Sequence record: NC_094493.1
Length of the DNA stretch: 64,000 nt
Reading direction: 5' to 3' (one strand)
DNA from: a phage
Shown here: positions 1-64,000 of the stretch, in pieces
Layout of the letters: every line of letters starts with the position of its first letter
How positions within the stretch are numbered: the first letter of the stretch is position 1
The notes under the pieces: model-generated
The model's database searches: none
Told to the model about the DNA's origin: nothing
What the model saw: the letters and a program-made list of their open reading frames with translations, nothing else
Made by a program: the position numbers and the translations under genes

Positions 1-1212
1 ATAAGCGATCTGCAGCAGAAGCGAATGCCTGACTGCAAGATACCTATGAAAATCAGCAATCAGGACGACATTAAGCGATACCTGATCAGTGCTGGTTGGC
101 TTCCGACAATGTGGAGAACTAAGGATGTAACTAAAGACAGCAAGAAGAAAGCTCTACCTGATGCAGATGTTGATGCACGAGTATATGCATACATGGACGA
201 GCTTTTAGAGTCAGAGTATTGTGACCTAATTATCAACTTCTGGAACAAAACTGATGCTAAGTTTCAGACAACAGTGCACAAGTTCCGAAGCTTTCCTAAC
301 TCCGAAAGGATTAAAAAGGAAGTATTCGGGAAAATACGTAGAAAAGCTAGGGCACTTATTACTTCTCCGCAACTGAAAGATACGTTTGGACACCTATGTC
401 CGAATCTTGAAAAATTGAACGGAGAGATGGCTAAGGATATCGTCTTGTGGTTATCCTTGCGAAACCGCAGATCGGTCCTTGATCCAATCAAGGAGGATAA
501 GGTTGATACTGGTCTTCTTAATCACCCACGCTTGAAGATTGACCATAAGCTTCCTGCTAAAAGCTCCGGATTAACAAACACTTCCAGACAGAAACACAGC
601 ATTTGTGCAAACATGCCTAAACCCTCTCCTAAAGTGGTTATGGGTAAGGAGATGCGTAGCTTGTGGGGTGTTCCTCCTGGATACTTTGAGATCGGTATTG
701 ACGGGTCCAACTTAGAGCAGCTTATCGGGGCTTGGGGTGCCTTTGAGTTCGACAACGGCTTGTATTATGATGTTGTAAGTAACGGGGACGCACACCAAAA
801 CAATGCTGAGGCATATACAAAAGTAGCAGGCAGAGAGGTGTCTCGTAACGACGGTAAACCTATCACGTATGGGGTTATGTACGGGGCACAAAAAGATAAA
901 GTTGCAGATATGCTGGACATCTCTCCAGAGTTGGGACAAAGGGTAATCGATGCACTCTGGGATGCCAACCCTGGTCTTAAGGGGCGCAAAGAGGATCTGG
1001 AGAAATTCTGGGAAGCAACAGGTAAGAAGTTTATCTACTCTTTTGATGGTCATGCTATCTGGACCCGATCTAAACACTCTTTACTTAATGCATACCAACA
1101 GAATGGTGGTGCATCGCTGTGTGACTTGGTTGGGATACTTATGCACCACCAAATGGTGAAGCGTGGGTGGTACGATGAAGGTGTTCGTCGTATTATTTAT
1201 TACCATAAATAA
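1..1212 (+). CDS. DNA polymerase, family A (Pol I/T7-like), C-terminal region; 5' end lies outside the window
   Basis: Frame is open from base 1. Motif A-like IDGSNLEQL and motif B-like RxxxxGKxITYGVMYG; segment after motif B aligns by eye with T7/Klenow up to just before motif C. No HDE motif before the stop. Confidence 0.65.
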   Translation: MSDLQQKRMPDCKIPMKISNQDDIKRYLISAGWLPTMWRTKDVTKDSKKKALPDADVDARVYAYMDELLESEYCDLIINFWNKTDAKFQTTVHKFRSFPNSERIKKEVFGKIRRKARALITSPQLKDTFGHLCPNLEKLNGEMAKDIVLWLSLRNRRSVLDPIKEDKVDTGLLNHPRLKIDHKLPAKSSGLTNTSRQKHSICANMPKPSPKVVMGKEMRSLWGVPPGYFEIGIDGSNLEQLIGAWGAFEFDNGLYYDVVSNGDAHQNNAEAYTKVAGREVSRNDGKPITYGVMYGAQKDKVADMLDISPELGQRVIDALWDANPGLKGRKEDLEKFWEATGKKFIYSFDGHAIWTRSKHSLLNAYQQNGGASLCDLVGILMHHQMVKRGWYDEGVRRIIYYHK

Positions 1213-1458
1213 CATTGTGGCTTCATAGAGTAATCTATGTCGAATAACCTCTTTAACTGCGGGAAGCCTAAACCTTATGGCAAGGTAATCCGCAACGAAG
1301 CGCTCAAAAGAGCGAACGCTCAGAGGCCATTCCGAAAGGAAGTAGACCAGCAAGTGCGGTCGAAATGGGAGGATTCCTGTGGTTGCTTATCATAGGAATA
1401 TGAGATGGTCCGATCCTACGTGAAAACGTATGGCTATGCACGTAATGGTGCGGGGTAG
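1213..1458 (+). other. Structured non-coding insert between the two polymerase ORFs; candidate group I intron
   Basis: In-frame stops separate two same-frame polymerase ORFs. Contains P-like TGCGGGAAG and Q-like AATCCGCAA elements in canonical order, plus several short hairpins with GAAA/GCAA loops. Confidence 0.3.
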
Positions 1459-1479
1459 CTTAACGACCTACCTGAACTA

Positions 1480-1836
1480 TTGGATGAGTACCAACTTCAA
1501 GTGCCTGACACACCGAAGTATAAGACTGTGTACACCTTCGACACAATTGAAGAACTGGAAGCATTTAAGGCAGAGCAGGAAGCCAAACTTCATGTGTTCG
1601 ACGGTCATAAGTACAAAAAGGCACGCAAGGATGAGGACGGAAACGAAGTGGTTGACAGAGACGGAAACACGGTGTACGATCCTATCCTGAACGATAACGG
1701 AAAGCTTGAACTTATCTGGAGCCCTGTGGGTGAAATGGTGGTGCATTGCTTCTGGCAAGCTTCTAAAATGATGGGAGTCCCGTTCCAGATCACAGGTGAA
1801 TACTTGTGTGGTAGTAACTGGGGTGATTGTCACTAA
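1480..1836 (+). CDS. DNA polymerase C-terminal segment (second ORF or exon 2)
   Basis: Same frame as 1-1212. Ends GVPFQITGEYLCGSNWGDCH, resembling family-A termini (T7 ...GPNWAICH, Klenow ...GENWDQAH). Listed start is TTG; frame is open back to 1459. Confidence 0.45.
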   Translation: MDEYQLQVPDTPKYKTVYTFDTIEELEAFKAEQEAKLHVFDGHKYKKARKDEDGNEVVDRDGNTVYDPILNDNGKLELIWSPVGEMVVHCFWQASKMMGVPFQITGEYLCGSNWGDCH

Positions 1837-1885
1837 TGTAAACTATCAGCACAGGGAGGTGCTGTTGAGCAAAGAGGAGACTTTT

Positions 1886-2170
1886 ATGGTAGTAGAGCCA
1901 ACAAAAACATTTACATCCATGACCATTCCTGTTATTATGCAGGTGGAGTGTGTTCAGGTATCTCAAGTGTGGCCTGGCACCAAAATCCCAACAGGGCCTG
2001 ATTTCTTTCAGGTTGGGAAAGTGTACAATGTCTGGAAGGCACCAGATTGTTACCCTTTCATTAAAGATGAACGTGGGATGCTGTGGTATCTTGGAAATGA
2101 CTTGACACTGCACCTTGGGAATGCTATTATTGCAGTATTCAGATTTAACAAGAAGGAGACCGATCAATGA
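1886..2170 (+). CDS. hypothetical protein
   Basis: ORF with RBS aagaggaga before internal ATG at 1886; same-strand gene-dense context. Confidence 0.4.
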   Translation: MVVEPTKTFTSMTIPVIMQVECVQVSQVWPGTKIPTGPDFFQVGKVYNVWKAPDCYPFIKDERGMLWYLGNDLTLHLGNAIIAVFRFNKKETDQ

Positions 2171-2394
2171 CGACTTTGGTTAAAGCTACCTTTGTAGAAG
2201 AAAAGATGACAGACATGTCATTCTTTAAAGAAGGAAAGACCTACGAGGTTTATTACGATAAAGCTCGTGCAAACAAAATGATTAAAGACGAGGAAGGGGT
2301 TGACTGGTATATCTCTCACCTGGCAAACGGTGAGTATCATATCTACGGAACCACTTTGCTTGCCAAGTTTGTAGTTGTTGAAGAGGACCTATGA
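2167..2394 (+). CDS. hypothetical protein
   Basis: ORF, RBS aaggaga, ATGA overlap with upstream gene. Confidence 0.5.
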   Translation: MTTLVKATFVEEKMTDMSFFKEGKTYEVYYDKARANKMIKDEEGVDWYISHLANGEYHIYGTTLLAKFVVVEEDL

Positions 2395-2585
2395 AAGTAA
2401 AGTATCTTGCTGAAGGTATGAATAGGTATTTTACCCTTGGTGAAGAATATTGGCCCTTTACAAACAACGGCGATGTCTACGTGAAAGATAATTTCGGCAC
2501 GCCGTGGTTTCTGCACTCTAATGGGCTGGGATACTCCATTTACTGCGGTGCAGTGAACAACACAACTCTTGCAGAGTTCGTTTAG
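2391..2585 (+). CDS. hypothetical protein
   Basis: ORF with ATGA stop-start overlap to upstream gene. Confidence 0.45.
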   Translation: MKVKYLAEGMNRYFTLGEEYWPFTNNGDVYVKDNFGTPWFLHSNGLGYSIYCGAVNNTTLAEFV

Positions 2586-2595
2586 AGGAGGTAGG

Positions 2596-2967
2596 ATGTT
2601 AGTAAAAGGTACCCACACAGTCAAACAACGTATTGAAGTTGAGATTGATGATTGTGAGCTGAAGCATATTTTACGGTCATGCTCCAACGTTTTGCTCCTT
2701 AGTATTCTTCAGGAGCGAGCGGAGAATGAGTTCTTAAATGCATTGGCAGGCCGTCCCGGTGACTTCTGTGTGCGTAAGCGTGGTGACAACAAGTCATGGT
2801 TGTGGGAAATCGATGCCGACTGGGATTACCACAAAAATGAGGGTATAGATGAGCCTATTCGTGAACTGACTGAAAACGAAGTTCAGATGTACGAAGATGT
2901 TTGCCAGTGGGCAAAAAGTCAACAAACCTACCTTGATCCTTGGTGGATGATTGAAAATAGTCGTTGA
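2596..2967 (+). CDS. hypothetical protein
   Basis: ORF; start moved to ATG at 2596, preceded by RBS gaggaggtagg. Confidence 0.5.
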   Translation: MLVKGTHTVKQRIEVEIDDCELKHILRSCSNVLLLSILQERAENEFLNALAGRPGDFCVRKRGDNKSWLWEIDADWDYHKNEGIDEPIRELTENEVQMYEDVCQWAKSQQTYLDPWWMIENSR

Positions 2968-3043
2968 CAAGAAGTAAGGTTAGATGTAAGATACTCCTCA
3001 CAAACAGAGTATTGATTGTTAAATAATTAAGGAGACCTCTAAG

Positions 3044-3298
3044 ATGAAAATCATGTTGAAACCAGAATGCGTTGCAAACGACCGAGCTTTTAAAGATTGC
3101 ACACTTGGCGCTACTTATGAAGCAGAGTTTTGTGAGAACCCTTTGGTAAAAGCCCTTTTGGAAGAAGGGGCCCCTCTATCACAAGAAGAGCTTGATGAGC
3201 TGGAAAACTCAGCACAGTGCCTTACCTTTAAAGATGATGAAGGAGACTCTGTCTGGTGCACTGTTAACGAAGTAGTTTTTGTAAAAACTGAACATTAA
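3044..3298 (+). CDS. hypothetical protein (paralogue of 3362-3619)
   Basis: Promoter-like TTGACA ~2962 upstream; RBS taaggaga; shares AF(K/R)DCT and C-terminal (V/F)CT motifs with the next gene. Confidence 0.55.
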   Translation: MKIMLKPECVANDRAFKDCTLGATYEAEFCENPLVKALLEEGAPLSQEELDELENSAQCLTFKDDEGDSVWCTVNEVVFVKTEH

Positions 3299-3361
3299 TA
3301 CTTGACAACAGCGATAGGACCTAATACAATGGTCCTATCAAAACGAAAGGGGACCACAGCA

Positions 3362-3619
3362 ATGACCAAACAATATCAACGAATTAAAGCCAAGGTTAAG
3401 CCAGACTACCTAGAGAAGGACTCTGCTTTTCGGGACTGCACAGCTGACAAAGTTTACACAGGGGCCGTCCTGTTGAACGATAAACTTGAAGTAGATGTGC
3501 TGGGTAAAGAGGCCGTTATCGAGGATGACAACGGTGACTGTGTTTTCTGCACCACACGGGAGCTAGAAGTCTTAGAATACTTCGGTGAAATCTTCAACTC
3601 CTTAGACGAGGAAGCGTAA
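3362..3619 (+). CDS. hypothetical protein (paralogue of 3044-3298)
   Basis: Start placed downstream of promoter 3302-3330; RBS aaagggga; paralogous motifs with upstream gene. Confidence 0.5.
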   Translation: MTKQYQRIKAKVKPDYLEKDSAFRDCTADKVYTGAVLLNDKLEVDVLGKEAVIEDDNGDCVFCTTRELEVLEYFGEIFNSLDEEA

Positions 3620-4008
3620 TGAAAAATATTTGGGATATCGATATCTTTGAAGCCTCTAAGCTTGACGGTGCTGATGGAGTGATTATGGTGTCTGATGGTA
3701 AGGCAACACTAACTTCCGGAGATATCATCTATGCCTTGGACGAGCTGGCGCTTCTGAAATCTACCGGTAACACTTTGGAGGAGCGTCTTCAAGGATTCGC
3801 TTTCAAAGAAGGTACAAATACAGCCATGATGTGCACCACGCGGACAGTTCAGGTTGGTAACGGTGTCTATATGATTATTGCTGTGTGTCCTAAATTCAGC
3901 AACGTCAACAAAGATGATGCTGACGCGGTCAACGATGTGGTTGTTCTCTTCGTGGGTGACGCTATGGCAGATCTGATGAATGCAGGAGAAGCAGCAAATG
4001 AAGACTGA
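3619..4008 (+). CDS. hypothetical protein
   Basis: ORF, start overlaps upstream stop (TAATG). Confidence 0.5.
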   Translation: MKNIWDIDIFEASKLDGADGVIMVSDGKATLTSGDIIYALDELALLKSTGNTLEERLQGFAFKEGTNTAMMCTTRTVQVGNGVYMIIAVCPKFSNVNKDDADAVNDVVVLFVGDAMADLMNAGEAANED

Positions 4009-4300
4009 AAACATCACCCCAGCAGGGTTCTTAAAAGTATACCGTGAACTGCTATATACTACAGAGGACAGTGTTCTAGAGTATCCAGAATATCTTTTGC
4101 TGTATAAGTATCTGCAGGAGGCTGGTGAAAATCTGCCAGTTAGTGCAGAAGGTGGTCCAAACTGGATATACAGCGCATGGAGAAAGGTTGACATTCTCCC
4201 AGACCCAGGTAAAGATATGGTAGTTTGGCAGCTTATCAACAACATCGGGATTCCAATCTTTGATGAAGCTGTTAAAATCTATTTTGAACTTGACGATTAA
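3998..4300 (+). CDS. hypothetical protein
   Basis: ORF; RBS aggagaagc before ATG at 3998. Confidence 0.45.
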   Translation: MKTENITPAGFLKVYRELLYTTEDSVLEYPEYLLLYKYLQEAGENLPVSAEGGPNWIYSAWRKVDILPDPGKDMVVWQLINNIGIPIFDEAVKIYFELDD

Positions 4301-4317
4301 TATCAGGAGACCTTAAG

Positions 4318-4563
4318 ATGGCTGAAGTAGTTGCTCGCGCAGGACAGAAAGTACGTTGTGTGGAAGTAGGTTTTGGTGGCAAAGGGTGTCAAAACTTGAC
4401 TCAAGGTAAGGAATACGCTGTTATTTCTGGTGGTGGCGACGAGAGTATTGTGTTCGAGGGCCACATCCTGGATGCTGAAAACTTTGAAATCTTTGACGAC
4501 GATGGAGATCCGATCACCTGCCTGCTGGACGGGAATTGGGGAACTTTCGAAGTGATTGGCTAA
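4318..4563 (+). CDS. hypothetical protein
   Basis: ORF with RBS caggagacc. Confidence 0.5.
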   Translation: MAEVVARAGQKVRCVEVGFGGKGCQNLTQGKEYAVISGGGDESIVFEGHILDAENFEIFDDDGDPITCLLDGNWGTFEVIG

Positions 4564-4646
4564 CAAATACCTATTGTAATTTACAGAAGGGGATGCTAAA
4601 ATAGTGTCTCCTTCTATGTTGTTCAAATAAAATCGGAGATTCCATA

Positions 4647-5012
4647 ATGGAACAAATGAACGATCAAGCGTCGGTTGCGATGAACGAGCAAGAACAACCT
4701 CAAGAATTTTTCTTAGGGTTAAGTAAAGATCAAGTGTCTCTTCTGCTAGTGCTTTCTTCTTTCATGGGAAGACTTCAGGAGCTCACACAACAGCCAGAGG
4801 CTGAACAATTATTCCAAGCTTTGCGTGAAGAAGAAAAATATCGTCGTTTGGACTATGCCTTAGGTTGGGTAGCTCAACAACGGGATATGCTGATGGCCCT
4901 CTCTGGGACCACAAGTTTTGCAATGGGCCTGTTGGCTCAAGTTCAGGACAAATTAATTCAAGCAGGGTTCGCACACACGGCAAGCACTAACGAAGAACAA
5001 GGAGACAAATAA
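4647..5012 (+). CDS. hypothetical protein
   Basis: ORF with RBS aatcggaga; ATGA overlap with next gene. Confidence 0.5.
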   Translation: MEQMNDQASVAMNEQEQPQEFFLGLSKDQVSLLLVLSSFMGRLQELTQQPEAEQLFQALREEEKYRRLDYALGWVAQQRDMLMALSGTTSFAMGLLAQVQDKLIQAGFAHTASTNEEQGDK

Positions 5013-6238
5013 TGAGCGTTATTCAACAATTCGCTAACCCAATGAATCCGCGTGAAACTGTTTTACTAGCTCACGGCATGATTAAACGTGTTAGCATCAA
5101 GCCTATTAAAGGTGCTGATCCTACAACAGGTATTAAAACCACTGTGTGGCAAGGTAAGAAAATTGAATCCAGCCACACCATCTCTTTACTGATTTCTGAA
5201 CTGGATTCCTCTGATAACCTGCTTCAAGGTGGTGAAGAAGTCTGGATCAGCATGGGTGATAAGCTGCTTAAACCAGGTCATCAAGACTCTGTCTCTGTTA
5301 AGATTGATGACAAGTGGGAAACCGTAACGCCAGGATGGATCGTAAATATCCCTTTGAAGGCAAACGAGCATAACGGTAAGACCTATTACAAGGGCTCACT
5401 GGCTAAGATGGTTAAGCTGGGTGCAGGAGAGGCTCCAGCAGCGACTCAGCAGCAAAAACAGCAACAAGGTGCACAATCACAAGGCCAGAAGCAGAAACCT
5501 CAGCAGAATGCCAATCAGGACGTTTTACGCATCTATGGTGATGTGACTCAGATTGTTGGCAACGTGGTTACTGTTAATGACCACAAGATTGGCGAAGGTG
5601 CTATGGTTGTAACTGATGAGCAGCTTAAAGACCTGGTGGTAGGTGGTCGTGTTGCAGCCATTGTTGACAAAGACACCGGAAACATTATCAGTGGTTTCAA
5701 GGCCTATCCCCCTAAGGCAGAGAACGGCACTCAAGGATCTGGTGGCAAGCGTAAATCCTCTTACGACCCTATCGGTGTGGAAACGGGGCATAGCATCAAT
5801 GCGTTGCAGATCATCCTGGATCGCGGGTTTAAGGTAGACGACCCACTGGGCGTGGCTAAAACACTGCACGTAGTCACCATTGAGCTTAAGAAAGAGTATG
5901 CTCAAGCCACCAACCGAACTGAAGATGAAGTAGGTGCCAGTGTCGGTAATGCGGTGTTGAACGCTTGTCGCCGTATTGACAAGAAAACGAAAGTTGATGA
6001 TTTTGCAGCGGCAATTACTGCAGAAGCAAAAGATGTCTTGACTAATCTGGCTGAACCGTTGTACGATTGGATCAAGAACGGTGCTGGGTCAACCGACCAT
6101 CAAGAACCTCAGGCTGCCAAACAGGAAGCAGCTCCACAGCAAAACACTGTAGACGCTCCTCCTGTAAATGATGCGGAAGATGACCCAATGGATCAGAATC
6201 CAGCACAGTACGCCTTTGATGATGACATCCCTTTTTAA
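5012..6238 (+). CDS. Hypothetical protein with Gln-rich linker and host-SSB-like acidic C-terminal tail (possible ssDNA-binding or SSB-mimic protein)
   Basis: 408 aa ORF; C-terminus ...YAFDDDIPF matches the conserved E. coli SSB C-terminal peptide; Q-rich low-complexity linker; hairpin plus T-run after the stop. Confidence 0.6.
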   Translation: MSVIQQFANPMNPRETVLLAHGMIKRVSIKPIKGADPTTGIKTTVWQGKKIESSHTISLLISELDSSDNLLQGGEEVWISMGDKLLKPGHQDSVSVKIDDKWETVTPGWIVNIPLKANEHNGKTYYKGSLAKMVKLGAGEAPAATQQQKQQQGAQSQGQKQKPQQNANQDVLRIYGDVTQIVGNVVTVNDHKIGEGAMVVTDEQLKDLVVGGRVAAIVDKDTGNIISGFKAYPPKAENGTQGSGGKRKSSYDPIGVETGHSINALQIILDRGFKVDDPLGVAKTLHVVTIELKKEYAQATNRTEDEVGASVGNAVLNACRRIDKKTKVDDFAAAITAEAKDVLTNLAEPLYDWIKNGAGSTDHQEPQAAKQEAAPQQNTVDAPPVNDAEDDPMDQNPAQYAFDDDIPF

Positions 6239-6252
6239 CAATTAGTTAACAT

Positions 6253-6282
6253 AGCCCTGCCCGAAAGGGTGGGGCATTTTTG
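6253..6282 (+). terminator. Putative intrinsic terminator
   Basis: GC hairpin (ctgccc gaaa gggtgg) followed by a T-run, directly after the stop at 6238. Confidence 0.4.
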
Positions 6283-6300
6283 TATAAGGAGATCTGAAAA

Positions 6301-6717
6301 ATGACATTAGAAGATATCATTGTTAAACCTGAGAACTATGACCAATACAACCTGTCAACTCAATCTGTAGACCTCGGATGCGCCACAGTCAGTGCATGGC
6401 TGGTTAACGGAAAAGAGCTTGACGAGTGCCTAGAAGCACACATGTCGGTGAATAAATTTCTTGATGAAAATACCCACTGGCTAGAGGGTGCAGGAGTATA
6501 TGCTTCATGGTTGGAGAGTATGGGATTCGACTACCAATCTGAAGAGGGGTGGTGGAGCTATTTAGCTATCTGCCCAGAGACGCTGCAATGCTTCATGAAA
6601 TATTCTGAAGATTTGGAGTACCGGGCGGTGGTTGATAGTGCCATTGCCCGTTATAGCCGTAAACCTTTTTCCCACGACATTAAAACTGTGGAAGAATTTG
6701 TTGAAGTTTTCTGTTGA
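6301..6717 (+). CDS. hypothetical protein
   Basis: ORF with RBS aaggagatctgaaaa ATG. Confidence 0.5.
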   Translation: MTLEDIIVKPENYDQYNLSTQSVDLGCATVSAWLVNGKELDECLEAHMSVNKFLDENTHWLEGAGVYASWLESMGFDYQSEEGWWSYLAICPETLQCFMKYSEDLEYRAVVDSAIARYSRKPFSHDIKTVEEFVEVFC

Positions 6718-6813
6718 CACAGGTTGAAAGGTGTGCAATTATAACTTCATATAACGGGAGGACGCGATGAACGAAGAAAACTGGGATGTATAACTAACAG
6801 GAGGCCACTGCCC

Positions 6814-7011
6814 ATGATTTATCGAATCCGTGTAAGAGAAGATGCACCAGGCTGTTACTTTGACTGGCGTGGGTGGTGGTTTCTCCACCCAATGGATGGA
6901 CTCACAGATAGAATGCTGGATGCTGCCCTTTACACAGATACCGACATAGAATATAATCTCTATCTGAAGGACGGTATAGATAACGGCCTGTTTGAAGCAA
7001 TTCCTGTGTAA
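6814..7011 (+). CDS. hypothetical protein
   Basis: ORF with RBS acaggagg; promoter-like TTGACA at ~6714. Confidence 0.45.
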   Translation: MIYRIRVREDAPGCYFDWRGWWFLHPMDGLTDRMLDAALYTDTDIEYNLYLKDGIDNGLFEAIPV

Positions 7012-7079
7012 GAGACTGTGATAACTATGTTTTATGATCTTCCTGTAGCGCCACCACCTGTTGAACCCGGAGAACTAAG

Positions 7080-7505
7080 ATGATTTATGAAATGCCAAAA
7101 CTGATTCGTGACGATGCCCAAAACGCTCACACCATTATTATGGGCAAACGCATGGATATTATTTGTCATAAAGATTTCTGGGAAGGAAGTTACTTCACAG
7201 AGTATTTTGGTAAACTGGACAATGGTCTGCTGATCCAGTTCTACACCGATGCGGAAAACAATATCTGCTGGGAGTTCGAAACTGAAGATATCCATAAACT
7301 TTTCACCTTCCTCGGTATTAAGGTTGAGGCCAAGTTTGAAGAAGGTGAGTGCGACGATTGTGGATTCTACGAGGTAACAGATTTCTACCTCCCGAGCGGT
7401 GAGAACCTTTACTATGAAAGCCACTTCGGTAACTCCAATATGCCACAGTGCTGGACTGAGTTTTTTGAAATTGCGGAAGAGGAGCTGGCATACCGTGATT
7501 ATTGA
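7080..7505 (+). CDS. hypothetical protein
   Basis: ORF with RBS ccggagaac. Confidence 0.5.
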   Translation: MIYEMPKLIRDDAQNAHTIIMGKRMDIICHKDFWEGSYFTEYFGKLDNGLLIQFYTDAENNICWEFETEDIHKLFTFLGIKVEAKFEEGECDDCGFYEVTDFYLPSGENLYYESHFGNSNMPQCWTEFFEIAEEELAYRDY

Positions 7506-7953
7506 TACTGTAGGGGGAGATCTAATCTCTCTTTTCAAGAAAGGGTCGGGCCACATGATCCACGGTTGTAACTGCTTTCACACAATGGGTGCAGGCATAG
7601 CGAAAGACATTGCCCGTGAGTTCCCTCAAGCACTGGCAGCCGACAAAGAGACTGCTTATGGTAATCTAGACAAGCTGGGTATGTTTTCTTGTTGGGAGCA
7701 TTTTGCCAAGAACAGGGTCGTATATGGAATCAACCTGTATACCCAGTTCTACCCAGGGCCCAATGCTGAATACTTCTCAATCATGAAAGGTTTTGAGCGA
7801 GTCAACGAGGTATTCAAAGGTGTGTCATTGCCGTTCTACATTCCTAAAATCGGATGCGGTATTGGCGGTCTAAAGTGGGAACATGTAGAAGATGTAATTA
7901 ATCTTGCAACCACAGATATTGATGTGGTTGTAGTAGAGTACAAAAAGTGTTGA
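7495..7953 (+). CDS. Macro domain protein (ADP-ribose binding / putative ADP-ribosyl hydrolase)
   Basis: Macro-domain signature VIIDTVGGDL...HGCNCFHTMGAGIAKDIA and GCGIGG. Start uncertain: GTG at 7495 overlapping the upstream stop, or ATG at 7552. Confidence 0.55.
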   Translation: MIIDTVGGDLISLFKKGSGHMIHGCNCFHTMGAGIAKDIAREFPQALAADKETAYGNLDKLGMFSCWEHFAKNRVVYGINLYTQFYPGPNAEYFSIMKGFERVNEVFKGVSLPFYIPKIGCGIGGLKWEHVEDVINLATTDIDVVVVEYKKC

Positions 7954-8007
7954 CGACCATCTTCTGAGGTGATATAGTCTCCACAACAACTAAGAGAGGA
8001 GAGCACT

Positions 8008-8178
8008 GTGGAGACTAAAATCTTAATTCTTGCTGTGGTAGATACAACCGAAGGAGCTATATTCGAATCTGCAGGAGGGTATTTCTACCTACCATACGGA
8101 AAAAGAACTTCCGAGCCAAGTAAAGATTCAATCCGCAAAGTGTTCCCGTGTGCTTTCTGGCTGGAGATTTTGGTATAA
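8008..8178 (+). CDS. small hypothetical protein
   Basis: 56 aa ORF, GTG start after RBS gagaggagagc; promoter-like TTGACG at ~7951. Below the ORF-track size cut-off. Confidence 0.25.
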   Translation: METKILILAVVDTTEGAIFESAGGYFYLPYGKRTSEPSKDSIRKVFPCAFWLEILV

Positions 8179-8204
8179 GATTGCAGAGGATTTGGGAGAG
8201 AATT

Positions 8205-8399
8205 ATGAGAAACAAGAAAGAGCTTTACTCTGGTGAGTGGATCAACGATCAACAGGTGGGAGAGGTAACCTGCTTCCGATGTTTTACCAGGTACAATCTT
8301 AAAACTGCACCAAAAAGTGTTCCAAAGACTGATGGTTATTACATAAAAGAACCTTATTGCCCAAAATGTAAATGCCGATTATACTGGAGTAACCTGTAA
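8205..8399 (+). CDS. small zinc-ribbon protein
   Basis: RBS gggagag before ATG at 8205; CxxC...CPKCKC cysteine pairs. Confidence 0.45.
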   Translation: MRNKKELYSGEWINDQQVGEVTCFRCFTRYNLKTAPKSVPKTDGYYIKEPYCPKCKCRLYWSNL

Positions 8400-8403
8400 A
8401 AGA

Positions 8404-8432
8404 TTGACATCTGAAAACTGCAGTGTATAATA
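8404..8432 (+). promoter_or_regulatory. sigma70 consensus promoter
   Basis: TTGACA, 17 bp spacer, TATAAT; perfect consensus, T5-early-promoter-like. Confidence 0.55.
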
Positions 8433-8462
8433 TATGCATAAACTAACAGAGAGTGATGTATT

Positions 8463-8654
8463 ATGGTAATTTTTAACCGGGATGGTATCATAGTTAGACA
8501 GCACCCGTTCCTTGAATACTATCAAATTGAGCAATGGTGCTACGGGGATTGCAGTCACTCCTATGGGCAAAGTTGGGGATATCGTACAGTTTTTGAATCC
8601 ACAGACCTTGACAAAGTAAGACAGAAAGTTTTAGAACTTATTAACAACAAGTGA
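8463..8654 (+). CDS. hypothetical protein
   Basis: ORF downstream of consensus promoter 8404-8432. Confidence 0.5.
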   Translation: MVIFNRDGIIVRQHPFLEYYQIEQWCYGDCSHSYGQSWGYRTVFESTDLDKVRQKVLELINNK

Positions 8655-8661
8655 GTATGAT

Positions 8662-8994
8662 ATGGTAACATTAGAAAGACGTAAAGCTATCGCCGCCACA
8701 CTGGCAGACATCTTTTGGGAGTGCAATTTAAAAGATACTAGATATTGTGGCGCATCTGTAGATGCATTGTTCCCACGGCCTACTATTGTTGCAATGGGCA
8801 ACCTGCTCGATGTGGTATATGGAGCATGGGACAAGGAAGGTGGATTCTATATCTGGCAACCTGACTACGGGACTTGGAAAGAGGTTAGTGGTTCTTCGGA
8901 CTTCACTCCTGCAGTGGCTAAAATGGATGGCTGGAAAATCTATGTCGGTAACGACATGGAACTGAAAGGCGAAATTGTTTACTGGTTACCTTAA
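8662..8994 (+). CDS. hypothetical protein
   Basis: ORF, same-strand context. Confidence 0.5.
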   Translation: MVTLERRKAIAATLADIFWECNLKDTRYCGASVDALFPRPTIVAMGNLLDVVYGAWDKEGGFYIWQPDYGTWKEVSGSSDFTPAVAKMDGWKIYVGNDMELKGEIVYWLP

Positions 8995-9015
8995 GAAAGT
9001 CCAGGAGATAAAGTT

Positions 9016-9261
9016 ATGAACAAAGGGTGGACATTTGTAGACGGCGTTAAAAACATGCCTCTAGGAAAGTATATTGTAGCCATGGCAGATGAGAATGGCA
9101 ATGTGGATTTCGGAGCTTGCGAGGTTGTTCTTGCAGGATCTGGTAACTATGTGGACAAAACCGGGATAATTAACGGTCAGTTCTACTTTGATCACAACCC
9201 TGTTGTAGCGTATATGGCTATGCCAGAGTTCAAGTTCCCAAAGGAGGGTGCAGATGTTTAA
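9016..9261 (+). CDS. hypothetical protein
   Basis: ORF with RBS caggagataaagtt ATG. Confidence 0.5.
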   Translation: MNKGWTFVDGVKNMPLGKYIVAMADENGNVDFGACEVVLAGSGNYVDKTGIINGQFYFDHNPVVAYMAMPEFKFPKEGADV

Positions 9262-9451
9262 GCTTAAATCTGCATGGAACATCGCTGTGGGGGACGAGAT
9301 CCGTATCCCAGGTGGAAAGACCATTATGAAGATATCTCGTATCGAGTACGAAGGTGATCGTGTATTTCATATCTTTGCAGAGGATGGTCGAGAAATTTAT
9401 ATACAGGCAGGCTCTCACATCTATATTCGTAAGAAAGGGGACGACAAATGA
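9254..9451 (+). CDS. hypothetical protein
   Basis: RBS aaggaggg before ATG at 9254. Confidence 0.5.
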   Translation: MFKLKSAWNIAVGDEIRIPGGKTIMKISRIEYEGDRVFHIFAEDGREIYIQAGSHIYIRKKGDDK

Positions 9452-9777
9452 CAGAGATCATCATTTCAACTGCAGGGTATGTGTTCCTGACAATCATTGC
9501 ACTGACCATTCTGGTGGTGGTATATGGAATTGTTATTCTCCCTATTCTTGAGACAATTAGTTTGTGTCGGTGTTGGAGAAAGGCTTACGGTCCACAGCCG
9601 TGGAAGGACTGGCCCCACCTGGTGCACATAGCGTTCTCTTATGCTTATGATCACGCCAGCAGTGCATGCATAACCGGGTATCACGCCCACAACTGGAGCT
9701 GGGAAGGGTTGAGGAAATGGAATGTTACAAAGACCATACCTCTGCGCATGTACAAACCTAAAAACAAAGACAGCTGA
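9448..9777 (+). CDS. putative membrane protein
   Basis: ORF with ATGA overlap; hydrophobic N-terminal helix (AGYVFLTIIALTILVVVYGIVILPIL). Confidence 0.5.
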   Translation: MTEIIISTAGYVFLTIIALTILVVVYGIVILPILETISLCRCWRKAYGPQPWKDWPHLVHIAFSYAYDHASSACITGYHAHNWSWEGLRKWNVTKTIPLRMYKPKNKDS

Positions 9778-9779
9778 TA

Positions 9780-10790
9780 CTTGAAAATTCCTGGCATATC
9801 AAGTATAAGGGGGATTTCTAAAATGGATTTCCTCCTTTTGATATTTCACCGGGCCGGATATTTTAAAATTCTTAGAAAATCAGAAAATGGATCGAAAACT
9901 AAAATGGATTTTTCAGAGTAGGCGCGACAAGCTGAATAACTCATCCTATCGTTTGCACCATATTCCAGGCCACCATTATAGATTTCCCACACATGCTAAC
10001 CTCCCTCTACTAGAACTTCCTCCACTTACCCTTGACCTTCTATGGTAACAATCTAACCACTATCTTGAAGTTGCGGTGCAGCTTTCCAGGTACTCGATCT
10101 ACTTTTCATTTCAGGGCTTGGATTTTCTGAAAATTTTTCTCGATAAATTTCTCAGTACTCGATCTGTTTTTCGTTTTCTGAATCGGATTTTCTGGAAATC
10201 GTTCCGGCTCTCGACCTGAAATTTTTGGGGACGAAATCGATTTTTCGTTTTCAGAAATGGATTTTTAAAATTTCTATATGGGAATATTTTAGTGGATACT
10301 ATTTTATAGGAAATTGTTACGGAGGGTAATTAGCGTGCTAATTAAATTTATTAAATGCGAGGAGTTCTCATTTAGAATTTTGAATGATAATCATTCTCGT
10401 TTGCAGAATAACGGGCAGGCCCGGTGATTGTCTCCCGGCCCCTACTGCCCCGGCTTGTTATTATAGTAACACACAGGACAAAGAAAGCAAGAAGTTTTTG
10501 CATAAATTTTTAGACGATAATGATAATCGTTCTCATTTCATGCAGCGCCCATCCCCGGTGGTTGTCTCCCCCGTCACCGGTGCCTGCCGTCCTTTCGATA
10601 GGTATATTTTGCCACCTGGCGGGGCCGCTGTCAACACTTTTCAAAAAAAAAAAATTCTAACCTGATGCGCTGACCGCTGCAACCTGGCGGGGCCAGCCTG
10701 GCAGGGCCTAACTGACCAGGTAGGAGAGAATGAAGGCTTGCAAACCTGGTGGGCCTATGCTATAGGATAGGTAACAATTGAAGAGGAGGT
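9780..10790. repeat. Repeat-rich non-coding region (iteron-like short repeats, tandem ~60-bp repeats, duplicated ~70-bp units)
   Basis: AAAATGGATTT recurs at least four times; tandem repeats at 10088-10275 (GTACTCGATCT...TTTTCGTTTTC...GGATTTTCTG); two related units 10383-10454 and 10515-10590; CCTGGCGGGGCC recurs. Confidence 0.6.
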
Positions 10791-10796
10791 ACAAAA

Positions 10797-10973
10797 ATGG
10801 AAGGTAATATGATCCCCCTGGAAAATGTAGCTATTAATGACGCTGAGGCTATCGCCCTGGTTGAAAAGGCTATGGCGGGAGCGTTGGAACATAAAGAAGA
10901 GTACGAAAAAATGATGGTTAACCTGGCAGGGGCGGCGGCTGGAGAATTCTACCCAAAAAATAATTTTAACTAA
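10797..10973 (+). CDS. small hypothetical protein
   Basis: 58 aa ORF with strong RBS gaggaggt, 7 nt before the ATG. Confidence 0.35.
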   Translation: MEGNMIPLENVAINDAEAIALVEKAMAGALEHKEEYEKMMVNLAGAAAGEFYPKNNFN

Positions 10974-11058
10974 TGGTTGACAGCTCGGACAGTTCTTGTT
11001 ATTCTTATCCTCGCAAGGTGAACAACACCACACCAATTAACAGAGAGGATAAAAAATC

Positions 11059-11256
11059 ATGAACGCCTACGGAATTAAAGTACGTCGCAACACTCGCCAG
11101 GTGGTCACCAATCAAGTGATTTGCCGGGTGGATGTAACCATCAACAACGGGCAAGGCCTTTATAAATTTCGTCGCGGTCATAGCTATACCCTGCAACAGC
11201 TTAACCGTTGCGCCCTGACAAAAGGTCAGATCAACCACTGGTTTAATAAAAAATAA
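11059..11256 (+). CDS. hypothetical basic protein
   Basis: Own TTGACA promoter (~10977); conserved RBS gaggataaaaaatc ATG. Confidence 0.5.
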   Translation: MNAYGIKVRRNTRQVVTNQVICRVDVTINNGQGLYKFRRGHSYTLQQLNRCALTKGQINHWFNKK

Positions 11257-11319
11257 TGTTGACATATGGTCTGACACAAAATACACTGAAATCGCAAAAG
11301 ACACTAAGAGGATAAAATC

Positions 11320-11718
11320 ATGAAAACCACTACCTTTAATTTTGATAATGCGGACTTTTCTTTTTCTGATGTCAAGAACTGCCGCCGTGATCGTGGATTT
11401 TACAAGTCTTATAATCTGGTGGGCCTGGACGATGACAATAATTTGCACGAAGTAGCTGAGATCCGGTATTATGCCGCCGCCAGTGGTAACACTCACTACT
11501 GCGTGTTTTGGATTCACGACAACAAGAACAATAAGTACGGTTATACTGGCGGCAAGGCGAGCGGTCACGGTTACGATAAAGCTAACGCAGCACTTGAGAG
11601 TGCATTAAATGCTATGGAGATCACTGCCGACGGCTGGATCTACGAAGAAGAGTTTTTGTCGGCACTTGCTGACCACCTGGGCTATAAAAAGCACATTGTG
11701 ACATGCGCCCACGAATAA
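11320..11718 (+). CDS. hypothetical protein
   Basis: Promoter TTGACA ~11258; RBS gaggataaaatc ATG. Confidence 0.55.
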   Translation: MKTTTFNFDNADFSFSDVKNCRRDRGFYKSYNLVGLDDDNNLHEVAEIRYYAAASGNTHYCVFWIHDNKNNKYGYTGGKASGHGYDKANAALESALNAMEITADGWIYEEEFLSALADHLGYKKHIVTCAHE

Positions 11719-11800
11719 AAATCATTGACACGCTGCAAAATTTAAGTAAACTAGACACAAAAGGCGGGAATGTTTCCCGCCAGCACAAAGGAAAAAGATC

Positions 11801-12205
11801 ATGAATAAGAACGTACGCCGCATCATGAACGAACTGGCAAACGATGAAAAAATTATTGACATGCACTTAGTGAACATTTGCCGCCGTTGTGTAACCTATA
11901 ACAACCGCGCCGCAAAAGCGCGTGAGATGAACGCAAAAGGCACCTTAAAGCCCTTCCAGGTGGTGGTAAAGGCCATTAAAGATGTAGCTAATACGGCAAA
12001 CCAGGTACAGGGGAACACCAACGAGAGTACCAATATTGATCCGGCTTACATCATGAAACGGATCCGGACCTGCAAGAACAAAGAGCAAGTGTATAACGTC
12101 ATAGACTGGTTGGATTCCATGGGCGACGTGGTTTATAATAGGTTTTCTGCAGCCATTGAGATCCAGCTAGACAGGTTGGACGGGAAAGTACTAAAAACTT
12201 ATTGA
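11801..12205 (+). CDS. hypothetical protein
   Basis: Promoter TTGACA ~11727; leader hairpin ggcgggaatgtttcccgcc (11763-11781); RBS. Confidence 0.55.
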   Translation: MNKNVRRIMNELANDEKIIDMHLVNICRRCVTYNNRAAKAREMNAKGTLKPFQVVVKAIKDVANTANQVQGNTNESTNIDPAYIMKRIRTCKNKEQVYNVIDWLDSMGDVVYNRFSAAIEIQLDRLDGKVLKTY

Positions 12206-12208
12206 GTT

Positions 12209-12252
12209 TATTTTTAGATGGCCTTGACTCCAGGGCCATCGATAAAGTAAAC
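12209..12252 (+). repeat. Conserved ~45-bp intergenic hairpin element, copy 1
   Basis: TATTTTTAGATGGCCTTGACTCCAGGGCCATCGATAAAGTAAAC; inverted repeat GATGGCC/GGCCATC around TTGACT; near-identical copies at 12829 and 16571. Confidence 0.6.
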
Positions 12253-12285
12253 TAATCTCAGTTAAGCGAAAAAGGGGGCTTTAAG

Positions 12286-12405
12286 ATGGGCACTACACGC
12301 CAATACACAAAGGTAACTATTATCGTCTGCGTTGTCGGTTACATCCTGGCGCAAATGTTAATGAGTAGCGCTAACAGTTTTGCAAAATTTTTCTTAAATT
12401 TTTAA
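12286..12405 (+). CDS. small hydrophobic peptide (39 aa)
   Basis: ATG after RBS aaaggggg; predicted single transmembrane helix; below ORF-track size cut-off. Confidence 0.3.
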   Translation: MGTTRQYTKVTIIVCVVGYILAQMLMSSANSFAKFFLNF

Positions 12406-12434
12406 TTGACAAGCTAACTTAGATCGGTATACTT
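12406..12434 (+). promoter_or_regulatory. sigma70-like promoter
   Basis: TTGACA, ~16-17 bp spacer, TATACT; followed by leader hairpin and RBS of gene 12485. Confidence 0.5.
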
Positions 12435-12484
12435 AAACCCGTAAACGGGAAAACTTCCCAGAACACACAAAAGGAGAAAACACC

Positions 12485-12826
12485 ATGACCACTATGACCG
12501 CCGCAGAAAAAGCTATTCAGGTTGCCGCACTGAAAAAACAGATCGCAGACCTTGAGAACAAGATCGATACCTTTGAAATCGACGAGGACAAGTACGACGA
12601 AAACTATGATGAATGGTTAGACGAGATCTACGGCGAAATCATGATCGGAAACATTTCTTTTCTTCCGTCGCGTATCCTCAAGGAGCTAGATCCTATCGCT
12701 TACCGCTGCGGATTTAGCGACTACATCGACAGCCTGGATATTGAGGACGATGAAGAATACCAGGAATTACAGACAGAGTTAGAAGAAGCAAAAGAAGAGC
12801 TTGCGGAGCTGGAAGAAAACGAGTAA
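12485..12826 (+). CDS. hypothetical acidic coiled-coil protein
   Basis: Promoter, hairpin leader, RBS aaaggagaaaacacc ATG; highly acidic. Confidence 0.55.
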   Translation: MTTMTAAEKAIQVAALKKQIADLENKIDTFEIDEDKYDENYDEWLDEIYGEIMIGNISFLPSRILKELDPIAYRCGFSDYIDSLDIEDDEEYQELQTELEEAKEELAELEENE

Positions 12827-12828
12827 GA

Positions 12829-12873
12829 TTATTTTTAGATGGCCTTGACTCCAGGGCCATCAATAAAGTAAAC
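12829..12873 (+). repeat. Conserved ~45-bp intergenic hairpin element, copy 2
   Basis: Near-identical to 12209-12252, placed directly after a stop codon. Confidence 0.6.
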
Positions 12874-12915
12874 TTTATACTGTTAACACTGAACTAATGC
12901 ATAGGAGTTAAAACC

Positions 12916-13161
12916 ATGGCAGCACTAATCACCAAATATTATGCCCCTACCAACACCAAAAGCGCCCGTATCATGGTAAAAGGCTTCGGACGTAAAAAGG
13001 TTTACACCTGGGATTATGCCTTAGACACGGAAGACAACTACACCAACGCGATGACAGATTTTATTAATGAGCTGAACACGCGGATCTTGACAAATTATAA
13101 AATTACCGATATTGCCTATATAGGGGAAGGCGGGATCTGTTTTGTCGGTATCGTCAAATAA
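12916..13161 (+). CDS. hypothetical protein
   Basis: RBS/start region ataggagttaaaaccatggc identical to that of gene 17188. Confidence 0.55.
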   Translation: MAALITKYYAPTNTKSARIMVKGFGRKKVYTWDYALDTEDNYTNAMTDFINELNTRILTNYKITDIAYIGEGGICFVGIVK

Positions 13162-13236
13162 ACTGTTTTTTCGGTGGTCCTGGTAGCAGGGCCATCTATA
13201 AAGATAGTTTATCAATACAATGAAAGGAGAAAGTAC

Positions 13237-13590
13237 ATGATCAGCGGGGCAAGTTTTATTATTGGCGCTATTGCTACGGCTTTAATTGTAAACAAGATCC
13301 AATCTAAAAATGAAAAAGAGAGCAACGCGCTCACAGAATACCCATTTTGGGTATTCAACGACAATGAAGACTACATTATCAAGTACAAGAATGAGAAGGG
13401 CGACCAGGTAACACCGCGACCGATCCCAGCTTACAAGATGCAAGAAACACTATACCGCCTAAAGGCTGGAGGCGCAAAAATCGTAGACTTTTGGGGATAT
13501 GATTGCAAGGATCAGGAGGTTATAAAGCGCCGTATCCGGGCTATTCAGGCCAATATTGAAGTTAGCAAGGGGGGAATATATGAAGATTAA
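13237..13590 (+). CDS. hypothetical protein with N-terminal transmembrane helix
   Basis: RBS aaaggagaaagtac ATG; preceded by a degenerate copy of the 45-bp element (13168-13205). Confidence 0.5.
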   Translation: MISGASFIIGAIATALIVNKIQSKNEKESNALTEYPFWVFNDNEDYIIKYKNEKGDQVTPRPIPAYKMQETLYRLKAGGAKIVDFWGYDCKDQEVIKRRIRAIQANIEVSKGGIYED

Positions 13591-13777
13591 TTTTGAGAAG
13601 ATTGTAAAGCGATCTCATGATTCCAAAGAGCTGCCGGAACGACGCCAGCGCAACAATAAACTGAATAAGCCAAAAAGATTTGGGAAGATCTGGCGGAATC
13701 ATTATGATCGTAAATTGCCGGGCCTACTTTTGGAACGTGAACGACAGGCGGAACGATACCGCCACAAAGGCAAATAA
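13580..13777 (+). CDS. hypothetical basic protein
   Basis: RBS aaggggggaatat ATG; R/K-rich; followed by terminator. Confidence 0.4.
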   Translation: MKINFEKIVKRSHDSKELPERRQRNNKLNKPKRFGKIWRNHYDRKLPGLLLERERQAERYRHKGK

Positions 13778-13784
13778 CAACCAA

Positions 13785-13812
13785 CGCCCCGCCATTGTGC
13801 GGGGCTTTTTTA
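13785..13812 (+). terminator. Intrinsic terminator
   Basis: Hairpin cgccccgccattgtgcggggc followed by TTTTTT. Confidence 0.6.
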
Positions 13813-14023
13813 TTTCTATCCTACGAATAGCGCCCCTGGTTGGCCCTGTAAACGCCATAAAAGCCCCTACCTATGCAATCCCCTTTCTTAACCTGAAAAC
13901 AGCGTCTAGGGCCGTTTTATGGCGTTAAAAATGTTATTGACAGTGATTTTATTTAAAGCTTGACACCTTGGAATAGTCCGGATATACTGACCACATCAAA
14001 GCAAGAAGGAAGGAGTAAACGCC

Positions 14024-14284
14024 ATGCGTAAATTGAAAAATTTTGATAAGGTAGATGTAGTACTGAATAATTTTTACTACTGCAATAATAAAGCCGTTTG
14101 GTGGCGTGATAGTTCCACCGATAAAGTTAAGGCGCGCTTTCTCCAAGGGCACTGGCAAGGCCGTCCAGTGATTAAAATCATGGGGCAATTGGTAGCGTTT
14201 AAAAATTGCCGCCGTGTTGATGACGTTGAAGAGATTTTAAGCATTTTGCGCCACAATAATTTAAAAAATAGTGTTGACAAGTAA
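14024..14284 (+). CDS. hypothetical protein
   Basis: Promoter-like TTGACA at ~13938/13962; RBS aaggaagga. Confidence 0.5.
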   Translation: MRKLKNFDKVDVVLNNFYYCNNKAVWWRDSSTDKVKARFLQGHWQGRPVIKIMGQLVAFKNCRRVDDVEEILSILRHNNLKNSVDK

Positions 14285-14300
14285 ATCTCGATAAGTATAC
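14273..14300 (+). promoter_or_regulatory. sigma70-like promoter
   Basis: TTGACA, 16 bp spacer, TATACT; leader begins with hairpin ggcgggaaaacttcccgcc (14311-14329). Confidence 0.5.
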
Positions 14301-14358
14301 TTAAACACACAGGCGGGAAAACTTCCCGCCACTAACAAAGAAAATAGGAGAAAATATC

Positions 14359-14982
14359 ATGACCACCGTTAACATTACCACAGGTTACAATTTATCTTTC
14401 GACGTGCTGACCGATGAACAAAAAGAAAAAGCTATTGAAATGGTCCGCGAAAGAGAAGAACACAGCGGGGATAACTTTTTTGCAGAAAGTGTAATTGAAG
14501 ACTATAAAGAACATATCTTTCCAGAGTATGGCCTTGAAGATACCAAGGTACATTGGTCCGGCTTTTGGTGCCAGGGCGACGGCGCGTCAATCAGTGCGGA
14601 AAACGTGGATTTAGAAAAATTCTTGCGTAAAGTCAAGTCTCTGACTAAATTCCGCTCAATTCGTCACTTGTTCGGCACAATGCACGATGGCGAGCTATCC
14701 GCAAGTGTTGAGCGTGATCCATATAGCCGCTATAGTCACGAAAACACTGTAAGCGGGTACATCGATACTACATGGCTAGACCTGACAGCCAAGCAAGAAA
14801 GTAAGGTTGAAGAGCTGGAAGAGCTGATCACCGAGACGGTACGGGAGCTATCCCGCAAGGTTTATGTAGACCTGGAGGAGGCCTATCTTGAACAGTTTAC
14901 TACCGAAAACCTGATCGGCCTTATTGAAGCCAATGATTGGCGGTTTAATGTGGATGAATATGGGGAGATGAGTTTTTCATAA
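14359..14982 (+). CDS. hypothetical acidic protein
   Basis: 207 aa ORF behind promoter, leader hairpin and RBS ataggagaaaatatc ATG. Confidence 0.6.
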   Translation: MTTVNITTGYNLSFDVLTDEQKEKAIEMVREREEHSGDNFFAESVIEDYKEHIFPEYGLEDTKVHWSGFWCQGDGASISAENVDLEKFLRKVKSLTKFRSIRHLFGTMHDGELSASVERDPYSRYSHENTVSGYIDTTWLDLTAKQESKVEELEELITETVRELSRKVYVDLEEAYLEQFTTENLIGLIEANDWRFNVDEYGEMSFS

Positions 14983-15071
14983 ATAAAGTGTTGCAATAAT
15001 CTAAAAACCTGCTATATTAAAACTCAAGGGGCGAGATGACTTGCCCCACACAAAACAAAGAGGAAAACATC

Positions 15072-15452
15072 ATGAAAAACACCACCAAGGCTATTGACAC
15101 CGTTATGTTTAACCTGGTTACATTCCGTGAAGATATGAAAGATCTTCCACGTGAAACTGTGTGCGACCATATCGAAAACTATCGCAAACTAATCAAAGAG
15201 TTGCCTTTAAAACGTGACCAATATGCGGCTAACGCTATGCTTAACGCCATGATCAAAAAGATGATTCAGTGTGATTTAACTCTGGCCTATGATTATGCAG
15301 GTGGTCGTTTTGCAGTATACAATCAGCCCGTGCCTGGTATGAGCACCACCGAAGAATTGCACGCGCTCAATCTAAAACAAGATGTGTGGGATAGTATGCC
15401 CCGCGTGGTGGTATGGGTAGAAAGCGGAAAGATTTACGGCGATAATTTTTAA
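15072..15452 (+). CDS. hypothetical protein
   Basis: Leader hairpin ggggcgagatgacttgcccc (15028-15047); RBS gaggaaaacatc ATG. Confidence 0.55.
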   Translation: MKNTTKAIDTVMFNLVTFREDMKDLPRETVCDHIENYRKLIKELPLKRDQYAANAMLNAMIKKMIQCDLTLAYDYAGGRFAVYNQPVPGMSTTEELHALNLKQDVWDSMPRVVVWVESGKIYGDNF

Positions 15453-15462
15453 TCAGGTAACA

Positions 15463-15491
15463 GGCGGCGGCATATTTGCCGCCTTATTGTT
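15463..15491 (+). terminator. Putative intrinsic terminator
   Basis: Hairpin ggcggcggcatatttgccgcc followed by a T-rich tract. Confidence 0.45.
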
Positions 15492-15519
15492 AATCAGAAC
15501 TGTAAAAGAGGTACATAGA

Positions 15520-15891
15520 ATGGAATTTATTATTTTGGCTATATTAGTTGCCTTGTTTAACGCCTGGATCGCTGGCAAGATGGGCAGATCCGCCTTTTTA
15601 TGGTTTATTATATCTATTTTCCTGGGAGTGGTTGCAACTATTGTATTGGTTATCCTTGCAATTGTTGACAAGGGGAATAATAGAAAGGGTAAAGTATTTT
15701 CAGACCTGTACGACGCTCAAACATTTGTCAACGCCTACTACAGCGATCTTCCAGTCTCCCTACGTTGCAGCCTTGCACAACAGGTTTTCGATGAAGCTAA
15801 AACCAGAGATCACGCCCATGAGATTTGTTTAACTGAGGCGGATCGCCTATTTGAGAGGAATAGAAAATATGTGGACCAGCCGTTTAAATAA
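15520..15891 (+). CDS. putative membrane protein
   Basis: RBS aaagaggtacatag ATG; two predicted transmembrane helices followed by a soluble C-terminal domain. Confidence 0.5.
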   Translation: MEFIILAILVALFNAWIAGKMGRSAFLWFIISIFLGVVATIVLVILAIVDKGNNRKGKVFSDLYDAQTFVNAYYSDLPVSLRCSLAQQVFDEAKTRDHAHEICLTEADRLFERNRKYVDQPFK

Positions 15892-16090
15892 TGCCACGTT
15901 AATTAATCCCTTTAGTGAAGATTTGAAGCCAGCCGCCTGGCGCGATGGATTCAATAACGAAAGCTTTATTTTCAGGCCTGATCTTAAGGAATTTTATAAC
16001 AATGGATCGAACAACGACAGAGATAATTTTTCTTGTAATGTGCGTGGTGATAATACTCCTGGGGGCCATTGCAAACCACGTCACTGCTAA
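15869..16090 (+). CDS. hypothetical protein
   Basis: ORF overlapping upstream gene end, RBS gagga; frame assignment uncertain; other small transmembrane-peptide ORFs overlap here. Confidence 0.3.
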   Translation: MWTSRLNNATLINPFSEDLKPAAWRDGFNNESFIFRPDLKEFYNNGSNNDRDNFSCNVRGDNTPGGHCKPRHC

Positions 16091-16234
16091 CAGGAGGGAA
16101 GGGGGAGACGATGACAACCAAGGATAAGCCCCGCACCGATAAGGTGCGCCGTGTTATGGTATGGCTTGAGATCATCGCCCTTGAAATATTGTTAGGCGTA
16201 GGGATGTACTTTATCGCTGTAAGTAACTGATAAC

Positions 16235-16265
16235 GGCCCCCAATCCCTGGGGGCTTAACTTTTTC
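16235..16265 (+). terminator. Intrinsic terminator
   Basis: Hairpin ggcccccaatccctgggggc followed by a T-rich tract. Confidence 0.55.
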
Positions 16266-16366
16266 AAAAATTTTTCTTCCCGGGTGTTGCAATCCGGTCC
16301 GGAATATGGATAATAACAATCAACGGGGAGCAATCCCCACCACAAAGACTAGAAAGGAGAAACAAA

Positions 16367-16567
16367 ATGAGCAATAATATCCGCGTTATTAACTTCAAAA
16401 AAGAAGAAAAAATTGCCGTGCTGATTGACGGTCAAGAAATCTTTAAAGGTGATTATGAAGATCATCAAACGGCGATTAGTATCACTCGCGTGATTGGTTA
16501 CCACAATTTTTACCCTCAAGGCGCTGAGGCAGCAGTAAAACGAATTAAAGAGATTGTAGGCCTGTAA
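16367..16567 (+). CDS. hypothetical protein
   Basis: Promoter-like TTGCAA ~16287; leader hairpin ggggagcaatcccc; RBS aaaggagaaacaaa ATG. Confidence 0.5.
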   Translation: MSNNIRVINFKKEEKIAVLIDGQEIFKGDYEDHQTAISITRVIGYHNFYPQGAEAAVKRIKEIVGL

Positions 16568-16570
16568 AAT

Positions 16571-16614
16571 TTATTTTTAGATGGCCTTGACTCCAGGGCC
16601 ATCGATAAAGTAAA
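16571..16614 (+). repeat. Conserved ~45-bp intergenic hairpin element, copy 3
   Basis: Near-identical to copies at 12209 and 12829. Confidence 0.6.
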
Positions 16615-16658
16615 TTTAAACCCTGTTAAAATAATCAGTGCAAAAAGGAGTAATGATC

Positions 16659-16958
16659 ATGTTTATCCAGGCTAATAATCTTTATTTCTTTGATGGTCAG
16701 ATCGTAGACGGCGTGGAAGTAGAGATCACTGGGTGCCCCGGTGGTCAGGCTATGATGTTCCGTAATAATGCCTTTGATGATCCCTGTATCCTCCTGGCGA
16801 TGGAAGTTACCAAGCTGGATGATAAGAAAACGCTGATTGACTATTCTATTAAAGATCATCCTGATTATCATATGATTCATGGCGATCTGTGTATCGTTGA
16901 CCGTGACAAGGTGGGCGGCATTGTGATCGCTATTGTGAACGATGTTTTCTCTAAATAA
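16659..16958 (+). CDS. hypothetical protein
   Basis: RBS aaaggagtaatgatc ATG at 16659. Confidence 0.5.
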   Translation: MFIQANNLYFFDGQIVDGVEVEITGCPGGQAMMFRNNAFDDPCILLAMEVTKLDDKKTLIDYSIKDHPDYHMIHGDLCIVDRDKVGGIVIAIVNDVFSK

Positions 16959-17187
16959 TTCCGGCAAATGATGCAAAATAAGGCCCCTGGCAGGGCCTGC
17001 AGCGATATAATCACATAAAGGCTATGCGGTTGCATGGCCTTTATTATTTTAGCGTTACAGCTGCCCCCAAGGCGCTTAAAAAATTTTTAAAGAAGTACTT
17101 GCATCAAGTCCTACAATATGGATAATAAAGGGTGTCGGGGGGCGGTGAGGCCTCCAATCATTAACCAGATAGATAGGAGTTAAAACC

Positions 17188-17472
17188 ATGGCTATTGTTA
17201 CCGTTGGCGATGTAGTAGAAATGGAAGCCAAATACTTAAAAGCGGGTATGCATATCATACGGAATGATCAAGAATTGTTATTAACCATGGTTGAATATAA
17301 TCCCGGTCAGGATTATCCTAGCGTTGACTACTTTTTCCAGTATGTTGATGAAGAATTAAAAGAGGATGAGGCTTATCAGGGTGAATTTTGTAATTTCTTT
17401 TGCCCTGATGAGGTTGTAAAAGTTATTTATCAACCTGGCGTACCTTTCCCGTTGCACGCCATCAATAAATAA
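17188..17472 (+). CDS. hypothetical protein
   Basis: Promoter-like TTGCAT ~17098; RBS/start region identical to gene 12916. Confidence 0.55.
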   Translation: MAIVTVGDVVEMEAKYLKAGMHIIRNDQELLLTMVEYNPGQDYPSVDYFFQYVDEELKEDEAYQGEFCNFFCPDEVVKVIYQPGVPFPLHAINK

Positions 17473-17534
17473 GCCTGGCGGGGCCGAAAAGGCCCCTCCT
17501 GAAATTATGAAAAAATAAAGAGGGGTAAATCATC

Positions 17535-17762
17535 ATGATTGAACAAGTTAAACGCGCCGAGGCTATTAATGGCAATGTGATCTATTTTGTCAGCAAAAAC
17601 GAAAAAGTACCATATGCGGCGGTAATAGTACAGCCTGACGGCAATTATTGGTTTACTGTATACGGATCTTATTCTTTTGGGCGTCCGGTGCATGATAGAA
17701 TTTTGAAAGTAGCGAACCCTACCGGGAAGAATATCACAGCAGAAAAATTTTTTGAAAAATAG
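17535..17762 (+). CDS. hypothetical protein
   Basis: RBS aagaggggtaaatcatc ATG. Confidence 0.5.
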   Translation: MIEQVKRAEAINGNVIYFVSKNEKVPYAAVIVQPDGNYWFTVYGSYSFGRPVHDRILKVANPTGKNITAEKFFEK

Positions 17763-17793
17763 TTGACATGACCGTATAAGACTGTAGTATATA
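17763..17793 (+). promoter_or_regulatory. sigma70-like promoter
   Basis: TTGACA, then TATATA-like -10; leader hairpin gggggcaagcccc follows. Confidence 0.45.
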
Positions 17794-17838
17794 AATCAAA
17801 GGGGGCAAGCCCCACCAACCACAAAGAGGATAAAAACC

Positions 17839-18018
17839 ATGGCTATTATTGCAAAGACCGAGATTGTAGGGTTAGATTCTATTCTCCTGGCATATGAGGA
17901 AGCTATAGAAATGTATGTGGTTTCCTACGGTGAATATATCCGTGAATATAAATCTGTTGATCTAGCTTTTGAATGTTATATTCGCCAGGTCAATAAAGCA
18001 TATGATGATTATCGTTAA
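17839..18018 (+). CDS. small hypothetical protein (59 aa)
   Basis: Conserved RBS aagaggataaaaacc ATG behind promoter and hairpin; below ORF-track size cut-off. Confidence 0.4.
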   Translation: MAIIAKTEIVGLDSILLAYEEAIEMYVVSYGEYIREYKSVDLAFECYIRQVNKAYDDYR

Positions 18019-18103
18019 AATAGTTTGACAACAATTATAAATCGGGTAGAATGTATTTCGTAGGGCGGCAATGATGCCGCTCACAACTAGAAGAGGGGTC
18101 ATC

Positions 18104-18298
18104 ATGGCGCTTAAAAAACTAACAAGCAATACTCGTTGGGATGAAATCGACGGGGAAGTTTACATTTTCGCCCGTAAACCAGGGGATCAAAAATGGTCAA
18201 AGGCTTTTACTTGCCACCCTGCAACAATAGACCTGATAAAAAGGGAAGGTCTACGTGAAGCAGTATCAAGAAGCCTACTGATCCCTTGTAAAAAATAG
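18104..18298 (+). CDS. hypothetical protein
   Basis: Promoter TTGACA ~18026; leader hairpin gcggcaatgatgccgc; RBS gaggggtcatc ATG. Confidence 0.45.
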   Translation: MALKKLTSNTRWDEIDGEVYIFARKPGDQKWSKAFTCHPATIDLIKREGLREAVSRSLLIPCKK

Positions 18299-18494
18299 TT
18301 GGACAATACGCGGTTACCTGGTAAAGTGTACGACATAGGGCGGGGCAATAAGGCAACGCCCATTAATGAGGGTGGAATCATGTTAGAGAAAATTTTCACG
18401 GTTGTAGTAGTGGGCCTGGCGTTATCGGTTGGAGTAGTTGCAACTATGGCTAACATGATCCTATCTTCCCACGGTATTGGATAAGGTGAATCAA

Positions 18495-18710
18495 ATGATC
18501 ACGAATAAAACAGGTAAAACAGAATTTTTACGCGGCTTGCAGATCGGCAAGCCTGAGATCTGGTATTGCACTAAAACACCACGTGACGAAATGAAAGATT
18601 TTACCGCCACGCTGAAGCGGGTAAAGATATCTATCACGCAGAAAAAAGCCTTGATAGTGGTTGAAGGTGAGATCCCCCAAACCGTTGTTATAGTTGAGCG
18701 TACAGCATAG
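18495..18710 (+). CDS. hypothetical protein
   Basis: RBS aaggtgaatcaa ATG. Confidence 0.4.
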   Translation: MITNKTGKTEFLRGLQIGKPEIWYCTKTPRDEMKDFTATLKRVKISITQKKALIVVEGEIPQTVVIVERTA

Positions 18711-18798
18711 TTTAATTTATAGAGATACCTGAAAATTAACCAATAAAGCATAAACAGGCGGTAACCGCCTTAAACGTAGCAGAAAGAGGATAGACACA

Positions 18799-19083
18799 AT
18801 GAAAAAGATGATCGCAGTGGTTGCCCTGGTTGTTGGACTTAATGCGCCTGTAATGGCTAAAGAGCTGGCAAAAGAGGTTAATCTAACGGATATTCATGCC
18901 GTCAATCAAATCGGGGTTACTTATCGCTTATGCCTTGCCGCTAAAACTTTTAATGACGGCACAACAGAGTACTACGGATTCGAGGGTATCCGGTGCGGTG
19001 AGCTTGCTCGCGACCTTAAGGAAGATCCAGATCTGGAAGATCTACCCATCACCGTAAACGGTAAAGCTTACGTAAACCGTTAA
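18799..19083 (+). CDS. putative secreted/periplasmic protein
   Basis: N-terminal signal-peptide-like MKKMIAVVALVVGLNAPVMA; leader hairpin ggcggtaaccgcc; RBS agaggatagacaca ATG. Confidence 0.55.
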   Translation: MKKMIAVVALVVGLNAPVMAKELAKEVNLTDIHAVNQIGVTYRLCLAAKTFNDGTTEYYGFEGIRCGELARDLKEDPDLEDLPITVNGKAYVNR

Positions 19084-19233
19084 CCATGAGAAAGATAACC
19101 ATCACCTTGGGGATTGTGGTAGCAATACTGGCGCTCTTTCCCCTTATGGTTAGGTATGTGCTGATCAGTGTTGTCCTGATAGTCAGTGATCTATTGGAAA
19201 CGGTTGGCACCTTGTTTTAAAGAGCGATAAAAA

Positions 19234-19425
19234 ATGAATATCGAACAAGTTAGAAAGGTATTAGCGGTACTGCGTTATCATAATCATAGAAAGGTCATAG
19301 ACGATCCTGATTATGTTGATTCAAGCCTGGAAGAGGATACACTACAAGCCATAAGTAACATGCAAGAATTGCTAAAGCGCATGACAGAGAAAAACCGACC
19401 GGACTACATAGGCGAAAAAATATAA
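19234..19425 (+). CDS. hypothetical protein
   Basis: ORF; followed by a hairpin plus T-run (19441-19472). Confidence 0.45.
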   Translation: MNIEQVRKVLAVLRYHNHRKVIDDPDYVDSSLEEDTLQAISNMQELLKRMTEKNRPDYIGEKI

Positions 19426-19440
19426 TATTTATAAACTACA

Positions 19441-19472
19441 AAACAGGGCTTGCAATGGTCCTGTTTTTTGTT
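19441..19472 (+). terminator. Putative intrinsic terminator
   Basis: Imperfect hairpin acagggcttgcaatggtcctgt followed by TTTTTT. Confidence 0.45.
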
Positions 19473-19484
19473 ATACTTATTCCA

Positions 19485-19530
19485 CGGCAGGCACCTGGCG
19501 ACGGGGGGAGACAATCACCGGGCCTGCCTG
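19485..19530. repeat. Inverted copy of the element found at 10413-10454 and 10553-10589
   Basis: Reverse complement matches core CCGGTGATTGTCTCCC plus flanking GGCAGG and GGTGCCTGCC; the element is itself a long hairpin. Confidence 0.5.
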
Positions 19531-19640
19531 TCATATAAGAACTATAAAAACCGTTGACATCTGCCATGGGGTGGGGTAACATTTATCTTGAAGGGGCAAG
19601 ACGTTTGCCCCACACAACAACCAGAAGAGAGGAAAACATC

Positions 19641-19913
19641 ATGTCAAGCTGGATTAATCAAGAGGTCGAATCACGTTTTAATGCTATATGGGATCTCATC
19701 GAAAAAGAGGACGGAACATCAAGCCCTTACCTCAATAATCTTGAATTCCATTTTGTGGAAGCGATGAACGCAGAACATGATCACGAAGGTGGTGCGGACG
19801 AGTTCGCTAAAGGGTATGGCTTCAACAATGCCAACGAAATGATCGAGGCGGTTGTACTCCAGGCTGAGGAAGATTATCAATTAAAAACGCTTGAATTCTG
19901 CCGCCGTAAGTAA
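19641..19913 (+). CDS. hypothetical protein
   Basis: Promoter TTGACA 19555 with -10 TAACAT; leader hairpin ggggcaagacgtttgcccc (19593-19611); RBS gaggaaaacatc ATG. Confidence 0.55.
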   Translation: MSSWINQEVESRFNAIWDLIEKEDGTSSPYLNNLEFHFVEAMNAEHDHEGGADEFAKGYGFNNANEMIEAVVLQAEEDYQLKTLEFCRRK

Positions 19914-19974
19914 TAAGATAATGACACGGGCCAAAAGGCCCACTAAACCAGGACCACATAAAGAGGAAAACATC

Positions 19975-20238
19975 ATGAAACGTCTTGACCAGCTCAAACT
20001 AGTTCAGTACATGGCTTACAGAATTCTTGAAGTCCAAAAAGGTAGCAAAAAAGAAGTTTGCGAGAAAGCGTACAAGATCTTTACTCGCAAAAAAGACGAT
20101 TGGATGTTACGCCAGACTAAAAAGGCTGACATCTTGGGGTACCTGGAAGAAGAGATCCGGCTTGAAGAACAAGAAGAGATCCGCCGTAGTGAGGCAGATT
20201 ATCAGGCAGCTTGGGAAAACTGGATGAGCAACAAATAA
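19975..20238 (+). CDS. hypothetical protein (basic, coiled-coil-like)
   Basis: Leader hairpin gggccaaaaggccc; RBS gaggaaaacatc ATG identical to gene 19641. Confidence 0.55.
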   Translation: MKRLDQLKLVQYMAYRILEVQKGSKKEVCEKAYKIFTRKKDDWMLRQTKKADILGYLEEEIRLEEQEEIRRSEADYQAAWENWMSNK

Positions 20239-20382
20239 TACAACAAGTTACATGGTCAGGGGCAATAAAGCCCCTTGATTACATAAAAATTATGCTATCC
20301 CTTGTTGACAGGGATCGGCAGTTTTGCTATATTCTTTTTTGAAGGGAAGTTGTAAGAAAATTAACTAAGAGGTAAAAACACC

Positions 20383-20802
20383 ATGAACATTAAATCTGAT
20401 AATCCGGCATATAGCTTTGATAACGCTTTTTGTCACGGTCCGGCGGCGAAAGGATTCGAAATCGATGGTAAACTAGTTATTGTTAATGTTGACGGGGAAG
20501 AGGTTGCAGTATATCCGGTGGCAGACGTTAAAAGCCGTCTACAATGCCGCATGGATGTTACCGCCTATCAGCTTGATCCGGTCCGGGTAGTTGCCCTGGT
20601 CCTGGAAGAAGAAATTAAAGCAATGCACCACAGCAACAAGTTTATTGGTGACGCTCAAGATAATATGCAGGTATGCCGCTATAAAGTTAATGAAGTGCTT
20701 AAAGAGTACGGCTATAAGGATTTAATGATCAAGCGTGATGAAAAATTCCGCTACCGTAACGACCTGGCAAATCGGATTTTTGAAATATACGAATCATTAT
20801 AA
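20383..20802 (+). CDS. hypothetical protein
   Basis: Promoter TTGACA ~20305 with -10 TATATT; RBS agaggtaaaaacacc ATG; terminator follows. Confidence 0.55.
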   Translation: MNIKSDNPAYSFDNAFCHGPAAKGFEIDGKLVIVNVDGEEVAVYPVADVKSRLQCRMDVTAYQLDPVRVVALVLEEEIKAMHHSNKFIGDAQDNMQVCRYKVNEVLKEYGYKDLMIKRDEKFRYRNDLANRIFEIYESL

Positions 20803-20820
20803 TTTTTTAACTGAATTATC

Positions 20821-20846
20821 AAGGGGCTTAGGCCCCTTTCTTTTTG
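20821..20846 (+). terminator. Intrinsic terminator closing the + strand block
   Basis: Hairpin aggggcttaggcccct followed by TTTCTTTTT. Confidence 0.65.
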
Positions 20847-20849
20847 TCT

Positions 20850-23290
20850 GCTCTTCCCCCTACCATAAACGGCCCTACCTGGCAAGTGGAATAATTGACG
20901 AGCCATCAATCCCACACACTGTACAAATATACATGTAAAATAGCTATTGCATAACCTTTCATTGTGTGGTAGCAGGGCTATTTTTACCCGTTTTCCCTTC
21001 CAAAATTGCACGTAATGCCGCTATTGCACAAATTTTAACCTGATGCACATCTCCAATATCTTGTCAACAACTAAAAATCTTTATAAGTCATACACTTACA
21101 CAACATAGAAAGCGTGTCCTACGCGAAAAATCGAGTATAACTATAGCCGCCAGATCTCAGAATTCACGTACGCACGCCATTCTATAGCCTGCAAAGTATT
21201 TATTCCAACCACAGAATAACGGAATAGTCAATACCTGCATAAAATAATTATTCGTGTAAACTGCATAACATAAATCAGCTCAGGTGTCAACATTTTTCGT
21301 AAACAGTCCGAAATTATCACGATGAGTTATCATAAACAGAGAAATCTTTAGTCGTCTAATGTTTACTGTACATTACTATACTGACTGGAATCATTAGATG
21401 ACTAAGAGAAAGATAAGAAATAATTAATAATGTGATTATTTTACCTGTAACAATAAGGCAACTATGCAAACGAATGGCATGGCGCGACGGAGTCGCGACA
21501 TAATATAAAAGCAGTAACCATCACCCCCGTGATAGTTTGTCTGCAATCTATTAATCAGATCATAGTTGCCTTGTATTTAGTTAATCATGACATAACAAGC
21601 AAGGCAACTATAGATCTTCTAATAGTTGCCCTGCTTTTATATTATGTCATAGAAACACCCGAAGGGGTGACCAAAGGTCACCTGGCATAGCCAGCGAAAG
21701 ATTATTAACTTGCTAATCGTTATCATGCAAACGAATGGCATGGCTTATAATTTTTGAGCAAATAGTCTATACGTGAACAGTGAGGCATGCAATAGTAACA
21801 ATTGTTATTATATCCAGTGTTTAGTTTGCCCAGTGTGTCACTATTATGTCATATTATGTCACAGTATGTCAGACAAGTTTTTCTCCTCTTTGTCAAGTGC
21901 TGCATGAAAAATTTACAAGCTGGTATGGTAGCATTTTTGCGGTCCTGTTTACATTCAGTAATGTATGTATAATCCTTGTTGTGTGGGCGTTTAGACGTCT
22001 AGACGGTTGGAAGTCCACAGGTCAATATCTAATCTATCGGCTGCTAACTATATCCCACACAAATAGTAAGAAATATGATTGTTATATGCGTAAACAGTAA
22101 CTCATGTTATCAATCCCTGTATGTATCGCCAGTGGTGCGCATAATGGGTATTATGTTAAATTGCCCGTAATGATAATGGTTCTCACAATGATATGTATTC
22201 TCATTCCCCCACACAAAATAGATTGCAAATGTTGTGCCACTATGTGAACGGCCTCACCTATTAATTTGCCTCACTGCCTCGATATTTGAGAATTGTTATA
22301 AGAATGAGAATGATTCCCATTTCGTCCGCCTGGCAGCACTCCTGTAGGACAAGCACAAAATCGTGGCATAGCTGGACCTGTTCAGATATTTCTGGCTGGC
22401 TCTTCAGGTCTGTGTGGGAAAAGCCAACCCCCTCCGGCGGCGGGGAGGGTGTCAATTAAAAAATTTATGGGGTATATGAAGCGCTCTTCAGGTAAGGCAT
22501 GTACTATGGGATGAAACCCTCTTCAGGCAATGATATTTGTGGGTGTGATATTTGCTGGAAAGCCAGATATGACGGGACTCCCGGCGGGGCAGGGGTAGTA
22601 CAGACAGGGAAAATATGGGGATGTAGTTGGGTGAATTGATCGGGCAGGTAGAGTACGGAATATGTTACAAGTATGTTAAATATGGAGGGTGAATATCTGC
22701 AGGATTTGTGTGTAAAATCAAAGACTTAAGTAGTGTTGTGGTATTTTCTATAAATAATTCAAGTTTAATAGGTAATATTTGTCTCTATCCACTTTGTGTG
22801 GTAAACAAATTCAAATGAGATTGGTTTACAAGTGTATACATAATATGCAAATTAAAGATACAAGAAACCCCCCTCCCCCTTCGGCTACCATTCACCTTTT
22901 CCTCTGACTGGTACTTAAACACTTATTCAGACTCTTCAGGTTATCACCCATACACCATATGGCAGTGACTGGTGTCCTCCGGCCCCTCTTTCGTCACCCG
23001 TCCGCTTCGCCATGCTAATGCCATAGCCAAATGTTCGGTTGTTCACCCTGTTCACTCAGGTGTATCTCCATACCCCTTCAAACCGAAGAGAACAGAAAAC
23101 CCGAATTACTCGGTAAAAGAAAAGAGAAGAACTTAATTTTATCAGGATAGGCAAGAATGTCAAGGCATGACTGCTCACTAAACAAGCAAACAGTCATGTG
23201 TGGGAGGTAAGTGATTGTGGTGGTAGGAAATTTAGTTGAAAGATGTGTTATAGGTGCTTCCAGCACTTTAGCCTGGCAGCTAATTGTGTG
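20850..23290. other. ~2.4 kb non-coding, repeat-rich convergence region between the + and - gene blocks
   Basis: No convincing ORF. Short direct repeats (AACGAATGGCATGGC x2; GGCAACTAT/ATAGTTGCC in both orientations; TATGTCA x3; CTCTTCAGG x3); GC hairpins around 22430 and 22580. Confidence 0.5.
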
Positions 23291-23572
23291 TCAGTCCAGC
23301 GGTTCATCCTCTACTTCACTGAAATCAATGTTCATGGTCTCTTCCCAACCATCGATCTCAGCACAAGAGTGGAGTTCTTTAGGGTTTACTCCCAAAGCCT
23401 CAGCAACAGAGTCTATATTTAACACCTCTGGCAGGTATGATTCATCGAATTCAAGGTAAATCAGGCCACGAGTGTTGTCAACTCCACCAAATATTTCTAT
23501 CTTCATGAAATCTCCTCTGGAAATGAGAGTGTGAACAGGGTTTATACGTTCCAATGCACTGGAATTATGCAC
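23291..23572 (-). CDS. hypothetical acidic protein
   Basis: ORF; true start may be the internal ATG at 23506 (MKIEIFGG...), matching N-termini of neighbouring paralogues. Confidence 0.45.
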   Translation of the reverse strand: MHNSSALERINPVHTLISRGDFMKIEIFGGVDNTRGLIYLEFDESYLPEVLNIDSVAEALGVNPKELHSCAEIDGWEETMNIDFSEVEDEPLD

Positions 23573-23626
23573 GTTTGCCTCTTCAGACCATGCTTTAGCA
23601 TGAGGAACCTGTGTGGGCTCGGTGCT

Positions 23627-24040
23627 TCATAGTCTACCACCCCTGAACTCTTCGTGCTCAGGCATAATAGAGAACCAGATATCTACGATGTCTTCCCACG
23701 TTAGGTCATCAGCCTCAGGATCTACCTGGAGCGAAGATGGAGAATCTTCAGAATCGAAGTTTTCCTCTTTCACTGGCTCAGCCAAGGGACATATAGTCAC
23801 TCCTTTGGATGTCTCTTCAAATGCATGTGTGTTTATCATGTTCCACCCGTGAGTATTCCGGCAACAGCCACTATGGACGTAATGATCATCAGGATCACCA
23901 CCAAAACCTCTGACAATGTTTTCATTGTGTGTCCCATATTCTCCAAACGATGTGTGGATACTATCACTGGAGCGGAAATGTGTCAACAGAAACGTCGCGA
24001 GGGTTTGGTTAAAATCCGAGCGTATGGTGATTTGGGTCAA
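23627..24040 (-). CDS. hypothetical protein
   Basis: ORF in - strand gene-dense block. Confidence 0.45.
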   Translation of the reverse strand: MTQITIRSDFNQTLATFLLTHFRSSDSIHTSFGEYGTHNENIVRGFGGDPDDHYVHSGCCRNTHGWNMINTHAFEETSKGVTICPLAEPVKEENFDSEDSPSSLQVDPEADDLTWEDIVDIWFSIMPEHEEFRGGRL

Positions 24041-24199
24041 AACGGACGTGCGTTCTCGCTACGCTCGAAATATAAAGTTGTTTGTAGGAAGCTCTTAAAC
24101 GCTCTGTAATGAGATTAACTACCCAAGGTATTCAATCGTGCACCAGACAAAGAAAAGGACGCCACAGAGCGTCCTAGGTGTCTTAAATTTGATATTTTG

Positions 24200-24511
24200 C
24201 TATACCCATGAGGGCTTATCAAGATTGGAGTAGCTAAAAGGTGTCAAAAGGTGACTGTCAAAATCTCTCAAACTATCCAGATCTTTTTCCTCGTCCTGGC
24301 ACCATCTGTGCCTACATTTATTGTTGTAGTGCATAGAATGCATAGCGTTCTGCAACTTAACAGGTACAAGTGATTCAGGAGTAGATAGTATTGTTGGGTA
24401 TGCCAGAACCACCTCAAACAGTGGAAACACATCGAAACTAAAGTCTACCTCTGCAGAGGTTGATGGCATATAGGAGTATTTAGCCGCCTTTGTAGACATA
24501 ATCCACCTCAC
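24200..24511 (-). CDS. hypothetical protein
   Basis: ORF; 4-nt overlap with upstream gene. Confidence 0.5.
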   Translation of the reverse strand: MRWIMSTKAAKYSYMPSTSAEVDFSFDVFPLFEVVLAYPTILSTPESLVPVKLQNAMHSMHYNNKCRHRWCQDEEKDLDSLRDFDSHLLTPFSYSNLDKPSWV

Positions 24512-24834
24512 ACAGGTTTGATAATACCTTTACCGAATAACTCTTTGTATCTAATCTTGTCCGGATCCCCCTCCTGGATAATTTCGAAGACAATATCCAA
24601 CCCTGGGATAATCACTTCTCCAGTGTCAAGTTTGGCAAGAACAAAACCAGAAGGTTGAATGGTTTCCCAGTTGCGACGATTGGAATAGAAGACCTCGAAA
24701 ATATCACCGACCTTGATCTGTTGATCAAGATGTTCAAGATTCTCTTTCATATAGACGCAGCGTATTTTTCGTGCAGGCCATAGACCACCTGCATCACGTT
24801 CATTCAATTCTTTTACAGTGATCGGTATACCCAT
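24508..24834 (-). CDS. hypothetical protein
   Basis: ORF, coupled arrangement. Confidence 0.5.
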   Translation of the reverse strand: MGIPITVKELNERDAGGLWPARKIRCVYMKENLEHLDQQIKVGDIFEVFYSNRRNWETIQPSGFVLAKLDTGEVIIPGLDIVFEIIQEGDPDKIRYKELFGKGIIKPV

Positions 24835-24856
24835 CTCAAATCTCCTTCATAGATAG

Positions 24857-24884
24857 TAAAAAGAGGGGCCCAAGCCCCTCTTTG
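24857..24884 (-). terminator. Putative intrinsic terminator
   Basis: Hairpin agaggggcttgggcccctct followed by a T-run on the - strand. Confidence 0.5.
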
Positions 24885-24887
24885 TCA

Positions 24888-25193
24888 TTATTCTACAGAG
24901 CGTTTGAACAGAATGTCTGCCTCAGACATGTGCTCAACCTCTTCTTCGATTTTAGCTCGACGTTTTTCAGCCTCATAGCGAATATCGAACTCGGTAGCCA
25001 CCAGAGATTTGATGAATTTAGGAGAATACAGGTGATCCTGCTTCTCAACGAGAATGATATCCTTAATGGCATCTTTCAGATCTTTAATCTGAAGCTGGAG
25101 TTCCACCAGTTCTTCGATTGTTTTGCGAAGGCGATCACGTTCTGCAGTGTCAGAAGGAAGAGAGGTGAACAGTTCAACTTTAGATTTAGCCAT
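24888..25193 (-). CDS. hypothetical coiled-coil protein
   Basis: ORF with charged heptad-like sequence. Confidence 0.5.
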   Translation of the reverse strand: MAKSKVELFTSLPSDTAERDRLRKTIEELVELQLQIKDLKDAIKDIILVEKQDHLYSPKFIKSLVATEFDIRYEAEKRRAKIEEEVEHMSEADILFKRSVE

Positions 25194-25221
25194 AGTAAGA
25201 GTCTCCTTATGTTGTTTTAAA

Positions 25222-25473
25222 TTAACGTTCTACAAAAATACCGTTCAGTTCAATAACCAAGAATTTCTGGTCTTCACTATCGTCTCGTGCCAGCACCTCA
25301 CAGACGTATCGGTCATCCCCATCATCATCGCAGTCAAATACAAGACTGAGGACTTTATCATGATAAACTTTCGCCACTACCGCCTCGTAAGTATTGCCGA
25401 TTGTGAATCCAAGATAATCTCCAATGCATTTGACAACAACATGATCACCAGCATTCAAGTCAATCTTCGTCAT
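25222..25473 (-). CDS. hypothetical protein
   Basis: ORF; start placed at internal ATG (MTKIDLNAGD). Confidence 0.45.
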   Translation of the reverse strand: MTKIDLNAGDHVVVKCIGDYLGFTIGNTYEAVVAKVYHDKVLSLVFDCDDDGDDRYVCEVLARDDSEDQKFLVIELNGIFVER

Positions 25474-25628
25474 TACTGCGCTCCTTGGGTAATAATACTG
25501 TATGTAAAACTTTAACCAGAGATGTGAATAACGCCCCAAAACACACCGATAGCGCTAAAACAGACAAGGCCATCATTAAAGCTTCAGTAAAATCAGTCAC
25601 CCCTCACCTCTTGTTAGTCACTATACTG

Positions 25629-25892
25629 TCATTTATCCTTGCCGTCAAGAACTTTTTTAAATCTTTCAGGGATATCGCCTGTTCTTAGATAGCTCATGAC
25701 CTCACAAGGTTCCCACTTAAATTTCTTACAAAGCAGGGCGGCTGAGATTGTTTCATTGCGAAAAGAAAGGATATTAATATCCCATTCTGAGAACCCCAAC
25801 TTCCGAAGGGTAGCTACAGAAATCCTCACCGCAACCCAGCAGCAAAAACATGCAACAAACGCCACTGCTATAACCCACATCAGGATGTTCAT
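25629..25892 (-). CDS. putative membrane protein
   Basis: N-terminal hydrophobic helix MNILMWVIAVAFVACFCCWVAV. Confidence 0.45.
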   Translation of the reverse strand: MNILMWVIAVAFVACFCCWVAVRISVATLRKLGFSEWDINILSFRNETISAALLCKKFKWEPCEVMSYLRTGDIPERFKKVLDGKDK

Positions 25893-25981
25893 ACAAGCAC
25901 CTTACTGAAATACAAGACACAGTGTTAAGGTTACTGACCAGCAAATAATTAATAGTGCCGTTGCAACCTTGGCAAGATTTA

Positions 25982-26269
25982 TCATAGTGCCTCTAAGATT
26001 TCATATCCTTCTGGTCGGAATACAAGCCACTCCGTGGCTCCGTTTGGTCGATACGCTTTATACAGAACAACCTGATCTCGGCACATGCACATGGCTACAT
26101 AGTTTTCATCCACACCTGCAGCCTGCATTGCATCTTCTTCTCCGGCAACCGCCTTGCTTACAACTTCCTTGGTAGGAAGGTGTGCGATCAGCTCGTCACC
26201 ATCATTAATTCCAAAATGGCTTAGTTCTCCATTGGTATCTTTAATCTTAATCTTAACCAGATCTTTCAT
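25982..26269 (-). CDS. hypothetical protein
   Basis: ORF, coupled to neighbours. Confidence 0.5.
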   Translation of the reverse strand: MKDLVKIKIKDTNGELSHFGINDGDELIAHLPTKEVVSKAVAGEEDAMQAAGVDENYVAMCMCRDQVVLYKAYRPNGATEWLVFRPEGYEILEAL

Positions 26270-26598
26270 TAGTCTTTCTCCAGGTTCAAAGGCCCTAAGA
26301 TTTCATATGCCAGATTAGAAGTTACCAGAGGATCTTCTGCATCTTTAGTATTGTACCACCCGTGAATAACCAGAGTCCCACTTTGTTTCATGTCCAACTG
26401 GAACTCTTCTGCCGTTTCCTCATCCAGCTCCAAGATTTCCATAAGGTATTTGATGTTAGGAAGGTATGCAGCTGTTACAGTTCCCTCCACCAAACCTTCG
26501 GGCCAACCTACATCTGGATGACAAGTAGGAACCAGGTTGGTCAGCTTAATGGTGTACGCTTTTTCTGCACGAGCCTTCAGTAACGGGTCAATCTTCAT
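26269..26598 (-). CDS. hypothetical protein
   Basis: ORF, 1-nt overlaps on both sides. Confidence 0.5.
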   Translation of the reverse strand: MKIDPLLKARAEKAYTIKLTNLVPTCHPDVGWPEGLVEGTVTAAYLPNIKYLMEILELDEETAEEFQLDMKQSGTLVIHGWYNTKDAEDPLVTSNLAYEILGPLNLEKD

Positions 26599-26948
26599 TA
26601 TTCGTCCTCCTCTTCGGTGCCTGCTTCCAGCAATAAGTTAAGAATATCTTCTGCACAAGGCTCATAGAACTCTTGGCCTTCATTATCGATGATTTTGTAG
26701 TCATCTCCACGAATAATCAGAGGATCACTCTCAAAATTATCAAGACCTTTAACAACGACAACACGATCAATTGCCATCATTGTAAGAACTTTATCGACAT
26801 CTTCCTCTGCTACACCATACTGCAGCAGAATGTCTTTAGTAGGAGGAACAGCATCCACCACAACACCGTTACCAAAACCTTCCGGGAGTTTAGCTAAAAT
26901 ATCTTCCGGAACCACATTCACATCAAAACCGGTAATTTCTACTTTCAT
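26598..26948 (-). CDS. small acidic protein (MK(V/I)-hairpin paralogue family)
   Basis: N-terminus MKVEITGF and acidic C-terminus; resembles 26949, 28373, 29899, 30143, 33798. Confidence 0.55.
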   Translation of the reverse strand: MKVEITGFDVNVVPEDILAKLPEGFGNGVVVDAVPPTKDILLQYGVAEEDVDKVLTMMAIDRVVVVKGLDNFESDPLIIRGDDYKIIDNEGQEFYEPCAEDILNLLLEAGTEEEDE

Positions 26949-27209
26949 TTACAGCACCTCTTCGTCAACTACTTCATAAAAATGGCCTGGGATTGCAATA
27001 GCGTTCTCACCTTCACCTACAAACACAGTTCCGTCAAGAATCAACATCATAAGAATTTCTGGAATATCCTCTTCCGGAACGTTGCCAAAACCTTTAATCA
27101 GCGTGTAGGTTGGAAGATTTACCTCTAAGATGCCACCATCTTTAGAGCGGAAATCAACACCATCCTGAATCTCTGCCATTTCAAGGTTTTTCAGTTTAAT
27201 CTTCATCAA
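26949..27209 (-). CDS. small acidic protein (paralogue family)
   Basis: MMKIKLKNL... ending ...FYEVVDEEVL. Confidence 0.55.
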   Translation of the reverse strand: MMKIKLKNLEMAEIQDGVDFRSKDGGILEVNLPTYTLIKGFGNVPEEDIPEILMMLILDGTVFVGEGENAIAIPGHFYEVVDEEVL

Positions 27210-27285
27210 TCAGTCTCCCGTCTTGTTAAGATGAAGGTATTATTTCACACAGGGTTGGTGTTGTCAACACCTGTGTGCAAGAAAA

Positions 27286-27681
27286 TTACTGAAACAGTGC
27301 GGATAAATTACCTTCTGGTGGGAACTTATCTGCCAAAAACGGTGTTAGCACAGTAGCCTTCTGAAGATCTGGGGTCCACTCGTTGTTCAGAACATCCCAG
27401 TAGTACGCAATGTTGCTGTGTGGGTGCCGCATTACGAACTTTTTCCCTTCGTAGTCATCTGAAACCTCTACAGAAGAAATAACAACAGAATCTTCAAGGG
27501 TTTCTTCATAGAAAGATCCGCCTTCAAATTTCCAACGAGATGCAAGAGCCCCTGCCTTGAACGCTGCAGATAACGGACTGTCGGCAAGAACATACATTTC
27601 TTGCACTCTGCCGCTGCGATCTTTACTTCTTACGTTGTACACAGTATCTGAGCTATACTCAACACGGTATAGGCTTACCAT
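27286..27681 (-). CDS. hypothetical protein (paralogue of 29488-29886)
   Basis: Shares HPxSxxxxYWxxxxxxWTP motif with the 132 aa protein at 29488. Confidence 0.55.
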   Translation of the reverse strand: MVSLYRVEYSSDTVYNVRSKDRSGRVQEMYVLADSPLSAAFKAGALASRWKFEGGSFYEETLEDSVVISSVEVSDDYEGKKFVMRHPHSNIAYYWDVLNNEWTPDLQKATVLTPFLADKFPPEGNLSALFQ

Positions 27682-28013
27682 TACCGCACCTCCTCAATAA
27701 CTTCCACATCTGAACCTACCACAAATGCAAAAGGACAGGTTTCATGAAAGACATCCGGATCGCCGCCAAGCTTGCTAACAATTTCTCCACCACTAATAAA
27801 CACAAGCTCACCGATATTCATCAGATTGCTGAAATAGTATCCATAATGATTGAAGAATGCAGCAGGGTCAGGTAGACTAGTAGCCTCAAGTTCTACATCT
27901 GTTGAGATTACTTTCTTATCATAACCTCTCGCCTTCTGAGATGCAAGATCCGCAGAATCTTCAGGCGACCGGAGATGCACAGGAATTGTTTCACCAATAA
28001 AGCGTACTTTCAT
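27681..28013 (-). CDS. hypothetical protein
   Basis: ORF; start placed at ATG 28013 (MKVRFIG), immediately after the upstream stop. Confidence 0.45.
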   Translation of the reverse strand: MKVRFIGETIPVHLRSPEDSADLASQKARGYDKKVISTDVELEATSLPDPAAFFNHYGYYFSNLMNIGELVFISGGEIVSKLGGDPDVFHETCPFAFVVGSDVEVIEEVR

Positions 28014-28017
28014 ATTA

Positions 28018-28281
28018 TCACCCAACAACCATAGCTTCAAAAGGGGTCATGAACGAATAAACGGCATCATCATCTGCTTCAGGGAATGCTCCCAAAGACT
28101 TCATGTCTGAGCCCTTGACAAATACAAGGTTTTGATCAAAAGCTTCTTGGGGATCAATCCGATACATATTTCGTAGAATGTCGCTTACCTCCTCATCAAG
28201 AGGTGAGTATGCTGTGCACGTTTTTCCGATCAAGCTTTGAGAATCAGGGTATCCACCTGAAGTTTTAAAATAAACAATCAT
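28018..28281 (-). CDS. hypothetical protein
   Basis: ORF in coupled array. Confidence 0.5.
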   Translation of the reverse strand: MIVYFKTSGGYPDSQSLIGKTCTAYSPLDEEVSDILRNMYRIDPQEAFDQNLVFVKGSDMKSLGAFPEADDDAVYSFMTPFEAMVVG

Positions 28282-28372
28282 ATAGTATCACCTCTGGTAA
28301 GAGATTGGGATTCCTTTCCCACAAATAATTACAAATCTTCCTTATCGAGGAAGTATGCTAATCCAAGCAGGA

Positions 28373-28642
28373 TTATTCCTCTACAATCTCATACACATCA
28401 GGAGTTACAATCAACTCTTCTCCGTTACCCGGTGCAACAAACACCACCAAACCTTCAGGTGTGTGCTTTTTAGCCATCTCGATAACATCTTCGCGCAGAG
28501 CTGGCTCCATCAGATCAAAACCTTCACCCAGGGCATCACTAACCACCTTCATATAGTCCACTGGTTGTGCTTCAACAATCATGCCTTCAACCAGTCCACA
28601 GTTTTTGTCTGCCAGCTCAGTTTTGAATAATTTAATTTTCAT
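28373..28642 (-). CDS. small acidic protein (paralogue family)
   Basis: MKIKLFKTEL... ending ...TPDVYEIVEE. Confidence 0.55.
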   Translation of the reverse strand: MKIKLFKTELADKNCGLVEGMIVEAQPVDYMKVVSDALGEGFDLMEPALREDVIEMAKKHTPEGLVVFVAPGNGEELIVTPDVYEIVEE

Positions 28643-28779
28643 TTAGAGGTCTCCTCAATTATTTGATATTAATAGCCGTAACCTAACACATTAACTACAA
28701 TTGCGATTGCAAACATAATTTCAAAGCATGCAATCTCTACATTTGGGACTAATTTCTTAATCACACCCATTGTAGCACC

Positions 28780-29097
28780 TCATTCTCCAAAGTCAATCTT
28801 TACTTTGCCTTTCCCCTTACCTTTCTTTCCACCACATTTAGCCAGCTGACGTGCTGCAACATCTACCATACGGTCAGTTGCCTCGTAAGCATCACTGCCT
28901 TTAGCTTTGGCAATAACTTCTTTTCCAGAATTGTCAAAAATGAACGCCATAACTTCCTGGTGATCATTTTCAACTTTTACACTCACACGTGCATAGTTGG
29001 CAGAGGGGTGCAAACGCTCCAGCTTAGACATTTTGTGGGAAATGAAAGACACCATACCTTCAGTGATTTCTACGTTGCCAGTGATTTCAATTTGCAT
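28780..29097 (-). CDS. hpf: Ribosome hibernation promoting factor / ribosome-associated inhibitor (HPF/RaiA, YfiA family) homologue
   Basis: MQIEITGNVEITEGM...KLE...VSVKVEN...AKGSDAYEATDRMVDVAARQL aligns by eye with E. coli HPF (MQLNITGNNVEITEAL...KLE...VLKVEK...AEGQDMYAAIDGLIDKLARQL); extra Lys/Gly-rich C-terminal tail. Confidence 0.7.
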   Translation of the reverse strand: MQIEITGNVEITEGMVSFISHKMSKLERLHPSANYARVSVKVENDHQEVMAFIFDNSGKEVIAKAKGSDAYEATDRMVDVAARQLAKCGGKKGKGKGKVKIDFGE

Positions 29098-29179
29098 AAC
29101 GTGTTCCTTTTAAAGAAGAGGGAACCAAACCCTCTTTGAAAACAATGATACTAAATCTGAAGCGTTGTGTCAACAGTTT

Positions 29180-29470
29180 TTACAGATTGTTGTCGATAGT
29201 ATTTAAAATATCTACAGCAAGATCTGCCATTTTTCGAACATACTCTGCAAACTCAACAGGATCCTTGATCAAAGAATTTACAGGGTCGTACCCTAGAGCG
29301 TTCAAAATGGCTGCAGCATCTACAACCTTTTCATCATTTGCAAAGATCTCTCCGTCAAACTTATAGGTCCATTTTGAGTCAATCTTGGCAGGGCATGGCT
29401 GGTCCATGCTTGTTACACCATCGTCTTTAACCTCTCCTGCGTTATCAATATTCAGAACTAAATCCATCAT
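29180..29470 (-). CDS. hypothetical acidic protein
   Basis: ORF in coupled array. Confidence 0.5.
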   Translation of the reverse strand: MMDLVLNIDNAGEVKDDGVTSMDQPCPAKIDSKWTYKFDGEIFANDEKVVDAAAILNALGYDPVNSLIKDPVEFAEYVRKMADLAVDILNTIDNNL

Positions 29471-29487
29471 AGTGGCACCTCACTGTT

Positions 29488-29886
29488 TCAGTTTAGCTTT
29501 TCTTCAACAACCCCATAGCTTGGGACAGAATCAAGAGCTTTCTGGTTTAAAAGTGGTGTAGCAGAATCTGCAAACGGTGTCCAAGTTTTTGTTCTGGAAT
29601 TCCAGTAATGCTTCACTCTGGAATCTGGATGCACTATAACAAAAACTTTTTCACTTGTCAACACATTAATTTCTTCTACACCCTTGCTGATAATTTCTCC
29701 GTCATAGCCCCCAGTCTGGTATCCTTCGTACCAGGTTCTTGCATAGGCATAGCCAGCCTGCCAGCATGCAGCCTCCTCCGAGGTGGAGACTACGTAGAAG
29801 TCCTTCTCAAATTCCGGAATACGCCCTTGCTTTACGCTCCAAGCTCCGCGAATTTTCATTGTAACTTTGAACAGTTTATTTTTCAC
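29488..29886 (-). CDS. hypothetical protein (paralogue of 27286-27681)
   Basis: Shared HP..S...YW......WTP motif. Confidence 0.55.
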   Translation of the reverse strand: MKNKLFKVTMKIRGAWSVKQGRIPEFEKDFYVVSTSEEAACWQAGYAYARTWYEGYQTGGYDGEIISKGVEEINVLTSEKVFVIVHPDSRVKHYWNSRTKTWTPFADSATPLLNQKALDSVPSYGVVEEKLN

Positions 29887-29898
29887 AACGGTTACCCA

Positions 29899-30153
29899 TC
29901 ACAGCTCTACAATATCTGCATCTGACCCTACCCCAAAGGCATAATAGGACTCTTCCCCGAAATAATATTCAGGTGCACCAGCGGTGATCAGGTCTGATCC
30001 TAAGATAAACACCACGTTGTGGCCTACATAACTGTGATGTTGCCGCACAGGATCATCCCACGGCAACCCTTCAAAGTATACCGCAGGGACGACCTTTCCT
30101 TTCAGGAAGGATTGCCCCAAGTAGACGTTAGAATCAAGAATTTTAACCTTCAT
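29899..30153 (-). CDS. small acidic protein (MKVK-LD paralogue)
   Basis: MKVKILDSNVYLGQ...DLITAGA...; closely related to 30143 and 33798. Confidence 0.55.
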   Translation of the reverse strand: MKVKILDSNVYLGQSFLKGKVVPAVYFEGLPWDDPVRQHHSYVGHNVVFILGSDLITAGAPEYYFGEESYYAFGVGSDADIVEL

Positions 30154-30370
30154 GATCGTCCTCCACTATCTCTACATCCTCACCTAGGGCAAAGTTGTAG
30201 GTCCACTGACTGTCAAAGCATTCCTGAGATGCACCAGCGGCAATAAGATCTGCCCCTTTTATTTTTAAAAGGTCAGGGTAATCTTCGTTAGGGACAGCAG
30301 TAAACACTTTCCCCACTAAAGGCTCCTGACCAATATAGAATCTTGAATCTAAAACTTTAACTTTCATCAA
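30143..30370 (-). CDS. small acidic protein (MKVK-LD paralogue)
   Basis: MMKVKVLDSRFYIGQ...DLIAAGA...; tandem with 29899. Confidence 0.55.
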   Translation of the reverse strand: MMKVKVLDSRFYIGQEPLVGKVFTAVPNEDYPDLLKIKGADLIAAGASQECFDSQWTYNFALGEDVEIVEDDHEG

Positions 30371-30654
30371 CGGTCTCCATCAGGTGGTTGTGGGACGTAA
30401 ACACTGTTACGAATATCGTCCGCAGTATAGTAATAAGTGTCTCCAACCCTATCTCTGGCTGCAATGTACTCTGCTATACCAATAAGTGCCATTGATTTGG
30501 TGGCGTATCTTCCCCACTCGTTAGCTCCCCAGTAGAATTTAGACCAATAGGGAATAAGACCGAACAAATATACCTTTTGACGAACTTCCCAGTAAGTGCC
30601 TTTCCCGACAAGTTTAAACTCAACTTCACCACTGTTAATCTTTTTCATTATCAA
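30367..30654 (-). CDS. hypothetical protein
   Basis: ORF, 4-nt overlap coupling. Confidence 0.5.
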   Translation of the reverse strand: MIMKKINSGEVEFKLVGKGTYWEVRQKVYLFGLIPYWSKFYWGANEWGRYATKSMALIGIAEYIAARDRVGDTYYYTADDIRNSVYVPQPPDGDR

Positions 30655-30947
30655 TCTCCCTCTACCGTGGTCGGATTGTCAGTAAGAAATTGAGCATTAG
30701 CTGGAGGCACACCTGACATTTTCCACACGACCATAAGTTTGTAACCAGGCACTCTATTAAGCGCAGATCGAGTAGAGTTTGTGCACGTATACTTTCGCTT
30801 TCCAAACCCGTTCTCCATCATAATCCAGTACCCAGTATCTTTGTCACCAGGTATTGGTAGACCACCTTCATCAACCCACTGAATGGACCACGGCACGATG
30901 GCTACAGCTTTATATTTAAACTTTTTAAACCACTCAAAAAGTTTCAT
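30651..30947 (-). CDS. hypothetical protein
   Basis: ORF, coupled. Confidence 0.5.
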   Translation of the reverse strand: MKLFEWFKKFKYKAVAIVPWSIQWVDEGGLPIPGDKDTGYWIMMENGFGKRKYTCTNSTRSALNRVPGYKLMVVWKMSGVPPANAQFLTDNPTTVEGD

Positions 30948-31042
30948 AATTCAGCCTCGCATAGACATAATCACTATAAACAGGCAAACAATGAATCCGA
31001 ATGCCACGCCACCCATAAACGTTAATATTGATGCAATCATAG

Positions 31043-31228
31043 TCAATCAGCCTCGCTTGGCAACTCTTCCACCTTAACATGCCGAAAAGTGTTACCGTAA
31101 TGGTTGATCCATGACATCAGCTCACTTTCTTGCTCTTCCTCTGGGATGAACTCTCGAATACTGACAAGTTTTAAGAAAACCCAATCACAATCTGCACCCA
31201 TTCTACCAGACAGACAATAGTGCTTCAT
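31043..31228 (-). CDS. hypothetical protein
   Basis: Short ORF in array. Confidence 0.35.
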   Translation of the reverse strand: MKHYCLSGRMGADCDWVFLKLVSIREFIPEEEQESELMSWINHYGNTFRHVKVEELPSEAD

Positions 31229-31247
31229 AAAAACCCTCCATCCTGGT

Positions 31248-31448
31248 TTAGAATACTGCCTCTTTTAATGATCCAAGGAGCAGCAGGTGTGAAATCTGAT
31301 CCACATCCATGGTAGATTCAATCTCCTCTTTTTTGAAAGGTTCTCGGCAAAACAGTACTACATTTGGGTTTTCGCTACGCACTATATAATACAGATCGTT
31401 CAAATCATTCTCATAGTAGGTATTAAATTTAAGAATTTTGTCACTCAT
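31248..31448 (-). CDS. hypothetical protein
   Basis: ORF; 4-nt overlap with upstream gene. Confidence 0.45.
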   Translation of the reverse strand: MSDKILKFNTYYENDLNDLYYIVRSENPNVVLFCREPFKKEEIESTMDVDQISHLLLLGSLKEAVF

Positions 31449-31732
31449 TTTCTAATCCTCTTCTTAGATTTTTGTGCAGAAACGCTTTCTGCAATACGAG
31501 ACAGGCGTTCTTCTGAAGCTTTACCTACCCCAGGTTTCTTGAGCGGGTTATCTTTATGACCGCAATCCAATTGGATGCTAGATACCTCCCCAACCTTGTA
31601 AGTCAATTCTAACAAAAGGTTGTCGTCCTTGTCAAATGTTTTTACGATAAATTTTTTATCGTCCTCCTGAACTTCATACCTAGTACCTGCAGTATACAGC
31701 ATGGTGCCATCAGTGTAGGATATCCAAATCAT
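31445..31732 (-). CDS. hypothetical protein
   Basis: ORF, coupled. Confidence 0.5.
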   Translation of the reverse strand: MIWISYTDGTMLYTAGTRYEVQEDDKKFIVKTFDKDDNLLLELTYKVGEVSSIQLDCGHKDNPLKKPGVGKASEERLSRIAESVSAQKSKKRIRK

Positions 31733-32076
31733 TGCACCTCCTTCTGCTGCAACAGCATTAACTCTTTGTTGGAAATCTTTACTGCTGTCTTTATTGTTCC
31801 ATCTTCACGGAACCACGACCAGAATTCTACAGTGTCACCACTATCAAGCAAGGCATGACCATGGTAAAAATCCTTGTCCTTAGACAGTTTCTCATCTATA
31901 TCTGCATCGACACATTCGTGATCCATAGCATTTTGCCTGAATGCATCGGTTATGCCAATGCATGCCTTGCTCTCAAGACTGGTATATCCGATATCTTTTA
32001 ATTCAGTTTCCCAAGTCCAGTATCCTACAAAAGCCACAACAGCTACCCACATTAATATCGATTTAATCTTTGACAT
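31729..32076 (-). CDS. hypothetical protein with N-terminal signal/anchor
   Basis: Hydrophobic N-terminus MSKIKSILMWVAVVAFVGYWTW. Confidence 0.5.
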   Translation of the reverse strand: MSKIKSILMWVAVVAFVGYWTWETELKDIGYTSLESKACIGITDAFRQNAMDHECVDADIDEKLSKDKDFYHGHALLDSGDTVEFWSWFREDGTIKTAVKISNKELMLLQQKEVQ

Positions 32077-32136
32077 TCTCTCTACCTCTTTCTTAATTTG
32101 TTTAATTATGGCACATCCTTTGTGCCTTGTTGCACA

Positions 32137-32598
32137 CTACTTAAACAACAGTTCAAAATAGTGCAAAATTAACAGAAGTTGAATTACGCCTAGCACAACA
32201 GCAAGTATGTTAATCTTAGAATCAAAAAACTTCTTAACTTTTACCCTAAAAGGTTCCTTAATGTCCTTTACGATCCTATCTATAGATGACCTCATATCCC
32301 TGATTACCATCCTGAACATTAAAGACGGATGATCCCTCTCTGTAACGGAATCGAAAACATACTCTCTTTGATCACAAGGGCCGCCAGCTCTGCGTATTAA
32401 CCTCTCCACAGAGACCTCGTACGACACACCTGTAACGTAATCATCTATGACAAGGAGTGACGGGTCTTTATCGTCCAAGGGTATCAAAGTTATCTTTCCA
32501 GATTTTGTTAAAATTTCTCCTTTTTCAAGTAAGGTGTACCAATGCTCTCTGCCAAGACTGTTGAGGCACGTTTTTACATATTTAACAAACATCGTCAC
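32137..32598 (-). CDS. hypothetical protein with C-terminal transmembrane helix
   Basis: 153 aa ORF; hydrophobic C-terminus ILAVVLGVIQLLLILHYF. Confidence 0.5.
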   Translation of the reverse strand: MTMFVKYVKTCLNSLGREHWYTLLEKGEILTKSGKITLIPLDDKDPSLLVIDDYVTGVSYEVSVERLIRRAGGPCDQREYVFDSVTERDHPSLMFRMVIRDMRSSIDRIVKDIKEPFRVKVKKFFDSKINILAVVLGVIQLLLILHYFELLFK

Positions 32599-32780
32599 CC
32601 CTCATCGCACGTCTGATATAACCACTCTATAAAATCTTGATACCATTCGCCCTCTGAGCGCTCCGTAGGCCAATAATCTTCACCCTCTCGTGCATTAAAA
32701 TCTGAGTATTCAACTTTCCACTCCTTTACCAGCTCGTGGAGAAGGTTTTCAGCCTGCTCTAAAGATTTATTTTTTGCCAT
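32595..32780 (-). CDS. hypothetical protein
   Basis: ORF; start placed at ATG 32780 after RBS aaggaga (MAKNKSLEQ...). Confidence 0.45.
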   Translation of the reverse strand: MAKNKSLEQAENLLHELVKEWKVEYSDFNAREGEDYWPTERSEGEWYQDFIEWLYQTCDEG

Positions 32781-32999
32781 TGCTGTCTCCTTTTTCAAGA
32801 TAGTTATACATCAGAACTGCACCACCTAAGATGGCTACCAGTAACAATACCCCAGATAGCATCTCAATAAACATGGCTTGAAACACTGGAAGGTCTCCCT
32901 AAATTAACGCACCATTTTAAATACATGCTCTTTTCCCATAAAGGTGCCTGGCTAAGATCTGCGTAGAACGCAATCTCTTTAAGAACAGTATAAACAGTT

Positions 33000-33236
33000 T
33001 TAGGTGCGGTCTCCATCCCTACTCTCCTTTTTCTCCTTACGGATATTCTTGTAGTAATCAACTAGGCACATTATTACAATGAAGATAACAATAGGCCAAA
33101 AAGGTGCAGCAGTGATGATGGTGATAAAATCATCAAACTTCACCTTTCGTCTAGCTACTATGCATACACCTGTCAAGAATACCGCTGTTATAACGGCTAT
33201 TACCAGGTAACCTATTAGCACAGCATTTATACTCAT
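33000..33236 (-). CDS. putative membrane protein (two transmembrane helices)
   Basis: Strongly hydrophobic, with a basic C-terminus. Confidence 0.45.
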   Translation of the reverse strand: MSINAVLIGYLVIAVITAVFLTGVCIVARRKVKFDDFITIITAAPFWPIVIFIVIMCLVDYYKNIRKEKKESRDGDRT

Positions 33237-33267
33237 TAGTCCTCCCTTTTGTAGGTTAAATTATATA

Positions 33268-33801
33268 CTACAGATGGTTGCTTATGGTGTCAAGAAAATT
33301 ATCTCGTTCTTTCTCGGAGTTTTCACGGGTGTAGCTGAAAAACATATCTAGAATAACCTTATTGATATATTCCAGCTCCTCTGTGTTCAGGTACTTAGCA
33401 GGATCTACAATGACATCCCAAATATCATACAGACCACACTCATGATATCCATAACGCCACTCAATTGTCAAGCTGAGCGGCAAATCTTTACCGTCACAAA
33501 CAACCTTCCATCTACATATGTTGGTATCTGGGCGTATCTGTGCACGGTATACCTGTACAAAATCCAATTTGAATTTGAGGTATTCGTCATACAATTTAAG
33601 CACAAAGCTCTCGATTTGTGGAGACACTTTTGCAGCAAACTGTGCGTATTTGTATTTGCACTGGATGATCTTTCTGCGTTTTGCAGTTAAATTTTTTGCC
33701 GCCAGTTGTTCTTCAGTGTATCTCCACCTACGATCAACAAACGCAACAGGGTCTTTGTCCCCATAGAGGTCTTCCCAGTTAATCAGAAGCATACCTGTCA
33801 C
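33268..33801 (-). CDS. hypothetical protein
   Basis: 177 aa ORF. Confidence 0.5.
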   Translation of the reverse strand: MTGMLLINWEDLYGDKDPVAFVDRRWRYTEEQLAAKNLTAKRRKIIQCKYKYAQFAAKVSPQIESFVLKLYDEYLKFKLDFVQVYRAQIRPDTNICRWKVVCDGKDLPLSLTIEWRYGYHECGLYDIWDVIVDPAKYLNTEELEYINKVILDMFFSYTRENSEKERDNFLDTISNHL

Positions 33802-34031
33802 TCCTCCACAACTTCAAGGCCTTTACCGCCTCGCTCTGGCAGATTACTTAAAGATAGGTAATACATATAATCAGGAGAGATCCTGCCAGACTCTGCACCT
33901 GCAGATAGTAAATCTTTTCCCTTAACCATGACAACATTATCGTTTGCAGATAGTCGTTTTGCTTCCACAATTTTACCAACGCAGTCAACCAAGGAAGGGT
34001 ACCCTAAATCTGTAAGAAATTTAACTTTCAT
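33798..34031 (-). CDS. small acidic protein (MKVK-LD paralogue)
   Basis: MKVKFLTDLGYPSL...DLLSAGA...GLEVVEE. Confidence 0.55.
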   Translation of the reverse strand: MKVKFLTDLGYPSLVDCVGKIVEAKRLSANDNVVMVKGKDLLSAGAESGRISPDYMYYLSLSNLPERGGKGLEVVEE

Positions 34032-34070
34032 GCTACCTCCTACCTCTACCGTCCCTGGTAAGATAAATTA

Positions 34071-34469
34071 TTACTGAACAAAGCGCGGAGCTGGGAAGGA
34101 TAACTCTTCTAAAGAGAAGATTTCATTCCCCACAATCCATGTTGCAGGATCATCTGGGTTGACTGGATAGATAATCATCACCTCGTCAGTGTTACATACC
34201 CGCTTTTTACCTGTGGAGTCATCAGCAACCAGCATGCGCGGTTCTTCAGAAATGCACAGGTAGCCTCCTCGGCCCACTGTTCCTTCCACAGGGTCTTGCC
34301 CTTTGATCACGATGATTATCTTCTCTCCTGTGGTGATATTACCTTGCACACTCACCGTTTGACCAACTTTAGATGTGCCGAACTTGGTGGTTTCAAACAT
34401 TAAATCTCGAATTACTGTTGCATAGTCTCCAGACACTTTCTTACCTTCTTTAGTGATCTCAATCTTCAT
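34071..34469 (-). CDS. hypothetical protein
   Basis: 132 aa ORF. Confidence 0.5.
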   Translation of the reverse strand: MKIEITKEGKKVSGDYATVIRDLMFETTKFGTSKVGQTVSVQGNITTGEKIIIVIKGQDPVEGTVGRGGYLCISEEPRMLVADDSTGKKRVCNTDEVMIIYPVNPDDPATWIVGNEIFSLEELSFPAPRFVQ

Positions 34470-34732
34470 ACACTGGGCTCCTTAAATGAATCTATGTAAT
34501 CAATTAAATCCCAAGCATCCCTATGACCTGTCAGAGGGTATACTTCTCCAAGAGGGATCATAGCAATAAGTCTATCAAAAACCCAATCTGGGCGCAACAT
34601 TTTATGGTGATACTCCCACTCACCTTCTACAGATTTTTTCTGAGTAATCAGGATCTCTGTGTAGTGTTTCGCCTGTCTTGAGTAAATTGAAAATGACTTG
34701 TACATAAATGACCCCCTTGTTGAGAACAACAA
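34466..34732 (-). CDS. hypothetical protein
   Basis: ORF, 4-nt overlap. Confidence 0.45.
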   Translation of the reverse strand: MLFSTRGSFMYKSFSIYSRQAKHYTEILITQKKSVEGEWEYHHKMLRPDWVFDRLIAMIPLGEVYPLTGHRDAWDLIDYIDSFKEPSV

Positions 34733-34739
34733 TACATAA

Positions 34740-35021
34740 CTACCAGGTTACTGTCAAGTAGGCAACCGTGTTATTTTTCTCTGGAGAGATGCCAACAACA
34801 TCTACCTGCAGACCTCCTGCCCTCAAATCCCCAACAATATGCGGGAAGTAATCTGAGAGATGTGAGGGTAGATTTATCGAAAATCCGCATCCCAGAAAGC
34901 CTGCTAACGCTTTATTTTGTATCTCCCCTACAATCGCATCATAAATGGAGTTAAGCTCGTCAGGGAGCGTTACAGGACGTTTTAGCGCTAACTGGTGCAA
35001 CTTGTCCTTAGCACTCATTTT
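34740..35021 (-). CDS. hypothetical protein
   Basis: Start placed at ATG overlapping the upstream stop by 1 nt (MKMSAKD...). Confidence 0.45.
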   Translation of the reverse strand, partial: KMSAKDKLHQLALKRPVTLPDELNSIYDAIVGEIQNKALAGFLGCGFSINLPSHLSDYFPHIVGDLRAGGLQVDVVGISPEKNNTVAYLTVTW

Positions 35022-35554
35022 CATTTCAAATCTGCCTCTGGTGGTGCCAACCACATAAATGGCGGCAAGTTTAGACGGTTTTTCTTGTCCCATACAAAAT
35101 ATGCATATGCCTGCCCATCCGTTCTACCATTGGATTGGAATGACGGGCGCTTAGATATTGTGATCACAGTGGTAGGTGCATTATCAAGCCACCATTCAAA
35201 TCTGGCCTTGCTTTCCAGAAAATTAAGACGCAAAAGCATAATAACTACGTCGGCATCTTTCAACGCCTTGTCCACAAACTCACGAGCCAGGCTGTACGGC
35301 GGGTTGGTGATAATACAGTCAACATGGTTGTATTCTGTATTCAGATAGTCAACACCTTCTTGGATTTCTCCCCATGCAGATCCTAATGGCATACGGGAGT
35401 AGAACACACCTGAGGCACTATTCCTGCAAGGCTCTAAGTAGGTCCAGTCTTCTGGGAACGTAATAAGGTCATACAGCCCTTCTGCACACCACTCCGGTGT
35501 CACATACTCATCGTAGGCGTTACGTTGTTCATCAGGTTTTCTAGCACAAGTCAT
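35021..35554 (-). CDS. DNA methyltransferase (amino-methyltransferase, NPPY motif)
   Basis: IITNPPYS catalytic motif IV of N6-adenine/N4-cytosine methyltransferases; 177 aa. Confidence 0.55.
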   Translation of the reverse strand: MTCARKPDEQRNAYDEYVTPEWCAEGLYDLITFPEDWTYLEPCRNSASGVFYSRMPLGSAWGEIQEGVDYLNTEYNHVDCIITNPPYSLAREFVDKALKDADVVIMLLRLNFLESKARFEWWLDNAPTTVITISKRPSFQSNGRTDGQAYAYFVWDKKNRLNLPPFMWLAPPEADLK

Positions 35555-35564
35555 GCAAATCTCC

Positions 35565-35596
35565 AGATCATAAAAGCCCTCCGAAGAGGGCTTTAG
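35565..35596 (-). terminator. Putative intrinsic terminator
   Basis: - strand hairpin agccctcttcggagggct followed by TTTAT. Confidence 0.5.
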
Positions 35597-35605
35597 AATT
35601 AATGT

Positions 35606-36655
35606 TTAAGCTTCTTCGACAATTCCTGCACCCAGGATTTTTTCATTGAGCTCTTTTGCTGTTTTAATGATATTGTCCATCAGACGCTTGCGGGTCTTAT
35701 CTTTCACCTTAACCTCTTCACCGCCGTTCAGAGTAGTCTTCAATTGAGACAGAATATCCTGAAGTTCAACGACAGAGAATCTCTGCAGATCTTCTGAAGT
35801 AATCTCACCCAGGGCAATTCTGACGGTCTCGCCACTTTCCATCTGCAGATTCAGGAACACAGTGTGAACATCACCTTTCGAACCACCCGCTTTTGCAGAT
35901 TCAACCGCATGAACTAACTCATCTAAAGATGTGCACTGGTGAATCTCCGGAAGACCTGCTTCACCTAACACGCCTTCTTCATCACCTTTTGCCAGAAGCT
36001 TTTTCGGTTTTTGTCCGTTCTGGATGCGTTGTATGTTGCCTTCATCCAGAATAATAGCTCCAGTGCGTGCTGCCAGCTCTTCTCCGTCCAACCACACTTC
36101 GCCACCAGCTGTGATGGATGCGATCTCATCTTCTGTTAGCACCCCACCGTAGTATTTTTCGATCAGGCGTTCAAAACGTTTTTTCCAGTAGCTGACCTGA
36201 GTATTCATGTTCACACCGTTACCATAAGTGCCACCTTGATAGTAGTGGAACATAAACTCTGTGTCCGGAGCCACAGTACGTTCTTTACAACCAAGCCATA
36301 AGATTGTTCCAGCAGAGCAGCACATCCCTTCAGCATGTGCAACAACGCTTGCCTGAGACTCTCGGAATGCCTGCAGATAAGCCATTGCAATGTGCACGCA
36401 ACCCCCAGGGCTATTGATGATCACCCGAATGCTTTCTTCCGGCTGAGCCATACGGATCGTCTGCAGACGAGACATATGATCTTGTAAGTCTTCCAAATCG
36501 TCGATATAAAGAACGTGGTCAACAACAGGTGTTGGGTAGCTGTATGTTTCCATGATACCGCCCGGCATACCAAACATTTTATTACTCATAGGTTCGAAAC
36601 CGTTCTGTTTTTCTTTCATGCCGTGTACCATGGCTCTGCGAGGTGTTAAATTCAT
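35606..36655 (-). CDS. ClpP-family serine peptidase with N- and C-terminal extensions
   Basis: VINSPGGCV...GMCCSAG (Ser site) ...FMFHYYQGG (His) aligns with ClpP INSPGG...GQAASMG...MIHQPLGG. Confidence 0.6.
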   Translation of the reverse strand: MNLTPRRAMVHGMKEKQNGFEPMSNKMFGMPGGIMETYSYPTPVVDHVLYIDDLEDLQDHMSRLQTIRMAQPEESIRVIINSPGGCVHIAMAYLQAFRESQASVVAHAEGMCCSAGTILWLGCKERTVAPDTEFMFHYYQGGTYGNGVNMNTQVSYWKKRFERLIEKYYGGVLTEDEIASITAGGEVWLDGEELAARTGAIILDEGNIQRIQNGQKPKKLLAKGDEEGVLGEAGLPEIHQCTSLDELVHAVESAKAGGSKGDVHTVFLNLQMESGETVRIALGEITSEDLQRFSVVELQDILSQLKTTLNGGEEVKVKDKTRKRLMDNIIKTAKELNEKILGAGIVEEA

Positions 36656-36715
36656 GAGAAATCCTTAATATTGGAAGTTGAAAGCTATTTATTTAAACCT
36701 GATTCACATTTACCT

Positions 36716-37027
36716 TTATTTAGCAATCACTATGGAATACTTACGATTGTCAGAAGCATCACAACTCAATGATTGCCAGTCTACCACATACCACGTATCA
36801 TTGTCAACAATTACTTTATCGCCTGTTCTGTAGCAAGTGCTGCTTTCAATAATTCTAGACTCGATAAAGAATCTGTGTCGGCGCTCACGTAGCAACGCTA
36901 AGTTAATTATATTACCACCGCTGTCCTTGGTCCACACATTCTTGGATCCCTTATTTGCCAAAATTGTCTCTCCGTTATAGACAAACAGGCAGTATATTTT
37001 ATTCAGTTTCTCTTGTATTGTAGCCAT
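36716..37027 (-). CDS. hypothetical protein
   Basis: ORF with its own promoter at 37056-37084. Confidence 0.5.
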   Translation of the reverse strand: MATIQEKLNKIYCLFVYNGETILANKGSKNVWTKDSGGNIINLALLRERRHRFFIESRIIESSTCYRTGDKVIVDNDTWYVVDWQSLSCDASDNRKYSIVIAK

Positions 37028-37055
37028 ACTGTCCTTCTCTCTGTTTTGTCCGATA

Positions 37056-37084
37056 ATAATATCTAAAGCTTACCTATTTGTCAA
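37056..37084 (-). promoter_or_regulatory. sigma70-like promoter (- strand)
   Basis: - strand reads TTGACA, 17 bp spacer, TATTAT. Confidence 0.5.
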
Positions 37085-37128
37085 CAACTGTTTTAGATAT
37101 TTAAGGGTGGAATAACCACCCTTCTGTA

Positions 37129-37917
37129 TTACTCGGAAACAGGGGTCCAAATATGATTTGCACGATCCTCAATAAGATTGAGTGCGATCTGACGACCCAA
37201 CCCAGAACGAACGACATCGTCTGGACTATCAAAGCTGATCATTCCAACCTCAGGATCTGGATGACGAGTAAAGAAATCCGTCACCCATGCAAGGCCAGAT
37301 TTACCAGGGATGTCACGTTGGCTATTATCACCCATAATTACAAGGGTGGCTTGATCAGAGATCCTTGTGATAATTGACAACATTTCTTCAGGGTTAGTTT
37401 GCTGTGCCTCGTCAATCAGGACAAAGCATCGCTCATCGAAACTACGACCACGAATGCTTTCAACTTCACAAATCTCGATACGGCTGTTCTGACCGTCTCC
37501 CAGCATTGCGGCAAAAGCACCTTTGCCAACACGACGACAAATCGTGTCCATCATGCTTCGAAGATAGGGCCACAGTTTCTGCATTGCATTTCCAGGTTTA
37601 AATCCTGAAGTCTTTCCTGTCTGAACGTAAGGACGTGCAACAATAATCTTATCAATCTCGTTCTTACGCAGAAGATCACCTGCATATGCAGATGCCATGA
37701 ATGTCTTACCGGATCCAAACACACCGTTTACAATAATAATCTTACGTGACCCTAGATAATCAAGATACTTTTGCTGCTTCTTATTCATTGGTCGGAGAGC
37801 TGGAGCGGTGTGCTCTCTTTCGTCAGCAAATTTCTCAGCAGCCTTACGCAGGCGATCAGATTTGCGAGCCTCTCTAGCTTCATCACGCATGCGTTTTGTT
37901 TCTTTAGCTCGACCCAT
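37129..37917 (-). CDS. phoH: PhoH-like ATPase
   Basis: Walker A GVFGSGKT; PhoH-type conserved blocks (IVARP, DEAQ, GDxxQ). Confidence 0.8.
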   Translation of the reverse strand: MGRAKETKRMRDEAREARKSDRLRKAAEKFADEREHTAPALRPMNKKQQKYLDYLGSRKIIIVNGVFGSGKTFMASAYAGDLLRKNEIDKIIVARPYVQTGKTSGFKPGNAMQKLWPYLRSMMDTICRRVGKGAFAAMLGDGQNSRIEICEVESIRGRSFDERCFVLIDEAQQTNPEEMLSIITRISDQATLVIMGDNSQRDIPGKSGLAWVTDFFTRHPDPEVGMISFDSPDDVVRSGLGRQIALNLIEDRANHIWTPVSE

Positions 37918-37955
37918 GTTGGGACTCCTTTCAGATTGAGATGTGCCAAGTACTT

Positions 37956-38306
37956 TTACTGCAACAGTTTTTCAATAGCCGCTTCCATGCTGCTTGCAAC
38001 AGCCTGAACTCGGATATTCATCTCTTCTTGGTGGATCAGCTCCTTAAGCTCTTTAATGGTAAATTCTTTAGAGAAACCTTCCACCATAATCTTGTGCAAG
38101 GCTTCTTGCGTGTCTACTTGCAAGAACTTTTCCAGTTTGTTGGCAGAGGCTTCTAAATCAGCCCGAATACGAGGGTCATCTGTGCGATTCAGCATTAGGC
38201 GTAAGCCATCAAGATTAGTAGAAATAGCATCTGCATGTTGAGTAACTAACCGTGGCAAAATGAGATCTACAAACTTATTAGCCAAATCGATACGTTCTTG
38301 TGTCAC
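37956..38306 (-). CDS. hypothetical protein
   Basis: ORF with GTG start overlapping the upstream small ORF stop. Confidence 0.45.
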   Translation of the reverse strand: MTQERIDLANKFVDLILPRLVTQHADAISTNLDGLRLMLNRTDDPRIRADLEASANKLEKFLQVDTQEALHKIMVEGFSKEFTIKELKELIHQEEMNIRVQAVASSMEAAIEKLLQ

Positions 38307-38416
38307 TGTTGCACCCCCTCTTCATCTTCATGATGTTTCTTTTCACGCTTGTGTTTTTTCTTAAGCTCAAGCGCAATCTCTTTCTTGTACGCCTTCTTCA
38401 AGGCTTTTTTAGCCAT
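38303..38416 (-). CDS. small Lys-rich protein (37 aa)
   Basis: Strong RBS aggaggtgccaa ATG; MAKKALKKAYKKEIALELKKKHKREKKHHEDEEGVQQ; below ORF-track cut-off. Confidence 0.35.
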   Translation of the reverse strand: MAKKALKKAYKKEIALELKKKHKREKKHHEDEEGVQQ

Positions 38417-38478
38417 TTGGCACCTCCTCTGCTTTCATTACGGCAATTATAACCAACTCAACAAAGCTTTGTCAACAA

Positions 38479-38952
38479 CTAGTCTACCTGAACCCAACCG
38501 CCTGATACTTTTTTAAACATTCTTTGGTTATCACTGCCTCGGAACGGTTTCTTGGTTGGTAAATCTTTTACATACTTACCGTCAATGATGATATCAGCCA
38601 GTTTAAGAACATCACTAGAGATATGGTCAAATGTGAACCCAGTATATACAAGAATAGTTTTCTTGTCACCAAATTTTTCCTTAATTTTCTCCATCAGGCT
38701 AATAATATCTGGCTCATTATAGTATGCTAAGGGTTCTCCACCCAGCAGAGAGATACCGCACACAGACGGGTTATCTAAATCTGACAAGATTTTTTGCAAG
38801 TCTTCTTCAGTAAACTCTCTCCCCTTATCTTTTGACCAAAATGCCTGATTAAAGCAACCATGGCAAGCGTGTGGGCACCCAGATACCCATAAGGCAGTTC
38901 TAATACCTGGCCCTTCGGTGTAAGATATTTCTGTGTATCCGGCAATATTCAT
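38479..38952 (-). CDS. nrdG: Anaerobic ribonucleotide reductase activating protein (radical SAM)
   Basis: CPHACHGC radical-SAM cluster motif; directly downstream of nrdD. Confidence 0.75.
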   Translation of the reverse strand: MNIAGYTEISYTEGPGIRTALWVSGCPHACHGCFNQAFWSKDKGREFTEEDLQKILSDLDNPSVCGISLLGGEPLAYYNEPDIISLMEKIKEKFGDKKTILVYTGFTFDHISSDVLKLADIIIDGKYVKDLPTKKPFRGSDNQRMFKKVSGGWVQVD

Positions 38953-39065
38953 AGATACTCCGCATCACATTTAGGGCAATGCCAAATAAAATCGTCCAGT
39001 GCCTTGCACCAACGAAGATTGCAACGACAACCACACTTGCAAATTTTATAAATACCTGTAGACAT
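38949..39065 (-). CDS. small Cys-rich (zinc-ribbon-like) protein, 38 aa
   Basis: RBS aggaggtacagt ATG; MSTGIYKICKCGCRCNLRWCKALDDFIWHCPKCDAEYL; stop overlaps the nrdG start (ATGA). Confidence 0.4.
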   Translation of the reverse strand: MSTGIYKICKCGCRCNLRWCKALDDFIWHCPKCDAEYL

Positions 39066-39128
39066 ACTGTACCTCCTAGCTCACTGTATGTCAATAATAT
39101 GCCACATCCTTGTGGCTTTTGTCAAGTA

Positions 39129-41252
39129 TCAGCAACCACAACTTCCGTAGTGCTTAACCCGTTCTATAACTTCCGCTTGCTTACCTTTATTGTAAGGACG
39201 GGAGTTTGGACTAGACAGGTACCCGGATACACGTCTGATCACACTGATCGTTCCCTCTTCATGGTTTCCACACTCTGGGCATACGAATCCCTTAGCTGTT
39301 GCACTGAACTCACCAGAGAAACCACACTTAAGACATTTATCCACAGGCTGGTTGATACCAAAATACATAATGTGTTTATATCCGAAATCAACAAGAGCTT
39401 CCAAAGCATCTAAGTTGTTTTTCAGATTTGGTGTCTCTACGTATCCGATGTTGCCACCAGAAGAGATCATAGCAAAACCTTCCTCATACTCCCACTTATC
39501 AAAAGGAGAGCTATTGATCCATACTGGCTGATGGAAACTGTTGGTGAGATATTCATGCTCGTGCTTCAACACTTCAGGATATTCACGATCCAGACAGGTT
39601 GCAGCTTTATAGCATAGACTCTCAGAAGGGGTGCCGTACAAGCTAAACGCTAGTCTACTTTCCTTCTTGTATCGCTCACAAGCATCTCTCATGTGCTGAA
39701 GTATTCCAAGAGCTAAAGCCTTGTCACCCTCCCTGCCCAAAATCTGACAGGTTTCATACACACCAATATACCCAATACTGATGGAAGCGTACCCGTCATA
39801 GAAGAGTTTATCAATACTCTCTTCAGGATCCAGGCGAGCAAGAGCGCCTTCACACCACATGATAGGGTTCTGCCCTGCCTTTGTTCCTTTTAGACGGTTA
39901 ACCCTTACAAGGTGAGCTTCATACGCCAAATCCAGATACTCGTCAAGAACTGCAAAGAAATCAACACCTTCCGTTTTAGCTTTTGCCGCAATCATTGGTA
40001 GGTTAAGGCTAACAACGCCTAAGTTAAATCTGCCAAGGTATTTCTCCTCGCCTGTTTCCAAGTCATTATATTTGCTAAGAAAACTCCGGCAACCCATGCT
40101 CGTTACTTTACCATCTGTCGAGCCTGTCACTTTACGATTTAGTGGAACAGAAACAAAGTCAGGATAAATCCGCTCTGCAGAGCATTCCAGAGCTAATCGT
40201 TTCAAATCATAGTTAGGATCTCCAGGGTTCATGTTGACACCCTCTTCTAGGAAGAACAGCACTTTAGGGAACACAGGTGTGATACGTTCTTCACCAAGAC
40301 CCATTTTGTGGACTTTCAAGTAATTTTTGGTAATCATTCTACCAAAGACCGAGGTATCCAGTCCTAAACTTAATGTGATGAATGGAGTTTGCCCGTTGAC
40401 AGAAGTTAACGTATTGATTTGATAGAGCAAAGTCTGCATGCTGTCAAATACGTCTTTATCTGTCATTTGCATTGCAACAGTCTCAGCATCTGGCAACCAA
40501 TGTTCCTGGCAAAATTTAAGGTTCTTCTCATAGGTCGCTTCAGCATACTGTGCCAGATAATGATCAATATGGCTCATAGTCTGACCCCCATATTGAGCAC
40601 TAGCTACTGCACTAGAGATTTGGCTAAGGATTGTTGTTGCAACCCCTATTGACTTAGGCTTACTGACATGGGCGTTACCAATGTTGAATCCGTTTTCCAA
40701 CATATCTGGATAATTTACCAAACAACAGTTTGTTAACGGACTGATCAAGTAGTCAAGATCATGCACATGGATGAAGCCTCTATTGTGCTCTTCTGAGACA
40801 CGGTCTGGCAGGATCTGTGTTGATGCAAGGTGTTTGCTAAGGATGCCTGCAAGCAGGTCACGATGAGTGTGTACATGATTGGTAGGCTTATTTGCGTTTT
40901 CTTTTGTAAATTCATCACAAGTGCGATCCAAGAAGCCACTAATATCTGCAAGCAGTTTTCCACCTGCCTCTCTGTTATTATCTCTTGTCTGCCTATACTG
41001 GATGTATTCTCTGGCTGCACATTTTAAACCCATATCCATAAGAGCGTCTTCAACAAGGATATGGATATTTTTTACAGAGATCGTGCACTGGTCGGTTGGT
41101 AGATTGTTAGCAACAACTTCATTAACCGCGCAGGCGATCCGGTAAGCTTCTTCTTCAGTATGCCCAGACTCAAGTAAGGCGGACTCTGCCGCCTTGATCA
41201 CCTTAATTCCGTTATAGACCTCTTCTCTACCATCCCGTTTTACAACTTTCAC
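39129..41252 (-). CDS. nrdD: Anaerobic ribonucleoside-triphosphate reductase (class III)
   Basis: 707 aa; N-terminal ATP-cone-like; C-terminal glycyl-radical region RVSGYL and terminal Cys cluster. Confidence 0.8.
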   Translation of the reverse strand: MKVVKRDGREEVYNGIKVIKAAESALLESGHTEEEAYRIACAVNEVVANNLPTDQCTISVKNIHILVEDALMDMGLKCAAREYIQYRQTRDNNREAGGKLLADISGFLDRTCDEFTKENANKPTNHVHTHRDLLAGILSKHLASTQILPDRVSEEHNRGFIHVHDLDYLISPLTNCCLVNYPDMLENGFNIGNAHVSKPKSIGVATTILSQISSAVASAQYGGQTMSHIDHYLAQYAEATYEKNLKFCQEHWLPDAETVAMQMTDKDVFDSMQTLLYQINTLTSVNGQTPFITLSLGLDTSVFGRMITKNYLKVHKMGLGEERITPVFPKVLFFLEEGVNMNPGDPNYDLKRLALECSAERIYPDFVSVPLNRKVTGSTDGKVTSMGCRSFLSKYNDLETGEEKYLGRFNLGVVSLNLPMIAAKAKTEGVDFFAVLDEYLDLAYEAHLVRVNRLKGTKAGQNPIMWCEGALARLDPEESIDKLFYDGYASISIGYIGVYETCQILGREGDKALALGILQHMRDACERYKKESRLAFSLYGTPSESLCYKAATCLDREYPEVLKHEHEYLTNSFHQPVWINSSPFDKWEYEEGFAMISSGGNIGYVETPNLKNNLDALEALVDFGYKHIMYFGINQPVDKCLKCGFSGEFSATAKGFVCPECGNHEEGTISVIRRVSGYLSSPNSRPYNKGKQAEVIERVKHYGSCGC

Positions 41253-41527
41253 TTTTTCTCTCCAAAACCATTCTTAACAAAAGAGATGAAATCGTCGGCA
41301 CCGCCTATATGGACACTTTCAAGATTGCTTTCTAAGAAGATCTGCGGCAACGTTCTGGGTACGATTGGACTGCACTTCTCAATAAGCTCTTCTTTTGTGT
41401 AACCCTCGCCAAGTGTCTTATATACAAAAGGCAGACCTTTACTGACTGCAAATTCTTTTGCTCTTACACAATGTGGGCAGTTATCTTTACCGTAAATAAT
41501 AAAGAAAAAAGATTTTTCACAGCTCAT
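41249..41527 (-). CDS. Glutaredoxin/NrdH-like redoxin
   Basis: CPHC active-site motif in a thioredoxin-fold-sized protein next to nrd genes. Confidence 0.6.
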   Translation of the reverse strand: MSCEKSFFFIIYGKDNCPHCVRAKEFAVSKGLPFVYKTLGEGYTKEELIEKCSPIVPRTLPQIFLESNLESVHIGGADDFISFVKNGFGEKK

Positions 41528-41530
41528 GTA

Positions 41531-42619
41531 TTAAAACTCCCAAATTTCTTCTTCAGCGTCATTAACAGTTGTGTTGACGCGGTAGTCAGTGTTCGACATT
41601 TCTTGGTTCGCCGTCTGTTGCAATGAAGGTTTCATCCACACCTGCATAAACGGTAGAGGGTCCTTTGTTGGCGGCACAAAGTCTTTGTCGATGCCGTAGT
41701 AATCATAAATCGGTGAGCAGTTATAGTCAACCCATTCTTTAAGCAACGGTGAGTTAAGACCTATAATCGCTCTTCCTTCGCTGAAAATATAGTCACTCCA
41801 ACCGTACTCTTTGGTTCGTACTTCATCAAGAATCTCTTTTAACTCCCCTTTTATCTCAAGGAAGCTTTTCTCCCATGCCGGATCATTAAGCAGGATATCA
41901 ATGATGGCAAAATCACCTTTCGAATGTAGCATTTCGTCAAGCATGATTTTTTGAACAAGCTGCGCCACCTGAACAAAAATACCCTGTTCAGCTACTGCGA
42001 AAGTGCATGCAAAACTTGCAATAAACTCAATACTTTCCAGGGCTAAAAGTGCAAAAAGCGCTCTAAGAATGCATTTCCGCACAATATCTTCTTCAACACT
42101 AGAAGGATCCAGTCGGTATTTTGCACCAATAACCTCAAGCTCTTGCATGTATTTGACAATAACGCCGGATCTGCTCAGAACGTTTTGGTTTTCCTGAATC
42201 TCTTCTATAATCTCACGGGCATTGGGGAGGCATTGTCTAACAATCTCTGAGTAAGTTAGTGCGTGAAGAACTTCAATCTCTGACTGTTTCATCAATAGAG
42301 TGAAAAGCTCACTATTGGTGATAAATGGTGAAAACAGACAAATGATAGATCTTGCCGCAACGCTATCAGCCTCCCATTGCCACATCAAGGTCTGCACCAT
42401 CACGTCATAAGTTGACTTTGAGCATGTTACAAAATCTGAAATAGATTGCGACAAATCCACTTCATCCTCTGCCCAGTCTTGTTCTTTTTGTTTTTTGTAT
42501 AGTTCAAACAGTTGTGGATATTTTTTGTTGATAGAGTCGTACATACCCATTTGCTGTCCTAGAAACAGCGGATAGTCACCAGTTTTATGAGCGGTGTTCT
42601 CAGCATTAAATACAGCCAT
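41531..42619 (-). CDS. nrdB: Ribonucleotide reductase class Ia beta subunit
   Basis: 362 aa; RNR small-subunit-like conserved helices; adjacent to nrdA. Confidence 0.75.
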   Translation of the reverse strand: MAVFNAENTAHKTGDYPLFLGQQMGMYDSINKKYPQLFELYKKQKEQDWAEDEVDLSQSISDFVTCSKSTYDVMVQTLMWQWEADSVAARSIICLFSPFITNSELFTLLMKQSEIEVLHALTYSEIVRQCLPNAREIIEEIQENQNVLSRSGVIVKYMQELEVIGAKYRLDPSSVEEDIVRKCILRALFALLALESIEFIASFACTFAVAEQGIFVQVAQLVQKIMLDEMLHSKGDFAIIDILLNDPAWEKSFLEIKGELKEILDEVRTKEYGWSDYIFSEGRAIIGLNSPLLKEWVDYNCSPIYDYYGIDKDFVPPTKDPLPFMQVWMKPSLQQTANQEMSNTDYRVNTTVNDAEEEIWEF

Positions 42620-42626
42620 TATTCTA

Positions 42627-42655
42627 ACCTCTAAAATGGGGCCGAAGCCCCTTTA
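42627..42655 (-). terminator. Putative attenuator/terminator between nrdA and nrdB
   Basis: - strand hairpin aggggcttcggcccct (UUCG loop) followed by ATTTTAG. Confidence 0.45.
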
Positions 42656-42658
42656 AAA

Positions 42659-44974
42659 TTATAGTGCACAACTTTCGCAATACTGATCTTCAACTGAACT
42701 ATCTGCAGTCAAAGGATAGTTCTTTCTGGTTTCATCTTCAGCCTGTTTCTTGGCATGAAGTTCCTCTGCCAAGGAGTCACCAGCACCAACCCTAGAGTTT
42801 AAATAATACCATGTCTTCATTCCGAATTTAGTGGCACGGATAAGGTACCCTAGCTGCTCCTTCATTGAAATTTTACCATCTTTCAACTTGGTGTAGTCTA
42901 TGTACAAATCCGCGCTGATTGCCTGACCTGTGAATTTTTGAATCACAGCATACATATCGATCATGTCGTTAGTATCAACGTCCCAAGCCGAAGTGTAATA
43001 CTCTTTCAACTCATCATAGTCAGGAACGATAAACAGCACCTGCCCTTGTGGCGACTTTTTAAAGATAATGTGCTCACGGACAGGATAGACCCCGTTAGTG
43101 GTGTTTGTTGCCAGCGAAGAGCTTTCATTAGGCATATATGCTTCAAGAACGCTATTACGTAGCCCACCATTTTCAATGATTTCTTTACGTAACCCTTCCC
43201 AATCCTGTTTAAGAGAAGGATCTTTCACCACGCTATCGACCTCTTTGTTATAGGTGTCGATTGGTAACCAACCTTCTGGATATTTTGTTTTATGCATCCA
43301 CTCGCAGACACCACGCTCTTTTGCCAACCGTAAACTTGCCTTATGCAAGCTGTAGCTGTGAAGTTCTGCAAGATCGTGAACGAGCTGTTTACTTTCAGGA
43401 GATCCGTAAGTAACCTTGTGGCTGGCAATAAAATGTGCAACATTGGTAAGGCCAACCCCGATGGATCTGCGTTTTTTAACTGTGCTTTCCATATTTTCAT
43501 ACGGATATGTCATGATTTCCATAACATTGTCAATCATAAGCACCGTATAGTATGCAACATCCTCATACTCCTCTGGAGTAACCCTCCCAGCTACAAGAGA
43601 TGACAGGAAGCACAATGCAACCTCTCCATCATCAGCATCGTACTTGAAGATATTACGCATATCTGAATAGCCTTTTGTCGGGAGGGCTATTTCTGCACAC
43701 AGGTTACTTGAATAGATCACATCTTTAAAAGGTGTATGTCTATTCATCTCATCTGTCCAGTATACATACAGCCTTCCCACCTCAGTACGCTGCGTGATCA
43801 GTTCAACAGCAAGATCTCTAGCCCGGATCCATGTTTTAGGAATACTGTCATCTTTAGCAATACGATCAACCTCTGCATCAAACTCCTCCATAGACATGGT
43901 GAAGATACCCTCATGCAGTTGAGGCGCGTGCTTATAAGAAACAAGCATCCAATCCAAATTCTTAGCCACACGGTTGATAAACGACCTATTAATACCGATG
44001 GAGTAGTCCATGGTGTTGATTCTTTTTGAAGCAACAGTCATAGGGTTTCTCAAACGGATTAGCTCATCAATCTGCGGGTCCAGTGCAAGGAATGATACTG
44101 TTGCAGAACCGCCACGTGATTGTTGTCTGTTCTCCTTAACACCAGCATCAATACCTCGATAATATGGAATCTTACCCATATGTTTAATAGTGTTACCACG
44201 AACACCATCGCCTGCAGATCTTGAGGATAAGTAGTAGCCGATACCTGCCTGGTTAACCGTCATTGTGTACGCAACTTCACGTGCCACACCAATAGATTTT
44301 GCTGTATCGTCAGCTTTTATTACACAACAAGATGCATACCCTGTCTTACCTGTGCGCAGCCCGTTTAAGTACGGTGTCGGGGCATTGATCTTTAAGTCGG
44401 ACAGATAAGTGTATAATTTTACAACATCGTTGATACGACGTTCTTTCGGCATATTCTTCATGACAGCCATTGCTATCCCCATAAACATCATCTGGGGAGA
44501 TTCAAACAGGGTGTCTTTAAGAGTATCTTTGATCCCGTATTTGTCGCGAAACTGTTTAAGGACTGCATAGCCGTAACCGAGATCTTTACTGTGGTCAATA
44601 ACAGCGTCTAAAGTGTTTAGCTCGGTAAAGCTATAACCCATATCCTCCCAATAACCTTTCTCAACCATGTCATTGTAAAATGATGGTAAGGAAGGGATCT
44701 TTGTAAACCCTCCAAAAGCCTCTTTATAGATCTGACCAATAAGAACACGACCAGCCATACGGGAATGTGCTTCGTCTTTACGGCTAACACAAGAGTCTAT
44801 AATAGCTTGGTTAACTTCTTTGGTTGTACATCCATCATACAACCGCTTGTAGGCATCCAGTGCAATATGTGACCAATTGCCGTTACCATCGTCACCGAAA
44901 ATAGCTGCCTTATTTAAACGTTCTGGATCGAATGCCACTTCACATCCGTTGCTTTTAATTACCTTGGTGATCAA
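42659..44974 (-). CDS. nrdA: Ribonucleotide reductase class Ia alpha subunit
   Basis: 771 aa; N-terminal ATP cone; NLCAEIALP active-site region. Confidence 0.8.
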   Translation of the reverse strand: MITKVIKSNGCEVAFDPERLNKAAIFGDDGNGNWSHIALDAYKRLYDGCTTKEVNQAIIDSCVSRKDEAHSRMAGRVLIGQIYKEAFGGFTKIPSLPSFYNDMVEKGYWEDMGYSFTELNTLDAVIDHSKDLGYGYAVLKQFRDKYGIKDTLKDTLFESPQMMFMGIAMAVMKNMPKERRINDVVKLYTYLSDLKINAPTPYLNGLRTGKTGYASCCVIKADDTAKSIGVAREVAYTMTVNQAGIGYYLSSRSAGDGVRGNTIKHMGKIPYYRGIDAGVKENRQQSRGGSATVSFLALDPQIDELIRLRNPMTVASKRINTMDYSIGINRSFINRVAKNLDWMLVSYKHAPQLHEGIFTMSMEEFDAEVDRIAKDDSIPKTWIRARDLAVELITQRTEVGRLYVYWTDEMNRHTPFKDVIYSSNLCAEIALPTKGYSDMRNIFKYDADDGEVALCFLSSLVAGRVTPEEYEDVAYYTVLMIDNVMEIMTYPYENMESTVKKRRSIGVGLTNVAHFIASHKVTYGSPESKQLVHDLAELHSYSLHKASLRLAKERGVCEWMHKTKYPEGWLPIDTYNKEVDSVVKDPSLKQDWEGLRKEIIENGGLRNSVLEAYMPNESSSLATNTTNGVYPVREHIIFKKSPQGQVLFIVPDYDELKEYYTSAWDVDTNDMIDMYAVIQKFTGQAISADLYIDYTKLKDGKISMKEQLGYLIRATKFGMKTWYYLNSRVGAGDSLAEELHAKKQAEDETRKNYPLTADSSVEDQYCESCAL

Positions 44975-45201
44975 TTTGCTTCCTCCACTTCACTAACGTA
45001 TTTATCAAGGCAGGTATCAGTATCTTGCTGGATAAAAGTATCCTCTTCTACAGAGATATTTATAATTTTACCTGTATACTCGTCATAATAGACATCATCA
45101 TACATTTTAATATCGTTTGTCAGGCCATTGAACCAAAGCCAACCAACATACTCTGCCCGACTTGCAAAACCAAGATCCTTCCACTTGGAGTTATGACTCA
45201 T
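44971..45201 (-). CDS. hypothetical protein
   Basis: ORF; start placed at internal ATG (MSHNSKWKD) to avoid a long overlap. Confidence 0.4.
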   Translation of the reverse strand: MSHNSKWKDLGFASRAEYVGWLWFNGLTNDIKMYDDVYYDEYTGKIINISVEEDTFIQQDTDTCLDKYVSEVEEAN

Positions 45202-45211
45202 CTTCACCACC

Positions 45212-45712
45212 TTAGCTTTCAATACCGAATAATTTTTCCAGGCGATGCAGATCTTCAAAATTGAAAGGTTCATCAACAATATGAATATCTTCAGCCTTTT
45301 CAGATTGTTTTGTATACTTTCTTACATTAACACGATCCTCTACAGGGATATCATACGGGAGATCTTGAACAAGCATTGCCTCACCAGGTGCTTTATCTAC
45401 ATCTAAAATATCTACACCGTTATACATTTGTGGGTATCTAAAGTCTGCACGCATGACACCAGCAAATACATCTGCCTTTCGATAATGTGTTGGCTTATTT
45501 TTGCATCGAACGTTTTTTCCACGAAGAACATCAATACTTTTTAAATCAAACCCTACGGCAAAGAGTGCAGCTCGGAGACCGTTTCGTGTGCGAACGTTAA
45601 ACCCGGGGACGGTAGATAGAAAATCTAAAGTAACTGAAATAAATGTCTTTTTAGGAATCATAACATTACTCATATCTGTCTCCATTTCTGGCTCACCAAC
45701 AAAGTGAGCCAT
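45212..45712 (-). CDS. hypothetical protein
   Basis: 166 aa ORF behind consensus promoter 45714-45742. Confidence 0.5.
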   Translation of the reverse strand: MAHFVGEPEMETDMSNVMIPKKTFISVTLDFLSTVPGFNVRTRNGLRAALFAVGFDLKSIDVLRGKNVRCKNKPTHYRKADVFAGVMRADFRYPQMYNGVDILDVDKAPGEAMLVQDLPYDIPVEDRVNVRKYTKQSEKAEDIHIVDEPFNFEDLHRLEKLFGIES

Positions 45713-45713
45713 T

Positions 45714-45742
45714 ATTATAGATTATCTAATACTATTAGTCAA
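45714..45742 (-). promoter_or_regulatory. sigma70 consensus promoter (- strand)
   Basis: - strand reads TTGACT, 17 bp spacer, TATAAT. Confidence 0.55.
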
Positions 45743-45771
45743 CACAAAAGTTACCTATCGCTGTGATAGGA

Positions 45772-46755
45772 TTAACCTTTCACGAAGTGGTTATTAAGCA
45801 GTTGTCTGTGCTGAACCCACCCACAAAAGTTGGCAGACCAGAATTTACCATCACGGTCTTGATGGGTTACACCTTCCTGCCAAGTACTGATGTCTTGTGT
45901 GATTTCACATGAAGACAGGTAGTAGTTTAAACGTTCCATTGCGTTATCGTGATCCATAGGTGTTGCCTGGTGCTCGTAAGGGCTTGCATGAATACGATCC
46001 CCACCAATCAATTTTTTAGCCACACTATCTGCCTTTTCAAACGTGCTGTCAATATTTCGATAAGATACTTGTGCACAGCAACTAGCACTGATAGACAGAG
46101 CTTCTTTAGTATCGAGAATGCAGAGCTTTCCTTCTGTGTCACGTACAGCGTAGTTAAACTCTCCGTCCAAATAAACGTGCTCTACATATGGGGTGTGCCA
46201 TTGACCCGGTTTAAGGATTTCAGGAGTGCTATTCTCAAGAGCCTCCCACATACAATTAGCTAACATCTGAATCGTAGGATCCGCATCGTGCCAGCAACGG
46301 AGGTGGAAAAAATTATTCCACTCGGTGCTTGTTACAACTGTTTTCATGCGCTGGAACGGCTCCACTAAGCGGTTACATACTTGCTTATGGTAACCAGCAA
46401 GGGCGAACTTCTCTGCATGCCAAGCGGCGTTTTTTGCAGCTTCTTTCCAAAACTCTTCAGGAGTTAGCTCCATGTCAGTGTACTCTACACGGATCTTTTG
46501 ATCGTGTTCCCCACCATCTTCCATTCCTCGCTTATTTACACCGAAGCGAACTGGCATTGCCGGATTCTCCACAATCTGTTGCAGCATCTTGCCGACAGGT
46601 ACTGCACGGGAAGACATGGCGTTTCGGCTGAACACTCGGTGCGTCATAAGCTCTGAGTGAATAATTCGAGGATACTCTAGTTCAAAAGTGGTGATACGCT
46701 TACCTTTCTCGGAAATGCTGTCAGCAATAATCTTTGCAGTGCACAGTTTTAGCAT
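45772..46755 (-). CDS. thyX: Flavin-dependent thymidylate synthase (ThyX-like)
   Basis: THRVFSRNAMSSRA resembles the ThyX RHR-x7-S signature; sits in the nucleotide-metabolism cluster. Confidence 0.5.
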   Translation of the reverse strand: MLKLCTAKIIADSISEKGKRITTFELEYPRIIHSELMTHRVFSRNAMSSRAVPVGKMLQQIVENPAMPVRFGVNKRGMEDGGEHDQKIRVEYTDMELTPEEFWKEAAKNAAWHAEKFALAGYHKQVCNRLVEPFQRMKTVVTSTEWNNFFHLRCWHDADPTIQMLANCMWEALENSTPEILKPGQWHTPYVEHVYLDGEFNYAVRDTEGKLCILDTKEALSISASCCAQVSYRNIDSTFEKADSVAKKLIGGDRIHASPYEHQATPMDHDNAMERLNYYLSSCEITQDISTWQEGVTHQDRDGKFWSANFCGWVQHRQLLNNHFVKG

Positions 46756-46955
46756 TATTTAGCTCTCCTTGTTTTAATTTTGGAAATTTCGTCTGGGTTT
46801 ATGTTGGCCTTAAATGCAAGGTATCTGTTGAACATGTCAGAGCACATATCTTGGGTGATCCTAGAGGCATACACTAGCTTACCTCCTAGATCATACACCT
46901 CTAGCCAGTCACCGTATCTGACTACAGGATCGCCACCTTTAGAACATCTGCCCAT
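46755..46955 (-). CDS. hypothetical protein
   Basis: ORF, coupled. Confidence 0.45.
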   Translation of the reverse strand: MGRCSKGGDPVVRYGDWLEVYDLGGKLVYASRITQDMCSDMFNRYLAFKANINPDEISKIKTRRAK

Positions 46956-46956
46956 T

Positions 46957-47550
46957 TCAAATACCTTCTAAAAACTTTCCTATTTTATACCAGCTATTGG
47001 CGGTATAGTCAACACTGACCTTTAACTCCTCGAATTGCTCATAAGGCGTATCTTTTAGGATTTTAATAACTTCAGGTCGTGAAGCGAATTGGTTAAGGTA
47101 TTCATGCCTGTCGTCAATTATAACATCTACAGCCACATTTCCTTTGAAATGTGTGGCGTAGAAGCCGTGACCCTGGGTGTGATCGTCCAGATCCATAAAA
47201 TCACTGGTCCAACGCTTTAAGAACCTTGATTTAGATGCAAGGTGACCTTTCTTGCATACCGAGATAAATGCAAGCTTGTGACCACGAGCCACCAAATCTT
47301 TCATAACCTCAATAGCCCCCTCTTCAGGCTTAAGAAAGTCGTAGAGGAATGGGTCACTCCAGAAATCAAAAGGCCCTATGATGTTTTCTTTGGGGCGATC
47401 AGGCCAATACTTTGACAGATCGTAATACATCAGTCCATTAGAAGGTTTAGCGACTGTCTTACTGGCTGGACCATACAAACGCTCCAACCACTCCCACCAT
47501 GCTGTTCCTGAATCTACCAGTGTCAAATCTACATCAATTCCGATTAACAT
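46957..47550 (-). CDS. HAD-family phosphatase, putative 5'-(deoxy)nucleotidase
   Basis: N-terminal DxD motif (IGIDVDLTLVDSG) typical of HAD nucleotidases; next to dNMP kinase. Confidence 0.45.
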   Translation of the reverse strand: MLIGIDVDLTLVDSGTAWWEWLERLYGPASKTVAKPSNGLMYYDLSKYWPDRPKENIIGPFDFWSDPFLYDFLKPEEGAIEVMKDLVARGHKLAFISVCKKGHLASKSRFLKRWTSDFMDLDDHTQGHGFYATHFKGNVAVDVIIDDRHEYLNQFASRPEVIKILKDTPYEQFEELKVSVDYTANSWYKIGKFLEGI

Positions 47551-48161
47551 TCTTCTTGGGCCTCTTTAGCATCAATATACTTGCACACAATCTCCGATGC
47601 ACACTCCCAAGGTGCACCTTCAGGGTTTACAACATCGAACTCAATCCCTTTTATTCCGTTCTTTTCCAGACTTAGATAGGTTCTGGAATCATTTCCCCAG
47701 TCATATCCGACACGGTGAATACGGAACAACAACAGATCTCCACCTGTGCTGTATGCGTACTCGCTAAGGCATGCCAGCTCCTCTTTGAATCCACCATCGG
47801 AGTAAACAACAACCCCTTTACCTTTAGGGAAATCTTTCTTCAAGGATGTGACTGCGGCCTTACCGAAAGCATCTTCACCAAAGATAGGTTTAATCAGATT
47901 TTCACTACAATGGATCATCCACTCTCGCGGAGAAACATGCTTACCGTCTATCATTAAGAAAGGGCAAGGCTCTTCTTTGTAGTGGCGGTCATAAAGTGCA
48001 TTCCAGAGTTGAGGAGTTACACCAGCTGCCTTAATTGCCACGCTGAAGAGCATCTCCTTAACCTCACGATGGTGTGAGTTAGGAATAGCTTCCAACAAGA
48101 GATCTGCAATGTGATCCTTACCACTACTAGGTGGGGCGTTAAGAACAATAATATCCATCAA
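47544..48161 (-). CDS. Deoxynucleoside monophosphate kinase
   Basis: P-loop LNAPPSSGKDHIADL resembles T4 gp1 (GVKRSGKDTTADF). Confidence 0.6.
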   Translation of the reverse strand: MMDIIVLNAPPSSGKDHIADLLLEAIPNSHHREVKEMLFSVAIKAAGVTPQLWNALYDRHYKEEPCPFLMIDGKHVSPREWMIHCSENLIKPIFGEDAFGKAAVTSLKKDFPKGKGVVVYSDGGFKEELACLSEYAYSTGGDLLLFRIHRVGYDWGNDSRTYLSLEKNGIKGIEFDVVNPEGAPWECASEIVCKYIDAKEAQEEC

Positions 48162-48361
48162 AAACCTCCGTGGTATTCTTCAACTGCATCAATAATACTT
48201 TTACACTTATCTACCAGCTCGTTAGCCACTACAGCATCGTCTTCCCAAACAGCCTCTTCAATCTGATCAAGCAATGATCGCATCTTATCCATCATTTCTG
48301 GGATAAAGTTTTCTGAAAAGCTGTCTGGAACTGTTAACCTTAGTGTCATTGCGGTCTCCAA
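48158..48361 (-). CDS. hypothetical acidic protein
   Basis: ORF, coupled. Confidence 0.45.
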   Translation of the reverse strand: METAMTLRLTVPDSFSENFIPEMMDKMRSLLDQIEEAVWEDDAVVANELVDKCKSIIDAVEEYHGGF

Positions 48362-48376
48362 TCATACTATGCGTTA

Positions 48377-48835
48377 TTAGAAGTTTGTTTTTACACGTCC
48401 CTTTTCATCTACCTCATTGTTAGCTAAAAGCGTTACAAAGTCTGTGAAACGGACATGAAGAACTCTTTTCTTGTCAAGGTATCCTAAAGCCACCCCTGAA
48501 AAATTTAGCATCAAGGGGGCTAAAGAAGCTCTAGCACTGAAATGCTGTTGTTCTACTCTTCCTACACCCTTAGTGTAGGATGGGTTAAGATTGTAAGTTC
48601 TGAATCCCAGTTTTGTTGGAGCTTTAGAATTAAAAACAACTTTATAGCGTTTCTTACTCAACTTATGCTCCAGGATAAGAATTCCCTTATCACCCTTGAT
48701 AAGTTGAAAATCTGTAAAGTGCTCTTTTAAGACGAAAGGTAGTGCCAGTCCCATCGCCTGCCCTCTTTGTACCGCTGTCTCACCAAAAGCTTTCGCATCA
48801 GTGAGTTCTTTGGTCAAGTCTATGCTTTTGATCAT
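48377..48835 (-). CDS. hypothetical protein
   Basis: ORF with RBS ggagacc; overlaps the 3' end of the upstream methyltransferase ORF. Confidence 0.45.
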   Translation of the reverse strand: MIKSIDLTKELTDAKAFGETAVQRGQAMGLALPFVLKEHFTDFQLIKGDKGILILEHKLSKKRYKVVFNSKAPTKLGFRTYNLNPSYTKGVGRVEQQHFSARASLAPLMLNFSGVALGYLDKKRVLHVRFTDFVTLLANNEVDEKGRVKTNF

Positions 48836-49646
48836 ACCTGGTCTCCAAAATGTATTGTAGTTCTTTCTTGCCTATACTCTTCATTCCAGCAGTCTTACCT
48901 GCTTCTTCTTGAAAAGAAGAATAGCATTCAGCAAACACTCTGTCAACACCGTCAACTAAAGATTTTATGAAATATGTCGATTCTTCAGATTTTGGGTCAT
49001 CATCTCCCAATACTTTTCCAGCATTATACCCAACACGTCTTACACAGAAGTCGTAGTCATCTGGAGTGCTAAAAGAAAATAACTTATTCTCTCCAATCTC
49101 TACAGGATCCCTATTACACGCCTTTTTCTCCCAAATTTGGAAAACACACGGCACGTCATAAGGTTTGCCATTAAGTAAAAACGAATTCTTAGGGCACCTT
49201 TCGCTGTAGACAAGGTGCATCGACATGTCCAGTTTGTTTGCAAAAAATATTTTTTCAAATGTCCGTGGCAAGATGAAGGCTATAGCCCCTCCAAGCTCTA
49301 GCAATGATGCACAATGGTTGAAGAATTTGCAAGCTAAAGATGAATTCTTGCCAAATGGTGGGTTACCTATGAAGACATCTGCCTTGGGATGCACCTCCAA
49401 GAAGTTTGCCTGAATGCACGGTGTTGGTCCTTCAAATTCAGGATCTGGTACTAAATCGTACGACAGTATCTCTGAAAATAGTTTTGAAAAAGAACCCCTT
49501 CCAGCAGAAGGCTCAACGTATGCACAATTCCCATACTTATCTTTTACTTTACCAACAAGATATTCTGCATACTCAGGGTTTGTGTAATATTTGTCGTTGG
49601 ACTCTTTCTTACTCAAAGTGCCTCCAAAAGGAAAAGGGAGGCGCAA
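48798..49646 (-). CDS. DNA N6-adenine methyltransferase (NPPF motif)
   Basis: FIGNPPFG motif IV; 282 aa. Confidence 0.55.
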   Translation of the reverse strand: MRLPFPFGGTLSKKESNDKYYTNPEYAEYLVGKVKDKYGNCAYVEPSAGRGSFSKLFSEILSYDLVPDPEFEGPTPCIQANFLEVHPKADVFIGNPPFGKNSSLACKFFNHCASLLELGGAIAFILPRTFEKIFFANKLDMSMHLVYSERCPKNSFLLNGKPYDVPCVFQIWEKKACNRDPVEIGENKLFSFSTPDDYDFCVRRVGYNAGKVLGDDDPKSEESTYFIKSLVDGVDRVFAECYSSFQEEAGKTAGMKSIGKKELQYILETRYDQKHRLDQRTH

Positions 49647-49658
49647 GCCTCCCTCTAC
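49626..49658 (-). terminator. Putative intrinsic terminator
   Basis: - strand hairpin gggaggcttgcgcctccc followed by TTTTCC. Confidence 0.5.
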
Positions 49659-49661
49659 TTG

Positions 49662-50645
49662 TTAGATTATCTGAATCAGGGTGTTTTTCATCTCTTCTCT
49701 GGTACGGATGTTGTTACGATCACGAACAACAGATCCACAACCTTCGCAGCGGTATGTTTTAAATGCACTCAGCTGAGTATACGCCAAAGCTTCTTCCTCG
49801 TGAAGGTGTTCTCCACCACAGCGTGGGCAACGAACCTTTGGCTCCTCGTCCTGGTAGTACAATGACATGTTTGGGTGCTGCTTAGCAAACGGGCGAGCCA
49901 GCAAATACAAGCCTTCCAGAGACAGGATATCACCAACATTATACTCCCGCATCTGTTTAAATGCCTCAAGATCGCCATGGACACACTTGATCCACATTTC
50001 AAATGTGTGGTCAATCAGTTTCTGTCGGGCCAGTTGGAAGTATTTGCATGCATACTCTAAAGTGTTTGCATTCAAACGGAATGCCTTCTTGATCATTTTA
50101 AGGGTGTCAACCTCTTTGTAGGGGCTTGTTGGAGGCAACCCGTGAAATGCAAATCGTTGGTTGGCCCACCCGCAGTCAAAACCTGAATTGTGGGCTACTG
50201 CGACATCGCATTTATCCAGATAATACCACAAATCCTGAATCAATTCGAGATCATTGTGAATATCCTCATCCCACATTTTGTAATCTGGAAGAGCGCAGTC
50301 AACCACACTAGGGCTGTCTAACCACTTACCTGCGAAAGTTAGCATATAGGGCATAACTTCAATACCACAGGTTTGAATGTTGGTCTTATAGTGCCCAAAG
50401 AACCAGCCGTTTGTTGGGGATGTCTCTGTATCATACACCCAAACTTTAGCACCTTTGTGCTCTTCAAGGAAGCGCTCCGTTGCTTCTCCTACAATCTCCG
50501 ACATATTCTCTTGTGCACGTTTAAGCTGTAGTCGGATCCAGCTCTCACGTGACTCACGGCCTAAAAATTCACGAGCAATTTGTCTATTAGTGTATCCTTG
50601 TTGCTTTAGTGTTAAAATTTGCTCAAGAGTTAACTTTGTCATCAT
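49662..50645 (-). CDS. DnaQ-like 3'-5' exonuclease with C-terminal zinc ribbon
   Basis: VYDTETS (Exo I-like) and HNSGFD (Exo II-like) motifs; C-terminal CPRCGG...CEGCGS. Confidence 0.5.
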   Translation of the reverse strand: MMTKLTLEQILTLKQQGYTNRQIAREFLGRESRESWIRLQLKRAQENMSEIVGEATERFLEEHKGAKVWVYDTETSPTNGWFFGHYKTNIQTCGIEVMPYMLTFAGKWLDSPSVVDCALPDYKMWDEDIHNDLELIQDLWYYLDKCDVAVAHNSGFDCGWANQRFAFHGLPPTSPYKEVDTLKMIKKAFRLNANTLEYACKYFQLARQKLIDHTFEMWIKCVHGDLEAFKQMREYNVGDILSLEGLYLLARPFAKQHPNMSLYYQDEEPKVRCPRCGGEHLHEEEALAYTQLSAFKTYRCEGCGSVVRDRNNIRTREEMKNTLIQII

Positions 50646-50657
50646 CGTTAAGATTCC

Positions 50658-50879
50658 TTAGTAAAACTGAAGAATGTCTTTTAAAGCGAAGTCACGATAT
50701 TCGCCCTTGTCTACATCGAAGGCACGCATCAACCACTGCTCTTCTTTATGATACTCTGTAGAGCCAAACCATAAATTAGGCTCAGTAACGCAGCGATCTG
50801 CAACAACACCTTTCCAGTTACGGTATTTCATCCTGATCAGGACTGAGTCGCAAGGATTGAATACCTTTTTCATCCCCAT
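50658..50879 (-). CDS. hypothetical protein
   Basis: ORF with RBS gaggagag; overlaps the 3' end of the upstream ORF. Confidence 0.4.
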   Translation of the reverse strand: MGMKKVFNPCDSVLIRMKYRNWKGVVADRCVTEPNLWFGSTEYHKEEQWLMRAFDVDKGEYRDFALKDILQFY

Positions 50880-51423
50880 AGAAATCTCTCTCCTCAGTTT
50901 TCTTTATAAACTCCTGCATGTAGAGCTCAATAGCCTCATGCTTGGTGCACTCTGGATTAATGACAAGATTGAGATCTGATTCTGCTCGTGCAATAATCGT
51001 AGCTTTAGAGCATCTCCTCAAGAACTTTGTCATATCATCTCTGTAGTTTTTGTGGAGCGGGAAGTCGCTGTAGTCTTTCTCCAAATAGTCAGCCATCCGG
51101 CGCAACGCCTCTGATAAACTGCAATCTGTATACTCGTTACAGTATTTCATCCAGTATTTAAGCACATACCCCTCAAAGGTATTAGTGCATTGAGACAAAA
51201 CACCCCTGCAACGACCAGTCAGATGATCATGATCTAAACAAGGCTTACGAAGTGGCTCGCACAAGATCGGATCAAGACCATCCTGCTCCTCTGACAATTC
51301 TTTTCGAAAGTTGGCTATGTCCTTAGAATCTTTTAACCACCCGTTATGAACTGGGGCTTTGACAGCTTTCTTTCTTATTTTACGCTTTGCGATAATCCCT
51401 CCAGATGAGCCCTGCCTATCCAA
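50818..51423 (-). CDS. Endonuclease VII-like / HNH-type nuclease
   Basis: CEPLRKPCLDHDHLTGRCRGVLSQCTN resembles the T4 Endo VII zinc/His-Me finger core; start uncertain (overlaps neighbours). Confidence 0.45.
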   Translation of the reverse strand: MDRQGSSGGIIAKRKIRKKAVKAPVHNGWLKDSKDIANFRKELSEEQDGLDPILCEPLRKPCLDHDHLTGRCRGVLSQCTNTFEGYVLKYWMKYCNEYTDCSLSEALRRMADYLEKDYSDFPLHKNYRDDMTKFLRRCSKATIIARAESDLNLVINPECTKHEAIELYMQEFIKKTEERDFYGDEKGIQSLRLSPDQDEIP

Positions 51424-52004
51424 TAAGCATCTGCGAGATCGGCCTTACCTTGTACCAAATTGATCCCGTCTAGGAACCCAGGTTCAGATACTTCGCAGGC
51501 CTTAACCATCAACTTTTTATCCATTGTAACAGGTTTCTTCACAGTATGCTCTTTACCTGTCTTTTTGTCAAGCTTTTTCTTCTCCTCAAAAGCAAGTTCT
51601 TCAGGAAGATGACTACGAGCAAACTTTTTGGCAGTTGTTGGTGTCACTGTGTGGACCTTAAACAGGCCGTCATTTTCACAATCAGCTAAGGCATCCCAAA
51701 GCATAATTTCAAGACCGTAAAACAACCCAGCCAGTTCACGTGTGGCATCCCCGCGTGATCCAAAGGAAAGCCCTTCCATAACCACGGTGTCAACGTGATG
51801 CGTGTGGATATAATATCTGACCTGTTTGCAGATCCAGTCAATACGCTCAGCAGCTGTTGCAAAAGAAACCGTCCCTGGTTTCTTCTCTTTTGCAGATGAG
51901 CTTTGAGTTCGTAACACAACCTTATGAACAGGCTTTCCATCGTCCCATACAACGCAAGCTGTGTGTGTCAACGACTGGTCTATGGATAATAGACGCTCTC
52001 TCAT
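51375..52004 (-). CDS. RuvC-like Holliday junction resolvase (putative)
   Basis: N-terminal LSIDQSLTHTACVVWD and C-terminal DLADAYWIGRAHL resemble RuvC-fold catalytic blocks. Confidence 0.4.
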   Translation of the reverse strand: MRERLLSIDQSLTHTACVVWDDGKPVHKVVLRTQSSSAKEKKPGTVSFATAAERIDWICKQVRYYIHTHHVDTVVMEGLSFGSRGDATRELAGLFYGLEIMLWDALADCENDGLFKVHTVTPTTAKKFARSHLPEELAFEEKKKLDKKTGKEHTVKKPVTMDKKLMVKACEVSEPGFLDGINLVQGKADLADAYWIGRAHLEGLSQSVK

Positions 52005-52336
52005 GCTTCCTCATCCTCCTCTCCTTCATCAGGAGCATAAGCCTTATCTTTGAACAAGACGAGAGAGCAAAGCTTAACATCTGTTTCCACACTGGTGAAC
52101 ATGCATAACCGCTCGCCCTCAATCAACTCACAATCCTCTTTTAAAACAGCAGACCATACACGGTCATCTGCGTAATCATCTGTGTACAGGATGTATGAAA
52201 TAGTGTCATCTTCATACAACCGCCACATACCTGTGGCAACAATAAATGTATTTTTTGTTTTAATGGTCCCTGTTGTATGATCATCCTCAAAAACAGCTTC
52301 CATAATTGCATTATCTACAGAATTTTTAGTCATCAA
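52001..52336 (-). CDS. hypothetical acidic protein
   Basis: ORF, coupled. Confidence 0.45.
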   Translation of the reverse strand: MMTKNSVDNAIMEAVFEDDHTTGTIKTKNTFIVATGMWRLYEDDTISYILYTDDYADDRVWSAVLKEDCELIEGERLCMFTSVETDVKLCSLVLFKDKAYAPDEGEEDEEA

Positions 52337-53472
52337 ATTGCTCCAACATTTCTAAGAACGTTAACAAGTTTTGTTCGATCATTGAATGTTCGCTTCATAT
52401 ACAAACAGTCAAAAATTATACTCATCCACTGACCTACGGAAATTCTACGATCAATACCATTGAAGTCAGTATACTTAACAACACCTTTCGGGAACCACTT
52501 CTTGTACTGATCAATAATAGCCGCCCACATCTCCTTTGGAGTGCTGCACTGAGACAGTAGGTAGAATGCTGAGGCATCCCCGAACTTACCCTTACCGATA
52601 AGTCCTTGATACGGCTTGATGTTGTCAGCAGAGTCACCACACAGCATTTGGTATCCGAAGAACAGCATTCCGTAACCACCAACCTCTCCATTAGGCTTCA
52701 TGAAGATGTTACCCATACCGTTATCGATCAGCATAGGGGTTTCCCTTACAAAATCTCCCTTATCATTTCGCATGGGATCGAACACAAGCCCCGGTAGTGT
52801 TCTTTGGTCCTTATCAATAGAGATAATAAACTTGTTGAACTTACCTGTTTTTTGGTAGTGGTTCCAACCTTCAAATTGCTGGATAGCTAACCAGTCGTCA
52901 GCCTCGATACCGTTGATCACTTGAGCATTATACTGCTTTTGGAGATACTGTCTTGCATCTCCAAGCAGCAGTGGTCGAAGAGTATTGTTACGGTTGGCTT
53001 TATATCTTTCCGGCATTGGGAGATCTAGTCTGAAGTTACCTGTGCCTCCCAGCACCCCAACGCACCGATCTTCCGGAATACCGAGATAATTAAGGACTGC
53101 ATTAGCTTTACACTTAATTGTGTGCAAGCAGTTCTCTACAGGATCTGGGGTTTGGATATCCAAGACATCGAAATCTTCTCGTGTCCACGGAATAAACTCC
53201 TTGCCAGCCTTTTTACATGCAGCTTCACGGTTGGTATTCTCAGCTTTTAACCAACCACCAACGGTGTTCTTCTGCCGCCCCCAGAACTCTGTTCGTGTTT
53301 TAAACATCTTCTTACGTCCGGAGGCTTTGTGTGTTACCTCAATTGTCCTTTTTTCACAACTTGCTGCAGCTTGATATGCAACCTGATCGAAGTCATAATA
53401 AACTATAGCGTCAGGTTCAAGAAGATCAGCCAGACAATCTATGGACTCAATAAGCGGATATTCTCTACTCAA
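52333..53472 (-). CDS. 5'-3' exonuclease / flap endonuclease
   Basis: CGDSADNIKPYQGLIGKGKFGDA matches the helix-hairpin-helix region of T5 D15/FEN family (GDxxDNIxG). Confidence 0.6.
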   Translation of the reverse strand: MSREYPLIESIDCLADLLEPDAIVYYDFDQVAYQAAASCEKRTIEVTHKASGRKKMFKTRTEFWGRQKNTVGGWLKAENTNREAACKKAGKEFIPWTREDFDVLDIQTPDPVENCLHTIKCKANAVLNYLGIPEDRCVGVLGGTGNFRLDLPMPERYKANRNNTLRPLLLGDARQYLQKQYNAQVINGIEADDWLAIQQFEGWNHYQKTGKFNKFIISIDKDQRTLPGLVFDPMRNDKGDFVRETPMLIDNGMGNIFMKPNGEVGGYGMLFFGYQMLCGDSADNIKPYQGLIGKGKFGDASAFYLLSQCSTPKEMWAAIIDQYKKWFPKGVVKYTDFNGIDRRISVGQWMSIIFDCLYMKRTFNDRTKLVNVLRNVGAI

Positions 53473-53773
53473 AGACCCTCCTGTTAGTTATTCTGCAAGA
53501 TGGTTGGATGCTGTAATGGAATGCATCATCACTCTCTGCAATAAGTGACTCAACATCCCAATACTTTTCAAAAAGGAACGGATTAGACCCCCAGTGGTGG
53601 GTTATTTTCATCAAGGAGTCTGGTATCATATAACCACAGATCTTAATTACATCGCCAGGTTGAATTGTGTTTTCATGAAGGTTGCTTGCCTTCTTCAGAA
53701 TCATACCTTTATGATTCTCGTTTGCATACAACTGGACAATATCTTTATCTTCAATAATAAAAATTTTAAGCAT
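53465..53773 (-). CDS. hypothetical protein
   Basis: ORF, coupled. Confidence 0.45.
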   Translation of the reverse strand: MLKIFIIEDKDIVQLYANENHKGMILKKASNLHENTIQPGDVIKICGYMIPDSLMKITHHWGSNPFLFEKYWDVESLIAESDDAFHYSIQPSCRITNRRVFE

Positions 53774-53832
53774 ATCTAGTTCTCCTAGTTTATAGATATC
53801 TGACCGATAATATCAGATTAATAACACTTTTG

Positions 53833-54126
53833 TCAAGACTTTTTAGTCTTTCTTGGAGAGCTTTTTGTTGATCTTTTCCTTTTGTGGTAGATTCCAAGTG
53901 CAGCGTTTTCTTGGGCGCACGTTTTAACAGTTCTCAGACAAGAACTTTCAGCTTTAGGCAGGTTTAACTCCCACCAACCAAGCCAGTAAAGTTCTGATTC
54001 AGACAACTGCTCAGATTCAGCCTTCCGATACAAGGCTTGCATACCTCTGATGATATCGTCCAGAGGTGTATCGAATACAAAAGCTGTCTTATCGAATTTC
54101 TCTTTTACAGGTTTCTTAGCCATCAA
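53833..54126 (-). CDS. hypothetical protein
   Basis: ORF with basic C-terminus. Confidence 0.45.
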   Translation of the reverse strand: MMAKKPVKEKFDKTAFVFDTPLDDIIRGMQALYRKAESEQLSESELYWLGWWELNLPKAESSCLRTVKTCAQENAALGIYHKRKRSTKSSPRKTKKS

Positions 54127-54580
54127 GGTAACCCTCTATCCACGAAAAGTCAGTCTTCCATTCTGGAACTTTACTAAGCTCACGCCACTCTGCAAAGCAG
54201 TCTCGGTAATAGGCCTCTGCCATACCCTTGGTGATCTTATTCACCTTAGCTAACTGACTAACTGCCTGAGCATACTTTCCACGGATATTTGCTAACCCAG
54301 GATGCACCGATGTGTGACAATCTGGGCACAACGCTATCAGTCCGACAAGCCGGATCACTCCCTCTTCGAAAGTGTAAAGTTCATGACACTCCACTGGGTG
54401 TTTGCTGCCTTTACCGCCGCACACCTCACAGGTGTAGTTGGCTTCTCTATAGCACTTCTTGCGGATCTTATCCCACTCACTCTTCTTCACAGCGTTTCGG
54501 AGGTTATTATACCAAGCTGTTTCTGGGATCAGTTGCACAATAAGCCTGCGTTCAGACTTCATTAAACGTCCGTCTTCCAC
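54116..54580 (-). CDS. HNH endonuclease
   Basis: CEVCGG...HPVECHEL...CPDCH HNH/zinc motifs. Confidence 0.6.
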   Translation of the reverse strand: MEDGRLMKSERRLIVQLIPETAWYNNLRNAVKKSEWDKIRKKCYREANYTCEVCGGKGSKHPVECHELYTFEEGVIRLVGLIALCPDCHTSVHPGLANIRGKYAQAVSQLAKVNKITKGMAEAYYRDCFAEWRELSKVPEWKTDFSWIEGYLDG

Positions 54581-54589
54581 GTATTCTCC

Positions 54590-54796
54590 TCACTCAAAGA
54601 AATGGGTGCGAGGACAAGATCCAGCCTCGCCTTGTTTCACAAGCTCGTAGAGCTCACCTTGACTTGTCTCATAAAGGCAAATACGTTTACCATTGTCCCG
54701 ATATACATCGACAAGATACGCTGTTTCACCTGCAAACACGACACCACAGGCCAGACATGCTGCCATGAACAAAATTGCCAACAGAAAGTCTTTCAT
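54590..54796 (-). CDS. putative lipoprotein
   Basis: Signal peptide with lipobox-like LAC/AAC (MKDFLLAILFMAACLACG); 68 aa; beside the lysozyme gene. Confidence 0.5.
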   Translation of the reverse strand: MKDFLLAILFMAACLACGVVFAGETAYLVDVYRDNGKRICLYETSQGELYELVKQGEAGSCPRTHFFE

Positions 54797-54859
54797 GGTT
54801 AAACCCTCCTAAACATTTTATGAGGTAACAATACCACGTCCGTGTGGTTATGTCAATGA

Positions 54860-55330
54860 TCAATCAAGGACAACACCGCCTGCCTTTTTAAACACCTCGA
54901 TCAACTTCTCAATCTTCTGTTCATGCTGACCATATCCAGCACCAGGCAACGAAGCCCAGCGGGAACGGCATTTATGGATAGCCTCGTGGATACGCCCTTC
55001 GTCAATGTCGGCGAGAGCCTTGCACTCACGGATCAGTTGCAACGCAATCTTGTCCTGACTGGCAGGGCCAAAATCTGGCAATCCTAACTGTTCCATGTAG
55101 TGTTTAGCAAACTTCTCCAAAACCTGGTAACGCCCAGCAGCGGAGGAGGTAAGTTTAGCATTTAGCTTAACGTAAACACCGGGATGCTTGCTGTAATCGC
55201 TGAACAGCTTGCCTCCGACTATGACATCGTATCCCCGATCCTTGGTAGGTTGTCTACCATTATCTGTGCCTTCCGAATATGCGATCATATCCAAGAAAGC
55301 CTTTCGTTGAACATTTTTATCAAGTTTCAT
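54860..55330 (-). CDS. Endolysin, lambda R-type lytic transglycosylase
   Basis: Near-colinear by-eye match to lambda R (QRKAFLDMIAYSEGTDNGRQ...GYDVIVGG...AGRYQ...WASLPGAGYGQ). Confidence 0.8.
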   Translation of the reverse strand: MKLDKNVQRKAFLDMIAYSEGTDNGRQPTKDRGYDVIVGGKLFSDYSKHPGVYVKLNAKLTSSAAGRYQVLEKFAKHYMEQLGLPDFGPASQDKIALQLIRECKALADIDEGRIHEAIHKCRSRWASLPGAGYGQHEQKIEKLIEVFKKAGGVVLD

Positions 55331-55472
55331 TTTTCATACTCTCCAGTTCACTCATAACGAGCCCCGATCAGCACCACTGTGTGGTGTGGCTAGGTTGCAC
55401 AGTTCATACATCAGGGCATATGTAGGTGCAAATTGAAAACACTTATTCAATTGGCTACTAAACATACCTAAA

Positions 55473-56756
55473 TTATTCCAGCACCTCCCAAGTGTCTGGG
55501 TTAACATTTCGGACGCAGATACCGACAGGGAATTGGTAGTTGTTGTCTTCTGTCCTTGCTTGATATTTGAAGGTGACAAACTTGCCGATCATTTCCTGCA
55601 TTCTGTCATAGCTACGCTCCTCGTGCGTACCTTTCATCTTCATTTTAACAACAATACCTTCCTTGTCAACACAGATAAGAACACCTTCATCATTCTTATC
55701 TTTCTCAACGTCAATAACTTTCACCTCTGCGTCGTTGAACTTTTTCCATTTCAATGCTTCAGATGTTCTCTGACCGTACTCATATTTACCACAGAAGTTA
55801 CGCATAATGGTACCTTCATATCCTTCGGACATGAATATACCAACAGATTCTTCGCAATGATCAACTGTGTACGCAAGCTCTGCGTCAACAACCTTGATAT
55901 GGTCAAGCATCAGAGTGGTAACGGTATCCTCTGCATCCATAAGATCCTTGCAGCGTCCAGACTCTGTTTCGGGATCCCACCACACCTTGTCGCTAGGAAT
56001 ATCAAAAATGTGATACTCCAGATCGTAGCTACAGTACCCACCGTAACGCAAATCATCACGAACAGGCTCAACATCGACAGGAATATCTACCTTGTTGAAG
56101 TTTTTATATGTTGATAAGCCGGACTTAATTGCGGCATGACGGCGTTTTTTATCTGCCTCATAGTCTTTATCGATCTCGGCCTGAATCTCTTCCTGTGTGC
56201 GCCACCGTTTAGCAAGAGACACTATTTTCTGCAAAGGAAGACCATGAATGTATAGTTCCCCATCAAGTTGTTTAATCCCAGTGGTAGAATGGAAAGAACG
56301 AAGTTGCTCTAAAAGCTTTCCTTGAATAGGGTAGGACTTATTACCACGGGAAATAAATTTAGGCTCACCATTTTGGAAAACAACAAGCAGACGAAGGCCA
56401 TCTAACTTACGCAAGATCCAGCAAGGTAGTTTAAGTGCCTTGCCACGCTTCAGGTAGTCATGCACCAGCATGGGTAAAAGATCAACACCCTGCTCGCAAT
56501 CTTCCATGTTTTCAACATACCCCAGACGGACTTGTTTTTCCCACTTGCTGATAGCCTCAAGCTCGGCCTGTTGCTCAGCTGTAGTCTCATTGGCACGACC
56601 TACGTTCTTAGGTGTGCATACCGTCTCTTTGTACTGCAATTTACCGTCAAGCTTGCCAAACTCTACGATAACCTTTTCGCCATCAGTGAATACTTTCCAC
56701 TGTTGGTAGCTGCCATCTTTGTTCAGTGCGTACAGTGTTGTTTTGATTTGATGCAT
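55473..56756 (-). CDS. ATP-dependent DNA ligase
   Basis: Nucleotidyltransferase motif I KLDG (ILRKLDGLRLLV); 427 aa. Confidence 0.6.
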   Translation of the reverse strand: MHQIKTTLYALNKDGSYQQWKVFTDGEKVIVEFGKLDGKLQYKETVCTPKNVGRANETTAEQQAELEAISKWEKQVRLGYVENMEDCEQGVDLLPMLVHDYLKRGKALKLPCWILRKLDGLRLLVVFQNGEPKFISRGNKSYPIQGKLLEQLRSFHSTTGIKQLDGELYIHGLPLQKIVSLAKRWRTQEEIQAEIDKDYEADKKRRHAAIKSGLSTYKNFNKVDIPVDVEPVRDDLRYGGYCSYDLEYHIFDIPSDKVWWDPETESGRCKDLMDAEDTVTTLMLDHIKVVDAELAYTVDHCEESVGIFMSEGYEGTIMRNFCGKYEYGQRTSEALKWKKFNDAEVKVIDVEKDKNDEGVLICVDKEGIVVKMKMKGTHEERSYDRMQEMIGKFVTFKYQARTEDNNYQFPVGICVRNVNPDTWEVLE

Positions 56757-57025
56757 TACTCGGCCTCTTCCTTAAAAATTTTAAACATCTCTTCTTTACT
56801 CATTACCAACCAGTCTCCCATAAAGTCAACTAGCCAATCTCCCTGGTACAAGACAAGGTTACCAAAAGGCTCGACAAGCTCACACATGCGACGAAGATCT
56901 CTGGTCCGAACAGGTGACGATGTAAACACACCTGTATCAATCCACCGTTGCAGATCAGATACTGATGAAGAGCTTCCGTCAAACTGGTGGGCTTCTACAG
57001 GTTTAGCAAGATTAAATAACGGCAT
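56756..57025 (-). CDS. hypothetical protein
   Basis: ORF, coupled. Confidence 0.45.
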   Translation of the reverse strand: MPLFNLAKPVEAHQFDGSSSSVSDLQRWIDTGVFTSSPVRTRDLRRMCELVEPFGNLVLYQGDWLVDFMGDWLVMSKEEMFKIFKEEAE

Positions 57026-57320
57026 TGCAGTCCTCCTTCTGTAGTAGGTCTTTTATAGGATAAACAAGTAAGTGTGGATCGGAATAACGTATAGTCTTAT
57101 TCTGCCACACTATGAACTTTATTACAACCAAATTTACAATATCTTTATCACCATGTAGCCCAACACACACATTTGTCCATATTTTGTGGTTGAAGATCTT
57201 GCTATCGATGTAGATTTTAGTGTCAAACTTATCTTCCATTCTACCTATAAGTTTGATCAGCTCCTTCATCTGGTCGCCAAACACAGCATCTTTTTCAAGA
57301 TCTCTGGAATGCTTGTACAT
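57012..57320 (-). CDS. hypothetical protein
   Basis: ORF. Confidence 0.45.
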   Translation of the reverse strand: MYKHSRDLEKDAVFGDQMKELIKLIGRMEDKFDTKIYIDSKIFNHKIWTNVCVGLHGDKDIVNLVVIKFIVWQNKTIRYSDPHLLVYPIKDLLQKEDCNAVI

Positions 57321-57382
57321 AACTAACTACCTCGCTGCATACTTTCCATAATAAGTAAAGCCGGGATTACCCGGCTATGTTG

Positions 57383-58096
57383 TCAAATATACTCTGTTAC
57401 ATCCTTGAAGCTCGAAGGCTTCATGATCTTACCTTTACTGTCAAGGAATATGATAACTTTATTACCGTTGTAGAATTCTTCCTTAGCAACAAAACCTTCA
57501 TATCGACCATCAAAGCGTCGCTCAAGATCTTTAATCTCCAACTCGATGAGTTGTTCAGCAGGCATATCTGCACTGGCACCGTGTGAATACCGTAGATGGT
57601 TGACCCGTGCAAACTTGCTGTCATTCGATTTGAGAACCTTACGCATCATCCCGCACACATCGCCGCGAAGCTGGAACAGCAAAGCTGTTGACAACTCTGC
57701 TAAGCGGTAAGCAGACGCTCTTTGCTTAGAGGTGTTTTTCGCAGCGATCAGTGTATCATAGAACTCACCAATCTTGAACTTAATACCTCGTGGATTATCA
57801 AACAGGTTTGACCACTTTTCGTGATTGTCATTAACAAGATAAGCGGCATAACTTGTGACAACATGAAGATCGCAGGCCTCTTTTAGCAAGTGATCTCCAC
57901 CATCACCTTTCTCCAGCTCTTCCAAAACTTCATTGAACTCTTCCTCAATGAAGCTAAGCTGTAATTCGAATGGTGTGTATGATTTTTTCACCTTAGCTGC
58001 CACACGGTTCCAGTTTTCCACCCAGTTGGCAGACCAAAGGTAGTTTTCAGGCTGAGACAGTTTTTCCAGGTTGTCGATCAGTTTAGTATTCAGCAT
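57383..58096 (-). CDS. MazG-like nucleoside triphosphate pyrophosphohydrolase domain protein
   Basis: EEEFNEVLEELEKGD...KEACDLHV matches the MazG EExxE...E...D metal-binding helix pattern. Confidence 0.5.
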   Translation of the reverse strand: MLNTKLIDNLEKLSQPENYLWSANWVENWNRVAAKVKKSYTPFELQLSFIEEEFNEVLEELEKGDGGDHLLKEACDLHVVTSYAAYLVNDNHEKWSNLFDNPRGIKFKIGEFYDTLIAAKNTSKQRASAYRLAELSTALLFQLRGDVCGMMRKVLKSNDSKFARVNHLRYSHGASADMPAEQLIELEIKDLERRFDGRYEGFVAKEEFYNGNKVIIFLDSKGKIMKPSSFKDVTEYI

Positions 58097-58109
58097 TAAA
58101 GGTCTCCTT

Positions 58110-58871
58110 TTAAAGTTCCATAAAGTTTTCTACAGTTTCAATAAATACTTTATCAGAGAAAGCGTCAACAGCACCGTTAAACCATACAGGGATCCCGCGA
58201 TCCTCATATTGATAAAGGTCGCTACGTGAAATGCCACTTCCATCTGCACTCTGCGAATCATACTTGTTTACAATCAGCAGTTTTGTGCCTTTACAAGTAG
58301 CAGGAAACAATTCCCAGTTAAAATTAATAACTGTGTTAGAACAACCTACCAGGATAACCATATCATTGCTTGTGAGAGATGTCAACAGGTCATACATGTC
58401 TGTATACTTAGGAGCAACCTCACCGAAGAACACTACATTGGGCTTAACCCAGGTATACTTACCTGTATCTACCTCCGTGTATCCGATATTTTTAATTACA
58501 TCATTACCTTCAGCATCTTCGTAGGTGATTTCAGGCAAATACCCGTGGACATGTAAAATATCTTCATGTTTTACACCAGCACGCTCCAGCAAATCATCTA
58601 CATTGGTGGTAAGGTTGATCACACGACCAGACCAGCGGGAATACCACTCAGCGATCCGAAGATGTGCAAGGTTAGGATCAACACTGCCCAGAGCTACACG
58701 ACGTGCATTGTAAAAGTCATGCACCTTATAGTAGTTCTTGGCAAAGGTGTGGATGTTGCACACCTCATCTATGCTGAAATTCTCCCACATTGCAGTACTA
58801 CCAGATCGGAAAGTGGGAATACCAGATTCAGCGCTCAAACCAGCACCGGAGATAATAATCAGTCGTCGCAT
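58110..58871 (-). CDS. Sir2-family NAD-dependent protein (zinc-ribbon-less sirtuin-like)
   Basis: GAGLSAESGIPTFR, TTNVDDLLERAG, HVHG, PNVVFFGE, VILVGCS sirtuin motifs; no CxxC pairs. Confidence 0.65.
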   Translation of the reverse strand: MRRLIIISGAGLSAESGIPTFRSGSTAMWENFSIDEVCNIHTFAKNYYKVHDFYNARRVALGSVDPNLAHLRIAEWYSRWSGRVINLTTNVDDLLERAGVKHEDILHVHGYLPEITYEDAEGNDVIKNIGYTEVDTGKYTWVKPNVVFFGEVAPKYTDMYDLLTSLTSNDMVILVGCSNTVINFNWELFPATCKGTKLLIVNKYDSQSADGSGISRSDLYQYEDRGIPVWFNGAVDAFSDKVFIETVENFMEL

Positions 58872-58879
58872 AAGTGCCC

Positions 58880-59230
58880 TCAGTAGATGTTTTGTTTAAT
58901 CTCTATTCCAAACTTTTTAAACGAGTCAGCTGCAAGCATGAATTTACGAGCCGCTGATGGATTAGAAGTATGTACGAAAATCTTCACGTTGTCAACCACG
59001 GGAGGCTTACCGAATACAAATTTTTCCTCCAACATGGATAGGCAATCGTATCCTTCGAATACTTCTCCTAGGTCGTTGTCCATATGCCACTCAGAAACGC
59101 GTCTGTAGAGCTTTCCCTTATCGTTAATAAAATCCATAAACTCGGAGGAATTCTTCAGCCAAACAGCGTCTGGGAGCCCGTAATTTGACGGATCTCTTAA
59201 GTCATCTAGCCACACAATCAACTTCTTCAT
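58880..59230 (-). CDS. hypothetical protein
   Basis: 116 aa ORF between the Sir2-like and RNA ligase genes. Confidence 0.45.
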   Translation of the reverse strand: MKKLIVWLDDLRDPSNYGLPDAVWLKNSSEFMDFINDKGKLYRRVSEWHMDNDLGEVFEGYDCLSMLEEKFVFGKPPVVDNVKIFVHTSNPSAARKFMLAADSFKKFGIEIKQNIY

Positions 59231-60162
59231 TGCATATAGTTCTCGTTGTGGAAATAGTAATCAAGTATCTCACGGCGTTCCTGCTCCAGGAGGCAGTTCC
59301 ACACATCCTCTGTGTAATTGCTACGAATGAAGTTTACCATGCCGTAAAACTCTTCGTCAACACGTTTAAAGATATCATCATCCCAAATCTTCCAAGCTTT
59401 ACCCCTCATTACGGCCTTCCGTGCCAGATAGTATGGAGACTTGATCTTCAGCTGCAGATCATAAGGGTAGTAAGGCTTACGAATCATATACCCTTCACCT
59501 CTTGTTTCTGCAGCTAATTCTTTTGCATAGCTGAACGGAATTTCACGCACAGTGTGAGGACGTTTTGCACCAAGGTATTTGGCAATCCCATCTAAAGCTG
59601 CTTCTGGTAGCATTATTCCAGAATCATTATATCTGCAACCTATCAAATATGCGCCATGATCTTCCTGAACAATATGCGGATCTGAAGGGTGACAAATTTC
59701 AAACATGAATGTCATGTTTTCATTGCCCATAACCTTCTTGATAAGATCTAAATTACCACATTGCTCTTGGATGGTTTCCTTTGCAAGGTTACAATATGGA
59801 GAATCAAGAGACCCGGTTGTTGAGAACAATAGTTCACCTTTATGAGATGATACCACACCGAGGAATCCGTTCTTTTTCTCTACCGCAGTAACAAGTTTAC
59901 TGTCCGGTAGGTTGGTGGAGTTTTCTCCTAAGTTGAATACTTTTGTGAAAGGCCATGCCACAACATTCCCCTCATTGCCAACAACAATACCTCGGCACTC
60001 CAGTAAACGCGGAGACAAATGCCACAGATTGTTGTAGAATACTTTTCTGGCATATTTATAGATCTTTAATCCAAGATCTGGATAATACCGACTGGTTACA
60101 AGACCTTTGTCTACTAGGTCATCTGCATTAAAATACTTCATCATACGTTCCTCATTTGTCAT
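59227..60162 (-). CDS. RNA ligase, T4 Rnl1-like
   Basis: LLECRGIVV...KVFNLGEN...EKKNGFL...LFSTTGS aligns with T4 Rnl1 ALECRGIMF...KFFNLNEN...TKEDGSL...LFKSKGS; motif I reads KKNG rather than KxDG. Confidence 0.6.
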   Translation of the reverse strand: MTNEERMMKYFNADDLVDKGLVTSRYYPDLGLKIYKYARKVFYNNLWHLSPRLLECRGIVVGNEGNVVAWPFTKVFNLGENSTNLPDSKLVTAVEKKNGFLGVVSSHKGELLFSTTGSLDSPYCNLAKETIQEQCGNLDLIKKVMGNENMTFMFEICHPSDPHIVQEDHGAYLIGCRYNDSGIMLPEAALDGIAKYLGAKRPHTVREIPFSYAKELAAETRGEGYMIRKPYYPYDLQLKIKSPYYLARKAVMRGKAWKIWDDDIFKRVDEEFYGMVNFIRSNYTEDVWNCLLEQERREILDYYFHNENYMQ

Positions 60163-60262
60163 TTTGTCAGTCTATCCTGCCACACAAATAACCTAGTGTC
60201 AACACTTGAAATTAACAAAACAGTTAGGTATACTATCATTAAAATTAAAACGGAGGGTTGCT

Positions 60263-60673
60263 ATGTCTAAAATGCTATATATCGTGCGTGGTCTGCCAGG
60301 GTCTGGCAAATCAACACTGGCAAATGCGCTATCTTTAGAAGGTCTGTATCCACATTTTGAGAACGACATGTTCTGGTATGACGATGACGGCAATTACAAC
60401 TGGGATGCAAGTAAAGTAACACTCGCAGCAAAATGGTGCAAAGATAACGTAGAAGATATGATGCGTATGGGATACGACCGTATCGTGGTAAGTAATACGT
60501 TTACAAAAGAAAAACATGTGCAGGAATATGTTGACATGGCAATCAGTCACGGGTATAGTTATACCGTGATCGTGGTTGAAAACCGCCACGGTAATAAAAG
60601 CATTCATGATGTTCCAGACAAGGTTGTGGATCGTATGGAACGCCAGCTTAAAAACTGCATTAAACTTAAATGA
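60263..60673 (+). CDS. P-loop polynucleotide kinase-like protein
   Basis: Walker A GLPGSGKST resembles T4 Pnk kinase N-terminus; RBS ggaggg; divergent from the RNA ligase gene. Confidence 0.5.
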   Translation: MSKMLYIVRGLPGSGKSTLANALSLEGLYPHFENDMFWYDDDGNYNWDASKVTLAAKWCKDNVEDMMRMGYDRIVVSNTFTKEKHVQEYVDMAISHGYSYTVIVVENRHGNKSIHDVPDKVVDRMERQLKNCIKLK

Positions 60674-60680
60674 GGAATGT

Positions 60681-61235
60681 ATGAAATACTTTGTAACAAG
60701 CGACACACACTTTCTCCACCAGCGGGTCATGGAGTTTGATTCATGTCAAAAACACAGATCTCAGTATGATCACAATCTTGACAGTATGAATGCGGGAATC
60801 ATCACCAAGTGGAACTCTGTTGTGTCACCTGCAGACACTGTGTTTCACTTGGGAGATATTGCGTGCACTAATGATAAGAATATCAACAAATTGCTCCCAG
60901 ATGTTCTAAATATGTTGAACGGACATATTATTCTTGTTCGTGGTAACCATGACACAAGGACGACTGTCAGAATTATGAAAGAGTTCGGTCATGAGGTTGT
61001 AGATTATTACGAGCTTCGCCACAACAAGAATTTGATCTGTATGAGCCATTACCAGTTTGCAAAGTGGAACAGAAAGCCTCACGGATCAGTCCAACTGTTC
61101 GGTCATGCTCACGGAACCACACAGCAGTTGTTTGGCAGGCAGTTTGATGTCGGTTGGGATGTGTGGGGGAGACTCTTACCATTAGAAGAGGCATACCGTA
61201 TTGCAATGAGTCTTGCTATTGACAGCGGGGAGTAA
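60681..61235 (+). CDS. Calcineurin-like metallophosphoesterase
   Basis: SDTHF, HLGDI, GNHD, GHAHG metallophosphatase motifs; RBS aaatgagga. Confidence 0.65.
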   Translation: MKYFVTSDTHFLHQRVMEFDSCQKHRSQYDHNLDSMNAGIITKWNSVVSPADTVFHLGDIACTNDKNINKLLPDVLNMLNGHIILVRGNHDTRTTVRIMKEFGHEVVDYYELRHNKNLICMSHYQFAKWNRKPHGSVQLFGHAHGTTQQLFGRQFDVGWDVWGRLLPLEEAYRIAMSLAIDSGE

Positions 61236-61282
61236 TCCCTGCTATTTTAAAGAAAATTGCCACACAAGGAGAATCAGGAGAT

Positions 61283-61633
61283 ATGAAAGATGGGGATAAG
61301 CTGCTATATCTTAAAGTCCCCCTTGAAATACTGTCTATGTCAAAAGTTTTGAATGACACAACTGGGGAGGTTGTTGTTCTTGACTTATATGACAAGATCG
61401 TATACTGCTACCTGCACAACTGGTATAAGCTTGGAGGAAATTCACGCTTCACACCCAGCACAAGGAAAATTGCAGCAGATGTTGGGATAAAGAAAACAAA
61501 AGCAGCAGCGTGCGTTAAAACTTTAGAATGTGCAGGAGTGGTTGAAATATCCACACAAGGGAGAGGTAAAAGATGTACATTTTCCAAAGTTTTGCCACCA
61601 GAAGAGGTTATTCGAATGTCAACAACTGGTTAG
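61283..61633 (+). CDS. HTH DNA-binding protein (putative replication initiator or regulator)
   Basis: Helix-turn-helix-like STRKIAADVGIKKTKAAACVKTLECAGVVE; immediately upstream of the palindrome array. Confidence 0.5.
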   Translation: MKDGDKLLYLKVPLEILSMSKVLNDTTGEVVVLDLYDKIVYCYLHNWYKLGGNSRFTPSTRKIAADVGIKKTKAAACVKTLECAGVVEISTQGRGKRCTFSKVLPPEEVIRMSTTG

Positions 61634-61706
61634 ACCAGTAAAAACTTAAATATCTGTACTATAAGGATTCGTATGTTTTATGTTCGCTCTGGAACAGAGG
61701 TCAGTA

Positions 61707-61790
61707 ACTGTCCGTGATACGGACACTACTGTCCGTCACGCGGACACATCTGCCCGTAATACGGACACTAACTGTCCGTGATACGGACAC
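61707..61790. repeat. Four tandem 21-bp imperfect palindromes (iteron/operator array)
   Basis: ACTGTCCGTGATACGGACACT repeated four times head-to-tail with minor variation; each is a GTCCGT-N3-ACGGAC palindrome. Confidence 0.75.
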
Positions 61791-61920
61791 ATAAAGAATA
61801 TAACTAAAATAACTAAATAATAAAAATAAAAGATCTAGTACTTATGGTACTAAGTACATATACTTAACTTATGTAGAATATACTAGATCCTAAGTACCAT
61901 GTTTTAAAATTATTACTTAC
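61791..61920. other. AT-rich tract adjacent to the palindrome array (possible DNA unwinding element)
   Basis: About 80 percent A+T over ~130 bp, with palindromes AGTACTTA/TAAGTAC. Confidence 0.45.
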
Positions 61921-62160
61921 TATAGGTAGTGTCGGCCCTTCATTGGCACTCGCCTACGAGGGGCGAGATGCCGGGCCTCCTTGGTGCACACAATAACAGA
62001 AGTGCATACATGCAGGTCTGTTAACATGTGTGGGAGCGAAGCGATAGCGCAGGCCAAAGGCCGAGCACTGATGTGGACCACCGACGAAAGCTTGCCAGCG
62101 CCGTAAGGAGTCGGTTGAGAGTCTCCCGCGCGAGCTTGGATGAAGTTTATGTGTGGAAAC
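61921..62160. ncRNA. GC-rich structured island (candidate ncRNA)
   Basis: Sharp rise in G+C with many short complementary segments; the only ORF is a - strand R/P/C-rich artefact. Confidence 0.25.
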
Positions 62161-62292
62161 TGACAAGAAGGCCCCTAAATCGCTCCACAGCTATATAAAC
62201 TATACCAGGTAATGCAATCGCACCAGTTTGATAGAAAAGCTCGTTACAAAGTGATACAGTGAGTTTTTCTATAACTTGAAGAGGAGGCGGCT

Positions 62293-62871
62293 ATGGGTTC
62301 ACGCAAAGATGACCGTGAAAAGATTGCAAAACGTTATCAGAATGAAGAACAGATGGAGAAAACTTTCAAATGGAAGCCTGGTTTCCAGCGTAATCATTCT
62401 AACGCTCGTGATCGTAAGCATCCAGATAAGTGGCTAACACCGCCAAATGATGGCATGCAGGTTGGTGATGAGAAGGAGATGTCACCTGGAAAAGATGGCA
62501 ACTACATTCGCACTAAGGAAGCTGGTCCAAAGGATGACAGCTATCTTGTAGATAAGGTTCTTAATGGTATTGATGTAGATGTTGACACTGCACGAAACCT
62601 TTTTCTTGGTTGGTATCGTACAGGGTTTTTCGACATCAAGGCTATTCGTCGTGTTTGTGATATTAAAAAGTCTGCCTATGATGATGACTCCCTACATCGC
62701 ACTCTGAGACAATACTCAGAGAGATACGGTCATCCAGTTATCACTCTTGACGATATTAACGAAGTGATGTATCATGCAGAGGTTGTTGCAGGTAGATTCG
62801 GTGATGCATATCTAGATATCCTTTCTGCAAAGGATGAGGTAATGTTAAATAAGATTTACTATGAACGCTGA
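62293..62871 (+). CDS. hypothetical protein
   Basis: 192 aa ORF with strong RBS gaagaggaggcggct ATG. Confidence 0.55.
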   Translation: MGSRKDDREKIAKRYQNEEQMEKTFKWKPGFQRNHSNARDRKHPDKWLTPPNDGMQVGDEKEMSPGKDGNYIRTKEAGPKDDSYLVDKVLNGIDVDVDTARNLFLGWYRTGFFDIKAIRRVCDIKKSAYDDDSLHRTLRQYSERYGHPVITLDDINEVMYHAEVVAGRFGDAYLDILSAKDEVMLNKIYYER

Positions 62872-62881
62872 GGGGTGCTTA

Positions 62882-63070
62882 ATGAACAATCCGGTAGCAA
62901 AGAACTGTAATAAGTTCAACAAGTCTGCAATTCACACTGACAGGAAAAAGAGCTGGTCTCCTGACATTGACGAGGAGCTTGAGAGTTACTTTGAAGACAT
63001 GGTCACCAATGCAGATGAGGTTGCGATTAAAGAATACGCAGACAGGAAGGATAAGGCCGGAATCTGTTGA
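62882..63070 (+). CDS. hypothetical protein
   Basis: RBS gaggggtgctta ATG. Confidence 0.45.
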   Translation: MNNPVAKNCNKFNKSAIHTDRKKSWSPDIDEELESYFEDMVTNADEVAIKEYADRKDKAGIC

Positions 63071-63146
63071 CAAAAATAGTGTTACCTGATAAGATCTGCA
63101 ATATGATGTGATGCAATTTTAACTTACGAGGTCTACAGGTAATGCT

Positions 63147-63389
63147 ATGTTTAAGGTTAAGCTCGTTTTTCGTTCCATGAATGAGGATTATTTAGAAGAT
63201 GAAGGTGAATTTCGTGCACTGGATGATGCAATAGATTTTGCCAACGACTTAGCTTGTATGAATACAGGTTATGGGCTATGTTGTTGGGATGGTGGTGTTC
63301 AGATCGGTGATAGCAAGATCTTCTACTTCTACCCTGAGCCTGATAACAAACAAATTAAGTATGTTTTATTTATTTGTGCTTTACAATGA
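63147..63389 (+). CDS. hypothetical protein
   Basis: 80 aa ORF. Confidence 0.4.
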   Translation: MFKVKLVFRSMNEDYLEDEGEFRALDDAIDFANDLACMNTGYGLCCWDGGVQIGDSKIFYFYPEPDNKQIKYVLFICALQ

Positions 63390-63469
63390 GGTTGTTTTCG
63401 TGTATCATGATGAATATCCAATTTAAAGATGAATTTGATGGCTTTATCTCTGGATGCTTTGAAACAGGG

Positions 63470-63690
63470 TTCGGAGAAGGCTGAGTTCCCCTTAGAGGGC
63501 TTGATAGTGCACCACACTTAAAATGGTAGGGGCAGCCAGCACATGACGATGTGACCCCAGCCAACCTGTAACAAGGTCGAGCCGAAGCGCGGGTAATAGG
63601 CCTCTGGTAACCCACTTGTTGGGTCTTGCTGGTCCAGGACGCTGGACAAGTCGCAGGGAATACCACCCTGCGGCGAACTTGACAATCAGT
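63470..63690. ncRNA. GC-rich structured island (candidate ncRNA)
   Basis: High G+C with many complementary segments, upstream of promoter-like TTGACA at ~63679; - strand ORF there has artefactual composition. Confidence 0.25.
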
Positions 63691-63735
63691 ATTTGCTATG
63701 ATAAAATCCACCTATCACGTGATAATGGAGGAAAC

Positions 63736-64000
63736 ATGGCGGATACAACTAAAAAGCGTCGCCGTAGAGGCAGACCTCTGAAAGAGGAGTCCAACGCCAT
63801 TCAGCTAGAGAAGAACATCCTTGATATGAAGGAATCTTTTATAGCGATGGTTCCAGAAGCTCACAAAGTTTTAAGAGAGCTGATGTTGGACCCGAAAACC
63901 AAACAAAATATTCGTCAAAGCATTGCAGAGTATGTTCTTGATAAGGCAGACCGAATGCAGGAAGAATATGATGAGATGTTTGGTGAAGAGGAAGAGGTGG
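63736..64000 (+). CDS. hypothetical protein, partial (3' end outside the window)
   Basis: RBS ggaggaaac ATG; basic N-terminus (KKRRRRGRP) then acidic region; ORF open to window end. Confidence 0.5.
   Translation, partial: MADTTKKRRRRGRPLKEESNAIQLEKNILDMKESFIAMVPEAHKVLRELMLDPKTKQNIRQSIAEYVLDKADRMQEEYDEMFGEEEEV

What the first reader, a model, noticed from the sequence alone, without database searches (positions are those of the whole stretch)
1..1836. Family-A DNA polymerase gene interrupted by a ~250 nt structured insert with group-I-intron-like elements
The polymerase ORF stops at 1212 just where motif C is expected. A second ORF in the same frame (1459/1480-1836) ends with GSNWGDCH, which resembles the T7 DNA polymerase C-terminus (...GPNWAICH). 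The 1213-1458 insert has in-frame stops, P-like TGCGGGAAG and Q-like AATCCGCAA elements in canonical order, and several GNRA-looped hairpins. Either this is a self-splicing intron or the polymerase is made as two polypeptides. The HDE motif is also not seen in canonical form (possible NDN in the second ORF), which needs checking.
Basis: partly seen in the sequence, partly recalled or inferred. Interest (0 to 1): 0.7.

Follow-up and report, generated by a model that had tools for sequence, protein, structure and literature searches.

The report
Self-splicing intron in phage DNA polymerase
The phage's DNA polymerase gene is interrupted, in the middle of its catalytic His-Asp-Glu motif, by a 276-base group I intron with no gene of its own; this is a real but ordinary feature, already annotated in sister phages and shown to splice in a related phage.

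Summary
The finding is real and the intron reading is correct. The window comes from an rV5-like coliphage (Vequintavirus), 98.5% identical to phage V5. Rfam's group I intron model hits 1197-1432 at 64.7 bits (gathering score 50, E 4e-14), the only RNA-family hit in the 64 kb. Intron-less alleles in close relatives (pangalan, V18 and others) fix the intron at exactly 1207-1482 (276 nt).

Removing it joins ...RRIIYYH to DEYQLQV..., so motif C (T7 ...WVHDEIQV) is rebuilt across the junction.

The fold (P1-P9.2 with the P3/P7 pseudoknot) is well supported in seven homologous introns from at least four Vequintavirinae genera. 96.4% of pair cells are paired, 32 of 66 pairs change on both sides, and no shuffle out of 500 reaches that. 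Its architecture is subgroup IA2.

T7-like phages examined here carry an intron at the same codon boundary; by the published site-881 numbering, this is also the ΦI/W31 site. Relatives carry HNH or LAGLIDADG genes in P6a, while this copy has none. The CB7 homologue was shown to splice by RT-PCR. BASEL GenBank records already annotate this 276-nt intron as a join, but the rV5 RefSeq record and paper do not. Interest is low.

The parts
1..1206 (+). Exon 1 of the family-A (T7-like) DNA polymerase gene. The window starts inside the gene. The last codon, CAT 1204-1206, is the His of motif C.
   Evidence: phmmer against T7 DNA polymerase structures gives E 1.5e-13. Pfam DNA_pol_A matches residues 214-417 of the spliced product, across the junction at 402/403. 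Relatives annotate it as DNA polymerase.
1207..1482 (+). Group I intron of 276 nt with subgroup IA2 architecture and no ORF. It starts AAAUAAC and ends with the terminal G1482.
   Evidence: Rfam RF00028 at 64.7 bits, E 4e-14. It is an exact 276-nt gap against the intron-less allele of phage pangalan. Covariation supports the fold, and the MFE fold recovers all nested helices with z = -2.58.
1483..1836 (+). Exon 2 of the DNA polymerase. It starts GAT GAG (the Asp-Glu of motif C), ends ...GSNWGDCH, and has its stop at 1834-1836.
   Evidence: In-silico splicing gives one continuous ORF. Intron-less relatives match the junction peptide as a single 531-nt piece at 98.9% identity.
1203..1220 (+). 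P1: exon/intron CCAU|AA (1203-1208) pairs with the internal guide UUGUGG (1215-1220). The splice-site pair is U1206.G1217.
   Evidence: Placed by the Rfam alignment. All six pairs are invariant in the seven homologous introns. Recovered by the MFE fold.
1224..1239 (+). P2 hairpin, CAUAGA/UCUAUG, with a GUAA loop.
   Evidence: All six pairs show changes on both sides among the seven introns, and 100% of cells are paired.
1248..1253 (+). P3 5' strand (CCUCUU), which pairs with 1367-1372 (GGGAGG).
   Evidence: Three of six pairs change on both sides; 100% of cells are paired.
1258..1294 (+). The P4-P5 domain. P5 is GCC (1266-1268) with GGU (1284-1286). The P5 extension is much shorter than in the relatives.
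   Evidence: Rfam alignment and intron alignments. Covariation is present, at 85.7% paired; the lower value comes from a 1-nt MAFFT misalignment in two sequences.
1296..1318 (+). P6 (CG 1296-1297 with CG 1317-1318) and a minimal P6a hairpin (1301-1305 with 1310-1314, AAAA loop). This is where relatives carry a homing-endonuclease ORF.
   Evidence: The intron alignment shows 497-655 nt inserted here in WalterGehring, LTH01, K54rec6 and PBES02 (HNH) and in PVP-SE1 (LAGLIDADG).
1323..1329 (+). P7 5' strand (G-A-GGCCA, with A1324 bulged). It pairs with 1406-1411 (UGGUCC) and forms a pseudoknot with P3. The guanosine-binding site is inferred to be here.
   Evidence: 97.6% of cells are paired and two pairs change on both sides (GGCCA/UGGUC against GACUA/UAGUC). 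The G-binding role is inferred from general knowledge of group I introns.
1330..1361 (+). P7.1 (UUCC-GAAA-GGAA, 1330-1341), the linker G-U-A (1342-1344) and P7.2 (1345-1361). This arrangement is the subgroup IA2 signature.
   Evidence: Read from the sequence and the MFE fold. P7.2 covaries. The IA2 criterion is as quoted in PMC3428280.
1373..1399 (+). P8 hairpin.
   Evidence: Five of seven pairs change on both sides. The MFE fold extends it to 11 bp.
1417..1472 (+). Peripheral 3' hairpins: P9 (1417-1421 with 1426-1430), P9.1 (1438-1441 with 1448-1451) and P9.2 (1454-1458 with 1468-1472).
   Evidence: 100% of cells are paired in each, with 4, 1 and 3 pairs respectively changing on both sides.
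1213..1216 (+). Proposed P10 guide, CAUU, pairing with the first four bases of exon 2 (GAUG, 1483-1486).
   Evidence: Read from the sequence. GAUG is invariant in all seven intron-bearing alleles. One intron-less haplotype has GACG instead. This pairing is inferred, not tested.
1237..1395 (+). A 52-aa ORF inside the intron, annotated as hypothetical protein gp222 in the rV5 RefSeq record. It is most likely not a gene.
   Evidence: It lies entirely within conserved ribozyme helices, has no Pfam match and is not annotated in the BASEL records.
1430..1690 (+). An 86-aa ORF annotated as rV5 gp221. It runs out of frame across the 3' splice site into exon 2 and is most likely not a gene.
   Evidence: no Pfam match. 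It overlaps polymerase exon 2 in another frame.

Best explanation
Window 1207-1482 is an ORF-less, self-splicing group I intron with subgroup IA2 architecture. It interrupts the DNA polymerase gene of an rV5-like coliphage between the His and Asp codons of catalytic motif C.

Proposed mechanism:
1. The gene is transcribed as one pre-mRNA.
2. The intron folds into P1-P9.2 with the P3/P7 pseudoknot.
3. An external guanosine attacks after U1206, which is held in P1 by the U1206.G1217 wobble pair.
4. The freed exon 1 then attacks after the terminal G1482, with the first bases of exon 2 aligned by P10.
5. The ligated mRNA encodes one full-length polymerase, reading ...RRIIYYH-DEYQLQV...GSNWGDCH.

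Unspliced RNA would stop two codons into the intron (AAA TAA). That product would be a 775-aa truncated protein lacking the two catalytic carboxylates.

The intron belongs to a mobile family. Close relatives carry no intron, this ORF-less form, or a form with a homing-endonuclease gene in P6a.

Shown here: the identity, boundaries, fold and exon restoration. Inferred: the chemistry, and that this copy splices. The second inference rests on the intact core and on published RT-PCR for the CB7 homologue.
For: - Rfam RF00028 scores 64.7 bits against a gathering score of 50, E 4e-14, and is the only hit in the 64 kb even at E<=1.
- Alignment with the intron-less allele of phage pangalan leaves an exact and unambiguous 276-nt gap, CAT|...|GAT. 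Six near-identical relatives match the junction peptide as one 531-nt piece.
- The ligated protein aligns with T7 DNA polymerase through ...yyHDEyql against ...wvHDEiqv. The Pfam DNA_pol_A match spans the junction.
- Seven homologous introns (Vequintavirus, Avunavirus, Seunavirus, Certrevirus and unclassified relatives) sit at the identical site.
- Across those introns, 96.4% of 447 pair cells are standard pairs, against 34-43% in the slid controls. 32 of 66 pairs change on both sides, and 0 of 500 shuffles reach this.
- The MFE fold recovers all nested helices, z = -2.58.
- P7.1, the GUA linker and P7.2 give the IA2 signature.
- The CB7 intron carrying HNH CB7_50 is at the same YYH|DE site, and RT-PCR with Sanger sequencing showed it splices (PMC7344957).
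- BASEL GenBank records annotate the polymerase as a two-piece join. Its span is exactly 276 nt longer than the uninterrupted gene (3054 against 2778 nt).
- Exon 2 has no ATG and no Shine-Dalgarno sequence upstream of 1483.
Against: - There is no RNA or protein data for this phage itself.
- This copy has a shortened P5 extension and a different P7.1 compared with its relatives, so its splicing efficiency is not known.
- The rV5 genome paper and RefSeq record treat the two ORFs as separate genes, although without any evidence for that choice.
- Pfam DNA_pol_A scores 33.5 bits against a 34.3 cut-off on the partial product. This is marginal only because the window lacks the N-terminal part of the gene.
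Confidence: 0.93

Rival explanations
1. The polymerase is made as two separate polypeptides, 775 aa and about 117 aa, that assemble after translation. The insert is not removed from the RNA. This would resemble the Aeromonas phage Aeh1 NrdA, which is split by the mobE insertion.
For: Two ORFs are annotated separately as 'DNA polymerase' in the rV5 RefSeq record. The CB7 paper cites Aeh1 as a precedent for a split phage enzyme that is not spliced, and reports one CB7 insertion that did not splice.
Against: - The insert is a complete group I ribozyme maintained by compensatory changes across genera.
- The split would put His in one chain and Asp-Glu in the other.
- Exon 2 has only a TTG or GTG start and no ribosome-binding site.
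- The homologous CB7 intron at this exact site does splice.
Confidence: 0.03
2. The intron is a decayed relic. It lost its endonuclease gene and part of P5, and it no longer self-splices efficiently. It now depends on a host or phage protein, or splices only partially, which throttles polymerase output.
For: Compared with its relatives it lacks the P5 extension and the P6a ORF and has an altered P7.1. Protein-assisted splicing is known for some group I introns (general knowledge).
Against: - All core helices, the U.G pair and the terminal G are intact.
- The same 276-nt form is 99-100% identical in more than 20 independently isolated, viable phages.
- The other ORF-less relative, 24-2-1, scores 91 bits against Rfam.
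Confidence: 0.04
3. The insert is bypassed at the protein or translation level, by an intein, a programmed frameshift, stop-codon readthrough or ribosome hopping, rather than by RNA splicing.
For: The insert is a multiple of three (276 nt) and the two ORFs share a frame.
Against: - There are in-frame stops at 1210-1212 and 1456-1458.
- Translations of the insert have no Pfam match.
- The insert matches an RNA structure model and shows RNA-type covariation.
Confidence: 0.005

Closest known systems
The same intron as annotated in the BASEL-collection Vequintavirus genomes (for example MaxTheCat MZ501094, bas57_0074; Maffei et al. 2021, PMC8594841)
   Same: The region is 98.2% identical across window 1000-2000. 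The polymerase CDS is annotated as a two-piece join whose span exceeds the uninterrupted gene by exactly 276 nt.
   Different: Nothing substantive. The paper says only that intron boundaries were identified by comparative annotation. It does not describe this intron, its structure or its subgroup.
Group IA2 introns in gene 5 (DNA polymerase) of T7-like coliphages ΦI and W31 (Bonocora & Shub 2004, as summarised in PMC3428280). Examined here through the T7-like phages vB_Yep_15 and AV103.
   Same: - Identical insertion point between the His and Asp codons of motif C ('site 881', E. coli numbering); vB_Yep_15 and AV103 read GTG CAT|...|GAT GAG.
- Both have P7.1 and P7.2.
- Both start with AAA and use the guide CAUUGUG.
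- An HNH ORF lies within the intron of vB_Yep_15 and AV103, and ΦI and W31 are reported to encode theirs in P6a, as do the window's relatives.
   Different: - This copy has no ORF and is 276 nt rather than about 600 nt.
- blastn finds no similarity to the T7-like introns outside the core.
- The HNH of the Vequintavirus relatives is not significantly similar to the T7-like HNH (E 0.34).
- The host is a ~137-kb myovirus rather than a 39-kb podovirus.
- The T7-like copies score only 36-38 bits in Rfam.
Pectobacterium phage CB7 (Certrevirus) DNA polymerase intron carrying HNH CB7_50 (Buttimer et al. 2020, PMC7344957)
   Same: A homologous intron at the same YYH|DE site with nearly identical 5' and 3' ends. 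Splicing was shown by RT-PCR, with Sanger sequencing of the products.
   Different: - It is 687 nt with an HNH ORF in P6a and a longer P5 extension.
- CB7 also has a second polymerase intron upstream and a free-standing HNH gene downstream, both absent from the window.
[quoted passage not shown]
   Same: [quoted passage not shown]
   Different: They occupy a different insertion site (674, E. coli numbering, in the fingers subdomain) and encode nicking HNH enzymes.
Aeromonas phage Aeh1 nrdA split by mobE
   Same: An essential phage enzyme gene is interrupted by a mobile insertion.
   Different: There the insertion is not spliced and two polypeptides assemble. Here the insert is an intact ribozyme.

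Membership tests
Group I intron (Rfam RF00028) | Covariance-model score at or above the curated gathering score | tested here: met
   64.7 bits against 50, E 4e-14, with the full model 1-253 matched.
Group I intron (Rfam RF00028) | The 5' exon ends in U, which forms a U.G wobble in P1 with an internal guide sequence | tested here: met
   U1206.G1217 lies within P1 (1203-1208 with 1215-1220). The pair is invariant in the seven homologues.
Group I intron (Rfam RF00028) | The intron ends in G (omega-G) | tested here: met
   G1482 is the last intron base. The boundary is unambiguous against the intron-less allele. All seven homologues end ...UUG or ...GUG.
Group I intron (Rfam RF00028) | A conserved P3-P9 core including the P3/P7 pseudoknot, supported by covariation | tested here: met
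   96.4% of cells are paired, 32 of 66 pairs change on both sides, 0 of 500 shuffles reach this, and slid controls give 34-43%.
Group I intron (Rfam RF00028) | Removal restores the host gene's reading frame and conserved sequence | tested here: met
   The ligated ORF equals the uninterrupted polymerase of relatives and restores motif C, HDE.
Group I intron (Rfam RF00028) | Guanosine-dependent self-splicing in vitro or splicing in vivo | not testable with these tools
   The only evidence is indirect: RT-PCR on the homologous CB7 intron at the same site.
Subgroup IA2 | P7.1 and P7.2 lie between P7 and P3' and are linked by G-U-A (criterion as quoted in PMC3428280) | tested here: met
   P7.1 is 1330-1341, GUA is 1342-1344 and P7.2 is 1345-1361.
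ΦI/W31-type polymerase intron | Insertion at site 881 (E. coli numbering), between the His and Asp of motif C | tested here: met
   The window reads CAT|GAT. The T7-like phages vB_Yep_15 and AV103 read GTG CAT|...|GAT GAG. The site is as stated.
ΦI/W31-type polymerase intron | An HNH homing-endonuclease ORF in P6a | tested here: not met
   The window's P6a is a 14-nt hairpin and the intron has no ORF of 60 aa or more. Relatives carry HNH or LAGLIDADG genes there.
ΦI/W31-type polymerase intron | Sequence homology to the T7-like introns beyond the shared core | tested here: inconclusive
   blastn in 'distant' mode with the window intron found no T7-like phage. The ΦI and W31 sequences themselves are not in the collections.
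Mobile (homing) intron | Presence/absence polymorphism at one site among close relatives | tested here: met
   Among about 116 Vequintavirus records there are roughly 58 with no intron, 25 with the ORF-less form and 33 with an ORF-bearing form. These counts are approximate, derived.
Mobile (homing) intron | Encodes its own homing endonuclease | tested here: not met
   No ORF is present. Any mobility would need an endonuclease acting in trans or general recombination.
Family-A DNA polymerase (host gene) | Homology to Pol I/T7 gp5 with motif C HDE and the C-terminal ...CH | tested here: met
   T7 gp5 matches at E 1.5e-13 with HDE aligned. The C-termini are GSNWGDCH and GPNWAICH. Pfam DNA_pol_A scores 33.5 bits, just under its 34.3 cut-off, on this partial protein.

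The most novel reading that the evidence does not exclude
The ORF-less intron may still be actively mobile, spread by homing endonucleases supplied in trans. This would be 'collaborative homing', as proposed for T4-like phages and cyanophages.

Possible sources of the enzyme are the HNH-bearing intron alleles of co-infecting relatives, or the free-standing NUMOD4-HNH gene found immediately downstream of the polymerase gene in some relatives.

Observations that fit this reading:
- The intron shows 0-1 differences in 276 nt among five alleles, while their flanking exons differ by 1-4.6%.
- The site has three allelic states within one genus.
- Some intron-less alleles carry a block of four synonymous changes in the first 12 nt of exon 2, which could mark an endonuclease-resistant target.
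Probability: 0.3. Interest if true: 0.35.

Novelty: already known. Interest (0 to 1): 0.17.

Why it matters
The main consequence is for annotation. The rV5 RefSeq record (NC_011041), the reference genome of the genus, and the 2013 genome paper describe a 775-aa polymerase, a second small 'DNA polymerase' and two hypothetical proteins. The evidence here indicates one 276-nt intron and one full-length enzyme. Many derived records copy that error.

Biologically it adds a well-resolved example to three known patterns:
- A family-A polymerase's motif C is a recurrent target for mobile group I introns, in both T7-like podoviruses and rV5-like myoviruses.
- The intron can outlive its endonuclease gene.
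- One site can hold three allelic states within a single genus.

None of this is new in kind.

Tried and rejected
- **Other introns or RNAs in the window.** The Rfam scan at E<=1 found only this hit, and ARAGORN found no tRNAs.
- **Coding potential inside the intron.** The two ORFs annotated in rV5 (gp222, gp221) have no Pfam match and overlap ribozyme helices or exon 2 out of frame. I rejected them as genes.
- **The HNH genes near phita32 and 241Ecol014PP.** I first suspected these were intron-borne. Alignment shows they are free-standing, inserted after the polymerase stop codon, and that the intron in those phages is the same ORF-less form.
- **Bonocora & Shub 2004.** The paper is not held under its DOI or its PMC id. 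I used the summary in PMC3428280 and tested the insertion site directly on the T7-like phages vB_Yep_15 and AV103.
- **MAFFT alignment of P4/P5 and P7.1.** Two sequences are off by one base, which lowers those helices to 86-89% paired. I did not re-curate the alignment, so the reported support is conservative.
- **Intein, frameshift or readthrough.** Rejected because of the in-frame stop codons and the RNA-type covariation.
Full report
**What is in the sequence.**
The window opens inside a long ORF that ends ...GVRRIIYYHK* with its stop at 1210-1212. A second ORF in the same frame (TTG 1480 to 1836) reads MDEYQLQV...GSNWGDCH. Between them lie in-frame stops at 1210-1212 and 1456-1458.

**Where the window comes from.**
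It is from an rV5-like coliphage (Vequintavirus). Positions 1-2400 are 98.5% identical to Escherichia phage V5/rV5, and 135 phage records match.

**Is the insert a group I intron?**
Yes. Rfam RF00028 matches 1197-1432 on the + strand at 64.7 bits, against a gathering score of 50, with E 4e-14 and the whole model aligned. It is the only RNA-family hit in the 64 kb, even at E<=1.

**Exact boundaries.**
A peptide spanning the proposed junction matches several near-identical phages (V18, pangalan, bov22_2, rV5_ev156, HdK5, ECP2303) as one uninterrupted 531-nt piece at 97-99% identity. These phages are natural intron-less alleles.
- Aligning pangalan with the window leaves a single 276-nt gap...ATT TAT TAC CAT | [1207-1482] | GAT GAG TAC CAA....
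- The boundary cannot be slid in either direction, because T1206 differs from G1482 and A1207 differs from G1483.
- Exon 1 therefore ends in U, and the intron ends in G. Both are canonical group I features.

**What splicing produces.**
The ligated ORF reads ...RRIIYYH|DEYQLQVPD...GSNWGDCH.
- phmmer against solved structures aligns it to T7 DNA polymerase (E 1.5e-13), with yyHDEyql opposite wvHDEiqv, which is motif C.
- The Pfam DNA_pol_A match (residues 214-417) crosses the junction at 402/403.
- The His-Asp-Glu motif is therefore canonical but split by the intron. His is the last codon of exon 1, and Asp-Glu are the first two codons of exon 2.
- Unspliced RNA would terminate after AAA TAA. 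This gives the 775-aa 'polymerase' reported for rV5, which lacks the motif C carboxylates.

**Structure and covariation.**
Homologous introns sit at exactly the same YYH|DE codon boundary in six other phages. CB7 is a seventh.

| Phage | Genus | Intron length | ORF in intron |
|---|---|---|---|
| WalterGehring | Vequintavirus | 842 nt | HNH |
| 24-2-1 | Avunavirus | 317 nt | none (Rfam 91.2 bits) |
| LTH01 | unclassified | 772 nt | HNH |
| PVP-SE1 | Seunavirus | 919 nt | LAGLIDADG |
| K54_rec6 | unclassified | 771 nt | HNH |
| PBES02 | Certrevirus | 772 nt | HNH |

I cut out the P6a inserts and aligned the window with these six (alignment A1). I then counted pairs for a structure written from the window sequence: P1, P2, P3, P4, P5, P6, P7 (as a pseudoknot), P7.1, P7.2, P8, P9, P9.1 and P9.2.
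- 96.4% of 447 cells are standard pairs, against 34-43% when partners are slid by 1-3 columns.
- 32 of 66 pairs carry changes on both sides, against 1-5 in the slid controls.
- 0 of 500 shuffles reach the observed pairing, double-change counts or covariation score.
- P2 changes on both sides at all six pairs. P8 does so at five of seven pairs and P9 at four of five.
- P7 switches between GGCCA/UGGUC and GACUA/UAGUC.
- P1, including U1206.G1217, is invariant, as expected given the conserved exon.
- A plain MFE fold of 1199-1490 independently recovers every nested helix (z = -2.58).
- P7.1 (GAAA loop), the G-U-A linker and P7.2 together form the subgroup IA2 signature quoted in PMC3428280.
- A four-base P10 (GAUG 1483-1486 with CAUU 1213-1216) can be drawn, but it is inferred only.

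**What is particular about this copy.**
- In the relatives, an endonuclease ORF sits in the P6a loop. WalterGehring and PBES02 carry HNH genes that are 55% identical, and PVP-SE1 carries a LAGLIDADG gene.
- The window has a 14-nt hairpin there instead, a much shorter P5 extension and a longer P8.
- Its 5' part (1207-1271) and 3' part (1341-1482) are about 94-95% identical to the WalterGehring intron, but the centre is not alignable by blastn. It is therefore a mosaic or minimised ORF-less derivative.
- Among roughly 116 Vequintavirus records, the site is empty in about 58, holds this ORF-less form in about 25 (22 of them at >=99% identity) and holds an ORF-bearing form in about 33. These counts are approximate, derived.
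- The intron shows 0-1 differences in 276 nt among five ORF-less alleles, while the flanking exons differ by 1-4.6% (for example 34 of 1206 and 16 of 350). This fits recent horizontal spread better than vertical descent alone.

**Exon flanks.**
All intron-bearing Vequintavirus alleles begin exon 2 with GAT GAG TAC CAA.

Intron-less alleles fall into two haplotypes:
- the same sequence (JohannBauhin, Murica);
- GAC GAA TAT CAG, which has four synonymous changes in 12 nt (pangalan, V18, ECP32, inoa).

Three explanations are possible and remain untested: a co-conversion tract, an endonuclease-resistant target, or selection for P10 pairing.

**Rival: two polypeptides.**
This would divide the catalytic triad between two chains. 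Exon 2 has only a TTG or GTG start and no Shine-Dalgarno sequence. An intact ribozyme maintained by compensatory changes across genera is hard to explain if it is never used. In addition, the CB7 intron carrying HNH CB7_50 lies at this same site with near-identical ends, and RT-PCR plus Sanger sequencing showed it splices (PMC7344957). I put the two-polypeptide reading at about 3%.

**Comparison with what is known.**
- PMC3428280 states that the IA2 introns of the T7-like coliphages ΦI and W31 (Bonocora & Shub 2004) lie at polymerase site 881 (E. coli numbering) and carry an HNH gene in P6a. From my own knowledge, His881-Asp882-Glu883 is motif C of E. coli Pol I.
- I tested this directly. Two T7-like phages in the collection, vB_Yep_15 and AV103, have an intron of about 600 nt at GTG CAT|...|GAT GAG. 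It scores 36-38 bits in Rfam and carries an HNH_3 ORF.
- The window's intron thus occupies the same site and has the same architecture as these. There is no blastn similarity outside the core, and the endonuclease lineage differs (E 0.34).
- The SPO1, Bastille and Pf-WMP3 introns use a different site, 674.

**Is it already known?**
- The rV5 paper describes a 775-aa polymerase and reports introns only in the terminase gene.
- The RefSeq record lists gp223 and gp220 as two 'DNA polymerase' CDSs, with hypothetical proteins gp222 and gp221 between them.
- The BASEL-collection records, however, annotate the polymerase as a two-piece join. For MaxTheCat, whose region is 98.2% identical to the window, the CDS spans 3054 nt against 2778 nt for the uninterrupted pangalan gene. 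The difference is exactly 276 nt.
- The element is therefore already recognised in public annotation, belongs to a classic kind, and has experimental support through a homologue.

**Verdict.**
The boundaries are corrected to 1207-1482, and motif C is explained. Novelty: already known. Interest: low. The practical value is correcting the reference annotation. There is also a modest open question about how an ORF-less intron stays so uniform and widespread.

Noticed in passing
window 1237-1395 and 1430-1690; L001 3737-3895 and 3930-4190: The rV5 RefSeq record annotates two hypothetical proteins (gp222, gp221) inside or across the intron, and lists the polymerase as two separate CDSs (gp223, gp220). 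The 2013 paper's '775-aa polymerase' is the product truncated at the stop codon inside the intron.
   Followed up: yes
window 1483-1494; L006, L016-L020: Intron-less Vequintavirus alleles have two haplotypes at the first four codons of exon 2. One is GAT GAG TAC CAA, the same as in intron-bearing alleles. The other is GAC GAA TAT CAG, with four synonymous differences in 12 nt right next to the insertion site. This could be a co-conversion tract or an endonuclease-resistant target.
   Followed up: partly
window 1207-1482 against 1-1206 and 1483-1836; L001, L003, L004, L005: The ORF-less intron has 0-1 differences among five alleles, while their flanking exons differ by 1-4.6%. This suggests recent horizontal spread of an intron that has no endonuclease gene of its own.
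   Followed up: partly
L004 3357-4004; L003 4326-4973; L010 3339-4001; L015 2951-3436 (absent at window ~1837-1885): A free-standing HNH homing-endonuclease gene sits immediately after the polymerase stop codon in phages of several genera (a NUMOD4-HNH form in phita32 and K54_rec6, plain HNH_3 in CB7; the 241Ecol014PP copy is annotated HNH and was not scanned). The phita32 and K54_rec6 copies are 52% identical. The window lacks it.
   Followed up: partly
L003 283-3681 (Escherichia phage 241Ecol014PP): Exon 1 of this relative's polymerase is 969 nt longer, in frame, than in the window. It has a weak Hint-domain hit (E 8e-4, below the cut-off) at residues 672-706, so it may contain an intein.
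   Followed up: partly
L010 1186-1899; L015 920-1632; probably L007 617-1335: Some relatives (K54_rec6, CB7, apparently 24-2-1) have a second ORF-containing interruption further upstream in the polymerase gene. It lies near motif B; the next exon starts MYGAQ..., equivalent to window ~880. The window is uninterrupted there.
   Followed up: no
window 1483-1836: After motif C the polymerase has 115 residues before its C-terminus, against 49 in T7 gp5. That is an extra segment of about 65 aa (roughly DTPKYK...NDNGKLE), conserved in rV5-like phages and of unknown role.
   Followed up: no
one search hits H101, H102 and H123: [quoted passage not shown] The intron family has therefore colonised other genes and hosts.
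   Followed up: no
one search hits MG0656xx: Sixteen GenBank records labelled 'Campylobacter phage' (host C. jejuni) are about 97% identical to this E. coli Vequintavirus region. The host labels look doubtful.
   Followed up: no

What the first reader, a model, noticed from the sequence alone, without database searches (positions are those of the whole stretch)
7495..7953. Macro-domain protein in the early region (candidate ADP-ribosylation eraser)
The ORF carries the macro-domain glycine-rich ADP-ribose-binding signature (HGCNCFHTMGAGIAKDIA, GCGIGG). Phage macro domains are plausible countermeasures to host ADP-ribosylating toxins or defence systems, or processors of O-acetyl-ADP-ribose from the phage's own Sir2-like enzyme at 58110-58871. 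The start codon is ambiguous (GTG 7495 or ATG 7552).
Basis: partly seen in the sequence, partly recalled or inferred. Interest (0 to 1): 0.55.

Follow-up and report, generated by a model that had tools for sequence, protein, structure and literature searches.

The report
Phage macrodomain, T4 Tk.4/AdfM orthologue
This is a real 152-residue macro-domain gene of an rV5-like E. coli phage, a full-length homologue (likely orthologue) of phage T4 Tk.4 (AdfM), which lets T4 resist the bacterial DarTG2 defence, so it is a member of a known family rather than something new.

Summary
ORF 7495-7953 (+) encodes a 152-aa macro domain: Pfam Macro above its cut-off, PHROG 335 at E 1e-59, AlphaFold pLDDT 95.7, and dN/dS of 0.05-0.10. 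The start is GTG 7495. Orthologues in RB49 and T4 have ATG at the same codon, and residues 2-8 form the first beta strand.

The window is a Vequintavirus (rV5-like), and rV5 already annotates this gene as tk.4. The protein is 39% identical over its full length to T4 Tk.4. A 2025 preprint renamed Tk.4 AdfM because deleting it makes T4 sensitive to DarTG2.

By sequence and fold it belongs to the TARG1/DarG/SCO6735/Poa1p class. The catalytic lysine of DarG and TARG1 is an invariant glutamine here (Gln84, 117 of 117 family members). [quoted passage not shown]

Most likely function: early removal of DarT2-type ADP-ribose from phage DNA. This is inferred, not shown.

The Sir2 gene is real, but a partnership is not supported. 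It lies 50 kb away, T5 has the Sir2 and no macro domain, and hundreds of macro-bearing phages lack Sir2.

This is a new member of a known kind, of modest interest. One extra finding: the gene is a sharply bounded mosaic patch with two alleles among otherwise near-identical phages.

The parts
7495..7953 (+). Macro-domain CDS: 152 aa, GTG start, TGA stop included. Homologue (likely orthologue) of rV5 gp204 'tk.4' and of T4 Tk.4/AdfM.
7480..7484 (+). Shine-Dalgarno-like AGGAG, 10 nt upstream of GTG 7495.
   Evidence: Read directly from the sequence. Identical in rV5 and typing phage 14.
7080..7505 (+). Upstream 141-aa ORF of unknown function (PHROG 8157). Its stop overlaps the macro start by 11 nt, so the two are probably translationally coupled and co-transcribed.
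6929..6957 (+). Sigma-70-like promoter match (TTTACA-17-TATAAT, 11 of 12), a candidate promoter for the 7080-7953 pair. It lies downstream of a terminator-like hairpin at 6254-6275. Consensus match only.
7561..7614 (+). Residues 23-40, HGCNCFHTMGAGIAKDIA. Contains His23 and Asn26, which align with SCO6735 His24 and Asn27, and the first glycine-rich ADP-ribose loop (MGAGIA).
   Evidence: Literature.
7732..7746 (+). Residues 80-84, N-L-Y-T-Q. Gln84 occupies the position of the catalytic Lys80 of DarG and Lys84 of TARG1, and equals Gln85 of SCO6735. Invariant in 117 of 117 family members.
   Evidence: Literature.
7852..7869 (+). Residues 120-125, GCGIGG, the second glycine-rich (diphosphate-binding) loop. 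By motif register, Gly122 corresponds to the second Gly of the GCG motif, which I take to be SCO6735 Gly128. Gly124 is at the position of TARG1 Asp125, so there is no Lys/Asp dyad.

Best explanation
The gene encodes a stand-alone ('orphan') macro-domain ADP-ribosyl glycohydrolase of the phage Tk.4/AdfM family, made from the early, host-polymerase-transcribed gene block of a Vequintavirus.

When the phage infects a cell carrying a DarTG2-type toxin-antitoxin defence, the freed DarT2 toxin uses NAD+ to attach ADP-ribose to thymidines in single-stranded phage DNA, which blocks replication. The macro domain binds the ADP-ribose through its two glycine-rich loops (MGAGIA and GCGIGG). It then hydrolyses the thymine-ribose bond, releasing ADP-ribose and restoring the base, so replication continues.

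Its active site is the SCO6735 type rather than the DarG type. Gln84, held in place by Asn26, occupies the position of the catalytic lysine. It would position the distal ribose for water-mediated cleavage rather than forming a lysine adduct.

Shown here: macro fold, TARG1/DarG/SCO6735 class, full-length homology to T4 Tk.4, the invariant His/Asn/Gln/Gly active-site set, and purifying selection.

Shown by others: T4 Tk.4 is needed for plaquing on DarTG2 hosts (genetics only), and SCO6735 cleaves thymidine-linked ADP-ribose on DNA.

Inferred: that this protein has that activity and that role.
For: Macro domain and fold:
- Pfam Macro is above its cut-off.
- The AlphaFold model has pLDDT 95.7.
- Foldseek top hits are TARG1, Thermus and M. 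tuberculosis DarG, Poa1p, BT1257 and SCO6735, with TM 0.69-0.76.

Class:
- The family profile against PDB sequences gives Mtb DarG 8e-15, BT1257 1e-14, SCO6735 3e-14, TARG1 2e-13, Taq DarG 5e-13 and Poa1p 2e-12. MacroD/nsp3-type domains reach only 6e-3.
- DarG is the only informative hit in NCBIfam (1e-11) and in PADLOC (1.5e-12).

Homology to T4 Tk.4:
- 39% identity over 150 of 152 residues, E 1e-43.
- rV5 annotates the gene as tk.4.
- It is the only macro domain in the window (profile control).

Function of the T4 homologue:
- tk.4 was the single transposon-screen hit on a DarTG2 host, and a clean knockout sensitises T4. It was renamed adfM (bioRxiv 10.1101/2025.11.20.689424).
- T4 lacking adfA and adfN stays DarTG2-resistant (PMC11825919).

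Active site:
- His23, Asn26, Gln84 and Gly122 align with SCO6735 His24, Asn27, Gln85 and Gly128. The Gly pairing rests on motif register.
- They are conserved in 116-117 of 117 family members.
- In SCO6735, Q85A is inactive, N27S is nearly inactive, and the enzyme cleaves thymidine-linked ADP-ribose on single-stranded DNA (PMC9411070).

Other support:
- T5, the DarTG2-sensitive reference phage, has no macro domain.
- A more distant phage macro domain, PhiKZ gp104, removes thymidine-linked ADP-ribose in vitro (PMC13309987).
- dN/dS is 0.05-0.10.
Against: - No biochemical or genetic data exist for this protein or for any Vequintavirus orthologue.
- The evidence for T4 Tk.4 is genetic only. The preprint says enzymatic removal 'seems likely'.
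- Identity to T4 Tk.4 is only 39%.
- The catalytic lysine of DarG is absent, and the DNA-binding Lys34 and Lys89 of SCO6735 are not conserved (Ala33, and a shorter loop after Gln84).
- The family has its own invariant residues (Asp50, Lys60) whose role is unknown.
- TARG1-class enzymes are promiscuous. They act on Glu/Asp-linked protein ADP-ribose, O-acetyl-ADP-ribose, and uracil-linked ADP-ribose in RNA, so the physiological substrate could be different.
- I did not establish how often hosts of this phage carry DarTG2.
Confidence: 0.65

Rival explanations
1. The protein is an active eraser, but its relevant substrate is not DarT2-modified DNA. It could reverse ADP-ribosylation of proteins (Glu/Asp-linked) or of RNA (uracil-linked) installed by other host ADP-ribosyltransferase toxins or defence effectors.
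For: TARG1-class macro domains are multi-substrate. SCO6735 also de-modifies PARP1 E988Q. TARG1, DarG and SCO6735 all cleave uracil-linked ADP-ribose on RNA (PMC13036486). The family is very widespread, with 2825 phage records across many host genera, which could reflect a broader target range than one defence system.
Against: The only phenotype reported for a family member is DarTG2-specific: tk.4 was the single hit in that screen. No bacterial anti-phage system using reversible uracil-linked RNA or Glu-linked protein ADP-ribosylation turned up in the papers consulted. CmdT-type adenine modification of RNA is described there as irreversible.
Confidence: 0.15
2. The protein processes a small NAD-derived metabolite rather than a macromolecule. 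One option is O-acetyl-ADP-ribose from the phage Sir2. The other is ADP-ribose-1''-phosphate, as for yeast Poa1p, which is the origin of the 'phosphatase' annotation.
For: Sir2 is really present at 58110-58871 (PF02146, 98 bits). TARG1 is deposited as 'O-acetyl-ADP-ribose deacetylase 1', and Poa1p is among the best sequence and fold matches. His23 and Thr30 align with Poa1p His23 and Ser30, two residues the depositors mutated. A few family members sit next to NAD-salvage genes such as nicotinamide phosphoribosyl transferase or ribose-phosphate pyrophosphokinase (H61, H75).
Against: - Sir2 is 50 kb away on the other strand, inside an RNA-ligase / cREC / kinase-like cluster.
- T5 has a 57% identical Sir2 and no macro domain.
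- T4 is not known to encode a Sir2 (my own knowledge).
- Macro-bearing Pseudomonas, Acinetobacter, Aeromonas and Shigella phages (477 records) fall in groups with fewer than 10 Sir2 hits each.
- No Tpt1/KptA domain, the source of ADP-ribose cyclic phosphate, was found among 58 other window ORFs of at least 100 aa.
- The phage RNA ligase is T4 Rnl1-like. By established knowledge that type leaves no 2'-phosphate.
- Poa1p Phe152 is Gly124 here.
Confidence: 0.08
3. The protein acts mainly without catalysis. It could bind and occlude DarT2, as the C-terminal domain of DarG and catalytically dead SCO6735 do, or it could sequester ADP-ribose-containing ligands.
For: Catalytically dead SCO6735 Q85A inhibits DarT in vitro more strongly than dead DarG or dead TARG1. 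The catalytic lysine is missing here. The two Vequintavirus alleles differ mostly at residues 51-75 rather than in the invariant catalytic motifs, which could fit co-evolution with a protein partner.
Against: His23, Asn26, Gln84 and the glycine loops are conserved in 116-117 of 117 members, which points to selection on the catalytic pocket. SCO6735 with the same site is a fast enzyme. PhiKZ AdfM needs its Asn23 for activity in vitro.
Confidence: 0.07
4. The protein reverses or tunes ADP-ribosylation carried out by the phage's own ADP-ribosyltransferases, as a counterpart to the T4 enzymes Alt, ModA and ModB.
For: T4 encodes both such transferases and Tk.4. Phage-encoded transferases are common (my own knowledge; mentions Alt).
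Against: No ADP-ribosyltransferase domain was detected among 58 other window ORFs of at least 100 aa, and none is annotated in the relative FFH2 over this region. The T4 enzymes modify arginine, a linkage macro domains are not known to cleave (established knowledge). Only 64 kb of the roughly 137-kb genome was examined.
Confidence: 0.03

Closest known systems
T4 Tk.4 = AdfM (anti-DarT factor, macrodomain), bioRxiv 10.1101/2025.11.20.689424
   Same: Same family. It is 39% identical over the full length (E 1e-43) and of similar size (155 vs 152 aa). It shares the same invariant motifs (HGCNCFHTMG.G.A, NLYTQF, P.IG.GIG) and is also a stand-alone gene in a block of small genes. rV5 already names its copy tk.4.
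   Different: The host phage family differs (Straboviridae vs Vequintavirinae), as do the neighbouring genes (vs/tk.3 in T4). Only the T4 gene has a demonstrated DarTG2 phenotype. Neither protein has published biochemistry.
Streptomyces coelicolor SCO6735 (PDB 5E3B)
   Same: A stand-alone TARG1-class macro domain with glutamine at the catalytic-lysine position. It shares the His/Asn/Gln/Gly set and is among the best PDB sequence matches. It has been shown to cleave thymidine-linked ADP-ribose on DNA and to protect against DarT.
   Different: It is cellular rather than viral, and only about 22% identical. Its longer mobile loop carrying Lys89, and its Lys34, are not conserved here. The motif context is NMIGQHG against NLYTQFY. 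The Tk.4 family adds an invariant Asp50.
DarG antitoxin macro domain (Thermus aquaticus 5M31/5M3E, M. tuberculosis 5M3I)
   Same: Same class and fold (TM about 0.75; profile E 8e-15 to 5e-13). The proposed chemistry is the same: removal of DarT2-installed thymidine ADP-ribose.
   Different: DarG has the catalytic Lys80 (glutamine here) and a C-terminal DarT-binding domain (about 340 aa in total), and it is encoded next to darT. This protein scores 44.5 bits against the 250-bit NCBIfam cut-off.
PhiKZ gp104, also named AdfM (PMC13309987)
   Same: A phage-encoded orphan macro domain that counters DarTG2. It shares the class and the Asn of the N-terminal motif.
   Different: Only 22% identical (pairwise E 1e-4; hhalign probability 97%). 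It keeps the DarG-type FPTK lysine (Lys78), is imported into the phage nucleus, and has demonstrated in vitro activity. It appears to be a separate lineage within the class from the Tk.4 family.
Human TARG1/OARD1 and yeast Poa1p
   Same: Top fold matches, with the same two glycine-rich loops. TARG1 also cleaves thymidine- and uracil-linked ADP-ribose.
   Different: The TARG1 Lys84/Asp125 dyad is Gln84/Gly124 here. Poa1p is a phosphatase acting on a tRNA-splicing by-product, and no source of that metabolite was found in the window.

Membership tests
Macro domain superfamily (Pfam PF01661) | Profile match above the curated gathering score | tested here: met
   25.9 bits against a cut-off of 22, E 1e-5. 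71 of the 120 listed homologues also carry a precomputed PF01661 hit.
Macro domain superfamily (Pfam PF01661) | Three-layer alpha/beta/alpha macro fold | tested here: met
   The AlphaFold2 model has pLDDT 95.7 with a mixed beta sheet flanked by helices. Foldseek returns 196 PDB matches at E <= 0.001, and the 50 best listed are macro domains or designed hydrolases of similar fold.
Macro domain superfamily (Pfam PF01661) | Binds ADP-ribose | not testable with these tools
   Both glycine-rich loops (MGAGIA at 31-36, GCGIGG at 120-125) are present and conserved. Binding itself needs an experiment.
TARG1/DarG/SCO6735/Poa1p ('ALC1-like') class of macro domains | Closer in sequence and structure to class members than to MacroD-type or viral nsp3-type domains | tested here: met
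   The profile gives class members 8e-15 to 2e-12, against 6e-3 for nsp3 macro domains. The Foldseek top 18 are all class members.
DarG antitoxin (NCBIfam NF048014 equivalog) | Score above the curated cut-off and full-length architecture with the C-terminal DarT-binding domain | tested here: not met
   44.5 bits against a cut-off of 250. The match covers only positions 8-144 of the 338-position profile, and the protein is 152 aa.
DarG antitoxin (NCBIfam NF048014 equivalog) | Catalytic lysine (Lys80) | tested here: not met
   It aligns with Gln84, which is invariant in 117 of 117 family members.
DarG antitoxin (NCBIfam NF048014 equivalog) | Encoded next to a darT toxin gene | tested here: not met
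   The neighbours are PHROG families of unknown function. No DarT domain was found among 58 window ORFs of at least 100 aa. The one bacterial chromosomal homologue examined also lacks a DarT neighbour.
Tk.4 / AdfM family (T4 type) | Full-length homology to T4 Tk.4 | tested here: met
   39% identity, 150 of 152 residues aligned, E 1e-43. tblastn hits the annotated T4 tk.4 gene (H44). It is the single macro domain in the window.
Tk.4 / AdfM family (T4 type) | Family signature residues (His23, Asn26, Asp50, Asn80-x-Tyr-Thr-Gln84, Pro117, Gly120, Gly122) | tested here: met
   All are present. They are conserved in 116-117 of 117 sequences down to about 36% identity.
Tk.4 / AdfM family (T4 type) | Confers resistance to DarTG2 | not testable with these tools
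   Shown only for T4. Consistent with this, T5 lacks a macro domain and is DarTG2-sensitive.
SCO6735-type glutamine active site | Equivalents of His24, Asn27, Gln85 and Gly128 | tested here: met
   His23, Asn26, Gln84 and Gly122 in the HMMER alignments. The Gly pairing rests on motif register. Functional importance in SCO6735 comes from PMC9411070.
SCO6735-type glutamine active site | DNA-binding Lys34 and the mobile-loop Lys89 | tested here: not met
   Lys34 aligns with Ala33. The loop after Gln84 (FYPGPN) is shorter and has no lysine.
Poa1p-type ADP-ribose-1''-phosphate phosphatase | Conservation of the residues probed in the Poa1p structures (His23, Ser30, Phe152) | tested here: inconclusive
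   His23 is conserved, Ser30 is Thr30, and Phe152 is Gly124 (alignment; mutant names). The roles of these residues were not available in the paper library.

The most novel reading that the evidence does not exclude
The Tk.4-type macro domains, including this one, could be a mechanistically distinct branch of nucleic-acid de-ADP-ribosylases. They would have a glutamine active site plus a family-specific invariant Asp50 and Lys60. Their specificity, or their direct binding of DarT, would be tuned by the variable 51-75 segment. The sharply bounded exchange of two alleles among otherwise 95-100% identical Vequintaviruses would then be the footprint of an ongoing arms race with different DarT2 variants, or with a still unknown thymine/uracil ADP-ribosylating defence. 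The 64-aa zinc-ribbon ORF shared with RB49 could be a partner.
Probability: 0.15. Interest if true: 0.5.

Novelty: new member of a known kind. Interest (0 to 1): 0.3.

Why it matters
If the inference holds, rV5-like phages carry a built-in antidote to DarTG2, a DNA-ADP-ribosylating defence found in E. coli and other pathogens. These phages are widely used as O157 typing phages and as therapy candidates. That would help predict their host range and give a second, easily testable example of the AdfM class outside T4.

The glutamine-for-lysine active site links the whole Tk.4 family (about 2800 phage records) to the SCO6735 mechanism rather than the DarG mechanism. The papers read here do not mention this link. 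It would guide the choice of mutants: Q84A and N26A rather than a lysine mutant.

None of this changes the picture of the field. It is an incremental annotation of a gene already labelled as a macro domain.

Tried and rejected
- **Sir2 partnership.** I confirmed the Sir2 ORF and then tested co-occurrence. Sir2 homologues occur in 1022 phage records, dominated by T5-like phages. The T5 genome, fetched in full, has the Sir2 and no macro domain by tblastn or profile HMM. Rejected as the main role.
- **Own transferase, NADAR or Tpt1 partner in the window.** A Pfam scan of 58 further ORFs of at least 100 aa found none. Some Vequintavirinae (Bas60-62) carry a NADAR AdfN, but this window does not show one. 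The rest of the genome was not available.
- **DarG membership.** Rejected on score, architecture, catalytic residue and gene context.
- **Toxin partners of bacterial homologues.** The Pelagimonas chromosomal copy sits among housekeeping-type genes with no DarT. The 648-kb contig copy looks like a giant virus or jumbo phage. This was uninformative beyond showing the gene stands alone.
- **Poa1p catalytic details.** The structural paper is not in the library, so the phosphatase rival could only be weighed indirectly.
- **First structure job.** It was rerun without it.
Full report
**What is there.** The window is part of a Vequintavirus (rV5-like myovirus of E. coli). A 4-kb stretch around the finding is 99.5% identical to a record called 'Campylobacter phage C2' and about 96% identical to many Escherichia rV5-like phages.

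On the + strand, GTG 7495 to TGA 7951-7953 encodes 152 residues.

The ORF is a real gene, on four lines of evidence:
- It matches Pfam Macro above the gathering score (25.9 against 22 bits) and PHROG 335 at E 1.2e-59.
- It has homologues in 2825 phage records.
- It folds in AlphaFold2 with mean pLDDT 95.7.
- It evolves under strong purifying selection, with dN/dS 0.054 against rV5 and 0.10 against a divergent allele.

**Start codon.** GTG 7495 is the start.
- The RB49 and T4 orthologues have ATG at exactly the homologous codon (MIIDTV... and MIVKYI...).
- rV5 and typing phage 14 are annotated from the same GTG.
- Residues 2-8 are the first beta strand of the model, and Gly8 and Asp/Asn9 are conserved.
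- An AGGAG lies 10 nt upstream, and the GTG overlaps the stop of the preceding ORF (7080-7505), which suggests translational coupling.

The longest possible start, GTG 7399, has no support from homologues.

**Context.** The gene lies in a long block of small same-strand ORFs, downstream of DNA-polymerase fragments and a 408-aa protein that one relative annotates as a putative single-stranded-DNA-binding protein. All immediate neighbours belong to PHROG families of unknown function. Sigma-70-like promoter matches are enriched here (16 against 9.6 +/- 3.3 expected), and rV5 annotates such promoters in the block. Early expression is therefore plausible, but I did not test it.

**Which kind of macro domain.** With the single sequence, the best PDB matches are SCO6735 (5E3B), the M. 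tuberculosis DarG macro domain (5M3I), Poa1p and TARG1.

With a family profile the order is Mtb DarG 8e-15, BT1257 1e-14, SCO6735 3e-14, TARG1 2e-13, Thermus DarG 5e-13 and Poa1p 2e-12. MacroD/nsp3-type domains reach only 6e-3. Foldseek on the model gives the same set, with TM 0.69-0.76. DarG is the only informative hit in NCBIfam and PADLOC, but it falls far below the equivalog cut-off (44.5 against 250 bits) and covers only the macro half of the profile.

So the protein belongs to the TARG1/DarG/SCO6735/Poa1p class and is not a DarG.

**Active site.** In every alignment, the catalytic lysine of DarG (Lys80, in FPTKKHW) and of TARG1 (Lys84) falls opposite Gln84 of this protein, in NLYTQFY. 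TARG1 Asp125 falls opposite Gly124. The same glutamine is found in SCO6735 (NMIGQHG) and BT1257.

Across the window protein plus 116 cluster representatives, down to about 36% identity:
- Gln84, Asn26, Gly122, Asn80, Tyr82, Thr83 and Asp50 are invariant (117 of 117).
- His23 is conserved in 116 of 117.

The SCO6735 paper (PMC9411070) reports the following:
- The enzyme cleaves thymidine-linked ADP-ribose from DarT-modified single-stranded DNA with high turnover.
- Q85A is inactive and N27S nearly inactive.
- The proposed mechanism is water-mediated, with the glutamine positioning the distal ribose.
- Catalytically dead enzyme still inhibits DarT by binding.

The window protein carries the equivalents of His24, Asn27, Gln85 and Gly128. 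It lacks the DNA-binding Lys34 and Lys89. It also has its own invariant Asp50 and a conserved Lys60, whose roles I could not assess because model coordinates are not exposed.

**Link to a known function.** rV5 annotates its copy as tk.4. The protein is 39% identical to T4 Tk.4 over its full length (E 1e-43).

A November 2025 preprint (HIDEN-SEQ) found tk.4 to be the single T4 gene that becomes conditionally essential on a DarTG2-expressing host. It confirmed this with a clean knockout and renamed the gene adfM. Enzymatic removal of the DNA adduct was proposed but not shown. This fits the earlier finding that T4 lacking adfA and adfN is still DarTG2-resistant.

Independently, PhiKZ gp104 was also named AdfM and was shown in vitro to remove thymidine-linked ADP-ribose. 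That protein is only 22% identical to the window protein and keeps the DarG-type lysine. The two 'AdfM' proteins therefore look like separate lineages within one class. Only the Tk.4 lineage has the glutamine site.

T5 is the DarTG2-sensitive reference phage, and it has no macro domain by tblastn or profile search of its whole genome.

**Most likely mechanism.**
1. The gene is expressed early.
2. The protein binds ADP-ribose attached by DarT2 to thymidines of single-stranded phage DNA.
3. It hydrolyses the base-ribose bond through the Asn26/Gln84 site.
4. Replication proceeds.

The fold, class, homology to T4 Tk.4 and active-site conservation are shown here. The DarTG2 phenotype (T4) and the chemistry (SCO6735, PhiKZ AdfM, DarG) are shown by others. 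Transferring both to this protein is inference. I put it at about 0.65.

**Rivals.**
- **Other macromolecular substrates** (Glu-linked protein ADP-ribose, uracil-linked RNA ADP-ribose) are possible, because this class is promiscuous.
- **The Sir2/O-acetyl-ADP-ribose idea.** The Sir2 ORF is genuine (PF02146, 98 bits). However, it lies 50 kb away on the other strand, in a cluster with a T4-Rnl1-like RNA ligase, a cREC receiver-like domain, a P-loop kinase-like protein and a DNA ligase. T5 has the same Sir2 (57% identity) without any macro domain. The two families are spread differently across phages.
- **The 'phosphatase' label** comes from Poa1p. No Tpt1-type source of its substrate was found in the window.
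- **A purely binding role** is conceivable, given SCO6735's inhibition of DarT. The invariance of the catalytic pocket argues against it.
- **A role against the phage's own transferases** has no support. None was detected in the window.

**Seen along the way.**
- Against E. coli O157 typing phage 14, the flanks are 95-100% identical in 100-nt bins, but identity falls to 77-84% exactly across 7495-7994, which is the macro gene (dS 1.12).
- tblastn identity bands show about 43 records with the window-type allele (at least 95% identity) and 64 at 80-90%. Two alleles therefore circulate by gene-sized recombination. Their differences cluster at residues 51-75.
- The RB49 (Krischvirus) Tk.4 is 68% identical to the window protein, much closer than other T4-like phages at 39-46%.
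- A 64-aa CxxC...CxxC ORF at 8205-8399 is 75% identical to the ORF that overlaps the end of RB49 tk.4. It is restricted to 233 records, mostly these two lineages. This suggests a small module that was transferred between them.

**Verdict.** The gene is an uncharacterised member of the recently characterised Tk.4/AdfM anti-DarTG2 family. It was already annotated as tk.4 or macro domain protein in public records.

It is a new member of a known kind. The glutamine active site and the allelic mosaic are useful details but not surprises, so I score interest at 0.3.

Noticed in passing
window 7495-7994 compared with L006 (KP869112): The macro gene is a sharply bounded mosaic patch. It is 77-84% nucleotide-identical to typing phage 14, while both flanks are 95-100% identical. 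dS is 1.12 and dN/dS is 0.10. Two allele groups exist among Vequintaviruses (about 43 records at 95% identity or more, 64 at 80-90%). The amino-acid differences cluster at residues 51-75.
   Followed up: partly
window 8205-8399 (+); L007 1946-2137: A 64-aa ORF with two CxxC pairs (zinc-ribbon-like) is 75% identical to the RB49 ORF that overlaps the 3' end of RB49 tk.4. It occurs in only 233 phage records, mostly Vequintavirus and Krischvirus. The macro gene and this ORF look like a small module shared by horizontal transfer. RB49 Tk.4 is 68% identical to the window protein, against 39-46% for other T4-like phages.
   Followed up: partly
window 55473-60673: The Sir2-family gene (58110-58871, - strand) sits in a cluster with a T4-Rnl1-like RNA ligase (59227-60162), a cyclic-phosphate-processing receiver-like domain (58880-59230), a P-loop kinase-like protein (60206-60673, + strand), a protein annotated as nucleotide pyrophosphohydrolase in FFH2 (57383-58096) and an ATP-dependent DNA ligase (55473-56756). 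T5 has a 57% identical Sir2. Its role is unknown.
   Followed up: partly
residues 50 and 60 of the macro protein (nt 7642-7644 and 7672-7674): Asp50 (117 of 117) and Lys60 (109 of 117) are conserved in the Tk.4 family but have no counterpart in DarG, SCO6735, BT1257 or TARG1. Asp50 aligns with Tyr or Trp in those proteins. Their position relative to the active site could not be measured.
   Followed up: no
window 8693-8992 (ORF 8662-8994, +): This is a second locally divergent patch against typing phage 14 (80-90% identity, with flanks at 97-100%). It lies in a 110-aa protein of unknown function (PHROG 11918).
   Followed up: no
whole window; records MG065655, MG065659, MG065646 and others: Records labelled 'Campylobacter phage' with host Campylobacter jejuni are 95-99.5% identical to E. 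coli Vequintaviruses. The best match to the window is one of them. The host label in those unannotated records looks doubtful.
   Followed up: no
window about 29180-29470 (-): There is a homologue of the ribosome hibernation factor RaiA / S30AE. Pfam Ribosomal_S30AE matches one window ORF at E 1.8e-12, and the position is inferred from the FFH2 gp151 'RaiA' annotation.
   Followed up: no
window 25-1209 (+) and upstream region; FFH2 gp078-gp080: The family-A DNA polymerase gene appears split by an HNH endonuclease gene in the relative FFH2. The window begins inside one polymerase fragment. In FFH2 the anaerobic ribonucleotide reductase gene is likewise interrupted by an HNH endonuclease gene.
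   Followed up: no
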